A stretch of 64,000 nt of DNA from Candidatus Aenigmatarchaeota archaeon (lineage in GTDB: Archaea; Aenigmatarchaeota; Aenigmatarchaeia; GW2011-AR5). A program made the translations under genes and the position numbers. Under the pieces are notes generated by a model. It was not told the origin of the DNA and made no database searches. It worked only from the letters and a program-made list of their open reading frames with translations. The stretch is from positions 1 through 64,000 of the forward strand of contig JACPJW010000002.1 in NCBI GenBank assembly GCA_016187335.1, read 5' to 3'. Shown in pieces: positions 1 to 64,000 of the stretch. How positions within the stretch are numbered: position 1 is the first letter of the stretch; each line of letters begins with the position of its first letter.

Positions 1-442
1 TTATCTTTTTCTCGTCGCTGACGGAATAGAAGCGGAACCGCCCCTTCCTTTTCTGCACGACCATCTTTTTTTCAAGAAGCATTTTCAGGTACCACGAAAG
101 GTTTGAAGGGCTTACGCCAAGCTCGTCGGAGATTTTCCTGGCGTTTGATTTTCTGTTTTCCATGAGGTGAATAAGTATTTTTCTTATCCTTTCCTGCCTC
201 AACAAGCTGAGCAGTTCCTTGTCTTCCCCGCTGTACGCAACGTTCGCGGGATAGTATCTCAGGAACCTTCCTGATTTTTCGGTTCTCACAAGCCCGTGCC
301 TGTGCAGGAAGTGGAGGTGGTAGTCGACGCTGCCCGTAGCCATGCCGGTTCTTCTCTGGATTTCCCGGAAATGAATGCCCGGCGACCCTGATATGCACTC
401 ATAGATTTTTCTCCTTGACTCCAGATCCAGCAGCTCTTGCAT
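1..442 (-). CDS. Double winged helix-turn-helix transcriptional regulator, truncated by the window edge
   Basis: Not in the ORF track because its stop lies outside the window. Manual translation from ATG 442: MQELLDLESRRKIYECISGSPGIHFREIQRRTGMATGSVDYHL...RKILIHLMENRKSNARKISDELGVSPSNLSWYLKML. Two wHTH motifs. Confidence 0.85.
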   Translation of the reverse strand, partial: MQELLDLESRRKIYECISGSPGIHFREIQRRTGMATGSVDYHLHFLHRHGLVRTEKSGRFLRYYPANVAYSGEDKELLSLLRQERIRKILIHLMENRKSNARKISDELGVSPSNLSWYLKMLLEKKMVVQKRKGRFRFYSVSDEKKI

Positions 443-452
443 AGAAACAAAA

Positions 453-863
453 TCACCTTGCCTTGTACATCAGGAAGATGAATGACAGCAGTATCAGGAC
501 ATCAAAGGTGTGGACGGCGTGGAAGATGTATATGTTCTCTCCCGGGAAGAAGTTGTCCATCAGGAACAGGAACTGCCTCAGTGTGAAAAAGAAAAACGCC
601 AGGGAAAGCACGAAAAGCCTCATGTCCCTTTTCCTGCTGAAGGCGCTGACAGAAACCGCAAGAAGCGCCAGGGAAGCCAGAGCCGAAAGAAGTATGAGCG
701 CGTCCAGCGGCGCCAGCACACGGTCCTTGCCTTCCAGGGTGAATTTAAGCCCCTGGTAGCCGAAATTCTGCAGGATAACAAAGTAAAAGAGCGCCGCCAC
801 GATAACAGCGGCGTAGACAACAGCTATCGTTTTTATGGAAAATCCTGTTTCTTTCCTGTCCAT
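453..863 (-). CDS. Small multi-pass membrane protein
   Basis: 136 aa with about four hydrophobic segments; directly upstream of and co-oriented with the wHTH gene. Confidence 0.7.
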   Translation of the reverse strand: MDRKETGFSIKTIAVVYAAVIVAALFYFVILQNFGYQGLKFTLEGKDRVLAPLDALILLSALASLALLAVSVSAFSRKRDMRLFVLSLAFFFFTLRQFLFLMDNFFPGENIYIFHAVHTFDVLILLSFIFLMYKAR

Positions 864-897
864 TGAACCACTTATAATAGTTATTATTTGGTTCGCA

Positions 898-1008
898 TTA
901 AAAGCTGTTTATAACCATCCTGTTTGTTTTGAAGCAGAACGGGCAGTAATCAATCCTCGAGTCGAACTTCTCGCCGCAGAACCCGCACATGCAATACTTC
1001 ATAATCAT
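898..1008 (-). CDS. Zn-ribbon microprotein (36 aa)
   Basis: Manual translation MIMKYCMCGFCGEKFDSRIDYCPFCFKTNRMVINSF; two CxxC motifs; starts 3 nt after the upstream stop. Confidence 0.5.
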   Translation of the reverse strand: MIMKYCMCGFCGEKFDSRIDYCPFCFKTNRMVINSF

Positions 1009-1011
1009 CAC

Positions 1012-1146
1012 TTATTCAAATTCAGCCACCATGCGGCAGGACATGCATGCCAACTCCCTTTCATCAACGTAGATTTTTGATGAAGAGCACTTCGGGCATT
1101 CTGTCACAAGAACCATGTATTCTGCCGGAATTTTCATCTGCATCAT
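1012..1146 (-). CDS. Zn-ribbon microprotein (44 aa)
   Basis: Manual translation MMQMKIPAEYMVLVTECPKCSSSKIYVDERELACMSCRMVAEFE; two CxxC motifs; GAGGTG SD-like sequence upstream. Confidence 0.55.
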   Translation of the reverse strand: MMQMKIPAEYMVLVTECPKCSSSKIYVDERELACMSCRMVAEFE

Positions 1147-1443
1147 CTCCACACCTCTTTTTCAGAAAATAGTAAAATAAAAAACAAAATAGAAAGTCAA
1201 AGTCAACTCATCGCCTATTTACTTTTCATGCTTTCTTTTCCTTGCCATCTGCTCACCCCGTTCAACCACTTCAGCCTGTTCAGGAAGGTGCTGCCTGCAG
1301 AACGCTGCTCCTACGTCGCCGTGGTGTTCAAGAAATGTTGTCTCCGTTCCATGGTTTCCTTTATAAATATCGCTTTTGGTTCAAGAATTGAAGATTAGTG
1401 CAAGGATTGAAATGAAGAAAATGGATTTAATGCCGTCAAACCA

Positions 1444-1887
1444 ATGAAATGCATGGTAAAGCACCATATAGATACTTCAGTATTTCTTGAACCTCAGACT
1501 ACAGAAGATGGCAGATACTGCAGGAAATATATCCAGAAAGTCGGCAGAAATTATGAAGGTGTTGTAAGTTTCCCCGTTTTGAGCGAGATATTTGCTTCCG
1601 TTCTTAAACTTGATGATTACAAAGAGCTTCATGATACATTTGACACGTTCGTTCATACTTTCAGGATAAGAAAAATCGGCTTTTATTCTCCTAGAGATAT
1701 TGAAGACATCATGAAAAGGGTAAAGGAACTTGACAAAAGAATATACCCTATCGATAGAGAAATAGTTGCTTGTTCTTTGGAAGATAAAGCAGACGCTTTG
1801 GTAACAATGAATAAGAAGCTCGTTGGAAATAAAAGAATTGAAGAAACATTCAGAGTAAGGATAGTACACCCTAAAGCTTTATTCTAG
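1444..1887 (+). CDS. PIN-domain (VapC-like) ribonuclease
   Basis: IDTSVF, VLSEI, DREIVACS and ALVTMNKKL match PIN-fold motifs; the last conserved Asp is N here. Confidence 0.8.
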   Translation: MKCMVKHHIDTSVFLEPQTTEDGRYCRKYIQKVGRNYEGVVSFPVLSEIFASVLKLDDYKELHDTFDTFVHTFRIRKIGFYSPRDIEDIMKRVKELDKRIYPIDREIVACSLEDKADALVTMNKKLVGNKRIEETFRVRIVHPKALF

Positions 1888-1990
1888 ATTTTTTATGCAG
1901 TGATGCATGTATCTTCTTAAGTTTGTGAAAAACCTTCCTCTTCTCAAGCTTTCTGTAAAGCCTTTCCAGCTTCTTTTCTTCTTCGCTCAT
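1871..1990 (-). CDS. Possible small basic protein (39 aa)
   Basis: MSEEEKKLERLYRKLEKRKVFHKLKKIHASLHKKSRIKL with AGGTG SD-like sequence upstream; no family recognised. Confidence 0.3.
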   Translation of the reverse strand: MSEEEKKLERLYRKLEKRKVFHKLKKIHASLHKKSRIKL

Positions 1991-2069
1991 TGTTAGCACC
2001 TATAAAACATATTTGCGGCATCATATTTATATATTCGCACGGTTGGGTAAGTGATAAAGAGGTGAAACT

Positions 2070-2177
2070 ATGGTTGCAAGGCAAAAAGATGAAATAGACG
2101 CGGACGAATTTAGGCGAAAAGTGAGAATCCTGATTGAAAGAGAAAAAGAATTCCTTGAACATGTTGGCAGACTATAA
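2070..2177 (+). CDS. Small antitoxin-like protein (35 aa)
   Basis: GAGGTGA SD, then MVARQKDEIDADEFRRKVRILIEREKEFLEHVGRL. The antitoxin call is an inference from size, helical character and the neighbouring PIN gene. Confidence 0.45.
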   Translation: MVARQKDEIDADEFRRKVRILIEREKEFLEHVGRL

Positions 2178-2335
2178 GACTTGTTGCATTCCATTACTCG
2201 TTTGTTCGGTTTCTGAATTCCCGGCGGTTCATGGTTCAAATCTAATCACGTTACTTATAGTTGCATTATTTTCAGTTCCATCAGCAGCTAATTTCAAAAA
2301 AATGAAAGAACACGATTCAAAGACTCAGAAATAAC

Positions 2336-2518
2336 TTACCCTCTTATTTTATAATAAGCTAAAATTAGCACAATTACGAATCCCACAACAAAAGCAACTA
2401 CAGGACCGTTGCTTCCTAAAAACGATTTAGAAAGTGGTTCCATCGAAAGCCATGCAAAAGCCAAAAAAGCTATAATTAGTACAGCCCATATTACTGCTTT
2501 GTAAATCTGTCCTTTCAT
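2336..2518 (-). CDS. Small two-TM membrane protein
   Basis: 60 aa, two hydrophobic helices, basic C-terminus. Confidence 0.6.
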   Translation of the reverse strand: MKGQIYKAVIWAVLIIAFLAFAWLSMEPLSKSFLGSNGPVVAFVVGFVIVLILAYYKIRG

Positions 2519-2667
2519 AACTTAATTTCTATATTTCTAATTACTTAAACTAATCGTTTAACGCAGCTTTGCATTTTAACTAAGGGTTGAATTTAAAATC
2601 GGAAATAGTAAATCCTAAGAATAGTAGATTAATAGATTAAATGTCTTCTCGAGATACCTAAGCTGAG

Positions 2668-5487
2668 CTACTTGATTCTTTTTATGTATTCTAATTCTTT
2701 GATTTCTTTGGAGAAATCTTTATCTTCATGAGATTTTAGCTTTTCTTGAGATAACAATTCAATCACTTCATCACAAGTTTCATTTATACTCAAAATAAGC
2801 CTTTCTTTATTTAGCTTAACATAATTTTGTTTCAGCGTTTTCAAAAATTCTATCATTTCACTTAAGATGTACTTTATGTAATCTTCTATATGTTTGGTTT
2901 GAGCTATTGGAAAGTTAGCCCTTTTAAGTACAATCAAATTTCTTACTATTTTGTAAATAGAATTATATTCTAGAGATAGCCCAAAAATTGCTCCATTTAG
3001 CAAAAGCTCATTTTTCACAATTCTGTTTGAAATTAGGACAGCTTTCGACAAATCTTCTATATCAGTTGATACGGAGTGTTTATCTACAAGGTTTTTTACT
3101 TCTTCGTTTATTACTAAAAGTATTTTTGCAACGCCACGATGGGATACGTACCAGCTTTGTTTTTTAACTAATATTTCTAGAATCTTAGAAACTGAAAATG
3201 TAGTTTTTTTAGTTTTTATTGCAGCTTGCTTTCCTATTTCTGCGATAGAATTTATTGACTCCACAGTTGAATCAGACAAATCTTCATCACAAGCTAAACC
3301 TATCAAAGCTAAATACCAAATAGAAGATTGCGTCGTATTATCAACAAAAATAGGACTTATGTTTTTAATTTCTAAAGTTTCTATACCTATCTTTTCAACA
3401 GTTTTTATTATATAATTTGTAATACGCTTATTTTTCTTTGAAATACTTATTTTAGATAAATATTCTAATTCTTCAAAAATTTCTGTAAGAAATTTATCTT
3501 CAGCTTGTGCTAAATCTTTTCTTTGTTGGGTATAAAATTGAGTTATTTCGAAAAGTGTGTTTAAACTTAGTTTTGTTAAACTTGAATTATTATTTTCAAC
3601 AGCTTTATTTAGTATATCAGAAATTTCCAGTAAAGCGTACATATCGTGTAGTCTTTCCGATACTTCTTTATGAAATATAAATTCTCTATAAATCTCTGGA
3701 GGGATTAATTTCTGAAGTAAATTATTTTTTTGTATTTTTGAAGCATCTTTAAATTTCTTAATAATTTTTAAATCGCCTTCTTTAATTATTTTAAGTGCTT
3801 TGTTGTAAGACATAAAGTTCGTTATTTCCATAAAAGCAAAGATAATTGAGATCACTAATTCTGAAGATAAAATGTAAATAAATGTTGAGAAGTCTAGGAT
3901 TCCTGTAATAACCGAGTAAAAAACTATTATATTCGTTACGATAAAGAAAATAAAAATTAGTATTAAATACTTCCTAACTTCTTTCATTACCCTAAAAGAA
4001 AATTTATCAGCGATTTCTTGCAAACTATTCATTGATAAAGTAGCAAAAAGAGCCAGTATTGTAATAACAAGTGTAAGGATTAGACCAACGTTGGAAATTT
4101 TCTGAGTTTCTTTAGTATCTACTTGAGACTGTATATCAATTAAAGAATCTCTAAGATTGTTATTGAAAATATCTTGTCGATTTTCTAAACGTGCTAAATT
4201 TGATCTTAGTTTATCCATTTCCAGTTTTAGATCATTGATATATGAATTAGAAATATCTTGGTAATAAATACCAAAATATATGTTTTCTACAGATTCCTTT
4301 AAGGTTATAGTTCTTTCATAAAAATTTTCAAATTCTACTAAACGTTCATTGTAATCTTCAATACTTGCATTAAAATCAGTTATCTTTTCTATCCTTTTTC
4401 TCTTATCTTCTAAATTATCAGCTGACCTGAAAATATTTATTACTTCAGTGTTCTTTTTATTTAATTCGTCTATTTTTTCTTCTATTACTTTGTTGAGCTT
4501 CTCAGTTTTCTGGGTAGCTAAGTAGACCTCATCAAGTGCTCTGAGATAAGCATAATGACCGTTGTAAGAATCGACAAAAATTACTTGTCCGCTTCCAAAA
4601 CCATCAAAAAATCTACTTTCAGATAAAACTATCTGAAACCCTAACCTTTTTGTTTGTTTTTTACCTTCGACAAATTCTATATTTGATTTATCGAGAAATA
4701 CGAAATTGTTTCCATCTTTAAAGGTGATTTGACTTTTTGAATCTTTGAATCTCCAAAACGCATGAGTTGGTTTTATGGAATTATATATCTTGCTTTTAGA
4801 ACAATCAGCATATATATCGCCTTTTGCATAACTGCAACCCATTTTGTCAAAATAAGTATTTGAATAATAAACATCTGTTAATTGAAAAAGTTGTGGTTCT
4901 CCATAATAGTTCATTTCGCAGAAACCATAAGGAGCAATTTCAGAATCTCTTAAAAAAGTTCTAAATGCAAGTTCAATTCGACTTATTATTGCTTGAAAAA
5001 TTTCCATTGATTTATGGTATTCATTACCAATATTTTCGTAACTTTCGGAAGTAAAAATATTGAATCCTTTTTTATCTAAAGTTAAAGACCACCAATAACC
5101 ATCTGTTTGAAAGATGTATACATTATTTTGCTCATCAACTATCTCAAGACTTAAACTATCATAAAAATAAAACCTATCTATGGGGTATTTCTTTATGTAA
5201 AATTTTCTTTTATCGCCGTATTCTTTAGTTAATCCTTCATCTAGTATATCGTAAAATAATTTTGCAGTACTTTCGTTAAAATATATAGGCTCTAAGAGAT
5301 CCTCATCTTTATAGAAAGTACTATTGTAACATTTGGATCTGTCAATTACAGTAAATGTAAGTCCATAACTTTCTTTAGAAACATTTTGATCATTGATTAA
5401 GATTTCTGCATGTGATATATGAGCAAAAATCAAAATAAAGAAAACACTAAAAAAGATATAAAATTCTAGTTTGCTTAAAATACCCAT
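2668..5487 (-). CDS. Large AT-rich hypothetical membrane protein
   Basis: 939 aa open frame: N-terminal signal/TM, coiled coil, about three TMs, helical C-terminal domain; visibly more AT-rich than the r-protein operon. Confidence 0.85.
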   Translation of the reverse strand: MGILSKLEFYIFFSVFFILIFAHISHAEILINDQNVSKESYGLTFTVIDRSKCYNSTFYKDEDLLEPIYFNESTAKLFYDILDEGLTKEYGDKRKFYIKKYPIDRFYFYDSLSLEIVDEQNNVYIFQTDGYWWSLTLDKKGFNIFTSESYENIGNEYHKSMEIFQAIISRIELAFRTFLRDSEIAPYGFCEMNYYGEPQLFQLTDVYYSNTYFDKMGCSYAKGDIYADCSKSKIYNSIKPTHAFWRFKDSKSQITFKDGNNFVFLDKSNIEFVEGKKQTKRLGFQIVLSESRFFDGFGSGQVIFVDSYNGHYAYLRALDEVYLATQKTEKLNKVIEEKIDELNKKNTEVINIFRSADNLEDKRKRIEKITDFNASIEDYNERLVEFENFYERTITLKESVENIYFGIYYQDISNSYINDLKLEMDKLRSNLARLENRQDIFNNNLRDSLIDIQSQVDTKETQKISNVGLILTLVITILALFATLSMNSLQEIADKFSFRVMKEVRKYLILIFIFFIVTNIIVFYSVITGILDFSTFIYILSSELVISIIFAFMEITNFMSYNKALKIIKEGDLKIIKKFKDASKIQKNNLLQKLIPPEIYREFIFHKEVSERLHDMYALLEISDILNKAVENNNSSLTKLSLNTLFEITQFYTQQRKDLAQAEDKFLTEIFEELEYLSKISISKKNKRITNYIIKTVEKIGIETLEIKNISPIFVDNTTQSSIWYLALIGLACDEDLSDSTVESINSIAEIGKQAAIKTKKTTFSVSKILEILVKKQSWYVSHRGVAKILLVINEEVKNLVDKHSVSTDIEDLSKAVLISNRIVKNELLLNGAIFGLSLEYNSIYKIVRNLIVLKRANFPIAQTKHIEDYIKYILSEMIEFLKTLKQNYVKLNKERLILSINETCDEVIELLSQEKLKSHEDKDFSKEIKELEYIKRIK

Positions 5488-5622
5488 GTTTATACTAAAA
5501 CAAATAGATTTTAAATTCTGATTTTCAGCGAGGTTTCTATAAAAATTTTCAAAGTTTCTGAAATAACTGATTAAACTCCTTCTATTTCTTTCGAATAGGC
5601 TCCAGTGGGCGTATTATTTTTC

Positions 5623-7143
5623 TCACTTGAAAAACTTCCTCACGGCGGGGTTCATTTCCTCGACGTAGCGGACGCTGATCTGCTCGTAGAAGTTGTAGAC
5701 GATGCTGACGGTAAGGAGGATTCCCGTGCCCGTCCCGAGGGCGTTGGTGAAGTCGGCGACAGCGGCAATCAGGCCTATGATTAATCCGCTGAGTATCGCA
5801 AGTATCGGGATGTAGCGGTTGAGGACCTGCTCGACGATGCGCGGGTCCCTGCGGAAGCCCGGCACCTGCATGCCCAGCCCTTCTATCTGCTCCGCAACGT
5901 TCTTAGAATCCATGCCGCTCGTGGCGACCCAGAATACTGAGAAGATGACGGCGCCTACGACCATGATCAGCAAATATATCATGGAGCGCAGGAATTCGCC
6001 GCCTACAGGCAATCCAACGGTGAAGTGCGTGACGATTATGGCTGATACCAGCCCGGCGGCAGCGGATATTGCAAGGATTTTCATGCTGTTCTGCGACCTG
6101 AAGTGGAACGCCAGCATTGACAGGATGAACGTGACGGCAAGCAGCGTGAGGAAGAATATGTTTATTGAAAGGTCAGCGGAAGGCCGCAGGAACTGGACAA
6201 AGCCCGACGTGGGGTTTCCCTGCTGGTCGAAACAGCCCAGCGGCCCGCAGCGCCCGCCGAATTCGCCGGGCTGCGCCATGAGCGAGCCGACAAGCTGTAT
6301 GTTGGCGATAAGCGCTGCTATGAGTATCACCGGGATGTTGCTTGTGTATATCAGGTTGAGCGGCCATCTCCTTCCGAACCCGCGGATGGAGCCAAAGGCC
6401 AAGGGGATTTCCACTTTGACCGCCTGTATGTAAACGACAACCGCAAATACGATTATCGTCGCGATGATGGGCAGGATGGCAATCGTGGCCTGGAAAAGCT
6501 CGCCCTGCGAAAGGAAGACAAGAAACTGGGGTATCAGCCCCGTGGGAACAGTCTCGCCCGGCAGCGTCAGCGGATTGAACGCCCTGACGAAAATCTGTTT
6601 GGTGACCCCGGCTGCTATGAACAATGAAATGCCTGAGCCTATGCCCCATTTAGAAACCACTTCATCCATGAACATTACGATTATTGCGCCGAAAGCCAGC
6701 TGCAGTATGAGCAGAAGGAATATTGAAAAGTCCGGCGTGGCAGGCTTTATCGCGCCGAAAGCAACGTAGGCGTAAGCCTCGAAAAAGCAGAAGAATATTG
6801 CCAGAAGCTTCTGCGCCCCCTGGAACTTCTTCTTGCCCTCTGTTGTCTTCAGGTCCCACTGGATAATCTGCGCCCCCACGAGGAGCTGCAATATTATGGA
6901 TGCGGTGACTATGGGCCCGATGCCGAGGGTCATCAAAGTGCCTATTGACGCGCCCAGGATCAGCTCAAAGAACTGCAGCCTTGCGACTTCCTGCTTCTCG
7001 ACGCCGTAAAGCGTCACCTGCCCGAGAAAAAGGAAAATAAGGAGTATTATGACAGTCCACTTGAGCCTTGATTTGAAGCTCAAATGCGCCTTAGGCTCCT
7101 GCACGCCCGGCAGCTTTGAGGATATGCTTTCTATCAGCGACAT
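5623..7143 (-). CDS. secY: Preprotein translocase subunit SecY
   Basis: GTLMTLGIGPIVTASIILQLL, KWGIGSGISLFI, YTSNIPVIL, GTGILLTV; follows L15. Start placed at ATG 7143 (MSLIES). Confidence 0.97.
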   Translation of the reverse strand: MSLIESISSKLPGVQEPKAHLSFKSRLKWTVIILLIFLFLGQVTLYGVEKQEVARLQFFELILGASIGTLMTLGIGPIVTASIILQLLVGAQIIQWDLKTTEGKKKFQGAQKLLAIFFCFFEAYAYVAFGAIKPATPDFSIFLLLILQLAFGAIIVMFMDEVVSKWGIGSGISLFIAAGVTKQIFVRAFNPLTLPGETVPTGLIPQFLVFLSQGELFQATIAILPIIATIIVFAVVVYIQAVKVEIPLAFGSIRGFGRRWPLNLIYTSNIPVILIAALIANIQLVGSLMAQPGEFGGRCGPLGCFDQQGNPTSGFVQFLRPSADLSINIFFLTLLAVTFILSMLAFHFRSQNSMKILAISAAAGLVSAIIVTHFTVGLPVGGEFLRSMIYLLIMVVGAVIFSVFWVATSGMDSKNVAEQIEGLGMQVPGFRRDPRIVEQVLNRYIPILAILSGLIIGLIAAVADFTNALGTGTGILLTVSIVYNFYEQISVRYVEEMNPAVRKFFK

Positions 7144-7231
7144 TTTTCTGACCACTTTTCCAGTCATCAAGTTGGAGGCAGATGTTATAGTGAAACCAGA
7201 AAAGAATCTGGACATGATTTCTGGTTTCACA

Positions 7232-7323
7232 TACATGGAGAACCGAAGGTTCTCCTGTACAGGTGAAGCGAAGCTTCACCATGTATAGTTCCCAAGGAAA
7301 CTAATACCTGAATGTTTCCTTGG
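7232..7323. repeat. Cluster of three perfect hairpins in the secY 5' region
   Basis: GGAGAACC-GAA-GGTTCTCC (7237-7255), GGTGAAGC-GAA-GCTTCACC (7262-7280), CCAAGGAAAC...GTTTCCTTGG (7292-7323). Confidence 0.8.
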
Positions 7324-7383
7324 AGACAGCAATTTTATTCCACACATTTCCCTTTTTCCGTGCACGCTTTGATTCTTTTCAAA

Positions 7384-7854
7384 TCATTCTTTGGCTTGAT
7401 TTTTCTTTCCGCTTTGCCCGCGCTTTTCGCTTTTCTTTTTAGCTTTCTCCTTGCTTACTTCCTCGCCTTCGACGGAACCGCCTGCCTGCCGTATTTTCTC
7501 GCCTGCTTTCTTTGTGTATTTTTCAACAATAACCTTCAGGGGTCTTGATACCGAGCCTTTGGAAAGAAGCTTTTGATATCCGAGCTCGTTCAGGTCTATT
7601 TCATTCTTCGCTGCGATTCTTTCCAAATCACCAAGGTTTATTGCGCTTATTTTCTTTTTGTTCGGCACGGCAAAGCCCTTGTAGCCGTACCGGTCCGGGT
7701 CCTTTGACGTGACGTAAGAAAACTTGTGCTTGTGGAATCCCGAGAAGCCGCGCCCGCCACGCGAGCCTCCGCCGCGGTTCTTCTTCTTCGCGCCGAACCC
7801 GTGCCAGCGCTTCCCCCGCATCTTCCGGACTTTCTTTTCAAAGCGGACTGTCAT
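7384..7854 (-). CDS. rpl15: 50S ribosomal protein L15 (uL15)
   Basis: KMRGKRWHGFGAKKKNRGGGSRGGRG, KLLSKG; operon position. Confidence 0.95.
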   Translation of the reverse strand: MTVRFEKKVRKMRGKRWHGFGAKKKNRGGGSRGGRGFSGFHKHKFSYVTSKDPDRYGYKGFAVPNKKKISAINLGDLERIAAKNEIDLNELGYQKLLSKGSVSRPLKVIVEKYTKKAGEKIRQAGGSVEGEEVSKEKAKKKSEKRGQSGKKNQAKE

Positions 7855-7904
7855 AATCATCAACGGAATTGTATTTTCTTCGTGAGCTCTGAGAAGCTCT
7901 GTCC

Positions 7905-7984
7905 TTTCCTTGAAGACCAAAGGTCTTCGAGGTCTCGGATACCTTTGGTATCCGAAGATGATGAAACTTTTTGGAAAAGTTTCA
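7905..7984. repeat. 80-nt composite three-hairpin element, copy 1 (includes family A palindrome 7962-7984)
   Basis: Aligns without gaps to 15856-15935 with compensatory stem changes; overlaps the L30 stop TGA. Confidence 0.9.
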
Positions 7985-8302
7985 CATCATCCTCTCGATC
8001 AATTTTTCTATCTCTTTTCCGCGGTAGCCGAGGTCGCCCTTGGGCCACCTGTGCTTCACCGACCTGAAGCCCTTTGCCGGCGGCTTGAGATGTGGCTTTT
8101 CCTTGAGCCTTTTTGCCATCTCATCGCCTACTTCGCCCCACGCAACGAAGTTGTCTATTTTCTTGATCATGCCCTTTATCGACTCGGTTTCCGGCAGCAC
8201 CGCAGCGCTGTGCTTCCTTTTCAGTCCGAGCATTTTCATCGTGTCCTCTAAGTCGCTGCGGACGCCCACCGTCCCTCTTATGCGGACAACTGCGTATGTC
8301 AT
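7982..8302 (-). CDS. rpl30: 50S ribosomal protein L30 (uL30), short form
   Basis: YAVVRIRGTVG...MLGLKRKH...WGE...GDLGYRG; lies between S5 and L15. Confidence 0.93.
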   Translation of the reverse strand: MTYAVVRIRGTVGVRSDLEDTMKMLGLKRKHSAAVLPETESIKGMIKKIDNFVAWGEVGDEMAKRLKEKPHLKPPAKGFRSVKHRWPKGDLGYRGKEIEKLIERMM

Positions 8303-8387
8303 ATTTTTCACTTTATCGTGGCGGAAGCAAAAGTTCATTTTCCTTTGTCATTAAACTGCAGGCATTTTCTCCCGTTTTCATATCATT

Positions 8388-9149
8388 TCATTCAGCTTCT
8401 GACGCTTCTTTAGTTCCAGCTTCGGCTGCTTCTTTCGTTCCGTTTTTGCCTGTTTCTGATTCATTTTCTTCTTCCTGCTCCTTTTCCCCGGCGGCATGAA
8501 CCTTCATTGCGTTCAGCTTCTTGAAGGCGCTGAGTATCGCAAGCACGTAATTTATGCGCGCCCTTGTGTTGCCGTAGGATTTGGACCATATGTCGCGTAT
8601 GCCCGCGAGCTGCAGTACTTTTTTTCCTTCGTCGGCAGCAGCAAGCCCGAGGCCGCGCGGGGCGGGTTTAAGAACAACTGTGACCGAGCCGGACTTGCCT
8701 CTGGCTTCCGCAGGTATTGAGTGGCTGGTGCCGCATGCGCATTCCCACGAGCCGCATCCCCTTTTTACCGGAATCACGTTCAGCTTCGCTTCGTGCGTCG
8801 CTTTCTCTATGGCGTCCCTGTGCTCAAGAGCCTGCGCTTTTCCGACGCCGATATATCCGTCGCCGTTGCCTATGACGACCATGGCGCTTATCCTGAATCT
8901 GCGGCCGGACCTGTGCATCCTTGCCGTCCTGCGCGTGGGCGTCCTCTTTATGCCGCCGCCTTTTCCGGGAGATCCCCCGATGAGTATGACTTCGCTCTGC
9001 ATGTTCGGAAGCAGCCTGTCAACTATCTCCGACTCCTTGATTTTCTTTCCGCTGGAGAATATCATGTCTATTGACGCGACGCTTCCTTCCATGACTCTTT
9101 TGCCCAGTTCCGTCTTTGGTTTCCAGTTTTCCATTGCCATTTTTATCAT
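8388..9149 (-). CDS. rps5: 30S ribosomal protein S5 (uS5)
   Basis: WKPKTELGKRV, RGCGSWECACG, PAPRGLGL. Confidence 0.97.
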   Translation of the reverse strand: MIKMAMENWKPKTELGKRVMEGSVASIDMIFSSGKKIKESEIVDRLLPNMQSEVILIGGSPGKGGGIKRTPTRRTARMHRSGRRFRISAMVVIGNGDGYIGVGKAQALEHRDAIEKATHEAKLNVIPVKRGCGSWECACGTSHSIPAEARGKSGSVTVVLKPAPRGLGLAAADEGKKVLQLAGIRDIWSKSYGNTRARINYVLAILSAFKKLNAMKVHAAGEKEQEEENESETGKNGTKEAAEAGTKEASEAE

Positions 9150-9233
9150 CCATTACGGGAAGCAAAAGTTCAGATTTTTATAAGTTAAACCTAAGCTTCC
9201 ATTCTTTCCTTAGCAATTCTTTTTTATCACAGT

Positions 9234-9365
9234 CTACTTCTTCAATATTATTCTTATCCTTGACCTTATTGCATTCTTTATTTCCTTCCTCTTTTCGTTC
9301 CTTTTTCTGAGGAAAACCCTGACGCCGCTTTTCACGTATCCCAGGACTGCAAACCTGCGTGCCAT
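9234..9365 (-). CDS. Small highly basic ORF (43 aa) coupled to L18
   Basis: MARRFAVLGYVKSGVRVFLRKRNEKRKEIKNAIRSRIRIILKK; its ATG overlaps the L18 stop (TAATG). Confidence 0.5.
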   Translation of the reverse strand: MARRFAVLGYVKSGVRVFLRKRNEKRKEIKNAIRSRIRIILKK

Positions 9366-9925
9366 TATAATTCCCCGATCCTTTTCTTTACTTCTTCAAA
9401 ATGCTGCGTGATGTTTTCCGGCTGCAGGCCGCTCTTCAGGCAGGCGGAAAACTGCTTCCTGTATTTCTCCTGATCGGTGGATTTCAGGTGCTGCGCGTAG
9501 TCGGCAATATGCTTGCCTTTAAGCCGCTCCCCGGGTATTTCCGCATCCACGGGGATGTCGATGCCAGCGTCCCTTACGCCAAGGGCTGCGGCAAAAAGCG
9601 ACTGGGATTTCTTTGACTGCAGTCCCAGGTCAGCAATCCCGCTGTCAAAGCCTTCCTTCGCCGCGGTTTTCCCGAAAAGCATTCCCGTGAGATAAGCTGC
9701 CGGCATGGACCCGGTGTGCCCTTTCCAACCGTGCTCTCTCAGGTGTTTTGAAGTGATTTCAACAAATGTCTGGTCGCCTTTTTCCGCGTACTTGACAAGC
9801 TGTATTGAAAAGCCGTTGCTGGACCTTCTGACGACTATCCTGTTCTTCCTCCCGAGCAGCATCAGAAGCCGCTTGCGGTAGTTCGTTTTCTGTTCCGCCC
9901 TTCTCCGGAATTTCATCTGGAACAT
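9365..9925 (-). CDS. rpl18: 50S ribosomal protein L18 (uL18)
   Basis: FRRRAEQKTNYRKRL, AAYLTG, GKHIADYA. Confidence 0.96.
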   Translation of the reverse strand: MFQMKFRRRAEQKTNYRKRLLMLLGRKNRIVVRRSSNGFSIQLVKYAEKGDQTFVEITSKHLREHGWKGHTGSMPAAYLTGMLFGKTAAKEGFDSGIADLGLQSKKSQSLFAAALGVRDAGIDIPVDAEIPGERLKGKHIADYAQHLKSTDQEKYRKQFSACLKSGLQPENITQHFEEVKKRIGEL

Positions 9926-10066
9926 TTTATAACCCCTCTGTCAAAATGGAATGGATTGTCAAGTTAAACGCTTGATCTCTCCACCTTCCTTTTCCCCGTT
10001 TTTGTTTTTACTTCCCACTTTATTTTTTTCAACCGATTCTTACTTTCCTTTCTGATAAATTTCCAC

Positions 10067-10531
10067 TCACTCCTTTCTTTCCTTTTCTTCCTTCAGCAGG
10101 TTGTTCCTTTCCATGTAATTCGTCAGGTGAGCCCTGCTGCGGAAAAACCCGCTCTTGCTTTTGAGATACAGCAGGCGGTACGTCCTTTTTTCAAGCCTCT
10201 GCGCTGCACGCATTTCCCTGAGCACGGACCTCAGCGTGCGTATCCGCTTTATCCAGAATTTTTTCTGGTTTGACACCGCCCCCTTTCTTGAGCCGTGCCC
10301 TTTCCTCCTTCCCTTTTTCTTCTGGAGGGCGATTTTCTTCTTCCTTGAAGCGCTGACGCCCTGTTCCTGCTCCTTCCTTATCACGCCTTCCTTGACAAGC
10401 CTCCGTATGTCAGCGGCAGTTATGGCTTCGTCTATGTCATTGACCCTTTCAGGGTCAAGCCAGACGCGCGATACGCCGCACTTCATCACGCGCGCCGCGA
10501 TTTTTTTCTGCGTCTCCAGCGACATTATCAT
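10067..10531 (-). CDS. rpl19e: 50S ribosomal protein L19e
   Basis: LETQKKIAARVMKCGVSRVW, KGRRKGHGSRKG, WIKRIR. Confidence 0.97.
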   Translation of the reverse strand: MIMSLETQKKIAARVMKCGVSRVWLDPERVNDIDEAITAADIRRLVKEGVIRKEQEQGVSASRKKKIALQKKKGRRKGHGSRKGAVSNQKKFWIKRIRTLRSVLREMRAAQRLEKRTYRLLYLKSKSGFFRSRAHLTNYMERNNLLKEEKERKE

Positions 10532-10572
10532 TCACCAGCATTCCATTGACGATTCAAATTTCATAACGTTCC

Positions 10573-10601
10573 TTTTGATGAAACTTTTTTGAAAAGTTTC
10601 A
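10573..10601. repeat. Family A palindromic element
   Basis: TTTTGA-TGAAACTTTT-TTG-AAAAGTTTCA; supplies the TGA stop of the Zn-ribbon ORF. Confidence 0.9.
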
Positions 10602-10763
10602 GTTCCAGAACTTCGCCTCGTCGTCCTTGGGCTCGGCAAGCCTTGAGATTGCAAAATCATTGAAAGCTATTTCGCATCTTTTGCAGTGGTATGTCTCCTT
10701 TGAAAGCTTTTTTCCGCCGTCCCCGCAAATGGGGCATTTTCCAGGCCCGAATGCAATGAACAT
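10599..10763 (-). CDS. Zn-ribbon microprotein (54 aa) between L32e and L19e
   Basis: Manual translation MFIAFGPGKCPICGDGGKKLSKETYHCKRCEIAFNDFAISRLAEPKDDEAKFWN; two CxxC motifs; starts 5 nt after the L32e stop. Confidence 0.7.
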   Translation of the reverse strand: MFIAFGPGKCPICGDGGKKLSKETYHCKRCEIAFNDFAISRLAEPKDDEAKFWN

Positions 10764-10768
10764 GTTTG

Positions 10769-11269
10769 TCAGCTCTTTGTCAAGTCGGAATGCTTTCTTT
10801 CGTTCTGTTTATCCCTATTGGTCTCTTCTTTGCTCTCCGTTTTTGCTTCTTCCTCTTTCTTTTCCGCTTTTGCTTTTTCCTTATTTGTAAATTTTTTCTC
10901 TTTTTTCTTCAAAATTTCTTCATGCCTTCTCTTCGCGGCATCAGCGCTTTTCATGTTCAGCAGCCTTATGTTCCGCTGCTGCGCGATTACGGCTATCTCC
11001 GCGGCTTTCCTTTTTCCGAGGGATGACGAGATTATTACCGCCCCGTCCTTCACCGAATTCATGTCCCCAACGGATTTCACAACTGTCGCCTTTATAAATC
11101 CTCTTTCAAGCCCGCGGAATTTTCTTGGAGACCTGCGGCCGATGCTGGGCATTTTCCCCGCGCCTTTCTTTGATTTTCTCAGCTTGCTCTGCTTGCCTCT
11201 GGGTTTCTGCCATCTCGTCCCCAGCTTCTTGTAGCGGAAATAATCCTGCGGCTTGAAGTCTTTGCTCAT
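10769..11269 (-). CDS. rpl32e: 50S ribosomal protein L32e with charged C-terminal extension
   Basis: FKPQDYFRYKKLGTRWQKPRGKQSKLR; ATG overlaps the L6 stop. Confidence 0.93.
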   Translation of the reverse strand: MSKDFKPQDYFRYKKLGTRWQKPRGKQSKLRKSKKGAGKMPSIGRRSPRKFRGLERGFIKATVVKSVGDMNSVKDGAVIISSSLGKRKAAEIAVIAQQRNIRLLNMKSADAAKRRHEEILKKKEKKFTNKEKAKAEKKEEEAKTESKEETNRDKQNERKHSDLTKS

Positions 11270-11808
11270 TCGGAAACACCTCGCGATGCCAGGTACACGC
11301 CGTCCTGGAAAATCCTGCGGTCCCGTTTGCTTATTTTGCACGCGTGCTCAATATTGGCCGCTGTCTGGCCGAGCTCTTCTTTGTCGGTTCCGTTGATCAC
11401 GATCTCGTCCTTGTCCAGCTTCACTTCCGCTTTGCCTACGATTTTCGCCGTGCGCGCGCCCTTCTCGCCCAAAAAGTTGCGGATCTGGACTTCGCCGTCT
11501 TTCACCGTGATGTTGATGGGAAAGTGCGTGTAAAATATCTTCATCCTGTATGCGTAACCCGAAGAGACGCCGAGGAACATGTTCTTTAAGTGCGCCTCTA
11601 TGGTGCCGACCATGGCGCGGTGCTTCTTGGTGTCCTTGCTGCTTCTGACGGCAATCTCCCGGCCCTGTTTCTCTATCACGAGCGTTCGCACGAAGCGCGG
11701 GTCGCTGAAGCTCCTTTCAAGGGAGCCCTTGCTTCCTTTCACTACAACCTTCTTTCCTTCAACGCTCACGTCAACGTGCTCCGGAACTTCTATTTTCTTT
11801 TCAATCAT
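11266..11808 (-). CDS. rpl6: 50S ribosomal protein L6 (uL6)
   Basis: YTHFPI, NFLGEK, RDRRIFQDGVY. Confidence 0.97.
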   Translation of the reverse strand: MIEKKIEVPEHVDVSVEGKKVVVKGSKGSLERSFSDPRFVRTLVIEKQGREIAVRSSKDTKKHRAMVGTIEAHLKNMFLGVSSGYAYRMKIFYTHFPINITVKDGEVQIRNFLGEKGARTAKIVGKAEVKLDKDEIVINGTDKEELGQTAANIEHACKISKRDRRIFQDGVYLASRGVSE

Positions 11809-11817
11809 GAAAATCCC

Positions 11818-12204
11818 TCAATAGATATAACCGACGATGCGGCCTCCAAGCCCTTTTTTCTGGGCTTCTTTCTGGCTCATCACTCCCCTGGGGGTTGAAA
11901 CGATGAGCATGCCGAAATCCTTTGCCGGCAAAAAGCGGGTTTCCCATTTTTCGTATTCGTTCTTCTTCACGGCAAACCTCGGGCGCACGGCGCGCGACTT
12001 GTTTATTTTTCCGGCGAGGCTCACGCTGAACGTGCCTGATTTTCCGTCGTCTATGAATTCAAAGCCGCCTATGTAGCCCGCTTTTTGCATGACCAGGAGC
12101 ACGTTCTTCACTGTGTCCGACGCAGGGACTACGCAGCTCTTCTTCCCGCTTTTCTCGGCGTTGTCCACCGAATACAGCACATCAACCAGAATGTCGTGTC
12201 TCAT
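11818..12204 (-). CDS. rps8: 30S ribosomal protein S8 (uS8)
   Basis: GKINKSRAVRPRF, RFLPAKDFG, VSTPRGVMS. Confidence 0.97.
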   Translation of the reverse strand: MRHDILVDVLYSVDNAEKSGKKSCVVPASDTVKNVLLVMQKAGYIGGFEFIDDGKSGTFSVSLAGKINKSRAVRPRFAVKKNEYEKWETRFLPAKDFGMLIVSTPRGVMSQKEAQKKGLGGRIVGYIY

Positions 12205-12223
12205 TTCTCATCACTCATATAAT

Positions 12224-12670
12224 TTAATTGAAAAGCATCTCATCCATCTGCTTGCAATCATGCATGTCTAATATTTTAGAAACACCGACAAGTTCAAGGT
12301 TTGGAAGACTAATGTCATTCAATTCTCTTGCATCCGTTACCTCCATGAATTCCGCCAGCATTCTTTCTGAAATTTCCGGGCTAAAGGAATGTGCGGATAT
12401 CACTTGCTTCGGTTGTGGTTTCCTGACAAACTTACCTAGCATGTAAAGAGCAATTTTTTCTTCTGTGAAATAAGTAAAAGAAAGTATCGAAAAAGGTTTA
12501 CCGCCGCCATCTACTATCCTTGCTCGTGGTTCAATCTGAATTCTACTGATGTAGTTGCCTATTTTCGAAGGGTCTGATATGACAACAGATTTGCCTTTTA
12601 CGTAAATCATTTTTTCTTGTAGTAAGTCTTCTTTACTTACCTTTACCGGAAAGCTAAATTCGTATTCCAT
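12224..12670 (-). CDS. Hypothetical protein inserted between S14 and S8
   Basis: 148 aa, more AT-rich than its neighbours, fills the gap with an SD-like GGTGAG; no family recognised. Confidence 0.75.
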   Translation of the reverse strand: MEYEFSFPVKVSKEDLLQEKMIYVKGKSVVISDPSKIGNYISRIQIEPRARIVDGGGKPFSILSFTYFTEEKIALYMLGKFVRKPQPKQVISAHSFSPEISERMLAEFMEVTDARELNDISLPNLELVGVSKILDMHDCKQMDEMLFN

Positions 12671-12676
12671 TGTTTC

Positions 12677-12835
12677 TCACCTGTATTTCCTGAAGCCTAT
12701 CTCCGCTGCGACCTCGCGGAAGCACCGGCGGCAGTACATAAGCCCGTATTTCCTTATCACTCCGCGGAACACGCCGCATCTGACGCACTTGTGCGCGCCC
12801 TTGCCGATTTTTCTTTTCACTTTCTTGTTCCTCAT
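12677..12835 (-). CDS. rps14: 30S ribosomal protein S14 type Z (uS14)
   Basis: CVRCG...[15 protein letters not shown]...GFRKY. Confidence 0.96.
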
Positions 12836-12849
12836 AATTTCCGCCTTGA

Positions 12850-13365
12850 TTATTCCTCTATTGTTACGCCGAAATTCTCTTTCATGAATTCCACGGCTTC
12901 CTCTTTTTTTATAACGTGGTTCTTTCCTATCCTTGACGCGATCTTCCTTTTCTTCACGCGGTATCCGGGCCTTTCCAGGGTGACGCAAACGTCAAATCCC
13001 AGCACGCCTATTTTCGGGTCGTAGTCCATCTGTGGAACGTCTATGTACTCCTTGACCCCAAAGGACACGTTGCCTGTCTGGTCAAAACTGCCTTTCATGA
13101 GCCTGTTCTCCTTGGCCTCAAGCATCCGGCGCAGGAATTCCTCCCTGCCTTTCCGTATCGTGACCTTGCATCCGATGGGCCTGTTTTTCGCGACGCCGAA
13201 AGTGGAGCGCTTGTGCGTCTTTGTTATGACCGCCGTTGTCCCTGTTACCCTTTCAAGTATTGTTTTCGCCGTTTCCGTGCTTGTTTTTGTTCCGCACCCT
13301 ATGTTCAGCGTCACTTTCTCCAGCCTTATCCTTCTCATCTTGTTCTCCATTTCCAACACCGTCAT
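12850..13365 (-). CDS. rpl5: 50S ribosomal protein L5 (uL5)
   Basis: [38 protein letters not shown]. Confidence 0.97.
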
Positions 13366-13404
13366 CGGTTTCGTTCACACAAGCTTTTTTGAAACACAAT
13401 TTTT

Positions 13405-14106
13405 TCATTGGAGTTTCAGGTTTGCTAATGATATCAGCGGCTTGTCTTTGCCCACGACAAAGACGTAATCCTTCGGCACGGGAACATCCTTGCCGTCCAC
13501 GCTCACAACCACGATGTTCGGATGCGAGCTTTTCGTTATTATTATCTTTTTTATCGTAACGAAAGCGCCCGTGTTTTTGCCGTGCGCAATGAGGGCAACG
13601 GAGTCTTTCTCGAATCTGACGACGCTCTTTATTTTGTTCTCCATATCCATGGCTATGACATCGCCTGTTTTGTAATCGTCCTTTTCCACGGCAATGTTGC
13701 TGCCGTCGTGGAGGTTGAGCTGTATTTTCCTGTTCTTGAGATGAACCTTGTTCTCCACCCTCAGCAGCCTGAAAGCTTCCTTCCTGTCTATGCTCACCAG
13801 ATGCAGGCCCTTTCTGCCGGCAAGTATCCTGTAAACGTCGTCGCCTATCTCGATTATGTCCATGAATCCCACAGGAAACCCGTGGTCTTTCCTTGCCCTG
13901 CCGTTCACCTTCACGACGCCCTTGTTGAGGATAGCTCTGGCTTCCTTCAGCGTTTCCGCGTGCTTCAAAACATCTCTAAGCACCATTCCGAGCGGCATCG
14001 AAGTCTTCAGCGAATGCGGCCCGGGCTTCGGCATTATCACGTATTTCTTCGTCTTCGTTTCTATCGGCCAGAAACTCGGCGCTGCGAGGCGTTTCAGTTT
14101 GCTCAT
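13405..14106 (-). CDS. rps4e: 30S ribosomal protein S4e
   Basis: LKRLAAPSFW, PKPGPHS, QLNLHDG, DYVFVVG. Confidence 0.97.
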   Translation of the reverse strand: MSKLKRLAAPSFWPIETKTKKYVIMPKPGPHSLKTSMPLGMVLRDVLKHAETLKEARAILNKGVVKVNGRARKDHGFPVGFMDIIEIGDDVYRILAGRKGLHLVSIDRKEAFRLLRVENKVHLKNRKIQLNLHDGSNIAVEKDDYKTGDVIAMDMENKIKSVVRFEKDSVALIAHGKNTGAFVTIKKIIITKSSHPNIVVVSVDGKDVPVPKDYVFVVGKDKPLISLANLKLQ

Positions 14107-14162
14107 GGTTTACCACCTTTTGCCAAAGCGGAAGGATGCGTTCCGTTCTTTTTTCTCTCCAT

Positions 14163-14642
14163 TTATTTTTTCTCCTCTTTCGTTTTCTGTTCTTTGCTTT
14201 GCTCTGGTTTCATTTCCTCCGTCGTTTTGGTCGTCAAGCCTTTCTGTTTCTTCCTTTCCAGTATTTTCTTCCTTTCGCTGTCATCCAGATTCAGCTTGGT
14301 TATCACGACATTGCTCGGGTCTATGGGAGCCTGAACTTCCTGCCCCGAGACCTTTTTTCTTTTTGCGTTTTCCATGTACACCTTCATCTCCTTCATGTCA
14401 ACGCGCGACACCTTGCCTTTTGATCCTTTGTGGGAACCTGTGATAACAACAACTTCATCGTCTTTCCTGACAGGCAGCGATCTTTTTCCGTATTCCTTGC
14501 GCAGCTCCCTGCTCAGGTGCGCCGCCAGCATCCTGTGCCTCAGGTGCAGGGGAGCGTTGTACCTGTACTTTCTCTGCTTCCTGGGCTGCGAACTGCTCAC
14601 CCACTGCTTTGAAAACATTTTTTTCATTTCAAACACCGTCAA
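14163..14642 (-). CDS. rpl24: 50S ribosomal protein L24 (uL24)
   Basis: SSQPRKQRKYRYNAPLH, LPVRKDDEV, PIDPSNVVI. Confidence 0.97.
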   Translation of the reverse strand: MTVFEMKKMFSKQWVSSSQPRKQRKYRYNAPLHLRHRMLAAHLSRELRKEYGKRSLPVRKDDEVVVITGSHKGSKGKVSRVDMKEMKVYMENAKRKKVSGQEVQAPIDPSNVVITKLNLDDSERKKILERKKQKGLTTKTTEEMKPEQSKEQKTKEEKK

Positions 14643-14643
14643 A

Positions 14644-15045
14644 TCACAAAACTATGCTTGATATCTTGCCTATCGGGGAAAACCGCTCGACGGCTTCCTT
14701 GGCAACCACTGTGCGCACCTCTGTTCCCTGCGGCTCGAACGTCTTGGGATTCACGAGAATGGCTGCGTTGTCCATGAACTTTACGCGCGTTCCGTCGGCG
14801 CGCCTGTATTCCTTTTTCTGCCTCACTATGACGGCGTAAACGACAGTGCCGCGGACCTTCTCTTTTCCTTTCTTGACGCTGCATATGACGACGTCGCCTA
14901 TTCCGGCCTTCGGCAGCCTTCGCAGCCTCCCCTTGTATCCTTTTACCGATATCAGCTCCAGTTCCTTCGCTCCTGTGTTGTCTGCGCAGTTCAGCCGCGA
15001 CTTGAGCTGTATCGGCTTCGTCATTTTCGCTGTGAGTCCTTTCAT
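14644..15045 (-). CDS. rpl14: 50S ribosomal protein L14 (uL14)
   Basis: CADNTGAKEL, RRLPKAGIGD, RRADG...FMDNAA. Confidence 0.97.
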   Translation of the reverse strand: MKGLTAKMTKPIQLKSRLNCADNTGAKELELISVKGYKGRLRRLPKAGIGDVVICSVKKGKEKVRGTVVYAVIVRQKKEYRRADGTRVKFMDNAAILVNPKTFEPQGTEVRTVVAKEAVERFSPIGKISSIVL

Positions 15046-15064
15046 ATCAGCATCACACCATATA

Positions 15065-15127
15065 TTTTTGATAGAACTTTTTGTTAAAAAGTTCTTTTTG
15101 ATAGAACTTTTTGTTAAAAAGTTCTAT
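15065..15127. repeat. Family A element, exact 30-nt tandem duplication
   Basis: (TTTTTGATAGAACTTTTTGTTAAAAAGTTC)x2 followed by TAT; overlaps the S17 stop TAG. Confidence 0.95.
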
Positions 15128-15471
15128 GCAGTAACTTTTTCCACGACGACGAACCGCTTCGCTTTTGAAAGCGGCCGGCACTCGGCTATGGTAACGGTGT
15201 CGCCCTCCTTTGCGGCGATGCACTGCGGGTTATGGGCCGCTATGCGCGTGTTTTTCCTCTGGTACCTTTCGTACTTGGGAACGTATGTGTAGTAATTCCA
15301 CTCGACGATAGCGGTATTCAGCGCCTTTGAAGAGACGACTTTTCCGCTGAAAACCCGGCCGCGCACCTTCAGGTGGCCGTGCCACGGGCATTTCTCGCTG
15401 CCGCATGCTTCCTTCGGCGCTTCGGCAGCTATGCCGATGTTTTTCACTGCAGTTTTCTTTTTTCGTGCCAT
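15124..15471 (-). CDS. rps17: 30S ribosomal protein S17 (uS17)
   Basis: CPWHGHLKVRGR, PKYERY, ECRPLSK. Confidence 0.97.
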   Translation of the reverse strand: MARKKKTAVKNIGIAAEAPKEACGSEKCPWHGHLKVRGRVFSGKVVSSKALNTAIVEWNYYTYVPKYERYQRKNTRIAAHNPQCIAAKEGDTVTIAECRPLSKAKRFVVVEKVTA

Positions 15472-15487
15472 TTTTCACACCGTAATA

Positions 15488-15531
15488 TTTTTCTTTCCAT
15501 GCATGCTTTCTTTTCCAAAAAGAAAGGATGC
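15488..15531. repeat. Family B palindromic element (intergenic counterpart of the tRNA-Ile D-loop intron core)
   Basis: 44 nt matching 26120-26161 with four substitutions and one 2-nt indel; on the minus strand it begins at the G of the rnp1 stop TAG. Confidence 0.9.
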
Positions 15532-15821
15532 TACCATTTCCTGAATTTCTTTTTTATCCTGTCTTCGGGCCTCGCAACAAGATGGCTGCCCTCGACGTCA
15601 ACCTTCTGGTTTCCAACATCAATCCTGAAAACGCTCCCGGATTTCACGATCCGCTTTGTTTCATTTTCCTTCTTTAAGACAAGCGTCTTCATCGTTTCGT
15701 CAACAATCCTTCCTTTTATGCCCGTGTTTTGCGGGTTTCTTGCCCTGACAACTTCGCATTCAAGCCCGATCAGCTCGTGACGCAGGATGTTCTTCGCATT
15801 CCGCATGGGCATCAACTTCAA
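15531..15821 (-). CDS. rnp1: Ribonuclease P protein component 1 (Rpp29)
   Basis: NILRHELIGL, GIKGRIVDET, RPEDRIKK; usual operon position. Confidence 0.95.
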   Translation of the reverse strand: MKLMPMRNAKNILRHELIGLECEVVRARNPQNTGIKGRIVDETMKTLVLKKENETKRIVKSGSVFRIDVGNQKVDVEGSHLVARPEDRIKKKFRKW

Positions 15822-15855
15822 TCTGCATCAACGCTTTAGTTTTCATTGACGGTCG

Positions 15856-15935
15856 TTTCCTTGAAGAGCAAAGCTCTTCGAGGTCCCGAAAAACTTCGTT
15901 TTTCGAGGATGATGAAACTTTTTTGAAAAGTTTCA
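15856..15935. repeat. 80-nt composite three-hairpin element, copy 2
   Basis: Gap-free paralogue of 7905-7984; overlaps the SUI1 stop TGA. Confidence 0.9.
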
Positions 15936-16235
15936 ACGCACTTCTATTATGTCGGCCGGAAACCCCTCTTTTATGAGTATCTCCTTCACGCGCTTCCTGT
16001 GGTCGCCCTGCAGCTCTATTTCATCGTTCTTGTATGTCCCGCCGCACGCTAGCTTCGACTTTAATTTTTTCAGCAGCCCCCTGATGTTGATCTTGCTTGA
16101 ATCTATTCCCTTTACCACCGTCATGTTCTTTCCAAAGCTCTTTTGCACCACGAAAACGCTTATTTTCTGCGCTTCTTTCGCTATCGTTTCGCATATGCAA
16201 AGCTCCTTTGGCAGGCCGCATTTCGGGCAAATCAC
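15933..16235 (-). CDS. Translation initiation factor SUI1 (aIF1)
   Basis: [33 protein letters not shown]. Confidence 0.96.
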
Positions 16236-16465
16236 GATTCTTTCGCACCTCTTGGTTTTTGTTTCTTTCCTTCTAGCTGAACTTTCTGCAGGGTCTGCAT
16301 CCTGGCTATGGTTCTTCGCAGGCCTTTTATTCTGCCGGGATTTTTCACGGTTCCTATCTCGCTCGCTGCTTTCTCCTTGGACAGCTCAAGCTTCAGCTCG
16401 CGTTGCTTTTCAGAAAGCTCTTTTTCGTTCATTTCCCGGATTTTTTTCATTTTAAGTATTGCCAT
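16232..16465 (-). CDS. rpl29: 50S ribosomal protein L29 (uL29)
   Basis: [12 protein letters not shown]...[17 protein letters not shown]. Confidence 0.95.
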
Positions 16466-16480
16466 GCTCAGCACCACTCC

Positions 16481-16510
16481 AAACTTTTTAACAAAAAGTT
16501 TGATCAAAAA
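16481..16510. repeat. Family A element, reverse orientation
   Basis: AAACTTTTT-AAC-AAAAAGTTT-GATCAAAAA. Confidence 0.9.
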
Positions 16511-16516
16511 TTTTTC

Positions 16517-17203
16517 TTATTGCCTCGCCGCCTCCGCAACCGGGCTTTCTGCTGCTGCAACTTCCGGTTTTTCTTTCGCTTTTTCCTCCGCAGCTTCCTT
16601 GCTCTCGATTATTTTCTTTGCCCTCTGCATTATGTCAGCGTGCCTTATCATTATCTTGACAGTCACGCCTATGTTGCCGAGCCTCGGGTTAGCGACGGCA
16701 AAGCCTTTTATGACGTCTTTCAGTGCCGGGTCGCCGGCTTTTTTCAGGTATCCTGCCGTGAAGCGCTCCTTTCTTGACCGCTGGCCTGACATCTTCCCGG
16801 AGAATACAATTTCGCAGCCGACAGCGCCCGCTTCCATTATCTTCTCCACGTAGAAATTCCCGAGGCGCTTGTAGTTGACGCCCGTTTCCAGCGCGTTCGC
16901 GATATTCTGCGCGACGATGTGGGGGTCGGCGTCGGGGTTGTCAATCTTCTGCACGTCTATCTGCGGGTTTTCAATGCTGAATTTCTGCCTCAGCTGCTCC
17001 GTCGTTTCCCTTATGCGCTCGCCGCCGGCGCCTATGACAAGACCTGGCGTCGTCGTGTATATGATTATTCTCGTGACTATCGGCGTGTGCTGGACCTCGA
17101 TCTTGCCGCACTTCGCCTGCTTGAACTGGCCCCTGATGAACTCTTCCAGCCCGACGTTCTCTTTTGCTTTCTGTATGAATATGCGCTCTTTCATCAACAT
17201 CAC
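16517..17203 (-). CDS. rps3: 30S ribosomal protein S3 (uS3)
   Basis: TTTPGLVIGAGG, AVGCEIVFSGK, GYLKKAG. Confidence 0.97.
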   Translation of the reverse strand: MMLMKERIFIQKAKENVGLEEFIRGQFKQAKCGKIEVQHTPIVTRIIIYTTTPGLVIGAGGERIRETTEQLRQKFSIENPQIDVQKIDNPDADPHIVAQNIANALETGVNYKRLGNFYVEKIMEAGAVGCEIVFSGKMSGQRSRKERFTAGYLKKAGDPALKDVIKGFAVANPRLGNIGVTVKIMIRHADIMQRAKKIIESKEAAEEKAKEKPEVAAAESPVAEAARQ

Positions 17204-17863
17204 TCAATTCGTCCGCTTTTTTGCTTTCGCTTCGTCCGCCCTTCCTTCTATCTCCCTTTCCTTGTCCTTCATTTCCTTTATTTCCTCGTCAATGCCCTTT
17301 CTTTCGGCGGCGGCAAAATCCTTCTTTATTTTCTTCTCGGCTTCACTTTCCTCTGCCGATTTTTCTTCATGAGCAGCCGCAGCGGAGATTTCCTTCTCCT
17401 TTTCTTTCATTTTCTGGACTTCTTTTTTCACGGCTTCCGTAACGGCCTTCTTCATTTTTTCCTTTGTTTTTTCTTCATTCACCTTGCCCCTCTCTACCAG
17501 AAAAATTTCAAGGTGCGTGGCTTTCAGATGCGAGCCGAAGCCTGATTTCCGGCGGCGCCTTCTCATGGCCGTGCCCTGGTGAGCGGCTGCCTGAACAAAA
17601 AGCCTTTCGCTGTCCAGGCCGAGGTTCCCCGCGTTTTTTTCGCACGAATTCAGCAGCTCCAGGATGCCGTCAACAGTCTTGGAGTAATATTTTCCTTTCA
17701 GGCTTCTTCGCCCGCTTTTGATGTCGGTAAGGAGCCTTCTGGCCCTTGTAAGCGGCTTGTTCCTTATCGCAGCGCACAGCACGACAGCGGACTTCCTTGA
17801 TATCCTCATGTTCCTTCCATGCGCTTTCGCGTGCGGCTGCTTCGGCAAAAAAGTGTACGGCAT
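17204..17863 (-). CDS. rpl22: 50S ribosomal protein L22 (uL22) with long charged C-terminal extension
   Basis: RISRKSAVVLCAAIR, LLNSCEKNA, THLEIFL. Confidence 0.94.
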   Translation of the reverse strand: MPYTFLPKQPHAKAHGRNMRISRKSAVVLCAAIRNKPLTRARRLLTDIKSGRRSLKGKYYSKTVDGILELLNSCEKNAGNLGLDSERLFVQAAAHQGTAMRRRRRKSGFGSHLKATHLEIFLVERGKVNEEKTKEKMKKAVTEAVKKEVQKMKEKEKEISAAAAHEEKSAEESEAEKKIKKDFAAAERKGIDEEIKEMKDKEREIEGRADEAKAKKRTN

Positions 17864-17954
17864 GTTCTACATCACCTGTCAAAGCGGAAGTGAAATGTCC
17901 GGCTGCCATAACCTGCACCAGAGTTCTTTTCCGATTCCGACATTCCATTCCACC

Positions 17955-18010
17955 TTTTTGATTAAACTTTTTTTTAAAAATTTTTTGATTAAACTTTTCT
18001 GAAAAGTTTA
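17955..18010. repeat. Family A element, imperfect tandem pair
   Basis: TTTTTGATTAAACTTTTTTTTAAAAATT followed by TTTTGATTAAACTTTTCTGAAAAGTTTA; overlaps the S19 stop TAA. Confidence 0.88.
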
Positions 18011-18397
18011 TTTCAGCGGCACGAACTTGCTTGAGCGCGTCGCCCCGAGACCGGGCGCGCTGTGCTGCACGCGCTTTCTCGTCAGCGCGAATTCTCCCAG
18101 GTAATGGCCGACCATTTGCTCTGTAATGCTGACAGTAACGAACTCGTTGCCCTTGTGGACGCCGAGCTTCGCCCCCACCATTTCCGGAAGTATCACCATG
18201 TCGCGCGCGTGCGTCCTTATCAGCTTGTCCTTCCCGCGGAAGCGCCGGATTTTTTCCAGCAGCATCTTCTGCTTCCTGCTGAGCCCGCGCTTTAGTGAGC
18301 GCCTGTGGCGCGCCGGCAGCAGTTTGGCGAATTCTTCGAGCGGCATGTTCTCCAGCTGCTCCAGTTCCAGTCCGTGGTACGTGAATTTTTTGGCCAT
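18008..18397 (-). CDS. rps19: 30S ribosomal protein S19 (uS19)
   Basis: [40 protein letters not shown]. Confidence 0.97.
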
Positions 18398-18686
18398 GTT
18401 AAGCACCCAGATCTTTTTCATAAGTCTCCAAGTCTTTTTCAGCAGTTTCAAGCACGCCAGGTAATGAGTCTCCTCTTGTTAGGACGTAAACTCTACCTTC
18501 TTTGACATAAAACAATGCCGGTATCCCATCTCTGCTTGCGATAAATGATGACAATCCAGACTCGTCCTGATGGGCCCTTGCAAGCGCATAAAATTCCTCC
18601 GTTGAAAATCTTGTAAGGAATGCTCCAAATCTTCTTCTTAGTTCTATCATCGTGCCTTCCTCTTTTTTTTGGCCATGTTAAGCACC
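18386..18686. repeat. 22-bp direct repeat (18386-18407 and 18665-18686) duplicating the S19 RBS and start
   Basis: TTTTTTGGCCATGTTAAGCACC present twice, flanking the 83-aa ORF. Confidence 0.9.
18399..18650 (-). CDS. Hypothetical protein inserted between L2 and S19
   Basis: 83 aa; ends GGT GCT TAA inside the repeat. Confidence 0.7.
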
Positions 18687-18971
18687 AATTTTTTGTTTAG
18701 ATTTACTGTTCCTGAAACACCCTATTGCATAATTTATTTCATCTTCGCTTGGAATACGCGGATTATAGCCCAGTTTGTCTGTAGCTTCTGCGTCCATAAC
18801 GACTTGGCCGTCTTCCAGTCGGAAGTTTACCCTCATAACCGCAATTTCTTCTCCTTTTTTGATTTCGTATGCAGTGCAAATGCCCAGTTCAGGTATATGT
18901 CCTACTATATCCAAAAATTCCTGTTCTGCCATACCAGTCTGATACCCTTTCAATGGATAAGACATTCCCAT
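18678..18971 (-). CDS. Hypothetical protein inserted between L2 and S19
   Basis: 97 aa from an ATG overlapping the L2 stop (TGATG); ends GGT GCT TAA inside the repeat. Confidence 0.7.
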   Translation of the reverse strand: MGMSYPLKGYQTGMAEQEFLDIVGHIPELGICTAYEIKKGEEIAVMRVNFRLEDGQVVMDAEATDKLGYNPRIPSEDEINYAIGCFRNSKSKQKIGA

Positions 18972-19675
18972 CAAGCCTTCCTCTTCTTCTTGCCCATGCG
19001 CCTTGGGGAAATTGAGCCTACTTTCTTTCCCGGCGGCATGTGCCTTGAAACGCTCTTGACTTTTCCCGGCCTCGTCTGGCCGCCGAACGGATGGTTGACG
19101 GCATTCTTTGCCACTCCCCTTGTCCTCGGCCATAATCTGTTCAGCGTCCGCATTGCGTAAAACTTCGTTCCGGCTTTCATGAACGGCTTCTCAATCCGCC
19201 CGGACGAAGCGGCGCTTCCCATGGTTGCCCTGCAGTCTGCAGAAAGCGTCTTCTTTTCCTTTGACGGAAGCAGAATAATGGCTTTATTCTCTTCCCTGGA
19301 AATCATCATCGCGAATGTGCCTGAAGACCTGCATATTCTTCCGCCGTCTCCGGGGATCAGCTCAATATTGTAAACCTTGCTTCCTTCCGGTATTTTCTTG
19401 AGGGGCAGTATGTTCCCTTCCCTTGCCTCTTCAAAGCTGACGGGCTGCCCGACAAACATTCCCTCGTGCGCTATCTGCAGAAACTTCTGGCCGCTGAAAT
19501 CTATGACAGCCACGGGCGTCGTCTTTCCCGGCGCGTCAATGATATCTTTAACAACGCCGAACCGCGCTTCTTTCGGCAAATATTGGTAACTGACCTTGCC
19601 GATAAAGCGGTGGCCGGGCGACCTGTACCTCGGGCTGCCTTTGCCGCGCCTCTGCTGAATCAGATTTTTGCCCAT
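18971..19675 (-). CDS. rpl2: 50S ribosomal protein L2 (uL2)
   Basis: MGKNLIQQRRGKGSP, PGDGGRICRSSG, WPRTRGVAKNAVNHPFGG. Confidence 0.98.
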   Translation of the reverse strand: MGKNLIQQRRGKGSPRYRSPGHRFIGKVSYQYLPKEARFGVVKDIIDAPGKTTPVAVIDFSGQKFLQIAHEGMFVGQPVSFEEAREGNILPLKKIPEGSKVYNIELIPGDGGRICRSSGTFAMMISREENKAIILLPSKEKKTLSADCRATMGSAASSGRIEKPFMKAGTKFYAMRTLNRLWPRTRGVAKNAVNHPFGGQTRPGKVKSVSRHMPPGKKVGSISPRRMGKKKRKA

Positions 19676-19677
19676 GA

Positions 19678-19896
19678 TTATTCACTTTCCTTTAATTCAA
19701 AATAAATTTCTCTCCCTCTGGACAGAACAACGTACTCATCAACCATCTGTGCGTGTGAGTTGTTACAGCCTCTATATTGGACCATCAGATCATTTCCATG
19801 CAGTTGAAGTATCAGTCCCGATACCATTCTCTGAATATCTCTGAACATTTCCGTTTCCTCTGCAGGAACTATCCAGCATCTTTCTACCAAGCTCAT
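19678..19896 (-). CDS. Hypothetical protein inserted between L23 and L2
   Basis: 72 aa, fills the gap exactly, GAGG SD. Confidence 0.65.
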   Translation of the reverse strand: MSLVERCWIVPAEETEMFRDIQRMVSGLILQLHGNDLMVQYRGCNNSHAQMVDEYVVLSRGREIYFELKESE

Positions 19897-19905
19897 TTTC
19901 CCGCC

Positions 19906-20349
19906 TCAGATTATTCCCAGCCTTATCGCTATCTCGCCGGCTTCCCCTTCCTTCGCGAATTTCACGAAAGCCTTTTTTCTTCCTTCCTGGTCTATCGTCG
20001 TCGTCACGCCGTTCACCTTCGTATTGAAAACATCCTCGGCCGCTTTTTTTATCTCGTTTTTTGCCGAACCCCTGTCAACTATGAACACCAGCTTGTTCTG
20101 CGTTTCAATGAGCTGGACGGCCTTCTCGGTCATGAGGACGAACTTCAGTGTGTCAAGGGAATCCTTCGCTGAAACATCTTTCACGGCCGGAACTTCTTTC
20201 GAACCCTCTGCTTTTTCCGTTTTGTTTCCTGCCCCGCCTTTCAAGAACGGGACGTACTTTCTGATTCTGCTTTCTTTCTTGGCCATGCCTGCCTTTTCCG
20301 TTTTGCTCTCTGCGCCAGCCTTTGATTCTGCTTTTGTTTTTTCTGCCAC
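19906..20349 (-). CDS. rpl23: 50S ribosomal protein L23 (uL23) with N-terminal extension
   Basis: LMTEKAVQLIETQNKLVFIVD, KKAFVKF, IAIRLGII. Confidence 0.95.
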   Translation of the reverse strand: MAEKTKAESKAGAESKTEKAGMAKKESRIRKYVPFLKGGAGNKTEKAEGSKEVPAVKDVSAKDSLDTLKFVLMTEKAVQLIETQNKLVFIVDRGSAKNEIKKAAEDVFNTKVNGVTTTIDQEGRKKAFVKFAKEGEAGEIAIRLGII

Positions 20350-20355
20350 GATTGT

Positions 20356-21168
20356 TCACCGTTCTTTTCCTTTTGATAAAACTTTTTTTGAAAAGTTGTC
20401 GAGTGCCGATTTTGTCATCACGACAAGGCGCCCTGCGTTTGCGCCCGGAGCGAGGTGCTCGGCATTTAATTCGTCAGCACTGACGGCGTCGACGCCCGGT
20501 ATGTTTGCAGCGGCTTTGAGCAGCGCGCATTTTTTCGCGGCAATGAGCAGCGGGCCTTTCTTCCTTTTGTATTTCCTGCCCCGCATCTTCCCCCGTCCTG
20601 CCCTCACCTTTTTCTCGGCGCAGCGCTCCAGTTCTTTTTCCAGGCCGAGCGAAGCCAGGATTTTTCTCGCTTCCTTTGCCTTGCTTACGTTCTCGAAGTC
20701 ATCGACAATAACCAAAGGGACATCGCCGGCATATTCGTGTCCTCTTGCCGCGACAAGATCTTTCATCGCTGCTGCCGACAGCGCGGAATGCAGCGCAAGC
20801 AGCTTTTCTTTCTTATTCACATCCTGGGCCCAGTTCTTCTCCGCTTTTGGCGGGTGAGCCCTTCTTCCCTTGACCGCCTGCGGAGAGAAGCGCCCGCGGA
20901 ACGCCATGTACCCCGCGCCCTTTCCGTGTATGCGCGGCAATCTTGACATCTCCTTGTTCATCATCGCGAACCTGTATTTCCTGCGGCCGTGGTAGTGCGC
21001 GCTTGTTCTTTTTCCCGCCAGCGGGTCGGTGCCGTACCTTTGCCTTTTTTTCGACTGCAATGACAGCACGACGCGCTTTATGACGTCCGGGCGGTATGCA
21101 GTTGCGAATACCTGCGGCAACTCTATTTCACCGACAGCTTTTCCGGACAAATCGTATAGTTTAGGCAT
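20356..21168 (-). CDS. rpl4: 50S ribosomal protein L4 (uL4)
   Basis: YRPDVIKR, PQAVKGRRAHPPKAEK, LAPGANAGRL. Confidence 0.97.
   Translation of the reverse strand: MPKLYDLSGKAVGEIELPQVFATAYRPDVIKRVVLSLQSKKRQRYGTDPLAGKRTSAHYHGRRKYRFAMMNKEMSRLPRIHGKGAGYMAFRGRFSPQAVKGRRAHPPKAEKNWAQDVNKKEKLLALHSALSAAAMKDLVAARGHEYAGDVPLVIVDDFENVSKAKEARKILASLGLEKELERCAEKKVRAGRGKMRGRKYKRKKGPLLIAAKKCALLKAAANIPGVDAVSADELNAEHLAPGANAGRLVVMTKSALDNFSKKVLSKGKER
20371..20398. repeat. Family A element inside the L4 C-terminal coding sequence
   Basis: TTTTGATAAAACTTTTTTTGAAAAGTTG, translated on the minus strand as NFSKKVLSK. Confidence 0.8.
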
Positions 21169-21394
21169 GATTATCACTTCTCGGTCCAAAAGCGTACAAA
21201 CCTATCACGATGTCTTCATCATGAAGTGGCATGTATACTTTCAGGGAACGTCTGCCGCCTTCGCAAGTATCCTTCACTTCAAAAGGTTCCGGATGTTTCT
21301 GTTTCCACGCATTATCCATATAAGCTCTTATTTCCCGAATTACCGCGCCGGCATTCTGCTCATCCAAAGGTATCGTGATTGTTATTTGACCCAT
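21161..21394 (-). CDS. Hypothetical protein inserted between L3 and L4
   Basis: 77 aa; its stop overlaps the L4 start; GAGGG SD. Confidence 0.65.
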   Translation of the reverse strand: MGQITITIPLDEQNAGAVIREIRAYMDNAWKQKHPEPFEVKDTCEGGRRSLKVYMPLHDEDIVIGLYAFGPRSDNHA

Positions 21395-21413
21395 TTTCTC
21401 GCCCTCGTTATTC

Positions 21414-22376
21414 TTACTTCCCCTGCTTGCTTTCTGTTGATATGTATTTTATTTCTGCCGGGATGAACCGCTGCTCGCGCACTGCCTTGCGCAGCCTGAC
21501 AAGCCTTTTGCGCGATCCCGGGACAGAGCCCTCTATTAATATAAACGTCCCGGGGACAACGCCGTAGCCTAAAAGCCCTCCCGTTGCGTTTGCCTTGCCG
21601 GCGTCGCCGTCTATCATCAGAACCCTTTTGTTCAGCTCCGTTCTTGTGAAAAGCCCGTACTGGCCTGCGGCGGGCACTCTCCAGTCAACATGCCTCGGGA
21701 CTGTCGAGCCGATGCTTCCAACGTGGCGGTGCATCTGCTTGTCCTTTCTTGTCTGTATCCTTATGCCAAATCGCTTCACAGGCCCCATGTAGCCGTGGCC
21801 TTTTGTCACGGCTGAGACGTCCACGAATTCCCCGCTTTTCATGACATCGGCAGCGCTGAGCTCTTTGCCCAAAAGCGATTCGCAGTATTCCTTTTTCTTC
21901 GAAAAATCGCCGCCGACAGCTATCTCAAATATCTCCGGCTTTTTTTTCCGCATGCCGGATTTTCCCGGCTGCGTTGCAACAAGCAGGCGGACGTCATCGC
22001 CTTCTTTCAATTCATCTGAAGACGACTGCCTTGATTTCTTTTCTATATTCAGCTCTTTCGGTATCTTGTCGGTGATTTTCTGCGAAGCGGTTATCAGGCC
22101 GGAAGAAGATTTTTTATAAAGCCTGTAACCGAGAACAAAAAGAGAAGGAGCGTCGAGGATGGTTGCGGGAACGCTGATGGTCTTTCCGTATGTGGGTGAG
22201 CGGTTATTATTGTCAATGAGCTGGACGTGCGTCATTCCAGCCTTGTAGCCGGCGAAGCCCAGCGGCTTTACATCCTTCGCATGCGGCCAGTGGGAAATCC
22301 TTGTGTAGATTCTCCTGGCTCTTTTCCTGGGCCAGTACTGCAGCGACCCCCTTCTCGGCCTTCTTCTCGTCGGCAT
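21414..22376 (-). CDS. rpl3: 50S ribosomal protein L3 (uL3)
   Basis: RPRRGSLQYWPRKRA, GFAGYKAGMTH, VTKGHGYMGPVKRFG, GSVPGSRKRL. Confidence 0.98.
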   Translation of the reverse strand: MPTRRRPRRGSLQYWPRKRARRIYTRISHWPHAKDVKPLGFAGYKAGMTHVQLIDNNNRSPTYGKTISVPATILDAPSLFVLGYRLYKKSSSGLITASQKITDKIPKELNIEKKSRQSSSDELKEGDDVRLLVATQPGKSGMRKKKPEIFEIAVGGDFSKKKEYCESLLGKELSAADVMKSGEFVDVSAVTKGHGYMGPVKRFGIRIQTRKDKQMHRHVGSIGSTVPRHVDWRVPAAGQYGLFTRTELNKRVLMIDGDAGKANATGGLLGYGVVPGTFILIEGSVPGSRKRLVRLRKAVREQRFIPAEIKYISTESKQGK

Positions 22377-22704
22377 GATTCACCACTTTTGCGCTTGATA
22401 GTCTCTCCGCTAATTTCCGAAATGCAAAGTTAACCCGCAAGGATTTCTGACCCCTGCAAGAACCGCTCGGAGAATTCTGATTCCCCGCGAATCGTAAGAG
22501 CAAGAATTAGTTAAAGAAAAAAGTATTTAAAGTGGAGAAACTCGGAAGCCAATTCAGATTCGAATGTGCGGAAACGGCGGCAATGCAGGCGTCATGCCCC
22601 TCATTAGCATAAGGCTTGGCGTGGGCAGAACGCAATCGTATGAAACTGGAGCAAAGTGAAGCAGCTCGGGCAGTTTCCAATGAATATCATTTCACAGCCT
22701 CGTT

Positions 22705-23037
22705 TTAGTGCAGTATGCCATCAAAACTTCCGAACTGTGCGGTGTAAGCAATGAAATCTGGGATAAGTCTCTTGACATCGTCTTCTCGTCCTTCTGCTAC
22801 AAGCCAGTATCCATTTTTACCGTCTGGGCGCATGCCGGATTTCACGCAAAATAAAGACGGGTTTGCTTTGGTGTATCTGTTGGCAGCTATTTCCAGATCC
22901 ACACTATCTCCTTTCCATGAAAAAGGAACTCCGGTAGAAAAACCTTTTCTGTTTTGGGAAATCCGTCTGGGGTCATAAGTCAAACGTATTATTGGAGAAT
23001 AAGAAGTTCCCACATCTTCTTTGTCTATAAGAACCAT
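22705..23037 (-). CDS. Hypothetical protein
   Basis: 110 aa open frame co-oriented with its neighbours; no motif recognised. Confidence 0.6.
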   Translation of the reverse strand: MVLIDKEDVGTSYSPIIRLTYDPRRISQNRKGFSTGVPFSWKGDSVDLEIAANRYTKANPSLFCVKSGMRPDGKNGYWLVAEGREDDVKRLIPDFIAYTAQFGSFDGILH

Positions 23038-23054
23038 TTGGATCCGTTCCTTTA

Positions 23055-25196
23055 TTACCCGTACATGACCTTCAGAAAGGCCTTGTCGCGCACGGCGGAA
23101 TTTTCCTGGGCAGTGAAGCGCAGCGTGTTGAATTCCTGGAGCATGTTCCTGCTTATCTCGCCCTCGACAGGGATGTCGTTGAGCGTGGCCTTTGCGCCCG
23201 CAGGTATTTCAGCCTGTCCGCCGCTTACCCCGCTTAGCGCAGGCAGCGCGAAGCTGAACTCGTTGCTCTGCTCAGTTCTTTCCTTGTATACAACCGTGAC
23301 GCGGACGTCGTAGAAGTTTGACTCCCAGAAGCGCAGTATTCCCGGCGGTTCAGCCCTGACTTTTATTTCTCCTTCAAAATCCTCGCCCACGGGGATGACG
23401 TATGTCCCCCTGTCGGCTTCGCTCCTGAAAACCTCGTCGCTGTCCAGTGAAATCACTAAATCGTTCTTGTTGTTGGTATCCCTTACCTCTAACATAATTT
23501 TTTCCACGCGGGATTTCGGGACATTTATTTTCAGCTCGCTGCCGAGAAATAAACCGGCGGAAACCCTTTTCCTTGCCGATATGTTTTTTTCCTCTATGAC
23601 ATTCTTGACGTCGACGTTGAACTCAAACGTTTTTTCCGCGCCGTCGCCGCCGTTGAGCAGTATAGAAACCGTGTCCGGGGAAAGGTCTATGAGGCCTTCC
23701 TGGTTCTTCGCGTTCAGCGTTGCTATGAATGTTTCCTTCTTGTCCGAGCGGTAAACGTGCTTCACTGTATGGAAAATCTCGCTCAGCGGAAGAGCCTGCG
23801 AAGCGCCGTCGCCGAAATCAAGGCTGCACTGGGTAAGGTGTTTTGACAGATCAGTGCAGTGAGCGGTGAACGTGACTTCCAGAGGCGACGCGCCGCTTTG
23901 CGGAGTTGCGGAAAGAACAGTGTGCGGAGCCCTGCCGACATCGGTTTCTGCGGTTACCTGGATAGTTGTGGGCGTCGGGTCTGTCAGGCCGTCGCTGTTC
24001 GTCGCCCTCAGCTTTGCCTTGAACTGCTGGTCGTCAAGCCTTGTGTTCACGTAAACATGCCTGACTTCCTGCACCTTCTTCGTGTTGAGCAGGGTTTCTT
24101 CATTTCCGTCGCCGAATTCCAGCACGCAAGAAGCAATATCAACAAGCGCGTCGTCGCATTTCGCGACAAAATTGACTTCCAGAGGCGACCTTCCTCTTTT
24201 CGGGAAGGCATCTAAATCTGTCTGAGGGCTTTTATCCAGGCCGGGCGTTACCGTTATCAGCCTTGTCGCGGGAGTGCTGTCCGAAGCCCCTTTGTCGTCT
24301 CTTGCCTTCAGGACAACGGCGCGGATTACGTTGAACTTCGCGGTATTCACATAAGTGTGCATTACGGACTGCGGCGAAGGAACGTTCTTCAATACAGCCG
24401 TTTCCCCGTCGCCGAATTCCAGCTCGCAGCTTGTGACGGAACCATCAGCATCGCTGCATTTCACGATGAAAGTTGTCTGCAGCGGCGATGTCCCCGAAAC
24501 CGGCAAAGCTGTCAGCTCTGTCTGCGGCTCAATATTGACCGAGGAAACGCCGATAGCAGCTATCGCCGGCGTCTGGTCCTGGGCGCCCATGTCGTCCACG
24601 GCGGACAGGGTTGCTATGTAATTTCCTTCTTTCAGGTAAGTATGCTGGACTGTCTGCGGTATCTGTATTTTAGAAAGTATTTGCGTCTTGCCGTCGCCGA
24701 AACTGAGGATACAGCTGGCGATCAGCCCGTCAGGGTCCTGGCACAGCGCTGTGAAAACAGCCGTGAGCGGCGCAATGCCGGATATAGGCGTTGAAGCCAG
24801 AGTAGTCTCGGGCAGCTTGTTCGGTGCCGGAGCAGGAGGCGTGCCTGTGAAGACTATCGTTCCTGTCGTGGTGAATGTTCCCCGCAGGATCCCTGTAAAT
24901 GTTCCGCTGCCCGTGAATGTACCGGAACCCGCGCATGTTCCCGTGCCCGTTATGACTACTGAACCGGGCGTTATCGTTGCCGTAAATGTTCCGCTGCCCG
25001 AAGTCGTGCATGTGCCGGTAATGCTGAACGTTCCCGTGCCGCTGAACACCACCGTGCCTGTGAATGTTCCCGTTGTTGTCACAGGCGGAAAATCAGCCGG
25101 GCTGAATGTCGTGACGCCGATCCTGACGGCAGCGGCTTCGGCAGCTGTGGCCAGAAGAACCAGAATAACGGAAGCCGCGATTATTATTTCAGCCAT
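23055..25196 (-). CDS. Secreted/surface protein with four PKD-like Ig repeats and a Thr/Gly-rich N-terminal region
   Basis: Signal peptide MAEIIIAASVILVLLATAAEA; repeats of the form 'P.SG..PL.V.F...C.D.DG.I.SC.L.FGDG....V.HTY'. Confidence 0.88.
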   Translation of the reverse strand: MAEIIIAASVILVLLATAAEAAAVRIGVTTFSPADFPPVTTTGTFTGTVVFSGTGTFSITGTCTTSGSGTFTATITPGSVVITGTGTCAGSGTFTGSGTFTGILRGTFTTTGTIVFTGTPPAPAPNKLPETTLASTPISGIAPLTAVFTALCQDPDGLIASCILSFGDGKTQILSKIQIPQTVQHTYLKEGNYIATLSAVDDMGAQDQTPAIAAIGVSSVNIEPQTELTALPVSGTSPLQTTFIVKCSDADGSVTSCELEFGDGETAVLKNVPSPQSVMHTYVNTAKFNVIRAVVLKARDDKGASDSTPATRLITVTPGLDKSPQTDLDAFPKRGRSPLEVNFVAKCDDALVDIASCVLEFGDGNEETLLNTKKVQEVRHVYVNTRLDDQQFKAKLRATNSDGLTDPTPTTIQVTAETDVGRAPHTVLSATPQSGASPLEVTFTAHCTDLSKHLTQCSLDFGDGASQALPLSEIFHTVKHVYRSDKKETFIATLNAKNQEGLIDLSPDTVSILLNGGDGAEKTFEFNVDVKNVIEEKNISARKRVSAGLFLGSELKINVPKSRVEKIMLEVRDTNNKNDLVISLDSDEVFRSEADRGTYVIPVGEDFEGEIKVRAEPPGILRFWESNFYDVRVTVVYKERTEQSNEFSFALPALSGVSGGQAEIPAGAKATLNDIPVEGEISRNMLQEFNTLRFTAQENSAVRDKAFLKVMYG

Positions 25197-25238
25197 GTTC
25201 TTTGAAGAAAGAAGCCTTGACCTGGCTCTTGATTTTCC

Positions 25239-25266
25239 TTTTGATCGAACTTTTTGGAAATGTTCA
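25239..25266. repeat. Family A element, one mismatch
   Basis: TTTTGATCGAACTTTTTGGAAATGTTCA. Confidence 0.75.
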
Positions 25267-25361
25267 TTTGTCATTTTCAAGTAAATACACCCCGACAAGA
25301 TAATAGACAAGGCGAAAGGATAAAAAGTCAACGCCGTAATGCGCCCGCCATGCGGGCGTGA

Positions 25362-25808
25362 TTACGAGCCGCGAAGTTCGTCAAGGTATTTTCTAAGCTC
25401 TCCGGTAAGATGTTCTCTCCAGATTACCTTTACGGTTTCTGGAAGTTCCGGCTCAGTGTGTTCATTAGAAATCACGGCATAATTAAAACGGTCGCCGCAA
25501 TACGCTGTCTTCAGAATCCGGTCAAGAGAAAGAGGAGCTGACGGATCCCTGTACTGGTCACTCGGTTGATTTGTCCTCGGGAAACTTCTGTCGGAGATAT
25601 ATAGGCTAAATCTCCGCTGTTGGATTTCACCTAGAGCAGCTTCGTAACTGCCGGCTTCCTGGGAAGCATAGTTGCGGTTATTTAGAACAGCCCTGACAAT
25701 TCTTAACTCGTCACCTTGAAGCCCTACAAGGAGTGCCGACCTTCTTCCAGACGCCGGTGCGTGTATCGCCGGTTTTTGCTCACGCTCCAAGATCATCGAC
25801 ATTGTCAT
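25362..25808 (-). CDS. Stand-alone receiver (CheY-like) domain protein, degenerate
   Basis: ALLVG...VRAVLNNRNYASQEAGSYEAALGEIQQRRFSLYISDRSFP follows the receiver beta1-to-beta3 pattern. Confidence 0.55.
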   Translation of the reverse strand: MTMSMILEREQKPAIHAPASGRRSALLVGLQGDELRIVRAVLNNRNYASQEAGSYEAALGEIQQRRFSLYISDRSFPRTNQPSDQYRDPSAPLSLDRILKTAYCGDRFNYAVISNEHTEPELPETVKVIWREHLTGELRKYLDELRGS

Positions 25809-25901
25809 TGGAACGCATTAAACAGAAAACCTATTTAAAATTAGACTGGATTTTATTTCGTGATTGCAGCGTGATTAGTTCTTTTCCGCCAGCGCTTTTT
25901 C

Positions 25902-25931
25902 TTTTTGATCAAACTTTTTCCTAAAAAGTTT
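25902..25931. repeat. Family A element just downstream of tRNA-Ile
   Basis: TTTTTGATCAAACTTTTT-CCT-AAAAAGTTT. Confidence 0.9.
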
Positions 25932-25943
25932 GAAAGGGCTGGA

Positions 25944-26181
25944 TGGGACGGACCCGATTTTCATGAACTTTCCCTTTTGATTGGACTTTTTGGAAAAGTT
26001 CAATTTGAACGGGCGACCTTCCGATTATCAGTCGGATGCTCTAGTTGCCCCGCCCTTTCCTTGTTTTCTTTCCGTGCATTCTTTTTCTTTCCGTGCATTC
26101 TTTTTCTTTCCGTGCATTCTTTTTCTTTCCGTGCACGCTTTCTTTTCTAAAGAAAGGGTGCCCAGGCTAAGCTACCGTCCC
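25944..26181 (-). tRNA. tRNA-Ile: tRNA-Ile(GAT) with two non-canonical introns: D-loop 19/20 (26045-26161) and T-loop 59/60 (25958-26003)
   Basis: Acceptor GGGACGG/CCGTCCC, anticodon arm TCCGA-CTGATAA-TCGGA, T-arm GCCCG-TTCAAAT-CGGGT. The T-loop intron has a perfect BHB (TTCA/TGAA, AAT bulges); the D-loop intron has a near-BHB. Confidence 0.92.
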
Positions 26182-26289
26182 GCAAGCTTATCTTTCATTC
26201 ACGGGATTTTTAAATAAATAGTATTTTCTCCTAGGGATGAGTAGAAGATGAAAACCTCAGAGAAGTTCGAAGGGCTTTAATTTTCCTTC

Positions 26290-27141
26290 TTACGAAAAGA
26301 ACTCGCTCTTCACTTTCTCGTAGATGTTCTCCTTGTCAAAGTAAACTATCTTCAGCGGCTCGCCCTTTTCCACGATGAAGGGCGTGTTCGGCTTTATGAA
26401 GTCGCCGCCGTGGCCGTCAATAATGAGCGAGCACTCCCCGTTCTTCACGACAACCTCCACTTTTTTGATTGCCGGGACTACAAAGGACTTTATATTGGAA
26501 TAGAAAGGGTAAAGCGGGATTATGCTTATGACGCCCAGATCGCTGTCGACTATGGGCCCTCCGGCAGAGGCGTTGTAAGCTGTGGATCCCGAAGGCGTCG
26601 AGAACATAAGGCCGTCGCCGATGAACGACATCGGGACGCCGTCTATGCGGAACTCGATATTAAGGATTTTCGAGGGCCTTTTCCTTGCGAAGACGATTTC
26701 ATTCAGCGCGTAAGGATATTCTTTGTGGAAAATCTTGTCTATGAGGCCTAGGCTGCCCTTGGCGCACTTCAGCCTTATCCTCTCGGCTATCTTGTAGTCC
26801 TTCTTGAAAATTCGCCTGATGTTTTTCATCAGTTCCTTGTACGTGATGGTGCACAGGAACCCGTGGCCTTCTATCTTCACGGGCAGAACGGGCACGGATT
26901 TTTCCAGCTGCTGTGCCGTCCACAGGAGCGTCCCGTCGCCGCCTACGGTTATAATCATGTCGCCGTCGAACTTCTTCACCGACGTGCCCTTCTTGCCCTC
27001 GCGCAGCGCCGTCGAGCGGTCAAAGTATATCTCGTCCGTGTACGCCTTCAGCTGGCCTTCAAGCTTTTTTGCCAGCTTTATGCCCAGCTTGTTCTGCTTG
27101 GCGATTATCAGGATCTTGGTTTTCTTCTTCGCTTTAGCCAT
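26290..27141 (-). CDS. nadK: NAD kinase
   Basis: TVGGDGTLL, ALNE, GDGLMFSTPSGSTAYNASAGGP. Confidence 0.95.
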   Translation of the reverse strand: MAKAKKKTKILIIAKQNKLGIKLAKKLEGQLKAYTDEIYFDRSTALREGKKGTSVKKFDGDMIITVGGDGTLLWTAQQLEKSVPVLPVKIEGHGFLCTITYKELMKNIRRIFKKDYKIAERIRLKCAKGSLGLIDKIFHKEYPYALNEIVFARKRPSKILNIEFRIDGVPMSFIGDGLMFSTPSGSTAYNASAGGPIVDSDLGVISIIPLYPFYSNIKSFVVPAIKKVEVVVKNGECSLIIDGHGGDFIKPNTPFIVEKGEPLKIVYFDKENIYEKVKSEFFS

Positions 27142-27192
27142 AAATTATGAATGAAAACGAATGGATTTAAACCATATCCGGCAATTATTCTC

Positions 27193-27741
27193 ATGCCAGT
27201 AATCGTCATTTCAGGGCAGCCCGGATGCGGCTCGTCTACAACAGCGAAGCTGCTTGCAAAGAAACTGCGCCTGAAACACTTCTCAGTGGGCGACTACAAC
27301 AAAAGTCATGTTAGGAAAGGTAGAGAAACTGAAAAGAGCATAGTAATGTGGAAGACAAGAAAGGGCGCGAGCAAAAAGTTCCATATTGATAGTGACGCCT
27401 TGGCAAAGGAATACGCAAAGAAAGGCAATATCGTCATTGACGGAAAATTGCAGATAAAGCTTGCGAAAGGCTTCTATGATTTTTCCGTCTGGCTCAAGGC
27501 ACCGAAGAAAGTAAGGGCGGAAAGGTACGCAAGGCGGGACAAGATAACGCTGAAGGAAGCTGAAAAGAAACTGAGGGAAAAAGAGAAATTGGAGAGGAAA
27601 AACTGGCTGCGCATATACGGTTTTAACTACTTCAGCCAGCAGGAAGAAGCCGACCTGGTTCTTGACACAGCTGACAAAAAGCCTGAAAAGGTTGTGGAGA
27701 TTATCATCAGAAAGCTAAGGGCTCGTGGTCTAGTGGAATGA
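27193..27741 (+). CDS. cmk: Cytidylate kinase (archaeal type)
   Basis: IVISGQPGCGSST, IVIDGKL, WLKAPKKVRAER, ADLVLDT. Confidence 0.88.
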   Translation: MPVIVISGQPGCGSSTTAKLLAKKLRLKHFSVGDYNKSHVRKGRETEKSIVMWKTRKGASKKFHIDSDALAKEYAKKGNIVIDGKLQIKLAKGFYDFSVWLKAPKKVRAERYARRDKITLKEAEKKLREKEKLERKNWLRIYGFNYFSQQEEADLVLDTADKKPEKVVEIIIRKLRARGLVE

Positions 27742-27790
27742 CGCGGCGTTCGCAACGCCGAGGCCAGGGGTTCGAATCCCCTCGAGTCCA
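27719..27790 (+). tRNA. tRNA-Ala: tRNA-Ala(CGC), intronless
   Basis: GGGCTCG/CGAGTCC with G3:U70, CGGCG-TTCGCAA-CGCCG, AGGGG-TTCGAAT-CCCCT. Confidence 0.95.
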
Positions 27791-27815
27791 TGGAATTTGA
27801 ATTTCTAAAAATAAG

Positions 27816-28463
27816 TTATACAATTTTCTCTTCCGCTTTCTTTGCCATTTCTTTTAGAAGTTCATAATCTAGAGTTCCTCCAGACATTACTAACATTTCA
27901 TAGACATTAAGTTTGCGGAATTCTATGTAATAATGAGTTCCTTTACAATCTTCTATTGGTAAAGATGAAATGTTACATACAATACGGTAAGCAAAACTTT
28001 CATCACCAATGCCTGGGTCTGATAGATCGTCTATTTGTATATAGCCATTATCTGATGAAGTTAAATTATATTTTCTTGTAAGCTCAGAAAACTTCTTCCA
28101 AGAACCGTAAAATGAATCGTCACTTTTGTTTAGTGTTTTTGTAATATTCTCAAGAGGATAAAATGATATAAGTTGTTGAATTGCTGTTGTGTCTATTAAA
28201 CTTCCTATCCTGTAATAAGTTACTCTATAACCTTTTTTCCAACCCAATCCTAAGGATTCATTGTTTAATTCAGATTTTACTCTTTCAGTTCTTTCTTTCA
28301 AAGTCCAATTTGTTGTTATTATCGGAAAATCTGATAATTGTAGTGCTAGTTCTGAAGACTCTTTGGTCGTAATTTTTTGTGCAGATTCTTGTCGTTGCTG
28401 ATTGGAAGTACATCCAGAAATAAAAATTATTGCTAAAATACAAAATATCAGTATTTTTTTCAT
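27816..28463 (-). CDS. AT-rich putative lipoprotein
   Basis: MKKILIFCILAIIFISGC lipobox-like signal; 215 aa; lies between two tRNA-Ala genes. Confidence 0.8.
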   Translation of the reverse strand: MKKILIFCILAIIFISGCTSNQQRQESAQKITTKESSELALQLSDFPIITTNWTLKERTERVKSELNNESLGLGWKKGYRVTYYRIGSLIDTTAIQQLISFYPLENITKTLNKSDDSFYGSWKKFSELTRKYNLTSSDNGYIQIDDLSDPGIGDESFAYRIVCNISSLPIEDCKGTHYYIEFRKLNVYEMLVMSGGTLDYELLKEMAKKAEEKIV

Positions 28464-28536
28464 TCTAATCTATAATTTTATGAATTTGTATTTAAATAAG
28501 GGATTAAGAATGAGAAACATAAATATTTGATTTGCT

Positions 28537-28681
28537 GGGCTGGTAGATCAACGGAAGATCGCTTGCATGGCAAGAGGAGAAACTGTAATATCCTGAAAAG
28601 GAAATGAGGGTAGAGGGAGAGAAACGTCAGTTTCTTCTCCCCTTGTGCAAGAGGCTTCGGGTTCAAATCCCGACCAGTCCA
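28537..28681 (+). tRNA. tRNA-Ala: tRNA-Ala(GGC) with canonical 37/38 intron (28573-28645)
   Basis: GGGCTGG/CCAGTCC with G3:U70; CTTGC-AT-GGC-A[intron]T-GCAAG; intron stem GAGGAGAAACTG/CAGTTTCTTCTC. Confidence 0.92.
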
Positions 28682-28683
28682 CT

Positions 28684-29298
28684 ATGAAATCCTACGACAA
28701 ATTGCAAAAACATCTCGTTATAGAGACCGAAAATGTACATAAGAAAGGTGTAAGGCACACTGGACTTTCCGGATATGTCTGCGAAAAGTTACTAATGGAA
28801 GATCTAAGAAAGGAGTTCCGTAATGTCAAGTTTGACAGAGGAATAGTAACGTTTTCGGATAAGGAAGGTCATACTTTAAGAAAAGACATGTTGACCAATC
28901 AGATAGATATAATTGGTTATCGAAAACATAAATTCAAAAAATACGACATCGTCGTTGTTCCGAATGATAAGGTTTTGTTATGCATTGAAGTAAAGAAGTG
29001 GTCTTATTATTCAGAAAAGAAACTTCGTGAAATCAAAAATAAGCTCGATAAACTCAAGAAGCGAGTTCATAGACCCATATTCTATGTCGCTTTCAGATAT
29101 CATGGAAGCTATGGCAAAAGGATAGAAAACCTGAAAAGACTAAGAAAATTTCTAAGTCCGCACAAAGTCTACGCCTTCTCAAGCGCTACGCAAAGAAACA
29201 AATACCCTGAAGAAGATAAGAACTTTAAAACTTACTATCCTCCAAGAGAAATTGAAAGATTTTTTGCAGATATTAGAGAATTAGTGGCGAGACAATGA
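28684..29298 (+). CDS. PD-(D/E)XK-fold nuclease, putative restriction endonuclease
   Basis: GYVCEKLL...NQIDIIG...CIEVKK; its stop overlaps the methyltransferase start. Confidence 0.7.
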   Translation: MKSYDKLQKHLVIETENVHKKGVRHTGLSGYVCEKLLMEDLRKEFRNVKFDRGIVTFSDKEGHTLRKDMLTNQIDIIGYRKHKFKKYDIVVVPNDKVLLCIEVKKWSYYSEKKLREIKNKLDKLKKRVHRPIFYVAFRYHGSYGKRIENLKRLRKFLSPHKVYAFSSATQRNKYPEEDKNFKTYYPPREIERFFADIRELVARQ

Positions 29299-30485
29299 AA
29301 TCTATGTCCATTATCGAAGAATCCCAGAAATACGCTGCATTGCTTGAACACAAACCCGAACTCGGTCCAGCCGCAACCTTCGTCCCGAACAAGGCGGAGC
29401 CCGTATACAACTGGCTCTACTACAAGGAAGGGTTTTCAAAGGAGCTTGTCAACTGGCTGCTGGATTATTTCAGCGCACAGCAAACCAGTGAGAATGAAAC
29501 TCAAAATCAAACAACGCCGAAGGCGTTAGACAGTTCTGAGTTTCAGTTGGTCTTAGACCCGTTCTGCGGCGTCGGCACGACCCTGCTGGCGTGCAAGCAA
29601 AAAGGAATAAATTCTATAGGCTACGACGTCCAGCCCGCAGCGGTTTTCGCTTCCATGGTCAAGACGAAAAATTATGATTTGGATGAGTTGAAGGAACAGG
29701 CAAGATTGCTGTTAAAGAAAAAGTTCATCCGCCTTGACAAAAAATTCCCGCCTCTTTTTTACAGGGCATTTTCTAAGTATGCTTTAGAAGACATTGCTTT
29801 CTTTGACAGCGAGATAAGGGAAATGGGAAACAACAACGACTTTTTCCTGCTGGCGCTCATCAACGCCGCGATCAAGTGCAGCTACGTGTGGAAGGACGGC
29901 GCTGTCATAAAAATCAGAAAGGCGCCCAAGCCGCCGCTGCGCGTGATGCTGAGAAAAACAATCTACAGGATGATAAAAGACCTGGAGGCTTCGCCTCAAA
30001 CGGGCGCGCACTGCGTCGCCGAGATGAAGGATGCAAGGCAGCTTGATCTGGAGCCGGGAATTATCGACGCAGTGATAACCTCGCCGCCCTATCTGAACAA
30101 CATTGATTACACAAAGGTATACGAAATAGAGAATTATTTCCTTGGTTATCCAAAGCCGCCGCTGCGCTCTTTCATCGGCTTTTCTGACGTTGAGGAGTTC
30201 AGCGAGCTTCCTGCGTCTGCTAGGGCGTATTTTACCGACATGAAAAAAGTCCTTTACGAGCTTTACAGAGTAAGCAAATCCAGCGCGAAGCTTGCCGTGG
30301 TTGTCGGCAACGGCTACGTTGACGGCGTTATCGTGGATAGCGACCTGCTCCTCGCAAAAATGGCCGAAGGCATGGGCTTTAATGTCGAGAAGATTTTCGT
30401 CGTAAACGAGCGCTTTGCCCTGGAAGAGCGCACGAAAAAGAAAGGAGTGCTCAGGGAAAGCATCATTGTGATGGAAAAGATTTAG
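29295..30485 (+). CDS. Site-specific amino-DNA methyltransferase (N4-C/N6-A)
   Basis: Motif I VLDPFCGVGTT and motif IV VITSPPY; YNWLYYKEGFS. Confidence 0.9.
   Translation: MKSMSIIEESQKYAALLEHKPELGPAATFVPNKAEPVYNWLYYKEGFSKELVNWLLDYFSAQQTSENETQNQTTPKALDSSEFQLVLDPFCGVGTTLLACKQKGINSIGYDVQPAAVFASMVKTKNYDLDELKEQARLLLKKKFIRLDKKFPPLFYRAFSKYALEDIAFFDSEIREMGNNNDFFLLALINAAIKCSYVWKDGAVIKIRKAPKPPLRVMLRKTIYRMIKDLEASPQTGAHCVAEMKDARQLDLEPGIIDAVITSPPYLNNIDYTKVYEIENYFLGYPKPPLRSFIGFSDVEEFSELPASARAYFTDMKKVLYELYRVSKSSAKLAVVVGNGYVDGVIVDSDLLLAKMAEGMGFNVEKIFVVNERFALEERTKKKGVLRESIIVMEKI
29495..29545. repeat. 51-nt palindromic segment, in frame inside the methyltransferase
   Basis: TGAAACTCA...AACGCC-GAA-GGCGTT...TGAGTTTCA. 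Confidence 0.6.
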
Positions 30486-30691
30486 TAACATTCTTAAAAT
30501 AGAATGAGGGTACAAGCAGTTTGACAAAAAATATAAAGTAAAATGGTTTGTCAAGCTGCTTGAGGGAGAAAAGCTTTTCTCCTCTTATGGAAAAGATTTA
30601 AGGTTGAAATAGTTAGTAAGGTCGAAAGGGAGCAGAGCGGACTTCCAATAAATTGCTCTAGCCGTTCTTTCCGCCTTGATAGAGTGATTCA

Positions 30692-31483
30692 ATGGTTAAA
30701 AACCGATTAGTCTTCCTTGGCACCGCCGGCGGGCGCCACATGGTCTTCTCGCAGGAAAGGAAAAGCGGCGGATTGTTATTGGAACTGGACGGAAAAAGGA
30801 TTGCTGTCGATCCGGGACCGGGAGCCTTGGTTCATATGCAGCGGCTGAAACTGCATCCGGAAAAAACAGACGCCGTCATGCTTTCGCACATCCACATAGA
30901 CCATTCTTCTGACGTAAACATACTGCTGGACGGCATCGAGAAACCGGTGCTCGTTGCCGAGGAGCACTGCGTCCGCAAGAAGAGCGACTACTACGAACAT
31001 CCCCGCGTTTCGAAATATCACCAGGATAAATCAAAGGTGTTCGCTGTCAGTGCTGACCAGTCCGTTGATCTTGACGGGTTGAAGATAGAAACCGCAAAAA
31101 CGAACCACACGTGTCCGTGCGTCGGCTTTGTGATTTCCGGAACAAAGAAAATCGGCTATGCTTCCGACGGCATTTATTTCAAGGGCCAGGAAAAGTATTT
31201 TGAGGGGTGCGACCTGCTGATACTGAATGTTCATATACCAAAAGGCTTTGAGACAGCGGACAAGTACATGAGCGTTGACGACGCTATCCTGTTTTTGCGC
31301 GCGATGAAAAGGAAGCCGCAGCTCACGGTGGTTACGCATATATCGTCCCTGATGCTGCGCGCAAACCTGTGGCGCCAGATAAAGATTATCAGCGAGAGCA
31401 CAGGCTGCAATGTCATCTTCGCCGAGGACTTCATGGAACTGGACCTGGGCAATCTGAGCGCGGCGCCGAGGATTCTAAAGTGA
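30692..31483 (+). CDS. MBL-fold metallo-hydrolase
   Basis: FLGTAGGR, VDPGPG, LSHIHIDHSSD, YASDG, THI. Confidence 0.9.
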   Translation: MVKNRLVFLGTAGGRHMVFSQERKSGGLLLELDGKRIAVDPGPGALVHMQRLKLHPEKTDAVMLSHIHIDHSSDVNILLDGIEKPVLVAEEHCVRKKSDYYEHPRVSKYHQDKSKVFAVSADQSVDLDGLKIETAKTNHTCPCVGFVISGTKKIGYASDGIYFKGQEKYFEGCDLLILNVHIPKGFETADKYMSVDDAILFLRAMKRKPQLTVVTHISSLMLRANLWRQIKIISESTGCNVIFAEDFMELDLGNLSAAPRILK

Positions 31484-31570
31484 ATGGAACCGAAACCTCT
31501 GATTCTTCCTTAGAAATTAAAGCTTTCTTTTCCACCTTATTATTTTAATCGCTACGCACAAGTTGATACC

Positions 31571-33970
31571 ATGCTTAAAGAAAAGAACTGGAGCAAGGAG
31601 CTGGAACTGGACATTGTCAAGAAGTGGAAGGAAGACGGTGATTACGCCTTCGCTGACAATGGAAAGCAGTTGTACAGCATAGACACTCCGCCGCCTTACG
31701 TCAACACGCCTGTGCATATCGGTCATGCGACGACGTACACGCTGATGGACATGTTCGCGCGGTTCCGCAGGATGACCGGCTTCAACGTTCTGTTCCCTCT
31801 CGGCCTTGACAGGAACGGGCTGCCCATAGAACTGGCGGCGGAGAAGCGCTTTGGTGTGACGCTTACTGACGTCAGGCGTGAAGAATTTCTCAAGATGTGC
31901 AGGCAGGTCCTGGAGGAATCAAGCGAGGCAAGCATAGATTCCTTCCTGCGGCTTGGCATTTCATTCAACAGCTGGTCCGTAGGGCCGAAGGCCGGCGACG
32001 CCTACTACACGGATTCGCCGGAATACCGCGCCCTGACGCAGTCAACATTCATTGATTTGTGGCACAAGGGGCTCATCTACGAGGACAAGCGCCTGAACAA
32101 CTACTGCCCCGGATGCAAAACGACATTAGCTGACGACGAGGTTGACCACAAGGAAGTTCCTACATCGCTGAATCACATCGTGCTGAAAATCAAGGAAACA
32201 GGCAAAGAAATTGTTATTGCAACAACGCGCCCCGAGCTTTTGTGTACGGCTGCTATTGTCATTTTCAACCCTGAAGACAGCAGGCACCAGCACCTAAGCA
32301 ACAAAACGGCAGTCATACCTTTCTACAATATTGAGGTTCCTGTGAAATCCCATCCATTCGCCGACCCTGCTTTTGGAACAGGGCTTGTATTCATGTCGCG
32401 CTCCGCGGGAGACCAGGACGCAATACGCTTTCTGCGAGAAGAGGGCATTGAGCCGCTCTCTGCCATCAATACAGAAGGCAGGATGGACGGCGTGTCAGGA
32501 TTCCTAAAGGGCATGAAGTCTGACGAAGCGAGGAAGGAAATGATAAGACGCCTTAAGGAAGAAGGCTTGCTGGTGAAGCAGGAGCAGATAATGCACAATG
32601 TTCCCATTTGCGAGCGCAGCAAGCATGTTATTGAGTACATCACGATGCCTGAGTTTTACCTGAAGCAGACCGAGTACAAGGATGAAATCCGTAGGATTGC
32701 CTACGAGATAAATTTCTTCTCGCCCAAATCCCGCCAAATCTTGCTGGACTGGATTGACTCCGTAAGCATTGACTGGGCAATATCGCGGCGCAGGTATTAC
32801 GCGACGGAAATCCCGCTGTGGTATTGCAAAAAATGTAATGAGACAATTGTCCCGCCGAAAGGAAAATACTACCAGCCCTGGCGCGAGCCGCCGCCGGACA
32901 GCATGACGCCCGAAGGGCGTCGAGTTCCTTTCAAGTGTCCTTCGTGCGGCTCTGCTGAATTCCGTGGCGAGGAGCGGGTTCTGGACACATGGTTTGATTC
33001 CTCGATATCGCCTTTATACGTCCTGCACTATCCGGAAGAATTTTTCCACAAGCATCCCGTTTGCACGCTGAGGCCGCAGGGGAAGGAAATAATACGCAAC
33101 TGGCTTTACTATACATTGCTCAGGTGCTTCCACGCAACGGGCCGAAGCATCTTCAGGGACGTCTGGATTCATTATCACGTCGTTGACGAATCAGGAAAGA
33201 AGATGAGCAAGTCCGTGGGAAATATCATAGACCCCCACGAAATCCTTGAAAGATACAGCGCCGAGCCCTTCAGGTTCTGGGCAGCCATTGAAGGCAACAT
33301 AACGTCTGATGACTTCAGGTGCTCTTTCGAGCGCATAGAAGGCGCAGGCAAGACAATAACGAAATTATGGAACGTCGCGCGCTTTGTTTCGTTGTTTGAG
33401 CGCCCCGCTGAAAAGCCGGAACTCGCTGAAACGGACAGGTGGATAATGCAGGAAATGAACGAGCTTATAGGTTTTTCACGGAGCTCTTACGAAAACTATG
33501 ATTTCCACAATCCGGCAGCAAGAATAAAGCATTTCATCTGGGAAACTTTCGCTTCGCATTACATAGAGCTGGTAAAGAGCCGCGCGTACAACAGCGCCGG
33601 CGTCTTCACGAAAGAGCAGCAACAATCAGCATTGTACACGCTGCATTACTGCCTCGACACCCTGCTGAAGCTCCTCGCGCCTGTGATTCCGATGATAACG
33701 TACAGGATATACATGGACCTTCGCGGAAAAAATATACACAAGGAGAATTTCCCTGAAACTGATGAGGAATACAAAATTCCTTTCAGCACAGCGGAACTGG
33801 AGCAATTAAACAGCGCTATATGGAAAGCAAAAAAAGATGCTTCGCTGTCGCTGAAGGCGCCCGTGAAGCTGCTGGCATTAGACGAAAAATTCCGCGTCAT
33901 CGAGCATGACCTGAAAGCCGCGCACAGCGTGCAGAAGATAGAATACGGCAAGTTCGCTGTCGAGCTTTGA
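31571..33970 (+). CDS. valS: Valine-tRNA ligase
   Basis: DTPPPY..HIGH, IATTRPELL, DWAISRRRYY, LRPQG.EII, KMSKS. Confidence 0.96.
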   Translation: MLKEKNWSKELELDIVKKWKEDGDYAFADNGKQLYSIDTPPPYVNTPVHIGHATTYTLMDMFARFRRMTGFNVLFPLGLDRNGLPIELAAEKRFGVTLTDVRREEFLKMCRQVLEESSEASIDSFLRLGISFNSWSVGPKAGDAYYTDSPEYRALTQSTFIDLWHKGLIYEDKRLNNYCPGCKTTLADDEVDHKEVPTSLNHIVLKIKETGKEIVIATTRPELLCTAAIVIFNPEDSRHQHLSNKTAVIPFYNIEVPVKSHPFADPAFGTGLVFMSRSAGDQDAIRFLREEGIEPLSAINTEGRMDGVSGFLKGMKSDEARKEMIRRLKEEGLLVKQEQIMHNVPICERSKHVIEYITMPEFYLKQTEYKDEIRRIAYEINFFSPKSRQILLDWIDSVSIDWAISRRRYYATEIPLWYCKKCNETIVPPKGKYYQPWREPPPDSMTPEGRRVPFKCPSCGSAEFRGEERVLDTWFDSSISPLYVLHYPEEFFHKHPVCTLRPQGKEIIRNWLYYTLLRCFHATGRSIFRDVWIHYHVVDESGKKMSKSVGNIIDPHEILERYSAEPFRFWAAIEGNITSDDFRCSFERIEGAGKTITKLWNVARFVSLFERPAEKPELAETDRWIMQEMNELIGFSRSSYENYDFHNPAARIKHFIWETFASHYIELVKSRAYNSAGVFTKEQQQSALYTLHYCLDTLLKLLAPVIPMITYRIYMDLRGKNIHKENFPETDEEYKIPFSTAELEQLNSAIWKAKKDASLSLKAPVKLLALDEKFRVIEHDLKAAHSVQKIEYGKFAVEL

Positions 33971-34088
33971 CTTCTTTGAAGGTATTTATTATGACCTTTA
34001 TAATTAATCAAATAATCAGATTGGGAGGGAAAGTTAGAGTTCTGGTTTCTTGAAACGACCTTTCTCTTCAACCTTGATGGTGATTATC

Positions 34089-35300
34089 ATGTCAGCCGCA
34101 GAAGAAGAAAAGATGGCGAAGATGAAGCTGAAGCTGAAAAAGCTGGTGAGAGAGCTCGCGAGAATAAGGGGCAGGCACACCGAGCTTGTCAGCGTTTACG
34201 TTCCTGCCGGCTACAACATCAACGAGATCATGAGCCAGCTTCGCAGCGAGCAGTCCACGGCAGAAAACATCAAGTCCAAGCCCGTCCGGAAGAACGTGAC
34301 AACTGCTTTGGAAAAAATCATGCGCCACCTGCAGCTGTACAAATCCACGCCTGCGAGCGGCCTTGCGCTCTTCTGCGGCAACGTCTCGGACCAGGAAGGC
34401 AAGGAAAACATGGAGATGTGGGCGATAGAGCCGCCGGAGCCCGTGAAGGTGAAGATGTACTGGTGCGACCAGAAATTTGTTACCGAACCTTTGGAGGACA
34501 TGATTGCCGAGAAGGAAATTTATGGTATCATCAATTTAGACAGGAGCGAGGCTGACATAGCATTGCTTGTCGGGAAGAAAATTGAGCCCTTGGTGCATTT
34601 TGAATCCATCGTGCCCGGAAAAACGCGCGCTGGGGGGCAATCCTCAGCCAGGTTCAGCAGGGTCCGGGAGGGCCTGCTCAACGACTGGCTGAAGCAGGTC
34701 GCCGAAGCCGCAAACAAGATATTCATGGAGAAGAAAGAAGTCATCGGCGTTATCGTTTCGGGTCCGGGGCCCGTGAAGGACATGTTCCTGAAGGAGGATT
34801 ATCTTTTCGCTGACGTCAAGAACAGGGTCATCGGCACCGTGGACACTTCCTACACAGGCGAGTTCGGCGTCGATGAAACGATACAGCGGGGAGCGGAAAT
34901 ATTCAAGGAAGCTGCGGTGATGAAGGAAAAGAAAATCCTGGAGCGTTTTTTCACGGAACTCCAGAAGCCTTACGGTCTGGCGGTTTACGGCTTTGAGCAG
35001 GTGAGGGGTGCAATAGAAGCAGGCGCAGTTGACTACGTCATCCTGAGCGAATCTCTGGAAGCAAGGGTTTTTGATTTCACGGACGAAACCGGCGCGCAGA
35101 AAACGCTGGTTTATGTTATAGGCAAGGAAGTCCCGCCCGGCTTTTCCATGGGCAGTTCCAAGGATATAGTGGAATACTTCGAGGACAAGGCAATCAGCTA
35201 CGGCTCGCGCGTTGAACTGGTGTCCAGGGATACAAGGGAAGGCGAGCAGTTCCTGCAGCTGGGCGGAATAGGCGCTATTTTAAGGTACAGGGTGTCGTGA
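34089..35300 (+). CDS. prf1: Peptide chain release factor aRF1
   Basis: GRHTELVSVY, NIKS, GGQS, GGIGAILRY. Confidence 0.97.
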   Translation: MSAAEEEKMAKMKLKLKKLVRELARIRGRHTELVSVYVPAGYNINEIMSQLRSEQSTAENIKSKPVRKNVTTALEKIMRHLQLYKSTPASGLALFCGNVSDQEGKENMEMWAIEPPEPVKVKMYWCDQKFVTEPLEDMIAEKEIYGIINLDRSEADIALLVGKKIEPLVHFESIVPGKTRAGGQSSARFSRVREGLLNDWLKQVAEAANKIFMEKKEVIGVIVSGPGPVKDMFLKEDYLFADVKNRVIGTVDTSYTGEFGVDETIQRGAEIFKEAAVMKEKKILERFFTELQKPYGLAVYGFEQVRGAIEAGAVDYVILSESLEARVFDFTDETGAQKTLVYVIGKEVPPGFSMGSSKDIVEYFEDKAISYGSRVELVSRDTREGEQFLQLGGIGAILRYRVS

Positions 35301-36007
35301 TGAAAGAAAAGGTTGACTGGTCTTATTTCCTGAAATACGCTGATATTGTGACGCCTTCCAGAAACGAACAGCTTGACACAATTGTTTCTCTTATACCTGC
35401 CAAAACCGGCGAGAAATTCACTGTTGTTGACCTGGGCTGCGGCGGCGGGCTTTTGTCAGAAAAAATACTGAAAAAATTCCCGAAATCCAAAGTCATTGCT
35501 GCGGACGTATCCGGCCTTATGCTGAAGAATGCAAGGAAAAACTTGGCTCCGTTCGGAAAAAGGGCGGAAACAAGGAAGCTCGATTTGCACGACAAAAATC
35601 TGCTTTATCACTTGCCCAAAGCAAGGTGCTTCGTTTCTTCTCTTGCTATACATCATCTTGATGCCGGAGAAAAGAAGCGGCTGTTTAAAGAGCTTTTCAA
35701 AAAACTGGACGGCAAAGGCGCAGTCCTGATAATAGATTTGGTTGAGCCGCCTTCTGGCTTGGTAAGGAAATATTTCGGCGAATCGTGGGATGAGATAGCA
35801 AAAAAACAGCTGAAAGAATCCGGAACGCGCATCTCTTTCAGGAAACTGAAATCCATCGAATGGAACCATTACTTTTATCCTGATGATTACGACAAGCCCT
35901 CGCGGCTCTTCGACCAACTGAGATGGCTTGAGGAAGCAGGCTTCAGGGAAGTTGACTGTTTCTGGATGAGGGCGGGGCATGCAGTGTTTGGCGGGTTTAA
36001 ACAGTAA
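35297..36007 (+). CDS. Class I SAM-dependent methyltransferase
   Basis: VVDLGCGGG, AADVS, SSLAIHHL. Confidence 0.9.
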   Translation: MMKEKVDWSYFLKYADIVTPSRNEQLDTIVSLIPAKTGEKFTVVDLGCGGGLLSEKILKKFPKSKVIAADVSGLMLKNARKNLAPFGKRAETRKLDLHDKNLLYHLPKARCFVSSLAIHHLDAGEKKRLFKELFKKLDGKGAVLIIDLVEPPSGLVRKYFGESWDEIAKKQLKESGTRISFRKLKSIEWNHYFYPDDYDKPSRLFDQLRWLEEAGFREVDCFWMRAGHAVFGGFKQ

Positions 36008-36120
36008 GTTTCGTGATATCATGCCAGAAGAAACGTTCCTGTCGCGTCACGCAAAGAAAAAAGGAAAGGGGCGCGAATGGGAGAAGGAGAAGTACAGGTA
36101 ATAAGAATTATTGATAAAAC

Positions 36121-36342
36121 CTAAGCCACTTCGAATTTCGCTTCTATAGGCACTCTGAAGCCCTTTTCGATTTCAGATCTTTTTTGGAAATTGAGTATTG
36201 TAAAGCCTATTATTTTGCCTCTCTTATCTTTCCTCACTACTATATCCTTGCCTATTTCCTCAGAAACCGCTTTTTTCGGCTTGCCTATAGAAATGTCCAA
36301 GACATCTCCATCTTCATCATAAAAAAACGTCATTTTTTCCAT
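36121..36342 (-). CDS. DUF2283-family protein
   Basis: YDEDGDVLDI...EEIGKDIVVRKD..GKIIGFTILN. Confidence 0.85.
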   Translation of the reverse strand: MEKMTFFYDEDGDVLDISIGKPKKAVSEEIGKDIVVRKDKRGKIIGFTILNFQKRSEIEKGFRVPIEAKFEVA

Positions 36343-36363
36343 ATTATTTCGCCTTTAACGAAT

Positions 36364-36585
36364 TTATTTTCGGTAGATTCTCATAAATTCTTCTCTTGAA
36401 ATCCCGCAATCGTCAAGGATAGACTTCAGCGTTCCAATGTCCAATTCTCTGTGAAGCGGAATAGTAACGAAAGCTTTGTCATTTGTTATTGTTATATGGT
36501 CGCCACGCTGCCTTATGGGGCGGAAACCAAAACGTTTGTAGAGGATTTTCAGCAGTTCTTTTCCAGAAATAATTGGAAGCTTCAT
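36364..36585 (-). CDS. hicA: HicA-family toxin
   Basis: ISGKELLKIL..GF...RQRGDH...TIPLHRELDIGTLKSIL. Confidence 0.9.
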   Translation of the reverse strand: MKLPIISGKELLKILYKRFGFRPIRQRGDHITITNDKAFVTIPLHRELDIGTLKSILDDCGISREEFMRIYRK

Positions 36586-36589
36586 AGAA

Positions 36590-36796
36590 TCAGGCTTGGA
36601 TTATTTTGCCCCTTTCAATGTGCACTTTTCCGTGCTCTATCATGTATTCAACCATGGATTCCAGGTGCAAGTCAATAGCTTCCTTTAAATTTTCCTTTGC
36701 CTCTTCCAAAGTCTTTCCTTGGGTTGTAACGCCTAACTCAGGGCATCTTGCTATGAAATATTTCCTTCCTTTCTTTATATTTACTGAAAGTTGCAT
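36590..36796 (-). CDS. hicB: HicB-family antitoxin
   Basis: FIARCPELGVTTQGKTLEEAKENLKEAIDLHLE. Confidence 0.9.
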   Translation of the reverse strand: MQLSVNIKKGRKYFIARCPELGVTTQGKTLEEAKENLKEAIDLHLESMVEYMIEHGKVHIERGKIIQA

Positions 36797-36831
36797 ACTA
36801 ATTATTTCTCAAACGAATATTAAAACCTTTT

Positions 36832-37614
36832 TTATATCTCCAGCCCGAACACCTTCGCCGCGTTCGCTTCTGTCGCCTGCAAAATATGCTCCGGCTTCAT
36901 CTCCTTGATTTCCGCAATAATTTTCGCGCTCTCGATTATATTCCACGGATAATTCTTGCCCTCGCGCTCAAACGGATGCAGCCACGGCGAATCCGTTTCC
37001 AGAAGCAGTTTATCCAGCGGCGTTTTCGCCGCAAGCCGCTTGTGCTTGCTGCTGCGTCCGATTATTGTCGATATGGAAATGTAGTAGCCCTGCTCTACAG
37101 CATGTAGCAACTCCTCGTCGCTGCCGGAGAATGAATGCATGGCAACGCCGCGCGCGTTGTTGTCCGTGAGCAGCTTCAGGGCATCGCTGAACGCCGTTTT
37201 CTTTTCCTCGCTGTTGCGCGCATGTATCTGCAGAGGCTTTTTTAACTGGTTGGATAGTTCAATGAACTGCACGAAAGCTTCCTCGGCGCGCTTCCGCTTT
37301 TCCTGCTCCTTCACCCAGAAATAATCAATGCCCACTTCGCCGATGCTCACCAGATGCTTCTTGTTGTCCTTGATGAACTGGAGCACCTCATCCATTTCCT
37401 TTTCAGAAGCTGACGCAGCTCCTTCGGGATGTAGTCCTGCTGAGGAGAAAACGAATTTCGGGTATTTTTTGCTAAGGTCAAGGGATTGCACAGCTTCCTT
37501 GATGTCCGTTGCTATGTTTATGAGTGCTTTCAGCTTGTGCATTGACTCCTTGATGACTTCATCAGGATTGCCCATCAGGATAACATGGCAATGGATGTCG
37601 ATGCCGTGATTCAT
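36832..37614 (-). CDS. tatD: TatD-family deoxyribonuclease
   Basis: DIHCH, GLHP, IGEVGID, IHAR, HSF, LLETDSP. Confidence 0.95.
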   Translation of the reverse strand: MNHGIDIHCHVILMGNPDEVIKESMHKLKALINIATDIKEAVQSLDLSKKYPKFVFSSAGLHPEGAASASEKEMDEVLQFIKDNKKHLVSIGEVGIDYFWVKEQEKRKRAEEAFVQFIELSNQLKKPLQIHARNSEEKKTAFSDALKLLTDNNARGVAMHSFSGSDEELLHAVEQGYYISISTIIGRSSKHKRLAAKTPLDKLLLETDSPWLHPFEREGKNYPWNIIESAKIIAEIKEMKPEHILQATEANAAKVFGLEI

Positions 37615-37645
37615 GCAAGAACATTAATGCCTTCCGTTTTAATTC

Positions 37646-38278
37646 TTATTCATACCCGTGCTTGCCTTTGAGCGGCACGAAGGCGTAATAGCCAAGAAAA
37701 GTTTTCTTAATTTCTTTGTTCTTTTCAACCAAGAACATCTCGTCGCCGACGGGTATGACGAGCTTGCCGCCCTTTTTTAATTGGTCTATTAATGGTTCGG
37801 GTATGTTCGGTGCCGCCGCTGTAACAATGATGCGGTCGTAGGGTTTTTCTTTTTCGTAGCCTTGTGAGCCGTCGTGAAGAATGACGAAAACGTTTTTGTA
37901 GCCGCAGCGTTTCAGGTTCTCTTCGGCGAATTTGGCCAATCCAGGGATAAATTCCGTCGTGATGATTTTTCCTTTGTTGCCGGCAATCTCGGCGAGGATG
38001 GCTGCCTGGTATCCGCTGCCTGAGCCTACTTCCAGTATTTTCTGTCCCTTTTCGGGCTGCAGCGCCTCGGTCATTGCAGCAACAGTCAGCGGCTGCGATA
38101 TTGTCTGCCCCGCTGCTATCGGCAAAGGCTCGTTGGCGTAGGCATGGTCACGGAATTGCGGAAGAACGAACTCCTCGCGGGGAACTTTTCTGAAGGCGGC
38201 TATTATTTCTTCTGTCCTGAGAAAGCCCGTTTCGATTATTTCCCTGACCAGCTTCTCCCTTTTTTCTTTGAAAGACAT
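37646..38278 (-). CDS. pcm: Protein-L-isoaspartate O-methyltransferase
   Basis: VPREEFV, GQTISQP, LEVGSGSGYQAA, YDRIIVTAAA, FVPLKG. Confidence 0.96.
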   Translation of the reverse strand: MSFKEKREKLVREIIETGFLRTEEIIAAFRKVPREEFVLPQFRDHAYANEPLPIAAGQTISQPLTVAAMTEALQPEKGQKILEVGSGSGYQAAILAEIAGNKGKIITTEFIPGLAKFAEENLKRCGYKNVFVILHDGSQGYEKEKPYDRIIVTAAAPNIPEPLIDQLKKGGKLVIPVGDEMFLVEKNKEIKKTFLGYYAFVPLKGKHGYE

Positions 38279-38320
38279 TATTATATAGTGTCAGAAAGAG
38301 CATTTAGGTTTGCCAGATTG

Positions 38321-38986
38321 CTATTGTGAGATCCGCGCTCTTGACTTTTGCGCATATACAGGGATTTCGACGCACGCCTTCAGCCTTCTCCTGCCGAAAT
38401 CGAGCGCGTCTCTTTTGCTCTCGAAATAGACGTCCAGCCTCCTGCCCTTTATGGCGCCTCCTCGGTCCTCTGTATTCAGAACCGGCGGAACGCCTGCTCT
38501 CTGAAGCGCCTTTTTCGCGATAGGCGGTAATGCCGTGGATTCATGGCTAGAAGGATCGAAAGCTTCTATTCTTATCATTGACCCGAACGGGATTGAAGGG
38601 TCCGCCGCCGCCATCCCGAGTTTCACGGGCTTTCCTCTGTTGGCCGCCAATCCTTTGCAGTTCATCCCAAAGTCGCAGGCAGTGTAGGCCGTTACCTCGT
38701 ATTCCGAGCATATTCCAGCTGATGCCCTGTAAGGCATTTTCTGCGGCCTGAAGTACGGGACTTTGGTGCCTCTTCCGTTTTCTTTAAAGGATTCTACGCC
38801 GCCTTTGTATTGATGCCATTGAAAGAACGGTACAGGGACGTTCAGGTAATTTTCACCCGCAGCTGTGCTGGATTTTTCTGGAAGCGATGAATATTTCTTC
38901 TGCACGTCAACAATGGAAGGCTTCGCAACCAGAAGCGCAGCCGCCGCCAGCAAAGCCGCAAAAAATCTCCTGCTTCTGTACTGCAT
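38321..38986 (-). CDS. Secreted 3D-domain protein (MltA-related fold)
   Basis: N-terminal hydrophobic signal; VTAY, AADPSIPFGS, EDRGGAIKGRRLDVY. Confidence 0.88.
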   Translation of the reverse strand: MQYRSRRFFAALLAAAALLVAKPSIVDVQKKYSSLPEKSSTAAGENYLNVPVPFFQWHQYKGGVESFKENGRGTKVPYFRPQKMPYRASAGICSEYEVTAYTACDFGMNCKGLAANRGKPVKLGMAAADPSIPFGSMIRIEAFDPSSHESTALPPIAKKALQRAGVPPVLNTEDRGGAIKGRRLDVYFESKRDALDFGRRRLKACVEIPVYAQKSRARISQ

Positions 38987-39023
38987 AAAATCACGTTTAA
39001 CAGTCAAGAAATTAAGATGACTA

Positions 39024-39266
39024 TTAATCAGGAACATAGCGTCCCGCTAGAATATCCGGCATTCTTTTCCATATTTTTTCTTCTGCCTGCGCAGCATCAT
39101 TGAGCATCCTGATTGTGTCTTCGTTTCTCACGGGTCTGTAAAATGTAAAAATCCAGAATCCGTGACGCCGGTAGTATTCTCCATCCGGGTCTACGTAATA
39201 CCGCCCGAGCTCTCTCCTTCGGGGGGAAACCATCCGGAAGGAATATTGAGGATTTTTCAGGGACAT
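39024..39266 (-). CDS. Hypothetical protein
   Basis: 80 aa ORF co-oriented with the 3D gene. Confidence 0.5.
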   Translation of the reverse strand: MSLKNPQYSFRMVSPRRRELGRYYVDPDGEYYRRHGFWIFTFYRPVRNEDTIRMLNDAAQAEEKIWKRMPDILAGRYVPD

Positions 39267-39364
39267 TATGACAGTTGACGGGATAATGATATGAAATCAT
39301 AACTTCATACGTATGAATACAATATTGCAAAAGTATTAAAATATACTGTATGCTAATTATTACA

Positions 39365-39748
39365 ATGAAATCAAGGATTATCGGAAAGGAGTTTTGTGAC
39401 CTTACCAGATTTCTCCAGCTTAGCCCGGCGAAGATCAACATCTACAGGCTGCTTTTCATGAAGCCGATGACGATAACCAGCCTGGAAAGGAATACAAAGC
39501 TTTCCGAGCGCATGGTAAGGGGGCATATCAGGGACATGCTGCGCAAAGGCTTTGTCGAAAGGAATCCTGTCATAGAGAATAACCGTCTAGCCTACGTTTA
39601 CCGCGCTGTGTCGCCGCTCCGCGCGCTTGACATGATAGAGGACATTGCGAAGAACGCCGAGAAGCTGAGAAAGGAATACAGGCACCAGATTTTGAAAGGA
39701 ACAAATGAGAGCATAAATAAAAGCCGCTGGGCAATGAAGAAATTATAA
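39365..39748 (+). CDS. Winged-HTH transcriptional regulator (TrmB-like)
   Basis: LSPAKINIYRLL...LSERMVRGHIRDMLRKGFV...YVYRAVSP. Confidence 0.8.
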   Translation: MKSRIIGKEFCDLTRFLQLSPAKINIYRLLFMKPMTITSLERNTKLSERMVRGHIRDMLRKGFVERNPVIENNRLAYVYRAVSPLRALDMIEDIAKNAEKLRKEYRHQILKGTNESINKSRWAMKKL

Positions 39749-39769
39749 TCCAAAGACACCTGACTCATG

Positions 39770-40075
39770 CTATCTTTTAGCCTGGGCTGGGTTGAAATCA
39801 AATTTCACGCCTTGAATTCTGCCTAAAGTCCTCTGAACTTGGCCTATTTTTCTTTCCGGAAAGACTTTGTCATATGTTACGCCGACAGTCAAGCCTGAAT
39901 AGATTGTTCCTGAAAACTCAGCAGCCAAACTGCTGAGCAGAGTGTCAAGGTCACCCGTTCTTTGTTCCTGTTTTGGTTCTGGGATTCCGGCATAAATTAT
40001 CGTAACCCTGTTCACGCCGGCAAAATAGCCTTCCTGGAATTCAATCCCGAATGTCAGGCTTCTTATTGGTGCCAT
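39770..40075 (-). CDS. Hypothetical protein
   Basis: 101 aa ORF, no motif recognised. Confidence 0.55.
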   Translation of the reverse strand: MAPIRSLTFGIEFQEGYFAGVNRVTIIYAGIPEPKQEQRTGDLDTLLSSLAAEFSGTIYSGLTVGVTYDKVFPERKIGQVQRTLGRIQGVKFDFNPAQAKR

Positions 40076-40119
40076 AAGAGAACTTATTTCAAAGAAAAAG
40101 CTTTTATTCTTTGTCTTGA

Positions 40120-40353
40120 CTATCCCAGCTTCCTGTCTATGTCGGTCAGAATCTGCGAGACGTCCTCTACGTCGCCGCTTATGTTGGTGACAGCTTCTCC
40201 GACCTCGCTCTCGCTTTTTATCGTTGTTTTCGGCTGGGAAACGCAGCCTGACAGGAAGACCACGGAAATAAGCAGGAAAATTATCAAGACGGAAGCTATT
40301 GTTCTTTTTAGTTTATTGCTGGAAGTTCTGCTGGTTTTTTCTGACGCTGGCAT
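40120..40353 (-). CDS. Small putative lipoprotein
   Basis: Hydrophobic helix ending FLSGC, then a helical tail. Confidence 0.7.
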   Translation of the reverse strand: MPASEKTSRTSSNKLKRTIASVLIIFLLISVVFLSGCVSQPKTTIKSESEVGEAVTNISGDVEDVSQILTDIDRKLG

Positions 40354-40427
40354 TTTTTCACCACATTTTTCATCTTTATTTTACTCAAACTTAACTTTCC
40401 ATTCTATTTTTATTACTCCAAGCCGGC

Positions 40428-43400
40428 TTACGCCGGCTTTGCTTCCGCCCTTCTGCAGTCAGGGCAGAACGAGCATTCGCCGGGGTCGCATATGTTGTTG
40501 CTCAGGCAGCCGGAGCACTGCTCGCCTTGCGGCGGCTGGAATTGCTGTTGCGGTGCCGCCGTTGCTGTTCCGCCCGCTCCGCCTCCGCTTGTCCCGCCCC
40601 TGCAGTCAACCTGGCATGCAGTCGGATTGTTCCGCTCGAAGTCGTCGCAGATGCCGTCGCCGCAAAGGTTGTAGCCTTCCTGCGGCTGCTGTTGAATTGA
40701 TTGCACCTGCTGCACCGGCTGCTGGAATTGTCCTTGTGGCTGCTGGAACTGCTGCGGCTGATTGAATTCGCCGCCTTCAAATTCGCTGAACTCTTCTCTT
40801 CTTCCAAAGCCAGAGCCGCCTCCTTTGCCGCTTGCTAGCTGCTCAAGTCCCTGCTTTGCTTCTGCTGGCAGATACTGCCCTAAATATTGCAGGCATTCTT
40901 TCGCTTCTGAAGGTCCGCGGCCGCAGTAATCCTTGCATTCCTCGCCGCTGCATTTGCCCGGCACGCCTGGCGCATTTTGCCCGCCTGTTCCATACTTCTT
41001 CATCAGTTCAACCATAGGGCCCTCGCAGTAAGGGAATATATCCTTCTCAGGGTTGTTCACGCCGAGTGCGTAATTCTTTATCTTGCACGTCATGTCGTAA
41101 GGCGGCTTGACTCCGGGTATTGCTCCCGCAGGCGGACCCTCTCCTTCCGGCAGCACGGCGTACATAATGCAGGCGTCGCCTTCAAGCCCGCGCACTTCAA
41201 CCTTCGGCCCCTTGCTGCCTTCAGGATAGAATATGAGCTTCTTGCACAGCCGGAATCCCCTGTTGAAGCACTCTCCGTCAGAGCCGCACTCAGTGTCGCT
41301 GGTTGCCGCTACGGCCTCGAAGTTGTCGCCTACCTTGACAGCCTGCGACTCCTTTATGCTGTTGACGTCATCACTGGAGCTCAGCATGAGATACAAGGCA
41401 TCCTTCATCATGACGTCTTTTATATAGCGGATGTCGCCCTTGACTCCGATGAGGTCGTTCTCGCCCGGCGTTCCTTTCTGGACAATGTCCCGCAGCTTTG
41501 TTTTTATCTCGTCAACCTTGCCTTTTGCTGCCGAGAACATGTTTGAAACGCGCCTGTACCGGCCTTCGTCTGCTGATTTCGTCGATTCGTAATAATTCGC
41601 GATATCCTCTGTTTTCTTTGCCAGCCTGTCCAGTTCTATTCTCAGTTCCTCCATCTTGAATGCCATCGAAAGAAGGTCCGATGATTCGGGTATTTTCTCT
41701 ATGGACTCTACATCCGCTTCCCTTATGTCGCCCTTTACAACGCATTGCGAGAGCGACACGCATCCGCTGTTGTCCCTTCGCACAATCATTTCGCCGCCCT
41801 GCTGCCCGCATTTTTCGTAGGCTTCTTTCGGCAGGTCGCGCGAGCACTGCGACGTCTCGCCGCATTTCATCAGGGGGCATCCGCTTTCATCAAAATCTTT
41901 TATGACGGAAAGCCCCTTTTCAAGGCAGCTGCCTTCAATTCTCTGCCTCTGCTCCAGCGGTATTGGCTCGCATCCGCTTTTCGTCGGCTTTGAAGAGCAT
42001 TTGGAAATCCTGCAGCCGCCCTGGGTAGAAAACACAAGGCCGAGACCCAGCTGCTCGCAGCCTTTTCGCGTCGCCTCTACTTCCCTTTCAGTTTCGCTCC
42101 GGCACTTCTTTCCCTGCTCAAGCGGGTTCAGTTCCGGCAGAAGCTGCGGCGAAGATTCGCCGAAAGAGCAGTCAGGAAAGCTGCAGCCGTTGACATCGTT
42201 CCTTATTTGGAATCTTCCTCCTTTTGCTTCGCATGTCTGCTTTGCATCATGCGGTATTGAAAATTCAGGGCACGTGCGCCTTATGTCTTCGCACACGACC
42301 TTCACGAAGCCTGTTTCCTTCTCAACTTCCTGCCTGCATCCCTGCGGTATTCTGTCTTCTGAAACGCGGCACGGCTCGCAGAACCTGCCGCCCCTTGGGT
42401 CTGTCCTGCATGCCGCAAAAGATCCGTCAGGGCATTTTATCCTGTCCGGTTCCGCTCCGACGCAGTCCTGCCGGCAGTTTTGCGAGTTTTCTCCGCCGCT
42501 GCATACGCTGTCGCCGCAGCATGTTGCAGGACCCCTACATCCTCTCTCGTCGAACGAGCCGCTGACTGAATAGCCGCGCTCGCACACAGGCGCGGGATGG
42601 ACAGGACACTCCTGCCTTTGGCAGTCGCTCGGGCACGTTCCTGCATAAGACGGCTGTCCTAAGCAGCCTGGGTCGGCTCCCGGCCCGCATCCTCCCGTCA
42701 CATCCGCTTCTCCTTCTTCGCATATATTGTTTCCGCAGGCGGCTTTCCCTCTGCAGTCATCAGGGCACGTCACGGAACTTTCTGCTGCTTCGCATACGCC
42801 GTTGCCGCACGTGCTTGTCCTGCCCGGGCACCTGTCAACCTTGTTCCATCCGGGCGGCAGGCATGAATTAGAGAATTCCTTGCAGTTGCCTGCTGCATCC
42901 GTCGCGGGCGTTATGACGGTAACGCATGCTTCCGTCTTTCCCAAAGGCGTGCATAAATATCCGGTCACGCAGCCCTTGCTGTCGTATTCCGCTCTCGCGT
43001 AAGCGCCCGAAGAGCATTGTGGTTGCGCAGGCGGCGTTGGGCATGTTGTTGTCTGGTTTTGGGGAGGTTGCGGAGGAGGCGATGGCGGCGGCGCTGTTGT
43101 TTGGTTTTGTTGTGTCGTGGTTGTCTGCTGCTGCTCATGTCCCGTGCATGATGCATCGCAAGGTCTGCAGCCTGAACCGGCGTCGCAAGTCTGCTGGCAC
43201 TTTGCTTCAAATCCGTCGGGGCATACTTTTTTTGTTTCCCCGCAGGAAGTTGCCTGCTCATTATATTTACATTGCCCTGTGGAAGATTCGCATGTTCCCG
43301 GAGAATATGTGATATAGCTGTTGCCCCTGCACGAAGCGGCAGGCGGGCTGTTGCACGAAACGCCGGCGCACGGGTCCGGCGGCGGTGCCTGTTGCTGTCC

Positions 43401-43475
43401 CGACGTGTCATTTTGCGCGAAAACGACTGAGAGGAACAAAGAAGCAACTAACGCAATTACGAACGCCTTGCGCAT
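40428..43475 (-). CDS. Large cysteine-rich secreted protein
   Basis: Signal peptide; CGNGVCE..CPDDC repeats; six C..C..G..D..GC..C repeats; coiled coil; Q/P-rich linkers. Confidence 0.9.
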   Translation of the reverse strand: MRKAFVIALVASLFLSVVFAQNDTSGQQQAPPPDPCAGVSCNSPPAASCRGNSYITYSPGTCESSTGQCKYNEQATSCGETKKVCPDGFEAKCQQTCDAGSGCRPCDASCTGHEQQQTTTTQQNQTTAPPPSPPPQPPQNQTTTCPTPPAQPQCSSGAYARAEYDSKGCVTGYLCTPLGKTEACVTVITPATDAAGNCKEFSNSCLPPGWNKVDRCPGRTSTCGNGVCEAAESSVTCPDDCRGKAACGNNICEEGEADVTGGCGPGADPGCLGQPSYAGTCPSDCQRQECPVHPAPVCERGYSVSGSFDERGCRGPATCCGDSVCSGGENSQNCRQDCVGAEPDRIKCPDGSFAACRTDPRGGRFCEPCRVSEDRIPQGCRQEVEKETGFVKVVCEDIRRTCPEFSIPHDAKQTCEAKGGRFQIRNDVNGCSFPDCSFGESSPQLLPELNPLEQGKKCRSETEREVEATRKGCEQLGLGLVFSTQGGCRISKCSSKPTKSGCEPIPLEQRQRIEGSCLEKGLSVIKDFDESGCPLMKCGETSQCSRDLPKEAYEKCGQQGGEMIVRRDNSGCVSLSQCVVKGDIREADVESIEKIPESSDLLSMAFKMEELRIELDRLAKKTEDIANYYESTKSADEGRYRRVSNMFSAAKGKVDEIKTKLRDIVQKGTPGENDLIGVKGDIRYIKDVMMKDALYLMLSSSDDVNSIKESQAVKVGDNFEAVAATSDTECGSDGECFNRGFRLCKKLIFYPEGSKGPKVEVRGLEGDACIMYAVLPEGEGPPAGAIPGVKPPYDMTCKIKNYALGVNNPEKDIFPYCEGPMVELMKKYGTGGQNAPGVPGKCSGEECKDYCGRGPSEAKECLQYLGQYLPAEAKQGLEQLASGKGGGSGFGRREEFSEFEGGEFNQPQQFQQPQGQFQQPVQQVQSIQQQPQEGYNLCGDGICDDFERNNPTACQVDCRGGTSGGGAGGTATAAPQQQFQPPQGEQCSGCLSNNICDPGECSFCPDCRRAEAKPA

Positions 43476-43805
43476 TTTAAAACTTGGTTTTGGTTCATAT
43501 ATAAGCGTTTTATGTAGGGTAAAAAAGAATCAAGGCAAAAACGAAACAAAAAAATCCGGAACCGCTTCAATTTCCTGAAAACCGATTTTGACGAATAAGG
43601 AGCTTCTGAAAAACTCAAGGGGACGTTGCGCTTTCGCCTTCGACTCACCATCACTTAACAGGCATTAGACAAAATATTTTTATACTCGTTTTATATATTG
43701 CACGGTCGTCGGACGCAAAGTATTATCTACAAGGGCTTGAATTTTTAACAAATTAGATGGATGAACCGATTGAAACATTTTATATTTATCTAGGCTACTT
43801 TAATT

Positions 43806-44648
43806 ATGGGAATTTTCGACAGATTCAAAAAGTCTATTATTTCAAAAGAAGATGTTATAGAAAATTTTATTTATTTAAAAGAAGATCCGACCCAACAAAT
43901 ACAATATGAAATTAAAAACGGAATTATACATTTTCGAAATCTAAATGTCACCAATGTTCTAGGAGTTGATTTGCGAATTAATAAGACTTGGTATAGACTT
44001 TGCAACTGGGAGGGATTTCATATTTATGTCATGGGATTGGTTGGGGGTTGGAATGCAATAGAAGGCATGATACAGCTTAGTGATTCTTTGAAAAAAGGAA
44101 ATATACCAGATATGATAAAAAATGCTGATGAAAAAACATTAAAAGAAATTAAAAACTATAAACCACCAGAAAATTTTGTTACTATTAAAGATAAAATTGA
44201 GAAAATGAGTAAATCGGAAATAAAAAAGATAAAGAAAGTCAAGGAAATTATAGGAAGCGAGAAATTAATTCTTTCGCATACAGTAGATCAACTAAGTTTT
44301 ATAATTAATCTTATCAAGAAGGACAAAAAAATACAAACAACTAAAAATAAGCCTGTTGCTGAAATAGAAAGTTTTATCTACAAAAAACCTGTATTTTCCA
44401 TGGATACAGATGAAATGGAACTAAAATTAGTTAGATTTTTCATATTACAAGATAAAATTACCCCAGAACACGCAAAACTAATTCTACCAGTCGTCAAAGA
44501 TTTTCTTGATGGAATAATGAATCAACCAGGAGTTCTAATACCAAAAGAAACAATTGAATTGGAAATAAAATACTTCAAAAACTATATCAAAATTTTAAAA
44601 AAATCAATAAAAGATAATTCAACAATAGAACCTCTGCTCTTGAAATGA
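43806..44648 (+). CDS. AT-rich hypothetical protein
   Basis: 280 aa open frame, Lys/Ile-rich. Confidence 0.75.
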   Translation: MGIFDRFKKSIISKEDVIENFIYLKEDPTQQIQYEIKNGIIHFRNLNVTNVLGVDLRINKTWYRLCNWEGFHIYVMGLVGGWNAIEGMIQLSDSLKKGNIPDMIKNADEKTLKEIKNYKPPENFVTIKDKIEKMSKSEIKKIKKVKEIIGSEKLILSHTVDQLSFIINLIKKDKKIQTTKNKPVAEIESFIYKKPVFSMDTDEMELKLVRFFILQDKITPEHAKLILPVVKDFLDGIMNQPGVLIPKETIELEIKYFKNYIKILKKSIKDNSTIEPLLLK

Positions 44649-44652
44649 AATA

Positions 44653-44775
44653 GGGAACTTAGGTCCCCCATAACCCTCCTTGTGTGCGACTCGCTTCCAC
44701 TGCGGGTTCCTATGAAATTTGTGAAGAACCCACAGTATTCCCGCTAGGCGAATAACTACGGAATTTGCCCTCCGT
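44653..44775. ncRNA. Candidate structured element between convergent genes
   Basis: Stems GGGA/TCCC, ACTG.GGGTTC/GAACCC.CAGT and ACGGA/TCCGT; no family recognised. Confidence 0.25.
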
Positions 44776-44819
44776 CATACGCCTTAAAATCAATCTAAGT
44801 TAATGAAGGTCTCCAGAGG

Positions 44820-46982
44820 CTAAGCTCTCGCCGGCAGCTCGACCCTGCTGATTTCTTCCATGCTGTCAAGATTGTTCGCCTTCACGAATTTGTCTGATAT
44901 CGTGTAAAGCGCATTGCCTATGTACAATGACCTTCTCACCTGATGGCGCGGGTAATAATACTCGCCGTCTTTTTCCTTTTCGTCGTGCGTTACCTTTCCT
45001 TTCAGCACAAAGCCTTTCTCAAGCGTCACGTCAAATACATAGGCGCCCTGCCACGAATATTCATAAGGCTTCTCTGCCAGAAGCGCGGGGATAACAAGCA
45101 GGTTCTTTGCCCTGCTGAACAGGAACGCCTTGTGGTCTCTCAGGGCTTCGGAATCCGTCCCCCTTTCGCCTATTTCGAATTTCGCCAGCTCTTTCGGGTT
45201 TGAAACATCGCTTACGTCGAACAGCGATATTTTCAGCCCCTTGAATACAGCCCTCTTCTCATCTTCTGTTGCCCTGCCCACTCCAATGATATGGTTCTCA
45301 TCGTAAGGGTGCAGGTAATCGGACACGCCGGGAATCTTAAGCTCGCCCAGCGCTCGCGGGTTCGCGGGATCCTTCAGGTCTATCACGAAAAGCGGGTCTG
45401 TCCTGACAAAAGTCACAAGATAAGCGCGGTCGCCCATGAAGCGCGCTGAAAATATCCTTTCGCCCGGCGCAAGGTCTTCTACCCTGCCTGCAATTTTCAT
45501 GTCGCTGTCAAGGACGTAAACATTGTTCAGGGTTGAAGACCGCGGCCTTTGCGGCGGTGGCTGCGAAGGAGGTGAAGACGCTGAAGTCTCAACTGTCACC
45601 ACCGGTACCGCGGGTTTTTCTATAGCTCCAGATGCCTGCGCAATTCTTGATCCGGCATTCACATCAGCTGCTGCAATTTCGACTGAGGCACCGCCAAAGC
45701 CAGGGTTTGTCGTCGTTGCTATCCTGAAATAGCCTTTGTATTCGTCCATCGAGAACTGGTTCAGCGGCTGTCCTGGGACTTCTCCGTTGGTTTTGTATTC
45801 TATCTTCCCGCCGCTTATCGCTATTTTATGTACTACACTCTTGTCCATTTCTTTTGCAATTTCCCCCTGTATTTCCGCATATTTTTCCTCCATTCTCTTC
45901 ATGATACGCGCGGCTTCCTCGGGGTTCAGTGACTCAAGCCACTCGCGCAGCGTTTTTTCGGTTTCGGATATTTTTTGGTAGTAAGGCTTTTCCGAATTTC
46001 TTATTTCCCTTATCCTGCCGGCAGTTTCATCAGGCACCCTAGGGATTATCACATCGTCGATAAGCCGCTCAATTGCATAGGAATCTTTCACGTGTTTCTG
46101 GTAAACCATGTATATGTTGCTATCAGAAACGTAGAGCGTGCCCGAGCGTCCTAAAAGGAAAACCTTGTTTTCCTCGTTTTTTGAATCGTCTCTAACGTTA
46201 AACGAAGCTATGTTCGTGAACTGGTACGACCTGTCGGGGAAGTCAAAATAGTGGATATCGGGAAAGTCTTTTCCGCCAGATGAGAACGGCAGCACTACTT
46301 CGTCGCCGTTATAGAATGCCGGCGCTGTTATTATGGCATAAACATAATCGCCTATCATGCGCGAGCTGAAGTAGGTCCCGTTGAAATTAAGGTTTCTTTT
46401 AAGGACGGGGCTCGATTTGTCCGAAACGTCATAAACATGCAGGAACGTGGCCGCGAAATAAGGCCTGGCAATAACAGGGGATTCTTTTCTTCCGAACACG
46501 ACAAGCTTATCTCCGTTTATGTAAATTTCCTGGACGTTGCTGTCTGTAAAGTTTACGTAAGAAAGGAGCTTCGCGCTTTCCGGCGGGTAAGCATCTATAA
46601 TCGCAATGCCGTTTTCAGCGGCTGCGTAAATGTATTTCCCGTCGCTTTTTACAATATCCGCTTCGTCAACGCCGGCAACCTGGATGTTTGTCGTGGAGTA
46701 ATCATCTGAGCGCTGCGTTGTTTCCGCTTTCATTTCTGATCCGGCTGCTGCCATAACAGCTTCCGTTGAAACAAACCCGTATTCTTCTGCATTGGCCTTG
46801 AGGAAATTTTTCAGCTCTTCCGGAGATGAGAACTTCTTTAATTCTGACTGCGAAGTGCCTTGTTTTGCTACTGCGAATAAAACAACCGCTGCTGCCAAAA
46901 AAGCAATCAAAGCAAGGTAAACCAGCGACTGTGACTCTCCTTTGTGCCTATGAACTCTTCTGTTGTAATTTTCTCCGGACAT
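44820..46982 (-). CDS. Secreted beta-propeller domain protein (COG4880-like)
   Basis: YSTTNIQVAGVDEADIVKSDG, LNQFSMDE, SARFMGDRAYLVTF..TDPLFVIDL, GELKIPG.S.YLHPY. Confidence 0.92.
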   Translation of the reverse strand: MSGENYNRRVHRHKGESQSLVYLALIAFLAAAVVLFAVAKQGTSQSELKKFSSPEELKNFLKANAEEYGFVSTEAVMAAAGSEMKAETTQRSDDYSTTNIQVAGVDEADIVKSDGKYIYAAAENGIAIIDAYPPESAKLLSYVNFTDSNVQEIYINGDKLVVFGRKESPVIARPYFAATFLHVYDVSDKSSPVLKRNLNFNGTYFSSRMIGDYVYAIITAPAFYNGDEVVLPFSSGGKDFPDIHYFDFPDRSYQFTNIASFNVRDDSKNEENKVFLLGRSGTLYVSDSNIYMVYQKHVKDSYAIERLIDDVIIPRVPDETAGRIREIRNSEKPYYQKISETEKTLREWLESLNPEEAARIMKRMEEKYAEIQGEIAKEMDKSVVHKIAISGGKIEYKTNGEVPGQPLNQFSMDEYKGYFRIATTTNPGFGGASVEIAAADVNAGSRIAQASGAIEKPAVPVVTVETSASSPPSQPPPQRPRSSTLNNVYVLDSDMKIAGRVEDLAPGERIFSARFMGDRAYLVTFVRTDPLFVIDLKDPANPRALGELKIPGVSDYLHPYDENHIIGVGRATEDEKRAVFKGLKISLFDVSDVSNPKELAKFEIGERGTDSEALRDHKAFLFSRAKNLLVIPALLAEKPYEYSWQGAYVFDVTLEKGFVLKGKVTHDEKEKDGEYYYPRHQVRRSLYIGNALYTISDKFVKANNLDSMEEISRVELPARA

Positions 46983-47008
46983 GAATACATTAATGAGCTC
47001 TATTTTAT

Positions 47009-47557
47009 TTATATTGTCTGATTTGTTAGGGTCTTTGCCCTAAGATTTCTGATTGCCACATACGTTATGCCGGTTATGCCGATAAAAGTGAGAACCAGAC
47101 CTAGGATGGCATCAGGATTCATTGGTTCAGGCGCAGGAGGCTCGGCAGGCGCGGATTGCTCCGCGGGCGAGACTTTTTGCGCAGCGGTGGCCGATTCCTG
47201 CGCACCGGTAACCGCGTCCATTGCCATGAAAACGTCCTGCGATGATGTGTAAAGATACGTTCCTGCAGCGGCTATGAGGAAGAACATGGAAAACATCACA
47301 GCCCAGGAATAATTCGGCTTCAGCAAGCTTTCGCCCTTTTGTGTCAGCTTGTAGTAAACCCATTTATTCCCTTCCTGCCTGTAAACTAAACCGGATTTTT
47401 CCAAGACTCCCAGATGCTCTGCTACCGTCGTGACGTGCTTGTCAAGTATCTTCGAAAGCTCAGAAGCCGTGTAAGGCCTTCTGGCTATGTGCTTTATGAT
47501 TTCCTGCCTTGTCGATGTATTCAGAGCTTTCAGCGTTACAGAGTCCATTATTTCCAT
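47009..47557 (-). CDS. ArsR-like HTH regulator with two TM helices
   Basis: LKALNTSTRQEII...TTVAEHLGVLEKSGLV...WVYYKLT, followed by two hydrophobic segments. Confidence 0.85.
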   Translation of the reverse strand: MEIMDSVTLKALNTSTRQEIIKHIARRPYTASELSKILDKHVTTVAEHLGVLEKSGLVYRQEGNKWVYYKLTQKGESLLKPNYSWAVMFSMFFLIAAAGTYLYTSSQDVFMAMDAVTGAQESATAAQKVSPAEQSAPAEPPAPEPMNPDAILGLVLTFIGITGITYVAIRNLRAKTLTNQTI

Positions 47558-47642
47558 AATAGAAATCTTCAGGTGATAGTTATTAAATGTTACGTTTTGT
47601 TAGGGTGGTAAAAAATTTATCCTTTGCGCAACAGTTATATTC

Positions 47643-48341
47643 ATGCCCCAATTCTCTTTGGTGGTTCTGGAAAGCAGAAAGGAAGCAGCAGACACCATGG
47701 CGATAAAGTTTGAAAAGCCGCAGATAGATTACAAGCCCGGCCAGTACATGCTTTACGAGCTGCCTGTGCAGGACCCGGAAGGCCCGACGCGTTCCTTCTC
47801 GCTTGCCTCGTCGCCCACCGAAAGCTTCCTGATGCTTACAACAAAACTTACAGGAAGCGTATTCAAGAGCAAGCTGGCGCAGATGAAAAAAGGCGACACC
47901 ATAAATGCAAGCGGACCTTCAGGACGCTTTGTTCTGCAGGACTCGCCAAAACATCTTTTCATCGCCGGCGGCATCGGGATAACGCCGTTCCGCTCCATGA
48001 TAAAGTACGCTGTTGACACAGAACTGCAAGAAAAGATAACGCTGCTTTATTCAAACAAAGTTCCGGAGGAGATAGCTTTTTTCGATGAGCTTGATAAATG
48101 GCAGAATCAGAACAGATTCTTGCGCGTTGTCCACACGATAACTAAGCCCGAGGAAAGCGAGGAGCAATGGAACGGACGAGTTGGCAGGATTGATGCCGCA
48201 CTGATAAAAGAGCATCTGGACGCTGAAACTATTGTTTACGTATGCGGACCGCCGGGGATGGTTGACGCCATGGTTGCCGTGCTCAAGGACATAGGCGTGC
48301 CTGAGAAAAGAATCAAGGCCGAAAGATTTGAGGGGTACTGA
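47643..48341 (+). CDS. FAD/NAD(P)-binding oxidoreductase (FNR family)
   Basis: YKPGQY, RSFSLASSP, GPSGRF, IAGGIGITPFRSM, YVCGPPGM. Confidence 0.93.
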   Translation: MPQFSLVVLESRKEAADTMAIKFEKPQIDYKPGQYMLYELPVQDPEGPTRSFSLASSPTESFLMLTTKLTGSVFKSKLAQMKKGDTINASGPSGRFVLQDSPKHLFIAGGIGITPFRSMIKYAVDTELQEKITLLYSNKVPEEIAFFDELDKWQNQNRFLRVVHTITKPEESEEQWNGRVGRIDAALIKEHLDAETIVYVCGPPGMVDAMVAVLKDIGVPEKRIKAERFEGY

Positions 48342-48390
48342 TATAATTTTAAAAGGCTTCATGCTTCGGATATTGTAAAGTGATTATAAC

Positions 48391-48582
48391 TTGCACTGGT
48401 TAAAACCTGGTTATGAACTTAGGGAGGGAGATTGGGCAATTACTAGAGATGGTCATGTACTGGTTGTTGAAAGATTCGTCATTACCCCGAAAAGAGGAAC
48501 GGTAGAATGCACCATTTACCCGAAAAACGAACTTCCTTACTGGCCTGATGAAATCGCTGTTTATATAAGGGTACGCGGCTGA
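48391..48582 (+). CDS. Hypothetical small protein
   Basis: 63 aa ORF with a non-ATG start. Confidence 0.4.
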   Translation: MHWLKPGYELREGDWAITRDGHVLVVERFVITPKRGTVECTIYPKNELPYWPDEIAVYIRVRG

Positions 48583-48625
48583 CGAATCATTTAATAATCA
48601 ATCATTCATAATAGAATTGATAATC

Positions 48626-48844
48626 ATGTTCGGCTTCTTGGAAAAGATAAAGCGCTTGTTCAGGAAAAAGGAAGAGCCTCAGCAGCCGCAGCAACCTGTC
48701 GAGATAAAAGAAGTGAAAGAACCTCAAAAGGAGCAACAAAAACAGAGGAAAGACCCCGACCGCCCGGAAAAGAACTGCCCCCACTGCGGCGCGCCGAATG
48801 ACACCTTCGTGCATGTCTGCTGGCTCTGCAAGAAGGATATATGA
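48626..48844 (+). CDS. Small protein with C-terminal Zn finger
   Basis: CPHCGAPN...CWLC. Confidence 0.7.
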   Translation: MFGFLEKIKRLFRKKEEPQQPQQPVEIKEVKEPQKEQQKQRKDPDRPEKNCPHCGAPNDTFVHVCWLCKKDI

Positions 48845-49076
48845 CACAAATTATTTCTGCGCGGCTTTTTCCTCAACCAAGACGGCGTTTAATACCACGT
48901 TCTGCTCGGAACTGGCAGCATCTTTCTGACAAGCATTTATCATTTAACGCTTTTATTTGTAGGCGTTGATGGGTCGTTGATATGCCGTTGATATTGTATT
49001 TATTGAGAGCGGTAGAAAATATTCTGAATCTAACACACTGCGATATTTTTATAAACATTACGCTACAGCTCTTATC

Positions 49077-50132
49077 ATGGTTCTCGAGGTTATAAAAGCT
49101 GTTCCTTACGGAGATTGGATTCTTGCAGCGGCGATAGTGGCTGTTTTTGTTGTCGCATCAAAGCTATTTGTGATATTTCTTGAGCGTGTAGTGCTCCGCA
49201 TCACTTCAAAGACAAAAACGGCATTGGACGACGCGATATTGAAAGCCGTGAAGAAGCCCCTGTACATCGGGATAATTCTTGCCGGCGTTTTTCTTGCCAT
49301 CGATTCGCTAAATTATGTCGATATTTATCTGGACGCCATAAAGGCGGGGTTCACCGTCATATGGGTACTTCTCGGCGCGTACACAGCAAGCAGGGTGCTA
49401 AAAGCTTTCTTCTCTTGGTACGCTACGGAAATAGCGCAAAAAACCAAAACGAAATTAGACGAAACAATGATGCCCATAATAAGGAAGATATTGAACGTGT
49501 TCATCTACGCCATTGCCTTGATGATAATACTCAAAGGTTTCGGCGTAGAGATCACGCCATTAGTCGCAGGTCTCGGCATAGGCGGCTTGGCCATTGCGCT
49601 CGCCCTGCAGGATTCTTTGGCGAACCTGTTTTCAGGCGCGTTCATGGTCTCGGACAAGATAATAAAAGCCGGGGATTTCATAGAGCTCGAGGGCGGGATT
49701 AAGGGCTTTGTCGAAGAAATAGGCTGGAGAACCACAAAGGTAAGGACGCTCCCCAACAACCTTGTCATAATACCAAACTCAAAAATTGCAAACAGTACTA
49801 TAACAGACTACAGTGCTCCGATAGAGGAGATGTCTGTTGTAGTTCCAGTGGGGGTCGCCTACGATTCCGATTTAGGAAAGGTGGAAAAGATGACTATAGA
49901 GGTTGCAAAAGACACATTAAAAAATGTTGCGGGCGGCAAGAAGGATTTCGAGCCTTTCATACGCTACAATGCATTCGGCGATTCCAACATAAACTTTTCT
50001 GTTATACTGAGGGTGGAGAAGTTTGTCGACCAGTACCTTGTGGTGCACGAATTCATAAAGGCCCTGAAGAAGAGATACGACGAGGAGGAAATAGAGATAT
50101 CGTTCCCTGTGAGGAAGATTGTGCAAAAGTAG
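49077..50132 (+). CDS. mscS: Small-conductance mechanosensitive channel
   Basis: AGLGIGGLAIALALQD, GDFIEL, IGWRTT, IPNSKI, ISFP. Confidence 0.94.
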   Translation: MVLEVIKAVPYGDWILAAAIVAVFVVASKLFVIFLERVVLRITSKTKTALDDAILKAVKKPLYIGIILAGVFLAIDSLNYVDIYLDAIKAGFTVIWVLLGAYTASRVLKAFFSWYATEIAQKTKTKLDETMMPIIRKILNVFIYAIALMIILKGFGVEITPLVAGLGIGGLAIALALQDSLANLFSGAFMVSDKIIKAGDFIELEGGIKGFVEEIGWRTTKVRTLPNNLVIIPNSKIANSTITDYSAPIEEMSVVVPVGVAYDSDLGKVEKMTIEVAKDTLKNVAGGKKDFEPFIRYNAFGDSNINFSVILRVEKFVDQYLVVHEFIKALKKRYDEEEIEISFPVRKIVQK

Positions 50133-50217
50133 AGTTTGTTTAAGTTATTTCTCTTTTTAGTATTACGCAAAGCGTCCGCTTCAATCTCAGTCCGCAAAAC
50201 CTCGGCTTGACTTCTTT

Positions 50218-51873
50218 CTACACACTTGTGTTTTTCCTGAGCTCGAACCACATGAAGCGGTGGCCGGTCAGCGTAAAGGAGTAAGGCTCTTTCTTAATAG
50301 CTGGAAAATTGGTGTTGCCGAACATCTCAACCGGAATCATGCCGGCGTATTGGCCAAGATTTAGCTCAAAATACTGAGCGTGCCTTGACAGGTTAAAGAT
50401 GCATAAAATTCTTTCATCATCGTATTCTCTTATGAACGCCAGTATTTTTGTGTTGGAAGGCTTCAGGATTTCTATATAGCCCCTACCAAATGCTTTTTTT
50501 TGCTTGCGGATTCCGATGACATTTTTCATCCAGTTCAGAAGCGAGTAAGGAAGCCTTTTTTCGGCGTACACATTTATTGCTTCATAATGATAATTTGGGT
50601 TTGTGATAACAGGCAAATAAAGCTGTTCTGAGTCGGCGGAAGAGAACCCTGCATTCTTGTCAGGTGACCACTGCATGGGAGTTCTGACGCCATTGCGGTC
50701 TCCCAGAAAGATGTTGTCACCCATGCCAAGCTCGTCGCCGTAATAAATTAATGGACTTCCAGGCAGGGAAAACAACAAGCCATAAAGCAGCTCAATTCTA
50801 AGGCGGTCGTTGTCAGCCAGCGGCGCAAGCCTTCTTCTGATGCCGAGGTTGAACCGCATCTTTGGGTGCTTTGCGTATTCGCGCCACATTACGTCCCTTT
50901 CCTCGTCGTTAGTCATCTCTAATGTGAGTTCATCGTGGTTTCTTAGAAATATGGCCCACTGGCAGGCTTCCGGTATGCTCTTTGTCTGGTTAATGATATC
51001 CGCTACGGGCTGATAGTGCTCTTTTGCAAGAGCAATAAATATCCTTGGCATGAGCGGAAAGTTAAACAGCATATGAAATTCGTCGCCGTTGCCGAAATAA
51101 GAAATGGCTTCCGTGGGCCATTGGTTTACCTCTGCAAGAAGTATTCTACCAGGATATTCCTCATCAAGCATTTTCCGGCCTTCTCTGAAGAATAAGTGCG
51201 TTTCAGGCAGGTTTTCGCTGCTTGTGCCGTCCCTGTCAAAAATGTAAGGCACTGCATCACACCTGAACCCGTCAATTCCCGTATCAAGCCAGAAGCGCAT
51301 CACATTTTTCATCTCTTCCCTTACTTCCGGATTATCGTAGTTCAGGTCAGGCTGGTAACCATAGAATCTGTGCCAGTAATACGCCTTGGCTTCGTCGTCC
51401 CACGCCCAGTTGGACTTTTCCGTATCGCTAAAAATAATCCTTGCCGAAATGTTCTTTTTGTTGGTGTCAGACCAGATGAACCAGCTCTTTTTCTGCGACT
51501 CTGGATGGCTGCGCGCTTCTTTGAACCACGAATGCTCACTCGATACGTGATTGAAGACAAGGTCTACAATTACTTTGATCCCTCTCTTGTGAGCCTCGTG
51601 GACAAACACTCTGAAGTCTTCTATTGTGCCAAGATCGGGATGGATGCTGTAGAAGTCGGAAACGTCATAGCCGTCATCCTTGAGCGGGGATGGGTAGAAC
51701 GGGAGTAGCCATATGCAATCTACATCCAGCCACTGGAGATAGTCCAGCTTCGTAGTAAGCCCTTTGAAATCCCCTACGCCATCACCATTGCTGTCACAAA
51801 ATGTTCTTACATGCAGCTCGTAGAATACAACATCCTTGTACCAAAAGTTGTCGCTTTTGTTGCCGGCTTCCAT
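50218..51873 (-). CDS. treS: Trehalose synthase / maltose alpha-D-glucosyltransferase (GH13)
   Basis: WYKDVVFYELHV, DGFRCDAVPY, LAEVNQWP, FLRNHDELTLEM, GDRNGVRTPMQW. Confidence 0.95.
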   Translation of the reverse strand: MEAGNKSDNFWYKDVVFYELHVRTFCDSNGDGVGDFKGLTTKLDYLQWLDVDCIWLLPFYPSPLKDDGYDVSDFYSIHPDLGTIEDFRVFVHEAHKRGIKVIVDLVFNHVSSEHSWFKEARSHPESQKKSWFIWSDTNKKNISARIIFSDTEKSNWAWDDEAKAYYWHRFYGYQPDLNYDNPEVREEMKNVMRFWLDTGIDGFRCDAVPYIFDRDGTSSENLPETHLFFREGRKMLDEEYPGRILLAEVNQWPTEAISYFGNGDEFHMLFNFPLMPRIFIALAKEHYQPVADIINQTKSIPEACQWAIFLRNHDELTLEMTNDEERDVMWREYAKHPKMRFNLGIRRRLAPLADNDRLRIELLYGLLFSLPGSPLIYYGDELGMGDNIFLGDRNGVRTPMQWSPDKNAGFSSADSEQLYLPVITNPNYHYEAINVYAEKRLPYSLLNWMKNVIGIRKQKKAFGRGYIEILKPSNTKILAFIREYDDERILCIFNLSRHAQYFELNLGQYAGMIPVEMFGNTNFPAIKKEPYSFTLTGHRFMWFELRKNTSV

Positions 51874-51971
51874 GAATTACATACATCAGCTTGTTGCTTA
51901 AGAAGTTAATGCTACTGTATGAGGATAGAATTATTTATGACCTTCCACATGCGCCTACACTTCTTCTGTTT

Positions 51972-52367
51972 TTAACCCTTTTGACTATCCTTTTCCTCTA
52001 CTATCACCGCGTTGACGACGCCGTGCTGCCCGGGCCTTGAAGTTACCCTGGCTTTGCCAAGCTCCGTCTGCACGACTGCTCCCTTTGTTATGATATTGCG
52101 CCTCACGAACTGGGAATCCGCCTTGTTTTCAACAACGCTCGTTATCTTCACTTTTTGCGCCTTGCCTTTAACAACGATATTAGCAACATTGGAACTCAGC
52201 GCCATGATTTTCTCGTTGCCTCCCATGGAGCGGATTTTCCTTTTCTTGTATTCTCCTACGTGGGCAGGGACGAAATCGCGGCCGCGCTGGTACCGCTTTT
52301 TCTTTGCGTGCCTTTTCAGCAGGCCGCCTGTTTTCTTCCTGTTGCTTCTTAATTGCCATTGCGTCAT
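51972..52367 (-). CDS. rps8e: 30S ribosomal protein S8e
   Basis: QWQLRSNRKKTGG, RRNIITKGA, VTSRPGQHGVVNA. Confidence 0.97.
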   Translation of the reverse strand: MTQWQLRSNRKKTGGLLKRHAKKKRYQRGRDFVPAHVGEYKKRKIRSMGGNEKIMALSSNVANIVVKGKAQKVKITSVVENKADSQFVRRNIITKGAVVQTELGKARVTSRPGQHGVVNAVIVEEKDSQKG

Positions 52368-52391
52368 TTTGAAAACCTCTGTTTTTCGAAA

Positions 52392-52491
52392 GAAGTGTCA
52401 TTCTAATGAACACTTCATGATTAATCACTCCTGTCAAAACGGAGCGGAAAGTTGTTTCAGAAAAGATCCGGGCTTTTCTTTCCGTTTTTGA
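52392..52491. repeat. Hairpin-rich segment upstream of S8e
   Basis: GAAGTGT/ACACTTC hairpin; TCAAAACGGA...TCCGTTTTTGA enclosing GAAAAG/CTTTTC. Confidence 0.55.
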
Positions 52492-52581
52492 TATAGAGTC
52501 GTCTCCATGTCTTTCTTTCGCAAACTTATTTAAACATACTTACATCTATAAACGTATCTTTTATGGAGGTTTTAGGATTTT

Positions 52582-52809
52582 ATGGAAAGACCGATAGACG
52601 TTCTTAACAACGCGAAAGGCAAGAGGGTTCTGATAAAGCTGAAGAAAGGAACGGAAATCTCAGGCATCCTGCATGCAATGGACCTGCATCTCAACATGTG
52701 GCTTGAGGACGCCGAGCAGGTAAGCGAGGAAAAGAAAGTGAAGCTGGGGACCCTTCTGGTGCGCGGAGACAACATAATTTATGTTTCTCCGGCCGAGAAA
52801 GCGGATTAA
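52582..52809 (+). CDS. Sm-like archaeal protein (SmAP/Lsm)
   Basis: RPIDVL, GILHAMDLHLNMWLEDA, LLVRGDNI; upstream of L37e. Confidence 0.95.
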   Translation: MERPIDVLNNAKGKRVLIKLKKGTEISGILHAMDLHLNMWLEDAEQVSEEKKVKLGTLLVRGDNIIYVSPAEKAD

Positions 52810-52918
52810 GAAAAACGAAAAGACAAAGCCGTTTGATTGAAAGACGAAACCTGAGTCTTTGTTTCCGCTTTAGTGAAAGGGAAATGCACGCTCACATGCA
52901 GTTTTCAGAGTGATAAAA

Positions 52919-53164
52919 ATGAAAGGCACGCGCAGCTTCGGCAAGCACAACAAGATTGTTCACATACGATGCCGAAGGTGCGGCCGCCATTCCTTCCACG
53001 AGCGCCTCGGCAAGTGCAGCGCGTGCGGATACCCGCGGGCAAAGATAAGAAAGGAAGCATGGCGCTGGAAGCCTGTGAACCGCGCAGCCCGCCGCTTCAT
53101 TAAGCCGAAGCACCAGAAGCCGAAGACGAAATACATTGGCAGGCAGACAGCGAAGATAAGATAA
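52919..53164 (+). CDS. rpl37e: 50S ribosomal protein L37e
   Basis: KGTRSFGK...HIRCRRCGRHSF...CSACGY. Confidence 0.95.
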   Translation: MKGTRSFGKHNKIVHIRCRRCGRHSFHERLGKCSACGYPRAKIRKEAWRWKPVNRAARRFIKPKHQKPKTKYIGRQTAKIR

Positions 53165-53166
53165 AT

Positions 53167-53361
53167 ATGCCAAAACTGTCCAGGATCGACAAGCTTGTTC
53201 TGAAGGCAGGAAAGCAGAGGAAGAAAGCGGGAAGATTCTGTCCCGTCTGCAAGGGCACTGACGTTGTGCTTGACGCAAGGATGGAAATGATCTGGTATCG
53301 GTGCCGTAAATGCTCACACAGCGCCGCGTCGTTCCCGGAGAAAGCCGTTAATTTTGGTTAA
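53167..53361 (+). CDS. Small Zn-ribbon protein
   Basis: CPVC and CRKC motifs; 64 aa; starts 2 nt after L37e. Confidence 0.7.
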   Translation: MPKLSRIDKLVLKAGKQRKKAGRFCPVCKGTDVVLDARMEMIWYRCRKCSHSAASFPEKAVNFG

Positions 53362-53380
53362 ACTTTTTGGAAAAGTTTAA
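53352..53380. repeat. Family A element
   Basis: TTTTGG-TTAAACTTTT-TGG-AAAAGTTTAA; overlaps the TAA stop at 53359-53361. Confidence 0.88.
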
Positions 53381-53409
53381 TTTATAAGCCGGCGCGACAA
53401 GGGATAATC

Positions 53410-53595
53410 ATGAACCCGTCAACCCTGGAGAAATTAAGCGCCCTGTCGTTCCTGCTTATCGGCATTTCTTTGCTTTTGTTCGCCATGACGCTGGTAGGCG
53501 TAAACACGCAGTTTTTGGGGATTGCAATGGTCGTTTCGGGCATAGTTGCTGTCATAACAGGCGCGTTTTTGTGGCTTGACAGCAGGAAGCAGTAG
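53410..53595 (+). CDS. Small two-TM membrane protein
   Basis: 61 aa, two hydrophobic helices. Confidence 0.7.
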   Translation: MNPSTLEKLSALSFLLIGISLLLFAMTLVGVNTQFLGIAMVVSGIVAVITGAFLWLDSRKQ

Positions 53596-53630
53596 ACCCT
53601 TTGCAACTTTTCAGAAAAGTTGCATCAAAA
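53595..53630. repeat. Hybrid family A/B element
   Basis: GACCCTTTGCAACTTTTCAGAAAAGTTGCATCAAAA; the first 11 nt equal 53753-53763 in the tRNA-Lys intron; begins at the G of a TAG stop. Confidence 0.85.
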
Positions 53631-53735
53631 TGGAGAAAGCGTCTGCGGAAAGAAAATACATTAAAAATCATGTACGGAAACTTCGTTTTCTGGGCAAAGA
53701 ACATTTAAAAGATATTACACTGATTATTTCTGCAC

Positions 53736-53935
53736 GGGCCTGTAGCTCAGATGACCCTTTGCACCCTTTTTAGAAAAAAGCGTGCACGGAAAAGGGAGGG
53801 TCAGAGAAACCTGGTAGAGTAGCGGCCTCTTAATATGGCGAAAGCCTTTAAGGGAAAGGAGTTAACCTAAGAGGAAAACCGTAGGTTGTCTCTCTGGTAA
53901 GCCGCCTGTCGCGGGTTCGAATCCCGTCGGGCCCA
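53736..53935 (+). tRNA. tRNA-Lys: tRNA-Lys(CTT) with two introns: D-loop about 15/16 (53751-53809) and 37/38 (53833-53899)
   Basis: GGGCCTG/CGGGCCC, GCTC-AG[i]CCTGGTA-GAGT, GCGGC-CTCTTA[i]A-GCCGC, GCGGG-TTCGAAT-CCCGT. Confidence 0.85.
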
Positions 53936-53952
53936 TCCCTTTTTATCCCGCC

Positions 53953-54462
53953 ATGACAATGTTTTACATGGGGCTTGTCCGGCTAAGCGATTACCAAGAG
54001 TGGATTTCTCCGCTTCATGAAGCTGAAACCCTTCTTTATTTTGCTTTGCATAAAACCGAAATAGAGCAGACTGCAAACGCCATACTGGCTGAATACCAGA
54101 CGAACGGCTTCCACGCCGAAGCTATTCCATGCAGGCGCGTCGGTGTGAAAGGCGACGCGCAATCCTATGAATTCGCCATTTCTGTCAACGGTTTAAAGCC
54201 TGACGGTTCCGAGATTGCGAAGATTGCGGCAGGTATATGCAGGACAAAGAGAATGTCCATAAGGGAAAGGTGGGCCGCAATGAGAATGCCCTACTCTACG
54301 GTTGCTGATGAAATAGCAAGCAGGCTCACGAGCGAGGTAAGGAACGTGAACACAATTCTCTGGGAAGTGAAGCCGAACAGCAGAAAGAGTTTGCGCCAAA
54401 GGATATATAGCGCTGCCGCACAGTTTTATCATGCAGTCCGCTATACAGCATTTCCTCTTTGA
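53953..54462 (+). CDS. Stand-alone GMP synthase C-terminal-domain-like protein
   Basis: RRVGVKGDAQSYEF...WAAMRMPYSTVADEIASRLTSEVRNVNTILWEV resembles GuaA C-terminal motifs. Confidence 0.65.
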   Translation: MTMFYMGLVRLSDYQEWISPLHEAETLLYFALHKTEIEQTANAILAEYQTNGFHAEAIPCRRVGVKGDAQSYEFAISVNGLKPDGSEIAKIAAGICRTKRMSIRERWAAMRMPYSTVADEIASRLTSEVRNVNTILWEVKPNSRKSLRQRIYSAAAQFYHAVRYTAFPL

Positions 54463-55303
54463 CCTGAAGAAGGAAATAAAAAAATCAGCTGTGCGCAAGG
54501 ACATTGTTTCCGTCATCCTCATCGGCAGTGCAGCGCGCGGCGACTGGGTGCGCGGCAAGAGCGACGTGGATTTTTTGGTTGTTGCAAAGTCAGGCAAAGA
54601 AAAAAGAAAGGTCTCGTCTTTTTTCCGGAAGGCTTTGGACAAGCTCAACAAAAAGCATGACCTTCGTCTGGAGGATTCATGCACGGACGAGAAGAAATTC
54701 CACAATGCAATATTGAATGCTGTTTTGAAATTGGAATCAGGTTTTCTCTTCGGCGTTCCGTTTTACGTGATATCGCAGGAAGATTTTGATTTGGTGAAGA
54801 AAAAAATCAGCGACAGGAAGATATGGTTCATGATGACCTTTGTCGCTTCATTGTCATCGTTCCTGAAAAACATCAAAGAGACGGGAAAGGTTGTTTACGG
54901 CGCTGATTTGGTCAGGGAAATAAAAGAATCGCGCCTTTCGTTTTTTGACCATGTCAAGATATTCCTTGTTCCTTATTACATACTTGCCTTGGGCTTTCTT
55001 TCCCTTCACGACGGCAAGACAGCAATGAACCACGCTATAAAGGCGTGCCTGCTGGAAGCCGACGATGAATTGCTGTTATTGGAAAGGCACCTGGGCAGCT
55101 ACGATAAGGATGAGCATGCTTACGAAAGAATTTTCTCGCGCCTGCCGTACAACATTGAGCATCTGAAGAAATGCGTGGAGTACAGGAAGAATTTTGCAGG
55201 CATTAACCCGAAATTTTTCGGGACTTTATCATTCCTTTTCCATTCCTTTTTCTTCATTTTAACAAGCCATTTATTTTACCTGCTTAACCTTGTGAAGCGA
55301 TGA
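54431..55303 (+). CDS. Minimal nucleotidyltransferase-domain protein with helical C-terminal domain
   Basis: LIGSAARGDWVRGKSDVDFLVV; the C-terminal half may be HEPN-like (inference). Confidence 0.8.
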   Translation: MQSAIQHFLFDLKKEIKKSAVRKDIVSVILIGSAARGDWVRGKSDVDFLVVAKSGKEKRKVSSFFRKALDKLNKKHDLRLEDSCTDEKKFHNAILNAVLKLESGFLFGVPFYVISQEDFDLVKKKISDRKIWFMMTFVASLSSFLKNIKETGKVVYGADLVREIKESRLSFFDHVKIFLVPYYILALGFLSLHDGKTAMNHAIKACLLEADDELLLLERHLGSYDKDEHAYERIFSRLPYNIEHLKKCVEYRKNFAGINPKFFGTLSFLFHSFFFILTSHLFYLLNLVKR

Positions 55304-55356
55304 GAAAAGTTTATTATCTGCAATAGACAAATTAAATTGCGGTGATAGTGTTTAAA

Positions 55357-55623
55357 ATGAAAATCCCCGTGTCTGCCGAAGGAACCGAATTTGACGTTAA
55401 AGTCAGGCAAACTCATGGGCTGAGCGAGAGGGAATCCCGGGAATTGCTAAGGAATGCTTACGTAAGGGATATAGTTGAAGGATACTCACTCCGGGATCTT
55501 GTTTCCATATGCGATTACATCGACCGGTTCATGGAACATCCTAATCACATGTACCTTAGAACCAAAATTTTTGGCAGGATAAATGAAATAAGGCTCGAAC
55601 TAGGCCTTGTTTCCCTGCATTAG
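55357..55623 (+). CDS. Hypothetical protein
   Basis: About 88 aa; its stop overlaps the convergent gene. Confidence 0.55.
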   Translation: MKIPVSAEGTEFDVKVRQTHGLSERESRELLRNAYVRDIVEGYSLRDLVSICDYIDRFMEHPNHMYLRTKIFGRINEIRLELGLVSLH

Positions 55624-56024
55624 CACACGTCGCACTGCGCGTCAGGGCAGTCCGCTTTGACGCGCGCGCAGCATGATTCCTTGTTCGCGCGGCTGAATTC
55701 GTTGCCGCGGCACGCGTTGCAAAGGCCGGAACACAGGATGTCCTTCGTCTCGACGCAGCATTGCTGGTAAAGGCACGAATAGTCGCCGGCAGTGTCGCCG
55801 AAAAGCACCCTGCACGAGTCCATGAACCCTGTGAAATCGCTCCGCTGCCGCACGGACCAGTCGCACTTTTCTTTCTTGTAATCATCGCACGTGGAATAGA
55901 ATATCCTGTTCGCTTCCGTCCTGCTCAGCTGTTCGCCGGACTGCTGGGAAAAGAAAATGTAGAAGGTGGTGAGCAGGAACGCGACGAGCGCAACGGATAT
56001 TATAACCTTGAACGGAAGCTCCAT
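55620..56024 (-). CDS. Membrane-anchored cysteine-rich protein
   Basis: N-terminal TM (pilin-like MELPFKVII) and 14 Cys. Confidence 0.8.
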   Translation of the reverse strand: MELPFKVIISVALVAFLLTTFYIFFSQQSGEQLSRTEANRIFYSTCDDYKKEKCDWSVRQRSDFTGFMDSCRVLFGDTAGDYSCLYQQCCVETKDILCSGLCNACRGNEFSRANKESCCARVKADCPDAQCDVC

Positions 56025-56088
56025 ATGTTATCTATGCAAGGAAGCGGGATAAATAATTATCAAGGCTGAAGCAGCAGTTCTGTTTTTT

Positions 56089-56388
56089 CTAAGCTCCAAG
56101 AAAATATAGTTCCACTAAATGAACTTCATAATGTGCGCTCAGAGGTGTGCCATCATCTAAGTGATGGTCATCCGTAATACGATGGGTACATCCAAGATCG
56201 CAATAAGCGTTAGGGGTTGGATTCGTTCCTCGAACAGCCTTATCAAAATCTCCAGAATACCAAGGGAGCCAGCCGGTCTGCATCTTGCATTCTATTGTTC
56301 TTAATGGCGGTGACCTTCTGAACCTAATTCCATCCGAATCTATCAGAAAATTTCCATCATCTGACAACGTCAGTTGTTTTATCCTCAT
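56089..56388 (-). CDS. Hypothetical protein (99 aa)
   Basis: GAGGAG SD, then MRIKQLTLSDDG; more AT-rich insert in the surface-protein cluster. Confidence 0.6.
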   Translation of the reverse strand: MRIKQLTLSDDGNFLIDSDGIRFRRSPPLRTIECKMQTGWLPWYSGDFDKAVRGTNPTPNAYCDLGCTHRITDDHHLDDGTPLSAHYEVHLVELYFLGA

Positions 56389-56402
56389 TATAGTCTCCTC
56401 CT

Positions 56403-59400
56403 TTACCCAAAGCGATAATTCCACCAGACCTTGAGCGCTGATATGCGTTCTTTCAGGTTTTCGCGGAAATGGTACGCAAGGCCCGCTGCAAGGATGAGGA
56501 ACGCTATCAGGATTACGTTGAAAATCATCGAGCTGTCCGTGTTTTCCGTGACCTGCTGATCGTCGTCCAGCGTCCTCAGCTGCGCGGGCTGGTCGACCCT
56601 GAACGCCCTTCCGGATGAAATGGAAATGCCGTCGCGCACATCCTTGGCAACAACGTAGTATGACTGCTCGCCCGACCTTTCCGCATTGTAAACGCACGTC
56701 CCTGATATGCCTTCGAATGTCAGCGAGCACAATACGCTGCTGCACGTCTCGTCGCCGCATACAGCAGCGGATGCAATAGCATCGCCCTCGGGGTCGATTA
56801 TGTCGGCATAGAATGCTATCTGCTCCCCGATTTTCGCGAGCGGCGGGTCGTGCGCGATGTTCGCCATGTAAGGCGGCGCGTTTGTCAGGGCGCTTATAAT
56901 CGTCACGTACTCAGCAGTCCTTTTTCCGTCGCCCGCGCTTTGTATTTCCACGGTGTTCTTCTGCTCGTCCCCTTCCGCTTTCGTTCCTGGAACAACCCTC
57001 ACCCTTATTTCTTTCTGGGCGCCTGGCTCGAGCCCGGTCTGGTAGCTTTCCTGGCCGTCAATGAATATCTTCGTTCCGTTCGGGTTGAAGGCATAGCTGT
57101 CCGTCTCGGGGCCCTCGTTCCTGAGGATGCTTATGTAGTCAACAGACGCGCCCCCTTTTGAGGTGCCCAGGCTCTTCAGGGGGTCGAAAACAAAGCTGTG
57201 CTTTCCCGAGCAGTCCTTTACCCAGTCGCAGGCATCTCCGCATTTCATCACGCATCCTTCCTCGTCCGAAGGCCTTTCATCGCCCTCGTCGCACGTTGCG
57301 CCGCATTTGTCGGCGACGCATTTGTAGGCAAAATCGCTTTGTACGCACGAGCATGCGCTGCAGATGCCTGTTTCGCTCCTCTCGCCGTATTTCTTCGTCG
57401 CATCGTCGCATATGAACGGTGTCTGGCTGCATGCGTTTTCATTTGCCTCGCACTCTTCTCTTTCACCCTTCACACCGTCGCCGCATCCCTCTATCCTTGC
57501 CGTGGCTGTTTTGCTCTTGGGCTCGGCAGGAACGCAGTCGGCTGTAGGAAAAACATAGCCGCTGACGGATACCTGGCCCGCGGCTGAAGGGCATTCGAAT
57601 GCTGTTGTTTCGGCAGACTGCCTTATTTTCCTGCACTCGGCTGTTCCTAGCCTGCAGCCGACGCATTGCGCCGTCCGGCTTGTCCTGACACTGCATACGA
57701 TTCCCGAAGCTCCTTTCGCGGCCGCCACGTCCTGGACGAATATTTCCCTGCTGAATGCGTCAAAGCTGAGCAGCGCTGATTCATCATGGACCTCGCTGCT
57801 GCAGTCAGATTTCAGCGAGCCGATAACCCTGCACCTGAACTTCCAGTCGCCGCTTGCGTTTATGTCGTGGCTCAGTGAAGACGAGCTCAGGGTTCCCTGC
57901 GGTATGGAAGTGCACGAGCTTCGCTCGCGCTCTGGTCGGCCGCTGGGGCTGACAAAATCGCACTCAACGTATCCGTAATAGTTCACATTGCCGATGTTCT
58001 TCACGTCAACCCGCGCCGTGGCTTTCTTTCCGACCTCAACGTTTCCCGGCGGCTCAATCTTGTCTATGTGCAAAATCCCTAATGTTGTTTTGCAGTAGGT
58101 GCTGAAGGTATTCTCTATGAACAGCTGCGTCTGCAGCGCCCTCGCCCTTGCCAGCGTCGTGTTCTGCTTGCCCGGGAATTCTATGACGCCGTTAAGGAAG
58201 CTGGCAAAATCCGTTATGTTGTCCGCTATCAGCTCAAGCCCCTGGCTGCACGGCTGGTACTTTGCCTTTTCCGTCGTATTTGACGTTCTTCTGATTATTT
58301 CTTCCAGGGCCGAATGGGACTTTTCGTATTCCGTCCTCGCCTTCAGGAAGTCGTCCCTTATATCCAGTATTTCATTCAGGTTCACGAACGGGCATGCGTA
58401 ACTGTAATTGGCTGAAACAAGCGTCTTGCCGACGCTCTTTGCCGCCATGTAATAAACGCCTTTCGTGTCCACGCAGCGCGCGTCGCATTCAGTGCCCAGC
58501 GATGAGCCGCATACGCATGGTTTCCCGGCGCCGCAGTTATTGCTGACGAAAGCCGCCTCGCACTCCGCGGCTGTTGAACCGCGCCTGCAGACAATGAACC
58601 GGGTTGTCAATGAGTCAATATTAGCCTTGAAATTAACCCCCCAGTCCAGCTCGCTTTCACATCTGCCGCTGCATTTTATGTCCGTCAGCGGGCAGTCCAC
58701 GGCGCAGCTTCCTGATGCTCCTTCTTCGCCCACCTGGCATATGCCGTCGCCGCATAATGTTATTGTATAAGAAATGAATGACGATGTCGTCGTGTTTGAC
58801 AGCGTTGTCATCCTGACTTCTATCTGGTGTGCGCCCTCATCAGGCGTTGAGTTTGGCTGTATTTCCAGGGAAACCTGCTTGCTCTCGGAAGGTCGTGTCA
58901 CGACAGACCTGCTCGACAGCTTCGGCACCCAGCCGGAAGGCGCTTTCACATCCAGGATATAAGCCGAGGAAGGAAAAGTGCTCGGGTTGTTATCCGTTAC
59001 CGTTATCGTGAAAAATCCCCGCTGGTCAGGCGTTCCCTTGAACGACTGCGGCGTTACCGAAAGCGTCGGCGCATTGGAAGGCGTTATAATATAGATTACT
59101 GAGGCGACGCTGGCGATTTTCAGCTTGGTGTTCACGGCGGCGACCTTTATTTCATACCTGCCCGCGGCGGTTCCCTGCGGCGGCGCCACGGCAAGAGGTA
59201 TTGACTGCGAAGCCCCTGCCTTGAGCTGCACCTGGCTCACTGTCTCCGCGCTCCATCCTGTCGGCGCGGAAACGGCGAACTGCAGCAGGATGTCAACGGG
59301 CAGGGGATTTTTTACAAAAACCTCGAAGGCGGCGGGCTGCGCGTTTGGGAACTGCGCCTCGGGCGGGTTTACCTCAACCTGTATTGAAGACACGTCGAAC

Positions 59401-59861
59401 GTGACCAGGCTCAGTATGTTTTTCTGTCTGCCTGAAGCAGCGGCGCCGCACTGGCTCAGCGCATTGCAGCCGACGCACCGCGCGCCTAATGCCGCATCCT
59501 GGCAGGTGTTGCTGCACGAAGAAGACGAGCCGTCCCTGCAGATAGCGGATGTAACGCCGCACGAGCTGCAGGAAACTATGCTGGTTTCTGTGTTCCCGCT
59601 GAAATCAACGCACGTCTGCGTCTCGCATATCTCGCCACCCCTGCACGAAGTTCCTGAAAAGCAGAACTTTGCCGTCTGCTCCTGTGCAGCAGACGGGGAG
59701 GCAAATAATGAAAAGAAAACTGCAGCAATTATGATAACAATTAATCCAGTAAAGCGGAAGGATTTAGAAAAGCCGGAGGCATGAGTTCGTTTATTTATTT
59801 CAAAATCAAGCTTTCCCTTCCGTTCTGGCAAACTTTCAAAAATTTCTGGCTTCTTTTCCAC
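56403..59861 (-). CDS. Large Ig-like/Cys-rich surface protein with C-terminal TM anchor
   Basis: N-terminal TM; NEW3-like Ig repeats (APTGWS..V.L.AG.S..V.L.V.PP); CGDG.C motifs; C-terminal TM followed by basic residues. Confidence 0.9.
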   Translation of the reverse strand: MEKKPEIFESLPERKGKLDFEINKRTHASGFSKSFRFTGLIVIIIAAVFFSLFASPSAAQEQTAKFCFSGTSCRGGEICETQTCVDFSGNTETSIVSCSSCGVTSAICRDGSSSSCSNTCQDAALGARCVGCNALSQCGAAASGRQKNILSLVTFDVSSIQVEVNPPEAQFPNAQPAAFEVFVKNPLPVDILLQFAVSAPTGWSAETVSQVQLKAGASQSIPLAVAPPQGTAAGRYEIKVAAVNTKLKIASVASVIYIITPSNAPTLSVTPQSFKGTPDQRGFFTITVTDNNPSTFPSSAYILDVKAPSGWVPKLSSRSVVTRPSESKQVSLEIQPNSTPDEGAHQIEVRMTTLSNTTTSSFISYTITLCGDGICQVGEEGASGSCAVDCPLTDIKCSGRCESELDWGVNFKANIDSLTTRFIVCRRGSTAAECEAAFVSNNCGAGKPCVCGSSLGTECDARCVDTKGVYYMAAKSVGKTLVSANYSYACPFVNLNEILDIRDDFLKARTEYEKSHSALEEIIRRTSNTTEKAKYQPCSQGLELIADNITDFASFLNGVIEFPGKQNTTLARARALQTQLFIENTFSTYCKTTLGILHIDKIEPPGNVEVGKKATARVDVKNIGNVNYYGYVECDFVSPSGRPERERSSCTSIPQGTLSSSSLSHDINASGDWKFRCRVIGSLKSDCSSEVHDESALLSFDAFSREIFVQDVAAAKGASGIVCSVRTSRTAQCVGCRLGTAECRKIRQSAETTAFECPSAAGQVSVSGYVFPTADCVPAEPKSKTATARIEGCGDGVKGEREECEANENACSQTPFICDDATKKYGERSETGICSACSCVQSDFAYKCVADKCGATCDEGDERPSDEEGCVMKCGDACDWVKDCSGKHSFVFDPLKSLGTSKGGASVDYISILRNEGPETDSYAFNPNGTKIFIDGQESYQTGLEPGAQKEIRVRVVPGTKAEGDEQKNTVEIQSAGDGKRTAEYVTIISALTNAPPYMANIAHDPPLAKIGEQIAFYADIIDPEGDAIASAAVCGDETCSSVLCSLTFEGISGTCVYNAERSGEQSYYVVAKDVRDGISISSGRAFRVDQPAQLRTLDDDQQVTENTDSSMIFNVILIAFLILAAGLAYHFRENLKERISALKVWWNYRFG

Positions 59862-59866
59862 CTTGA

Positions 59867-61507
59867 TTACCTCGTTGACGTCACGTTGACTATGTCAGTC
59901 GCGACCTTGGGGTCCTCCGTTGAGACGACAATGCTGTAAGACCCGGCAGGGCTCGGCGCGGGGAAGCTGAATGAATAGAAGCCTGTCGCATCCGTTGCCG
60001 TCGTGTCGCTGCGCACGATTTTGTTTGAAGCATCCCTGACCTCTATTGTCACATCCTTGCTTTCAAAGCCGCCGCAGTTCGTTAGCCTGCATCTGTAGTG
60101 GCTGACATTCTGCTCGACAGCGTATCCGCGGCACAAAGGCGTCGCTGCTATCGCCGTGGTCCCTTCGTTCCTGCCGCATATGCTGTTGCACCCGTCGGGA
60201 ACGTAAACCTGCTGGCTGCGCTGCATGAGTTGTATCGCAACCTGCCCTATGTTCTTGCCGAACACGGATTCTAGTTTTGCCAGAACAGATGTTGTTGTAG
60301 CTGCAGCTTTACCTGCCTGTGTTGTTCCTTCCAATCCTTTCTTTACAGATTGGAAAGCGCCGAAAACAGAAACAGCCAGCAGGACAAGGCCGATAATCTG
60401 GAACCAGTTCCAGCTGCACGATGCGCCCTGCTGCATGATTACCTTGTCGCCTGTGTTGCAGGAATTGTAGACAACGCATGTCCTGAGAAAGCCCTGCTCA
60501 ACGCGGCAGTTTTTCTGGTACTGGAACCTGCATGTGTAGGAAACCCCGTTGCAGGCATCCGAGAACTTCGCGACTTCGCCGCTCACTGTCACGGACGCCC
60601 CGACAGGAACAGCTGCAGCGGATATTGTCGCGTTGATGCTCACCTTTGTCGGCAGGGAGCAGTCAACATCGTTGGCGGCAAATGTTTTCGGGTTTTTTAT
60701 CTGCTCGGGATCGTCAACAAGACCCGCTGTTCCTGGTATTGATGTCGTCCCGACGCTGTAAGTCCTTGATTGCGTTATTGTGTTTATAGCTGCCAGGGTT
60801 CCCTGGGGGTTTACGCCCACGCAATAGCATCGCTGCGCCTTGCCGTCAGGGGACAGCGGGCATTTCACGGTTGTCAGCGCCGTGGCAACAACCGTCCCGC
60901 CGGCGGTGCTTGGCGGCGTCTCGGCGCACCCTCCGCCCGTTGCGACGGTATTGCTGCCGATGTTCCTGCCGTTGCACTGCCTGGCGCATTCGTCAGAAGA
61001 AATTTCCTCGACGGTGTAGGATGTGCTGCTGATTTTCTTTACATCCCACCGGCTCTTGTCGTATTTTGCAGCCAGGCTCGCAAGCTCGCTTGCACACGCG
61101 CTTTCCGAAATGAAATGGTCGTCAGAAAATGTCGCAGGAACGTCGGCTTCTGAGATTATTCTTCGCGTCCCGGAACCGCAGTTGTATTGCTTGCAGTAAA
61201 TTTCCGCTTTCTGCCTGTCAGCGAACGCGTCGTTTATGCACAAATAATAGTTCGCGCAACTGCTGTCCTCGTAAATGCCGCCGCCGCAGGTAAAACCTTC
61301 GGCTGGTTCCTCACCTGCCGGAATGCATTGGTATTTGTTCCTGTCTTTCGGGTCAGAGCAATACTTGTGCCTCTCGGTGCTTGCCCATGCCAGCCCTGCT
61401 GATTCAGAAGAAAATCCGTTCACTGACAAAGAAAAAATATGGCTGTACGGCACGGCAATCGTGGCTATGAGCCATATGACAGCCAAGGCTATTATTTTTC
61501 TGTTCAT
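59867..61507 (-). CDS. Secreted Cys-rich protein with an internal hydrophobic/amphipathic segment
   Basis: Signal peptide; many Cys; internal WNWFQIIGLVLLAVSVFGAF; C-terminal Ig-like domain. Confidence 0.88.
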   Translation of the reverse strand: MNRKIIALAVIWLIATIAVPYSHIFSLSVNGFSSESAGLAWASTERHKYCSDPKDRNKYQCIPAGEEPAEGFTCGGGIYEDSSCANYYLCINDAFADRQKAEIYCKQYNCGSGTRRIISEADVPATFSDDHFISESACASELASLAAKYDKSRWDVKKISSTSYTVEEISSDECARQCNGRNIGSNTVATGGGCAETPPSTAGGTVVATALTTVKCPLSPDGKAQRCYCVGVNPQGTLAAINTITQSRTYSVGTTSIPGTAGLVDDPEQIKNPKTFAANDVDCSLPTKVSINATISAAAVPVGASVTVSGEVAKFSDACNGVSYTCRFQYQKNCRVEQGFLRTCVVYNSCNTGDKVIMQQGASCSWNWFQIIGLVLLAVSVFGAFQSVKKGLEGTTQAGKAAATTTSVLAKLESVFGKNIGQVAIQLMQRSQQVYVPDGCNSICGRNEGTTAIAATPLCRGYAVEQNVSHYRCRLTNCGGFESKDVTIEVRDASNKIVRSDTTATDATGFYSFSFPAPSPAGSYSIVVSTEDPKVATDIVNVTSTR

Positions 61508-61609
61508 CCGTATCTAAGAGAAATATATTTTCCGCTCAATATAAAGGTTAACATCAATCAAGAAGTAAAGCAGGGATAAATTGGCAAAAACGAAACGCCA
61601 TAAAAGCAA

Positions 61610-61705
61610 TCATTCCCATTTTTTAACGCGTCCGTCCTTAATGTCCTCGAGCCCCTTGAATATCTTAATAAGAAGCTCGCTGTCAACTTCATATATTTTT
61701 GACAT
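61610..61705 (-). CDS. Small antitoxin-like peptide (31 aa) coupled to metG
   Basis: MSKIYEVDSELLIKIFKGLEDIKDGRVKKWE; TAATG overlap and GGTGA SD. Confidence 0.45.
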   Translation of the reverse strand: MSKIYEVDSELLIKIFKGLEDIKDGRVKKWE

Positions 61706-63633
61706 TATCTCACCTTCAGCCCGTCTTTTACTTTCTTCTCAGGCGTGAGCAGCGTCCCGTCGTCGCATGCCAGAAGCATTCCTTCACTGGTTTCGCCGCG
61801 CAGCTTCGCGGGCTCTAAGTTGGCTAAAATAACTACCTGCTTTCCCATTAACTGCTTTTTATCATAAATCCCTTTCAGGCCCGCGACCAATTGCCGCACC
61901 TCGCCGCCGATGTCCACTTTCAGCAGCAGCAGTTTGTCAGCATTAGGATGGTCCTTGACGTCCACAACCGTACCTGTCCTTATGTCAAGCCGCTGGAAAT
62001 CCTCGAGTTTCACGTATTTCCCTCCTGTCAAGGCGGAACCTCTTTCCGGTTTCTCTGCCTGAACTGGAACTTCCTTTTCTTTCTTCCTTAATTCTTCTTC
62101 GTCAATTTTTTTAAAGAGCATGACAGCGGAAATTTTTGTTCCCGTCTTCAGCGCAAAGGAATCAGCGTCTTTCCATCTGCCTGGCGTTGTTCCCAGTGCA
62201 CGCAATGCTTTCGCCGATGCATCGGGTATGTAAGGAGAAAGCAGCAGCGTTATTGTCCGCAGCGCATTGAGCGACGTGTAAATGCACGAAGCCGCGTCCT
62301 TCCTGTCAGCCGCCCAGGGCTTCTTTTTCTGGAAATACTTGTTCGTTTCCGAGGCAAGATTCAGAATATCTTTCAAAGCCAAGTCTATGCGATAATTTTC
62401 CATGTGTTCTTCGGCGCTCTTCTTGGTTTTCTTCATTAGCGAAGCAATATACCTTTCGTCATTGCCCATTTTTCCTTTGGGTATCTTTCCATCAAAGTTC
62501 TGCACAGCGAAATGCGTCGCGCGGTAAAACAGGTTGCCGTAGTTAGCAATTAACTCGTTGTTGACGCGGTCAACCAAAGCCTCCTCGGAGAAGTCGCCGT
62601 CCTCGCCGAAAGGAATCTCCCTTGCAAGGAAGAACCGCAGGTAATCCGAGGAATATTTCTTTTTGATGTGCACTGGATCAATGACAGTGCCGCGGCTCTT
62701 TGACATCTTCTCGCCGCCGACGTTCACGAAGCCGTGGACAAGCACGGTCTTGGGCAGGGAAATGCCGGCAGAAAGCAGGATGGAACCCCATATCACCGTG
62801 TGGTGCCAGACGATGTCCTTGCCTATGACATGAACAGCGGGCCAGTATTTCCTGTATGCTCTAGCAGGATAGCCTATGCTTGACAAATAATTCACGAGCG
62901 CGTCCATCCATACGTACATAACATGTTTGCTGTTGTCCGGCAATGGTATGCCCCATTTGAACGTCTTGCGCGAAATGCTCAGGTCGTGCAGCGGCTCTTC
63001 TAACCGGGAAAGGATTTCGTTCCTCCTGCTTTCCGGGATGATGAACGATTTGTTCTTTTTTATGTGAGCGATAAGAGCCTTTTGATACCTGCCCATCCTG
63101 AAGAAATAGCTTTCTTCTTCTACAATTTCCAGGGGCTTTTTATGCGTAGGGCATATGCCATCAGGCGCTTCGCTGTCCGTGTAGAACGTCTCGCACTCAA
63201 CGCAGTATTTCCCCGTGTATGTTCCTTTGTAGATATCCCCGCGCTTTTTCACGGCATTGTAAACAGCCAGCACCGCTTTCTCGTGCCGCTGCTCCGTTGT
63301 CCGGATGAAGTCGTCGTATGATATGTCCAGCGCCTTGCACAGCCCGCGGAAATGCTCCTGCATCTCGTCAACAAACTGCCCCGGGCTTTTCCCTGCCTCT
63401 TCCGCTTTCCTCTGCATCTTGATGCCGTGCTCGTCCGTGCCCGTGGAGAAATGAACATCGTAGCCCTGCAGACGCTTGAAGCGCGCGATGACGTCCGTAG
63501 ATATCTTCTCGTAAGCGTGACCCAGATGCGGCTTGCTTGAGGGATAATCAATTGCCGTGGAAATGAAGAATGTTTCTTTGAATTCAGACACCTCTCTAAT
63601 ATCATCCGAAGGTAAATTTAATAAATGTTGCAT
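61705..63633 (-). CDS. metG: Methionine-tRNA ligase with C-terminal tRNA-binding domain
   Basis: TAIDYPSSKPHLGHAYE, TGTDEHG, YVWMDAL, KMSKS, HPNADKLL; the true start may be GTG near 63591. Confidence 0.97.
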   Translation of the reverse strand: MQHLLNLPSDDIREVSEFKETFFISTAIDYPSSKPHLGHAYEKISTDVIARFKRLQGYDVHFSTGTDEHGIKMQRKAEEAGKSPGQFVDEMQEHFRGLCKALDISYDDFIRTTEQRHEKAVLAVYNAVKKRGDIYKGTYTGKYCVECETFYTDSEAPDGICPTHKKPLEIVEEESYFFRMGRYQKALIAHIKKNKSFIIPESRRNEILSRLEEPLHDLSISRKTFKWGIPLPDNSKHVMYVWMDALVNYLSSIGYPARAYRKYWPAVHVIGKDIVWHHTVIWGSILLSAGISLPKTVLVHGFVNVGGEKMSKSRGTVIDPVHIKKKYSSDYLRFFLAREIPFGEDGDFSEEALVDRVNNELIANYGNLFYRATHFAVQNFDGKIPKGKMGNDERYIASLMKKTKKSAEEHMENYRIDLALKDILNLASETNKYFQKKKPWAADRKDAASCIYTSLNALRTITLLLSPYIPDASAKALRALGTTPGRWKDADSFALKTGTKISAVMLFKKIDEEELRKKEKEVPVQAEKPERGSALTGGKYVKLEDFQRLDIRTGTVVDVKDHPNADKLLLLKVDIGGEVRQLVAGLKGIYDKKQLMGKQVVILANLEPAKLRGETSEGMLLACDDGTLLTPEKKVKDGLKVR

Positions 63634-63689
63634 TATACTGCTTTGATTTTTAGGACGATGAAAAGAAATGCATGGTCAACCTAACACAA

Positions 63690-63953
63690 CTACGAGCCCT
63701 TCATTATCTTTTCTTCTATCTCCTTTTTGAACTTCCAGTTGAGGTACCACTGATAATCGTGATGGGTAGGGAATTTGACTAGAAAGCCTTTCTTTCTTAG
63801 ATCGTCTGCGATTTCCAGCACGCGCTTCCTTAGATGAGGCGGAAACCCTTTCGGAAGATTCCTTTCAGAAGTATGCCTCGTGCCCCAACAGCCCATGGTA
63901 TAAAGCTTTTTCAGCAGGATCCGTTCAATCTCTTTATCGTCTTTAATTTCCAT
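63690..63953 (-). CDS. Small winged-helix-like hypothetical protein
   Basis: WGTRHTSERNLPKGFPPHLR...LRKKGFLVKFPT. Confidence 0.7.
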   Translation of the reverse strand: MEIKDDKEIERILLKKLYTMGCWGTRHTSERNLPKGFPPHLRKRVLEIADDLRKKGFLVKFPTHHDYQWYLNWKFKKEIEEKIMKGS

Positions 63954-64000
63954 GAAATCACTATTGTATATTTTTTATACATTTAATGCTTAATTATTTA

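Follow-up and report, generated by a model that had tools for sequence, protein, structure and literature searches.

The DNA analyzed here (the window, 64 kb in all) is the start of contig C1 of the genome of a groundwater archaeon of the Aenigmatarchaeota (DPANN), a MAG of 1.01 Mb in two contigs, with a GC content of 47% and a completeness of 90.8% (G000). On its minus strand we found a tRNA-Ile gene in three pieces, accompanied by putative flanking signals and by copies of two repeat families dispersed in this genome (A and B). The features are as follows.

26207..26218, minus strand: TATA-box-like promoter element TTTATTTAAAAA, read from the sequence, ending 25 nt upstream of tRNA position 1
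26162..26181, minus strand: exon 1, 20 nt; acceptor 5' strand, U8 A9, D-stem 5' strand, D loop to G18 G19
26045..26161, minus strand: intron 1, 117 nt, in the D loop between G19 and C20 (19/20); bulge-helix-bulge (BHB) scan score 29
26122..26159, minus strand: family B copy at the 5' end of intron 1 (CCCTTTCTTT-loop-AAAGAAAGCGTGCACGGAAAGAA); nhmmer E = 6.6e-12
26064..26135, no strand assigned: perfect tandem array in intron 1, 19-nt unit x 3.8, 100% matches, TRF score 144; repeat family D1
26004..26044, minus strand: exon 2, 41 nt; remaining D arm, anticodon arm with GAU, variable region, T-stem 5' strand, T loop to A59
25958..26003, minus strand: intron 2, 46 nt, in the T loop between A59 and U60 (59/60); BHB scan score 32
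25970..26001, minus strand: family A copy forming the core of intron 2; nhmmer E = 1.1e-8, pattern match at 25975-26000 with 1 mismatch
25944..25957, minus strand: exon 3, 14 nt; U60, T-stem 3' strand, acceptor 3' strand, discriminator A73; no CCA encoded
25878..25933, minus strand: composite 3'-flank element, a family-A-like hairpin (TCAAACTTTTT AGG AAAAAGTTTGA + TCAAAAAG) with, behind it, a tail resembling the 3' module of family B (AAAAAGCGCTGGCGGAAAAGAA)

Joined in order, the three exons form a cloverleaf of 75 nt that ARAGORN recognized as tRNA-Ile(gat) (positions 1 to 75), in agreement with the preliminary description of this DNA, whose proposed excisions (26045-26161, 117 nt, at 19/20, and 25958-26003, 46 nt, at 59/60) proved exact. 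The acceptor stem is perfect (7 bp, GGGACGG/CCGUCCC), the D stem is GCUU/GAGC with the loop AGCCUGGCUA, and the anticodon arm combines the stem UCCGA/UCGGA with the loop CUGAUAA, which contains the anticodon GAU and A37. The variable region is AGGUC, and the T arm consists of the stem GCCCG/CGGGU and the loop UUCAAAU, with A as the discriminator. Read from the sequence, the positions of the standard tertiary pairs are also kept (U8-A14, G15-C48, G18/G19, U54, U55, C56, and A58). Since this product is already complete with two excisions, there was no need to invoke a split, permuted, or three-intron gene.

The gene escapes standard annotation, as had been anticipated. ARAGORN gave no tRNA call at the Ile locus in the unspliced DNA of the window, and excision of intron 1 was required for a call; the Rfam tRNA model matched the Ile gene neither in the window nor genome-wide at an E value of ≤1. 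Two open reading frames (ORFs) of 81 and 78 amino acids lie over the locus on the plus strand, the sort of spurious calls that had been expected there. Default tools detected only two intron-free tRNAs in the whole genome.

As for the flanks, the box at 26207..26218 is the putative promoter of the tRNA-Ile gene, and boxes of the TTTATAAA/TTTAAAAA type are found at equal distance upstream of the orthologs in relatives. On the 3' side, the preliminary description had placed a family A copy 12 nt downstream of the gene. There is a hairpin at this place (25933-25901, an 11-nt inverted repeat, I3, with 100% complementarity), but it is a diverged, family-A-like sequence and starts 10 nt after the gene. 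Elements like this one also directly follow tRNA-Ile in other genera, and the one found here contains a T5 run; it may serve as a terminator.

The standard substrate of the archaeal splicing endonuclease EndA consists of two 3-nt bulges with 4 bp between them, cut after the second bulge nucleotide. Intron 2 is a perfect case. The bases UUCA of the T loop (U54 to A57) pair with a UGAA close to the intron's 3' end, and both bulges read AA|U. The T stem itself (5 bp) serves as the outer helix, and the inner helix has 11 bp (UGAACUUUUCC/GGGAAAGUUCA). The perfect helix-bulge-helix-bulge-helix previously claimed for the T-loop intron was recovered by both the geometry scan and the minimum free energy (MFE) fold. 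Intron 1 has a strict 3-4-3 geometry as well, a feature not mentioned in the preliminary description, with GCCU/GGGC as the central helix, the bulges GG|G and AA|C, and an outer helix of 3 bp, while its inner helix consists of 1 bp, an A.C mismatch at the second position, and then 8 bp. The two introns had been called non-canonical, which holds for their positions but not for their splicing motif, which is of the canonical type and near-canonical even in the D-loop intron.

The MFE fold of the unspliced 238 nt contains the acceptor, anticodon, and T stems together with both intron helices (z = -4.4 versus shuffles), although it draws the intron 1 bulge at the mismatch slightly differently from the BHB model. 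The four GGAAAG-containing repeat units of intron 1 are rival pairing partners for the 5' arm. Each intron shows what is expected of an archaeal BHB tRNA intron, namely, 3-nt bulges around a 4-bp helix, flanking helices, and an excision that restores a canonical tRNA in a genome that encodes EndA and RtcB.

To see whether these motifs could be due to chance, both strands of the whole genome were scanned for the strict BHB geometry, each candidate and each pair of nearby candidates was excised, and ARAGORN was run on the products both with and without its intron option. On the score scale used, about 25,000 of the approximately 5 x 10^8 possible segments reach 26. The real genome yielded 15 tRNAs by single and 5 by double excision, whereas the reversed genome, used as a control with equal candidate numbers, gave one and none, respectively. 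The intron pair of tRNA-Ile was recovered exactly without any prior input, and it was the sole Ile(gat) in the double-excision set. Because the inventory was limited to strict BHB motifs and to no more than two excisions, the counts of intron-bearing tRNAs are lower bounds.

Both introns had been described as repeat derived, with a family A copy inside the T-loop intron and family B in the D-loop intron, and we found the copies in place (25975-26000 by pattern match and 26122-26159). The two families were defined by iterated nhmmer searches of the host genome, which gave 65 copies of family A (consensus AACTTTTCAAAAAAGTTTCATCAAAACGG) and 29 of family B (consensus CCCTTTCTTTTGAAAAGAAAGCGTGCACGGAAAGAAA). 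In a pattern search, family A had 62 copies in this genome, with a strong strand bias (13 in forward and 49 in reverse orientation), 14 in the half-complete genome of another member of the genus (G001), and between 0 and 7 in each of 59 other relatives, with none for a control pattern. A strong BHB motif encloses only about one quarter of the repeat copies; families A and B are mostly free intergenic hairpins. The remaining copies mostly lie just after ORF stop codons or tRNA 3' ends, tRNA-Ile of other genera included, and we infer a role of the free copies at transcript 3' ends. In intron 1, the family B 3' module (TGCACGGAAAGAAAAAGAA in RNA orientation) has been expanded into the tandem array, and a similar duplication is found in another tRNA intron (C2:50155-50222).

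The T-loop intron of tRNA-Ile has a close twin, the T-loop intron of tRNA-Pro(CGG) (C2:104263-104308), to which it is identical at 44 of 46 positions (96%); this tRNA-Pro is also recognized by ARAGORN after excision. Such a value is well above the 70% identity between introns of distinct tRNA genes that is taken to indicate paralogous introns, and families A and B occur in the introns of many tRNAs. At least 14 tRNA T loops of the host genome carry a BHB intron at 59/60 built on family A or B, and at least three D loops have a BHB intron at the site used in tRNA-Ile. The four exon-pairing bases of the homologous family A introns at 59/60 in other tRNAs track the T loop (UGAA with UUCA and CGAA with UUCG), and those of the D-loop introns track the exon (GCCU/GGGC, GCCA/UGGC, and GCUU/GAGC), a correspondence that is partly circular in both sets since the scan required pairing. 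The repeat-derived nature of both introns is borne out by their membership in dispersed families with mostly non-intron copies and by the twin in tRNA-Pro, while the direction and mechanism of copying are inferred.

We looked at orthologs of the gene in 61 relatives. A pattern search with the anticodon arm found it in only five of them, since many orthologs carry introns near the anticodon, and synteny with the NAD kinase gene recovered more. In G001, the one other genome of the same genus, the NAD kinase (78% identical) is directly upstream of tRNA-Ile(GAU), an arrangement shared with the window. Because of large indels, the two loci could not be usefully aligned over their full length with MAFFT and were compared exon by exon. 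The G001 gene (L088) is uninterrupted at both sites and corresponds across both junctions to the predicted spliced product. Exon 1 is identical, and the exons differ solely in two base pairs of the anticodon stem, where U27-A43 is replaced by C-G and C28-G42 by U-A; the stem stays paired in both cases. Such compensatory changes are a signature of selection on a working tRNA in both lineages. The comparison also sets the limits of the insertions. Those of intron 1 are unambiguous and coincide with the cleavage sites predicted from the BHB geometry, while for intron 2 only a low-complexity A run is ambiguous.

Introns of tRNA-Ile are far from constant in this group. The G001 gene has a 30-nt intron at about 31/32 that is missing from the gene of the window, and within the family, orthologs are intron-free in six genomes and have the canonical 37/38 intron in four. 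An intron at about 31/32 appears in one relative besides G001, and one at about 9/10 in a single relative. Two relatives carry an intron at the same D-loop site, both family-B-like but differing in length. The T-loop intron was absent from all of the approximately 15 orthologous Ile genes recovered from relatives, including that of the same genus, and is most simply seen as a recent gain, since no recovered ortholog has one. Both introns are missing from the ortholog of the same genus, as expected of late gains, although for the D-loop intron loss is also possible; its absence from the other member of the genus would fit repeated gain at a favored site and repeated loss alike. A single orthologous gene thus has introns at five different positions in one family and differs in three respects between members of one genus.

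The genome has one detectable EndA gene, which encodes an alpha-type enzyme of 202 amino acids (PF02778 and PF01974, E = 1.5e-27), and its closest relatives are found in MAGs of Aenigmatarchaeota, GW2011_AR5 among them. Compared to the Methanocaldococcus jannaschii enzyme (1a79), it has a 6-amino-acid insert (KKGPKS), at the place where the alpha subunit of Nanoarchaeum equitans (3iey_A) has PKKGKRS. This insert may correspond to the “L3 loop” of Kaneta et al. 2018. The enzyme would act as a homotetramer, with a specificity presumably broadened by the insert. An RtcB ligase (E = 5e-159) and an archaeal CCA-adding enzyme are also encoded.

With these components, splicing of the tRNA-Ile precursor can be predicted. 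A precursor of about 240 nt would be transcribed from the TATA-type promoter and would fold so that each intron shows two 3-nt bulges with a 4-bp helix between them. EndA, of the alpha type and with a short C-terminal insert as in the Nanoarchaeum enzyme, would cut the four bulge sites; RtcB would join the three exons and probably circularize the introns, and the CCA-adding enzyme would complete the 3' end. The introns themselves would not be old fixtures of the gene. A dispersed hairpin repeat underlies each of them (of family B in the D loop and of family A in the T loop), and neither occurs in the ortholog of the same genus.

We consider it very probable that the locus is the single functional tRNA-Ile(GAU) gene of this archaeon, split by two BHB introns. 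A further Ile-GAT gene, which the preliminary description had regarded as a sign of a disrupted pseudogene here, was found neither by blastn with the spliced sequence nor by the excision scan in this 90.8%-complete genome, a result that favors a working gene, as does the tRNA-type selection on the exons seen in the ortholog of the same genus. A tRNA-Ile(UAU) gene is present on the other contig. Two exact-pattern scans of metagenome contigs for other alleles or relatives of the locus gave no match. The contrary reading, a tRNA-Ile inactivated by two insertions of dispersed repeats and neither spliced nor used, would draw on the mostly free, intergenic nature of the family A and B copies, which could make the insertions mere damage, on the perfect 19-nt array as a very recent and unconstrained change within intron 1, and on the missing 9% of the genome, in which a second Ile-GAU gene could lie. 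Yet decoding of AUU and AUC is indispensable and no other Ile-GAU gene was found, both insertions match the BHB geometry exactly, something rarely expected of random insertion, the TATA box is intact, and the exons are undecayed and differ from their same-genus counterpart by the two compensatory stem changes only. Besides, at least 14 tRNA T loops of the genome bear the same kind of intron, which the cell must be able to splice. A pseudogene is accordingly very unlikely.

Nor do we see much chance of an error in the assembly of the MAG, by which repeats would have been misjoined into a tRNA gene. Short-read assembly does tend to have trouble with short dispersed repeats and with perfect tandem arrays such as this one, but a misjoin would not produce two exact BHB motifs with exon-pairing bases fitted to the local exon, the three exons are all collinear and complete, and the same architecture recurs at many loci here and in independent MAGs of relatives. 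The doubt is confined to the copy number of the 19-nt unit, and an artifact on the scale of the gene is highly improbable. Least credible of all is a gene with the D-loop intron as its only intron and a T arm formed in some other way. ARAGORN does report a 76-nt tRNA-Ile(gat) when intron 1 alone is excised, but in this product the T stem is reduced to two or three pairs and the acceptor stem contains a mismatch as well as wobble pairs, which mark the call as an artifact, while the two-intron product has perfect stems and the ortholog of the same genus has an uninterrupted T arm (GCCCG-UUCAAAU-CGGGU).

The two-intron tRNA-Ile gene has counterparts in other archaea. In the Thermoproteales, multi-intron tRNAs with BHB introns at 59/60 and other positions and with similar introns across tRNA genes have reportedly been described, by Sugahara et al. 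in 2008 and Fujishima et al. in 2010. The present gene resembles them in having at least two short, BHB-bounded introns at non-canonical positions, 59/60 included, in sharing introns of more than 70% identity between tRNA genes (here 96%, between Ile and Pro), and in the restriction of insertion sites to BHB-capable places. It differs in its lineage (DPANN Aenigmatarchaeota versus TACK), in its EndA, a single alpha-type protein with a C-terminal insert rather than an (alpha-beta)2 enzyme with the crenarchaeal loop, and in the provenance of the introns, whose cores come from families that are mostly free hairpins behind genes and one of which contains a tandem array. To our knowledge, intron cores derived from mostly free hairpin families have not been reported for Thermoproteales.

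Heavy disruption of tRNA genes is known from ARMAN-2 (Ca. Micrarchaeum) and some other DPANN archaea (Fujishima et al. 2011, PMC3239211; PMC5829648), and alpha4 EndAs with the L3 loop have been linked to such disruption in DPANN (Kaneta et al. 2018, PMC5829648). Neither of these two studies (PMC3239211 and PMC5829648) included Aenigmatarchaeota. Like those archaea, our host has a small genome, with interruptions at varied positions in most of the tRNA genes, an EndA with an extra loop that may widen the substrate range, and a tRNA set that standard tools recover only in part. However, the enzyme of ARMAN-2 is a three-unit epsilon2 form with an L2 loop, in contrast to the 202-amino-acid alpha-type protein with an L3-like insert found here.

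Two further cases concern the turnover of introns. At the tRNA-Thr(GGU) locus of Caldiarchaeum subterraneum, close genomes carry different numbers of introns, at different positions (Sugahara et al. 2012, PMC3293823), and there, as here, the differences between close genomes point to gain within a short time. The Caldiarchaeum element is 1.8 kb long and encodes a recombinase and a scattered tRNA fragment, whereas ours are non-coding hairpin repeats of 30 to 40 nt. A recent Asgard census described repeated intron gains but found no route of arrival. The Asgard cases share with ours D-arm introns missed by standard annotation, repeated recent gains, and BHB-competent sites, but in our genome there is clear evidence of copying from gene to gene and of a repeat family as the likely source. 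In short, archaeal tRNAs with several introns, and with paralogous ones, are already known; what is less familiar is the lineage, the simple alpha-type enzyme, the intron cores from mostly non-intron families, and the tandem array of intron 1.

We would go one step further only with reservation. Families A and B could be living sources of new introns, with the hairpins found behind genes, which may serve there as terminator-like or 3'-end elements, being copied repeatedly into BHB-competent sites of stable RNA genes, a possible though rather doubtful scenario. If it were true, the T-loop intron would have arrived very recently, after the split of the sister species, from or together with the tRNA-Pro(CGG) intron, and the genus would be a natural system in which to catch archaeal intron gain in the act. 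Candidate routes would be reverse splicing by EndA and RtcB followed by copying into DNA, or microhomology-guided recombination. A MITE-type element, which we also considered, is not supported: the elements are hairpins, but against the empty site of G001, intron 1 is a clean 117-nt insertion with no target-site duplication, a finding that speaks against a classical cut-and-paste element. We discarded the idea of a box C/D small RNA in family A, as the UGAUGA-like string is confined to the opposite strand of the consensus and has not been kept in the intron 2 copy.

The locus matters in several ways. For annotation, without this tRNA-Ile(GAU) gene the genome seems devoid of a tRNA for the common AUU and AUC codons; reports of missing tRNAs in DPANN may often reflect failed detection, and such loci may be covered by spurious ORF calls. 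For evolution, the turnover of introns, the 96% twin, and the large pool of free repeats are concrete material on the gain of BHB introns. For enzymology, a lineage is added whose endonuclease, a simple alpha-type protein with a small insert, has to cope with introns of the D loop, the anticodon region, and the T loop. While the kind of gene itself is known, the tRNA-Ile locus shows unusually clearly how fast such introns come and go.

Some observations were made in passing on the surroundings of the gene. ARAGORN with its intron option found a tRNA-Ala(GGC) gene with a 73-nt intron at the canonical position (window positions 28537-28682), 750 nt away from an intron-free tRNA-Ala(CGC) (27719-27790), which is one of only two tRNAs without an intron that were detected genome-wide. 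A family A copy (25235-25265) is situated between an ORF of 148 amino acids (25362-25808, minus strand) and the likely true ATG of the gene for a PKD-domain protein, so that the 758-amino-acid ORF with a TTG start (23055-25331) is probably overextended at its 5' end. A further repeated motif, AATAAGGGAAATGAG, followed by a hairpin (..AGAGAGAAACCGNNAGGTTTCT..) immediately precedes several tRNA genes in each of the two genomes of the genus (L088 at about 1424-1500 in G001, upstream of tRNA-Ile, and C2 near 739050, 176300, and 81000 in G000); the motif is absent upstream of the tRNA-Ile gene of the window.

Other observations concern the repeats. At the 5' end of a tRNA-Met gene, a family A copy (C2:738991-739023) has the same 15 nt of the tRNA 5' exon (ccgaagtggctcagt) on either side of it, as if part of the exon had been duplicated or an insertion had left a footprint. 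Two family A copies enclosed in strong BHB motifs (score of 31 each) lie in rRNA-like sequence (C2:242091-242134 and C2:242551-242600), which suggests rRNA introns built from this repeat. Within the window there is also a perfect tandem of two 30-nt units of family-A-like sequence (15065-15125; TTTTTGATAGAACTTTTTGTTAAAAAGTTC) and a looser array of 13 to 14 nt units of TTTTTGATTAAACT (17954-18002). Finally, free family A copies often directly precede a second small hairpin of the form NNCTTCTCAGAGNN (C2:260746-260800, 661060-661116, 176380-176432, and 81020-81081), and the two together may form a composite 3'-end element.
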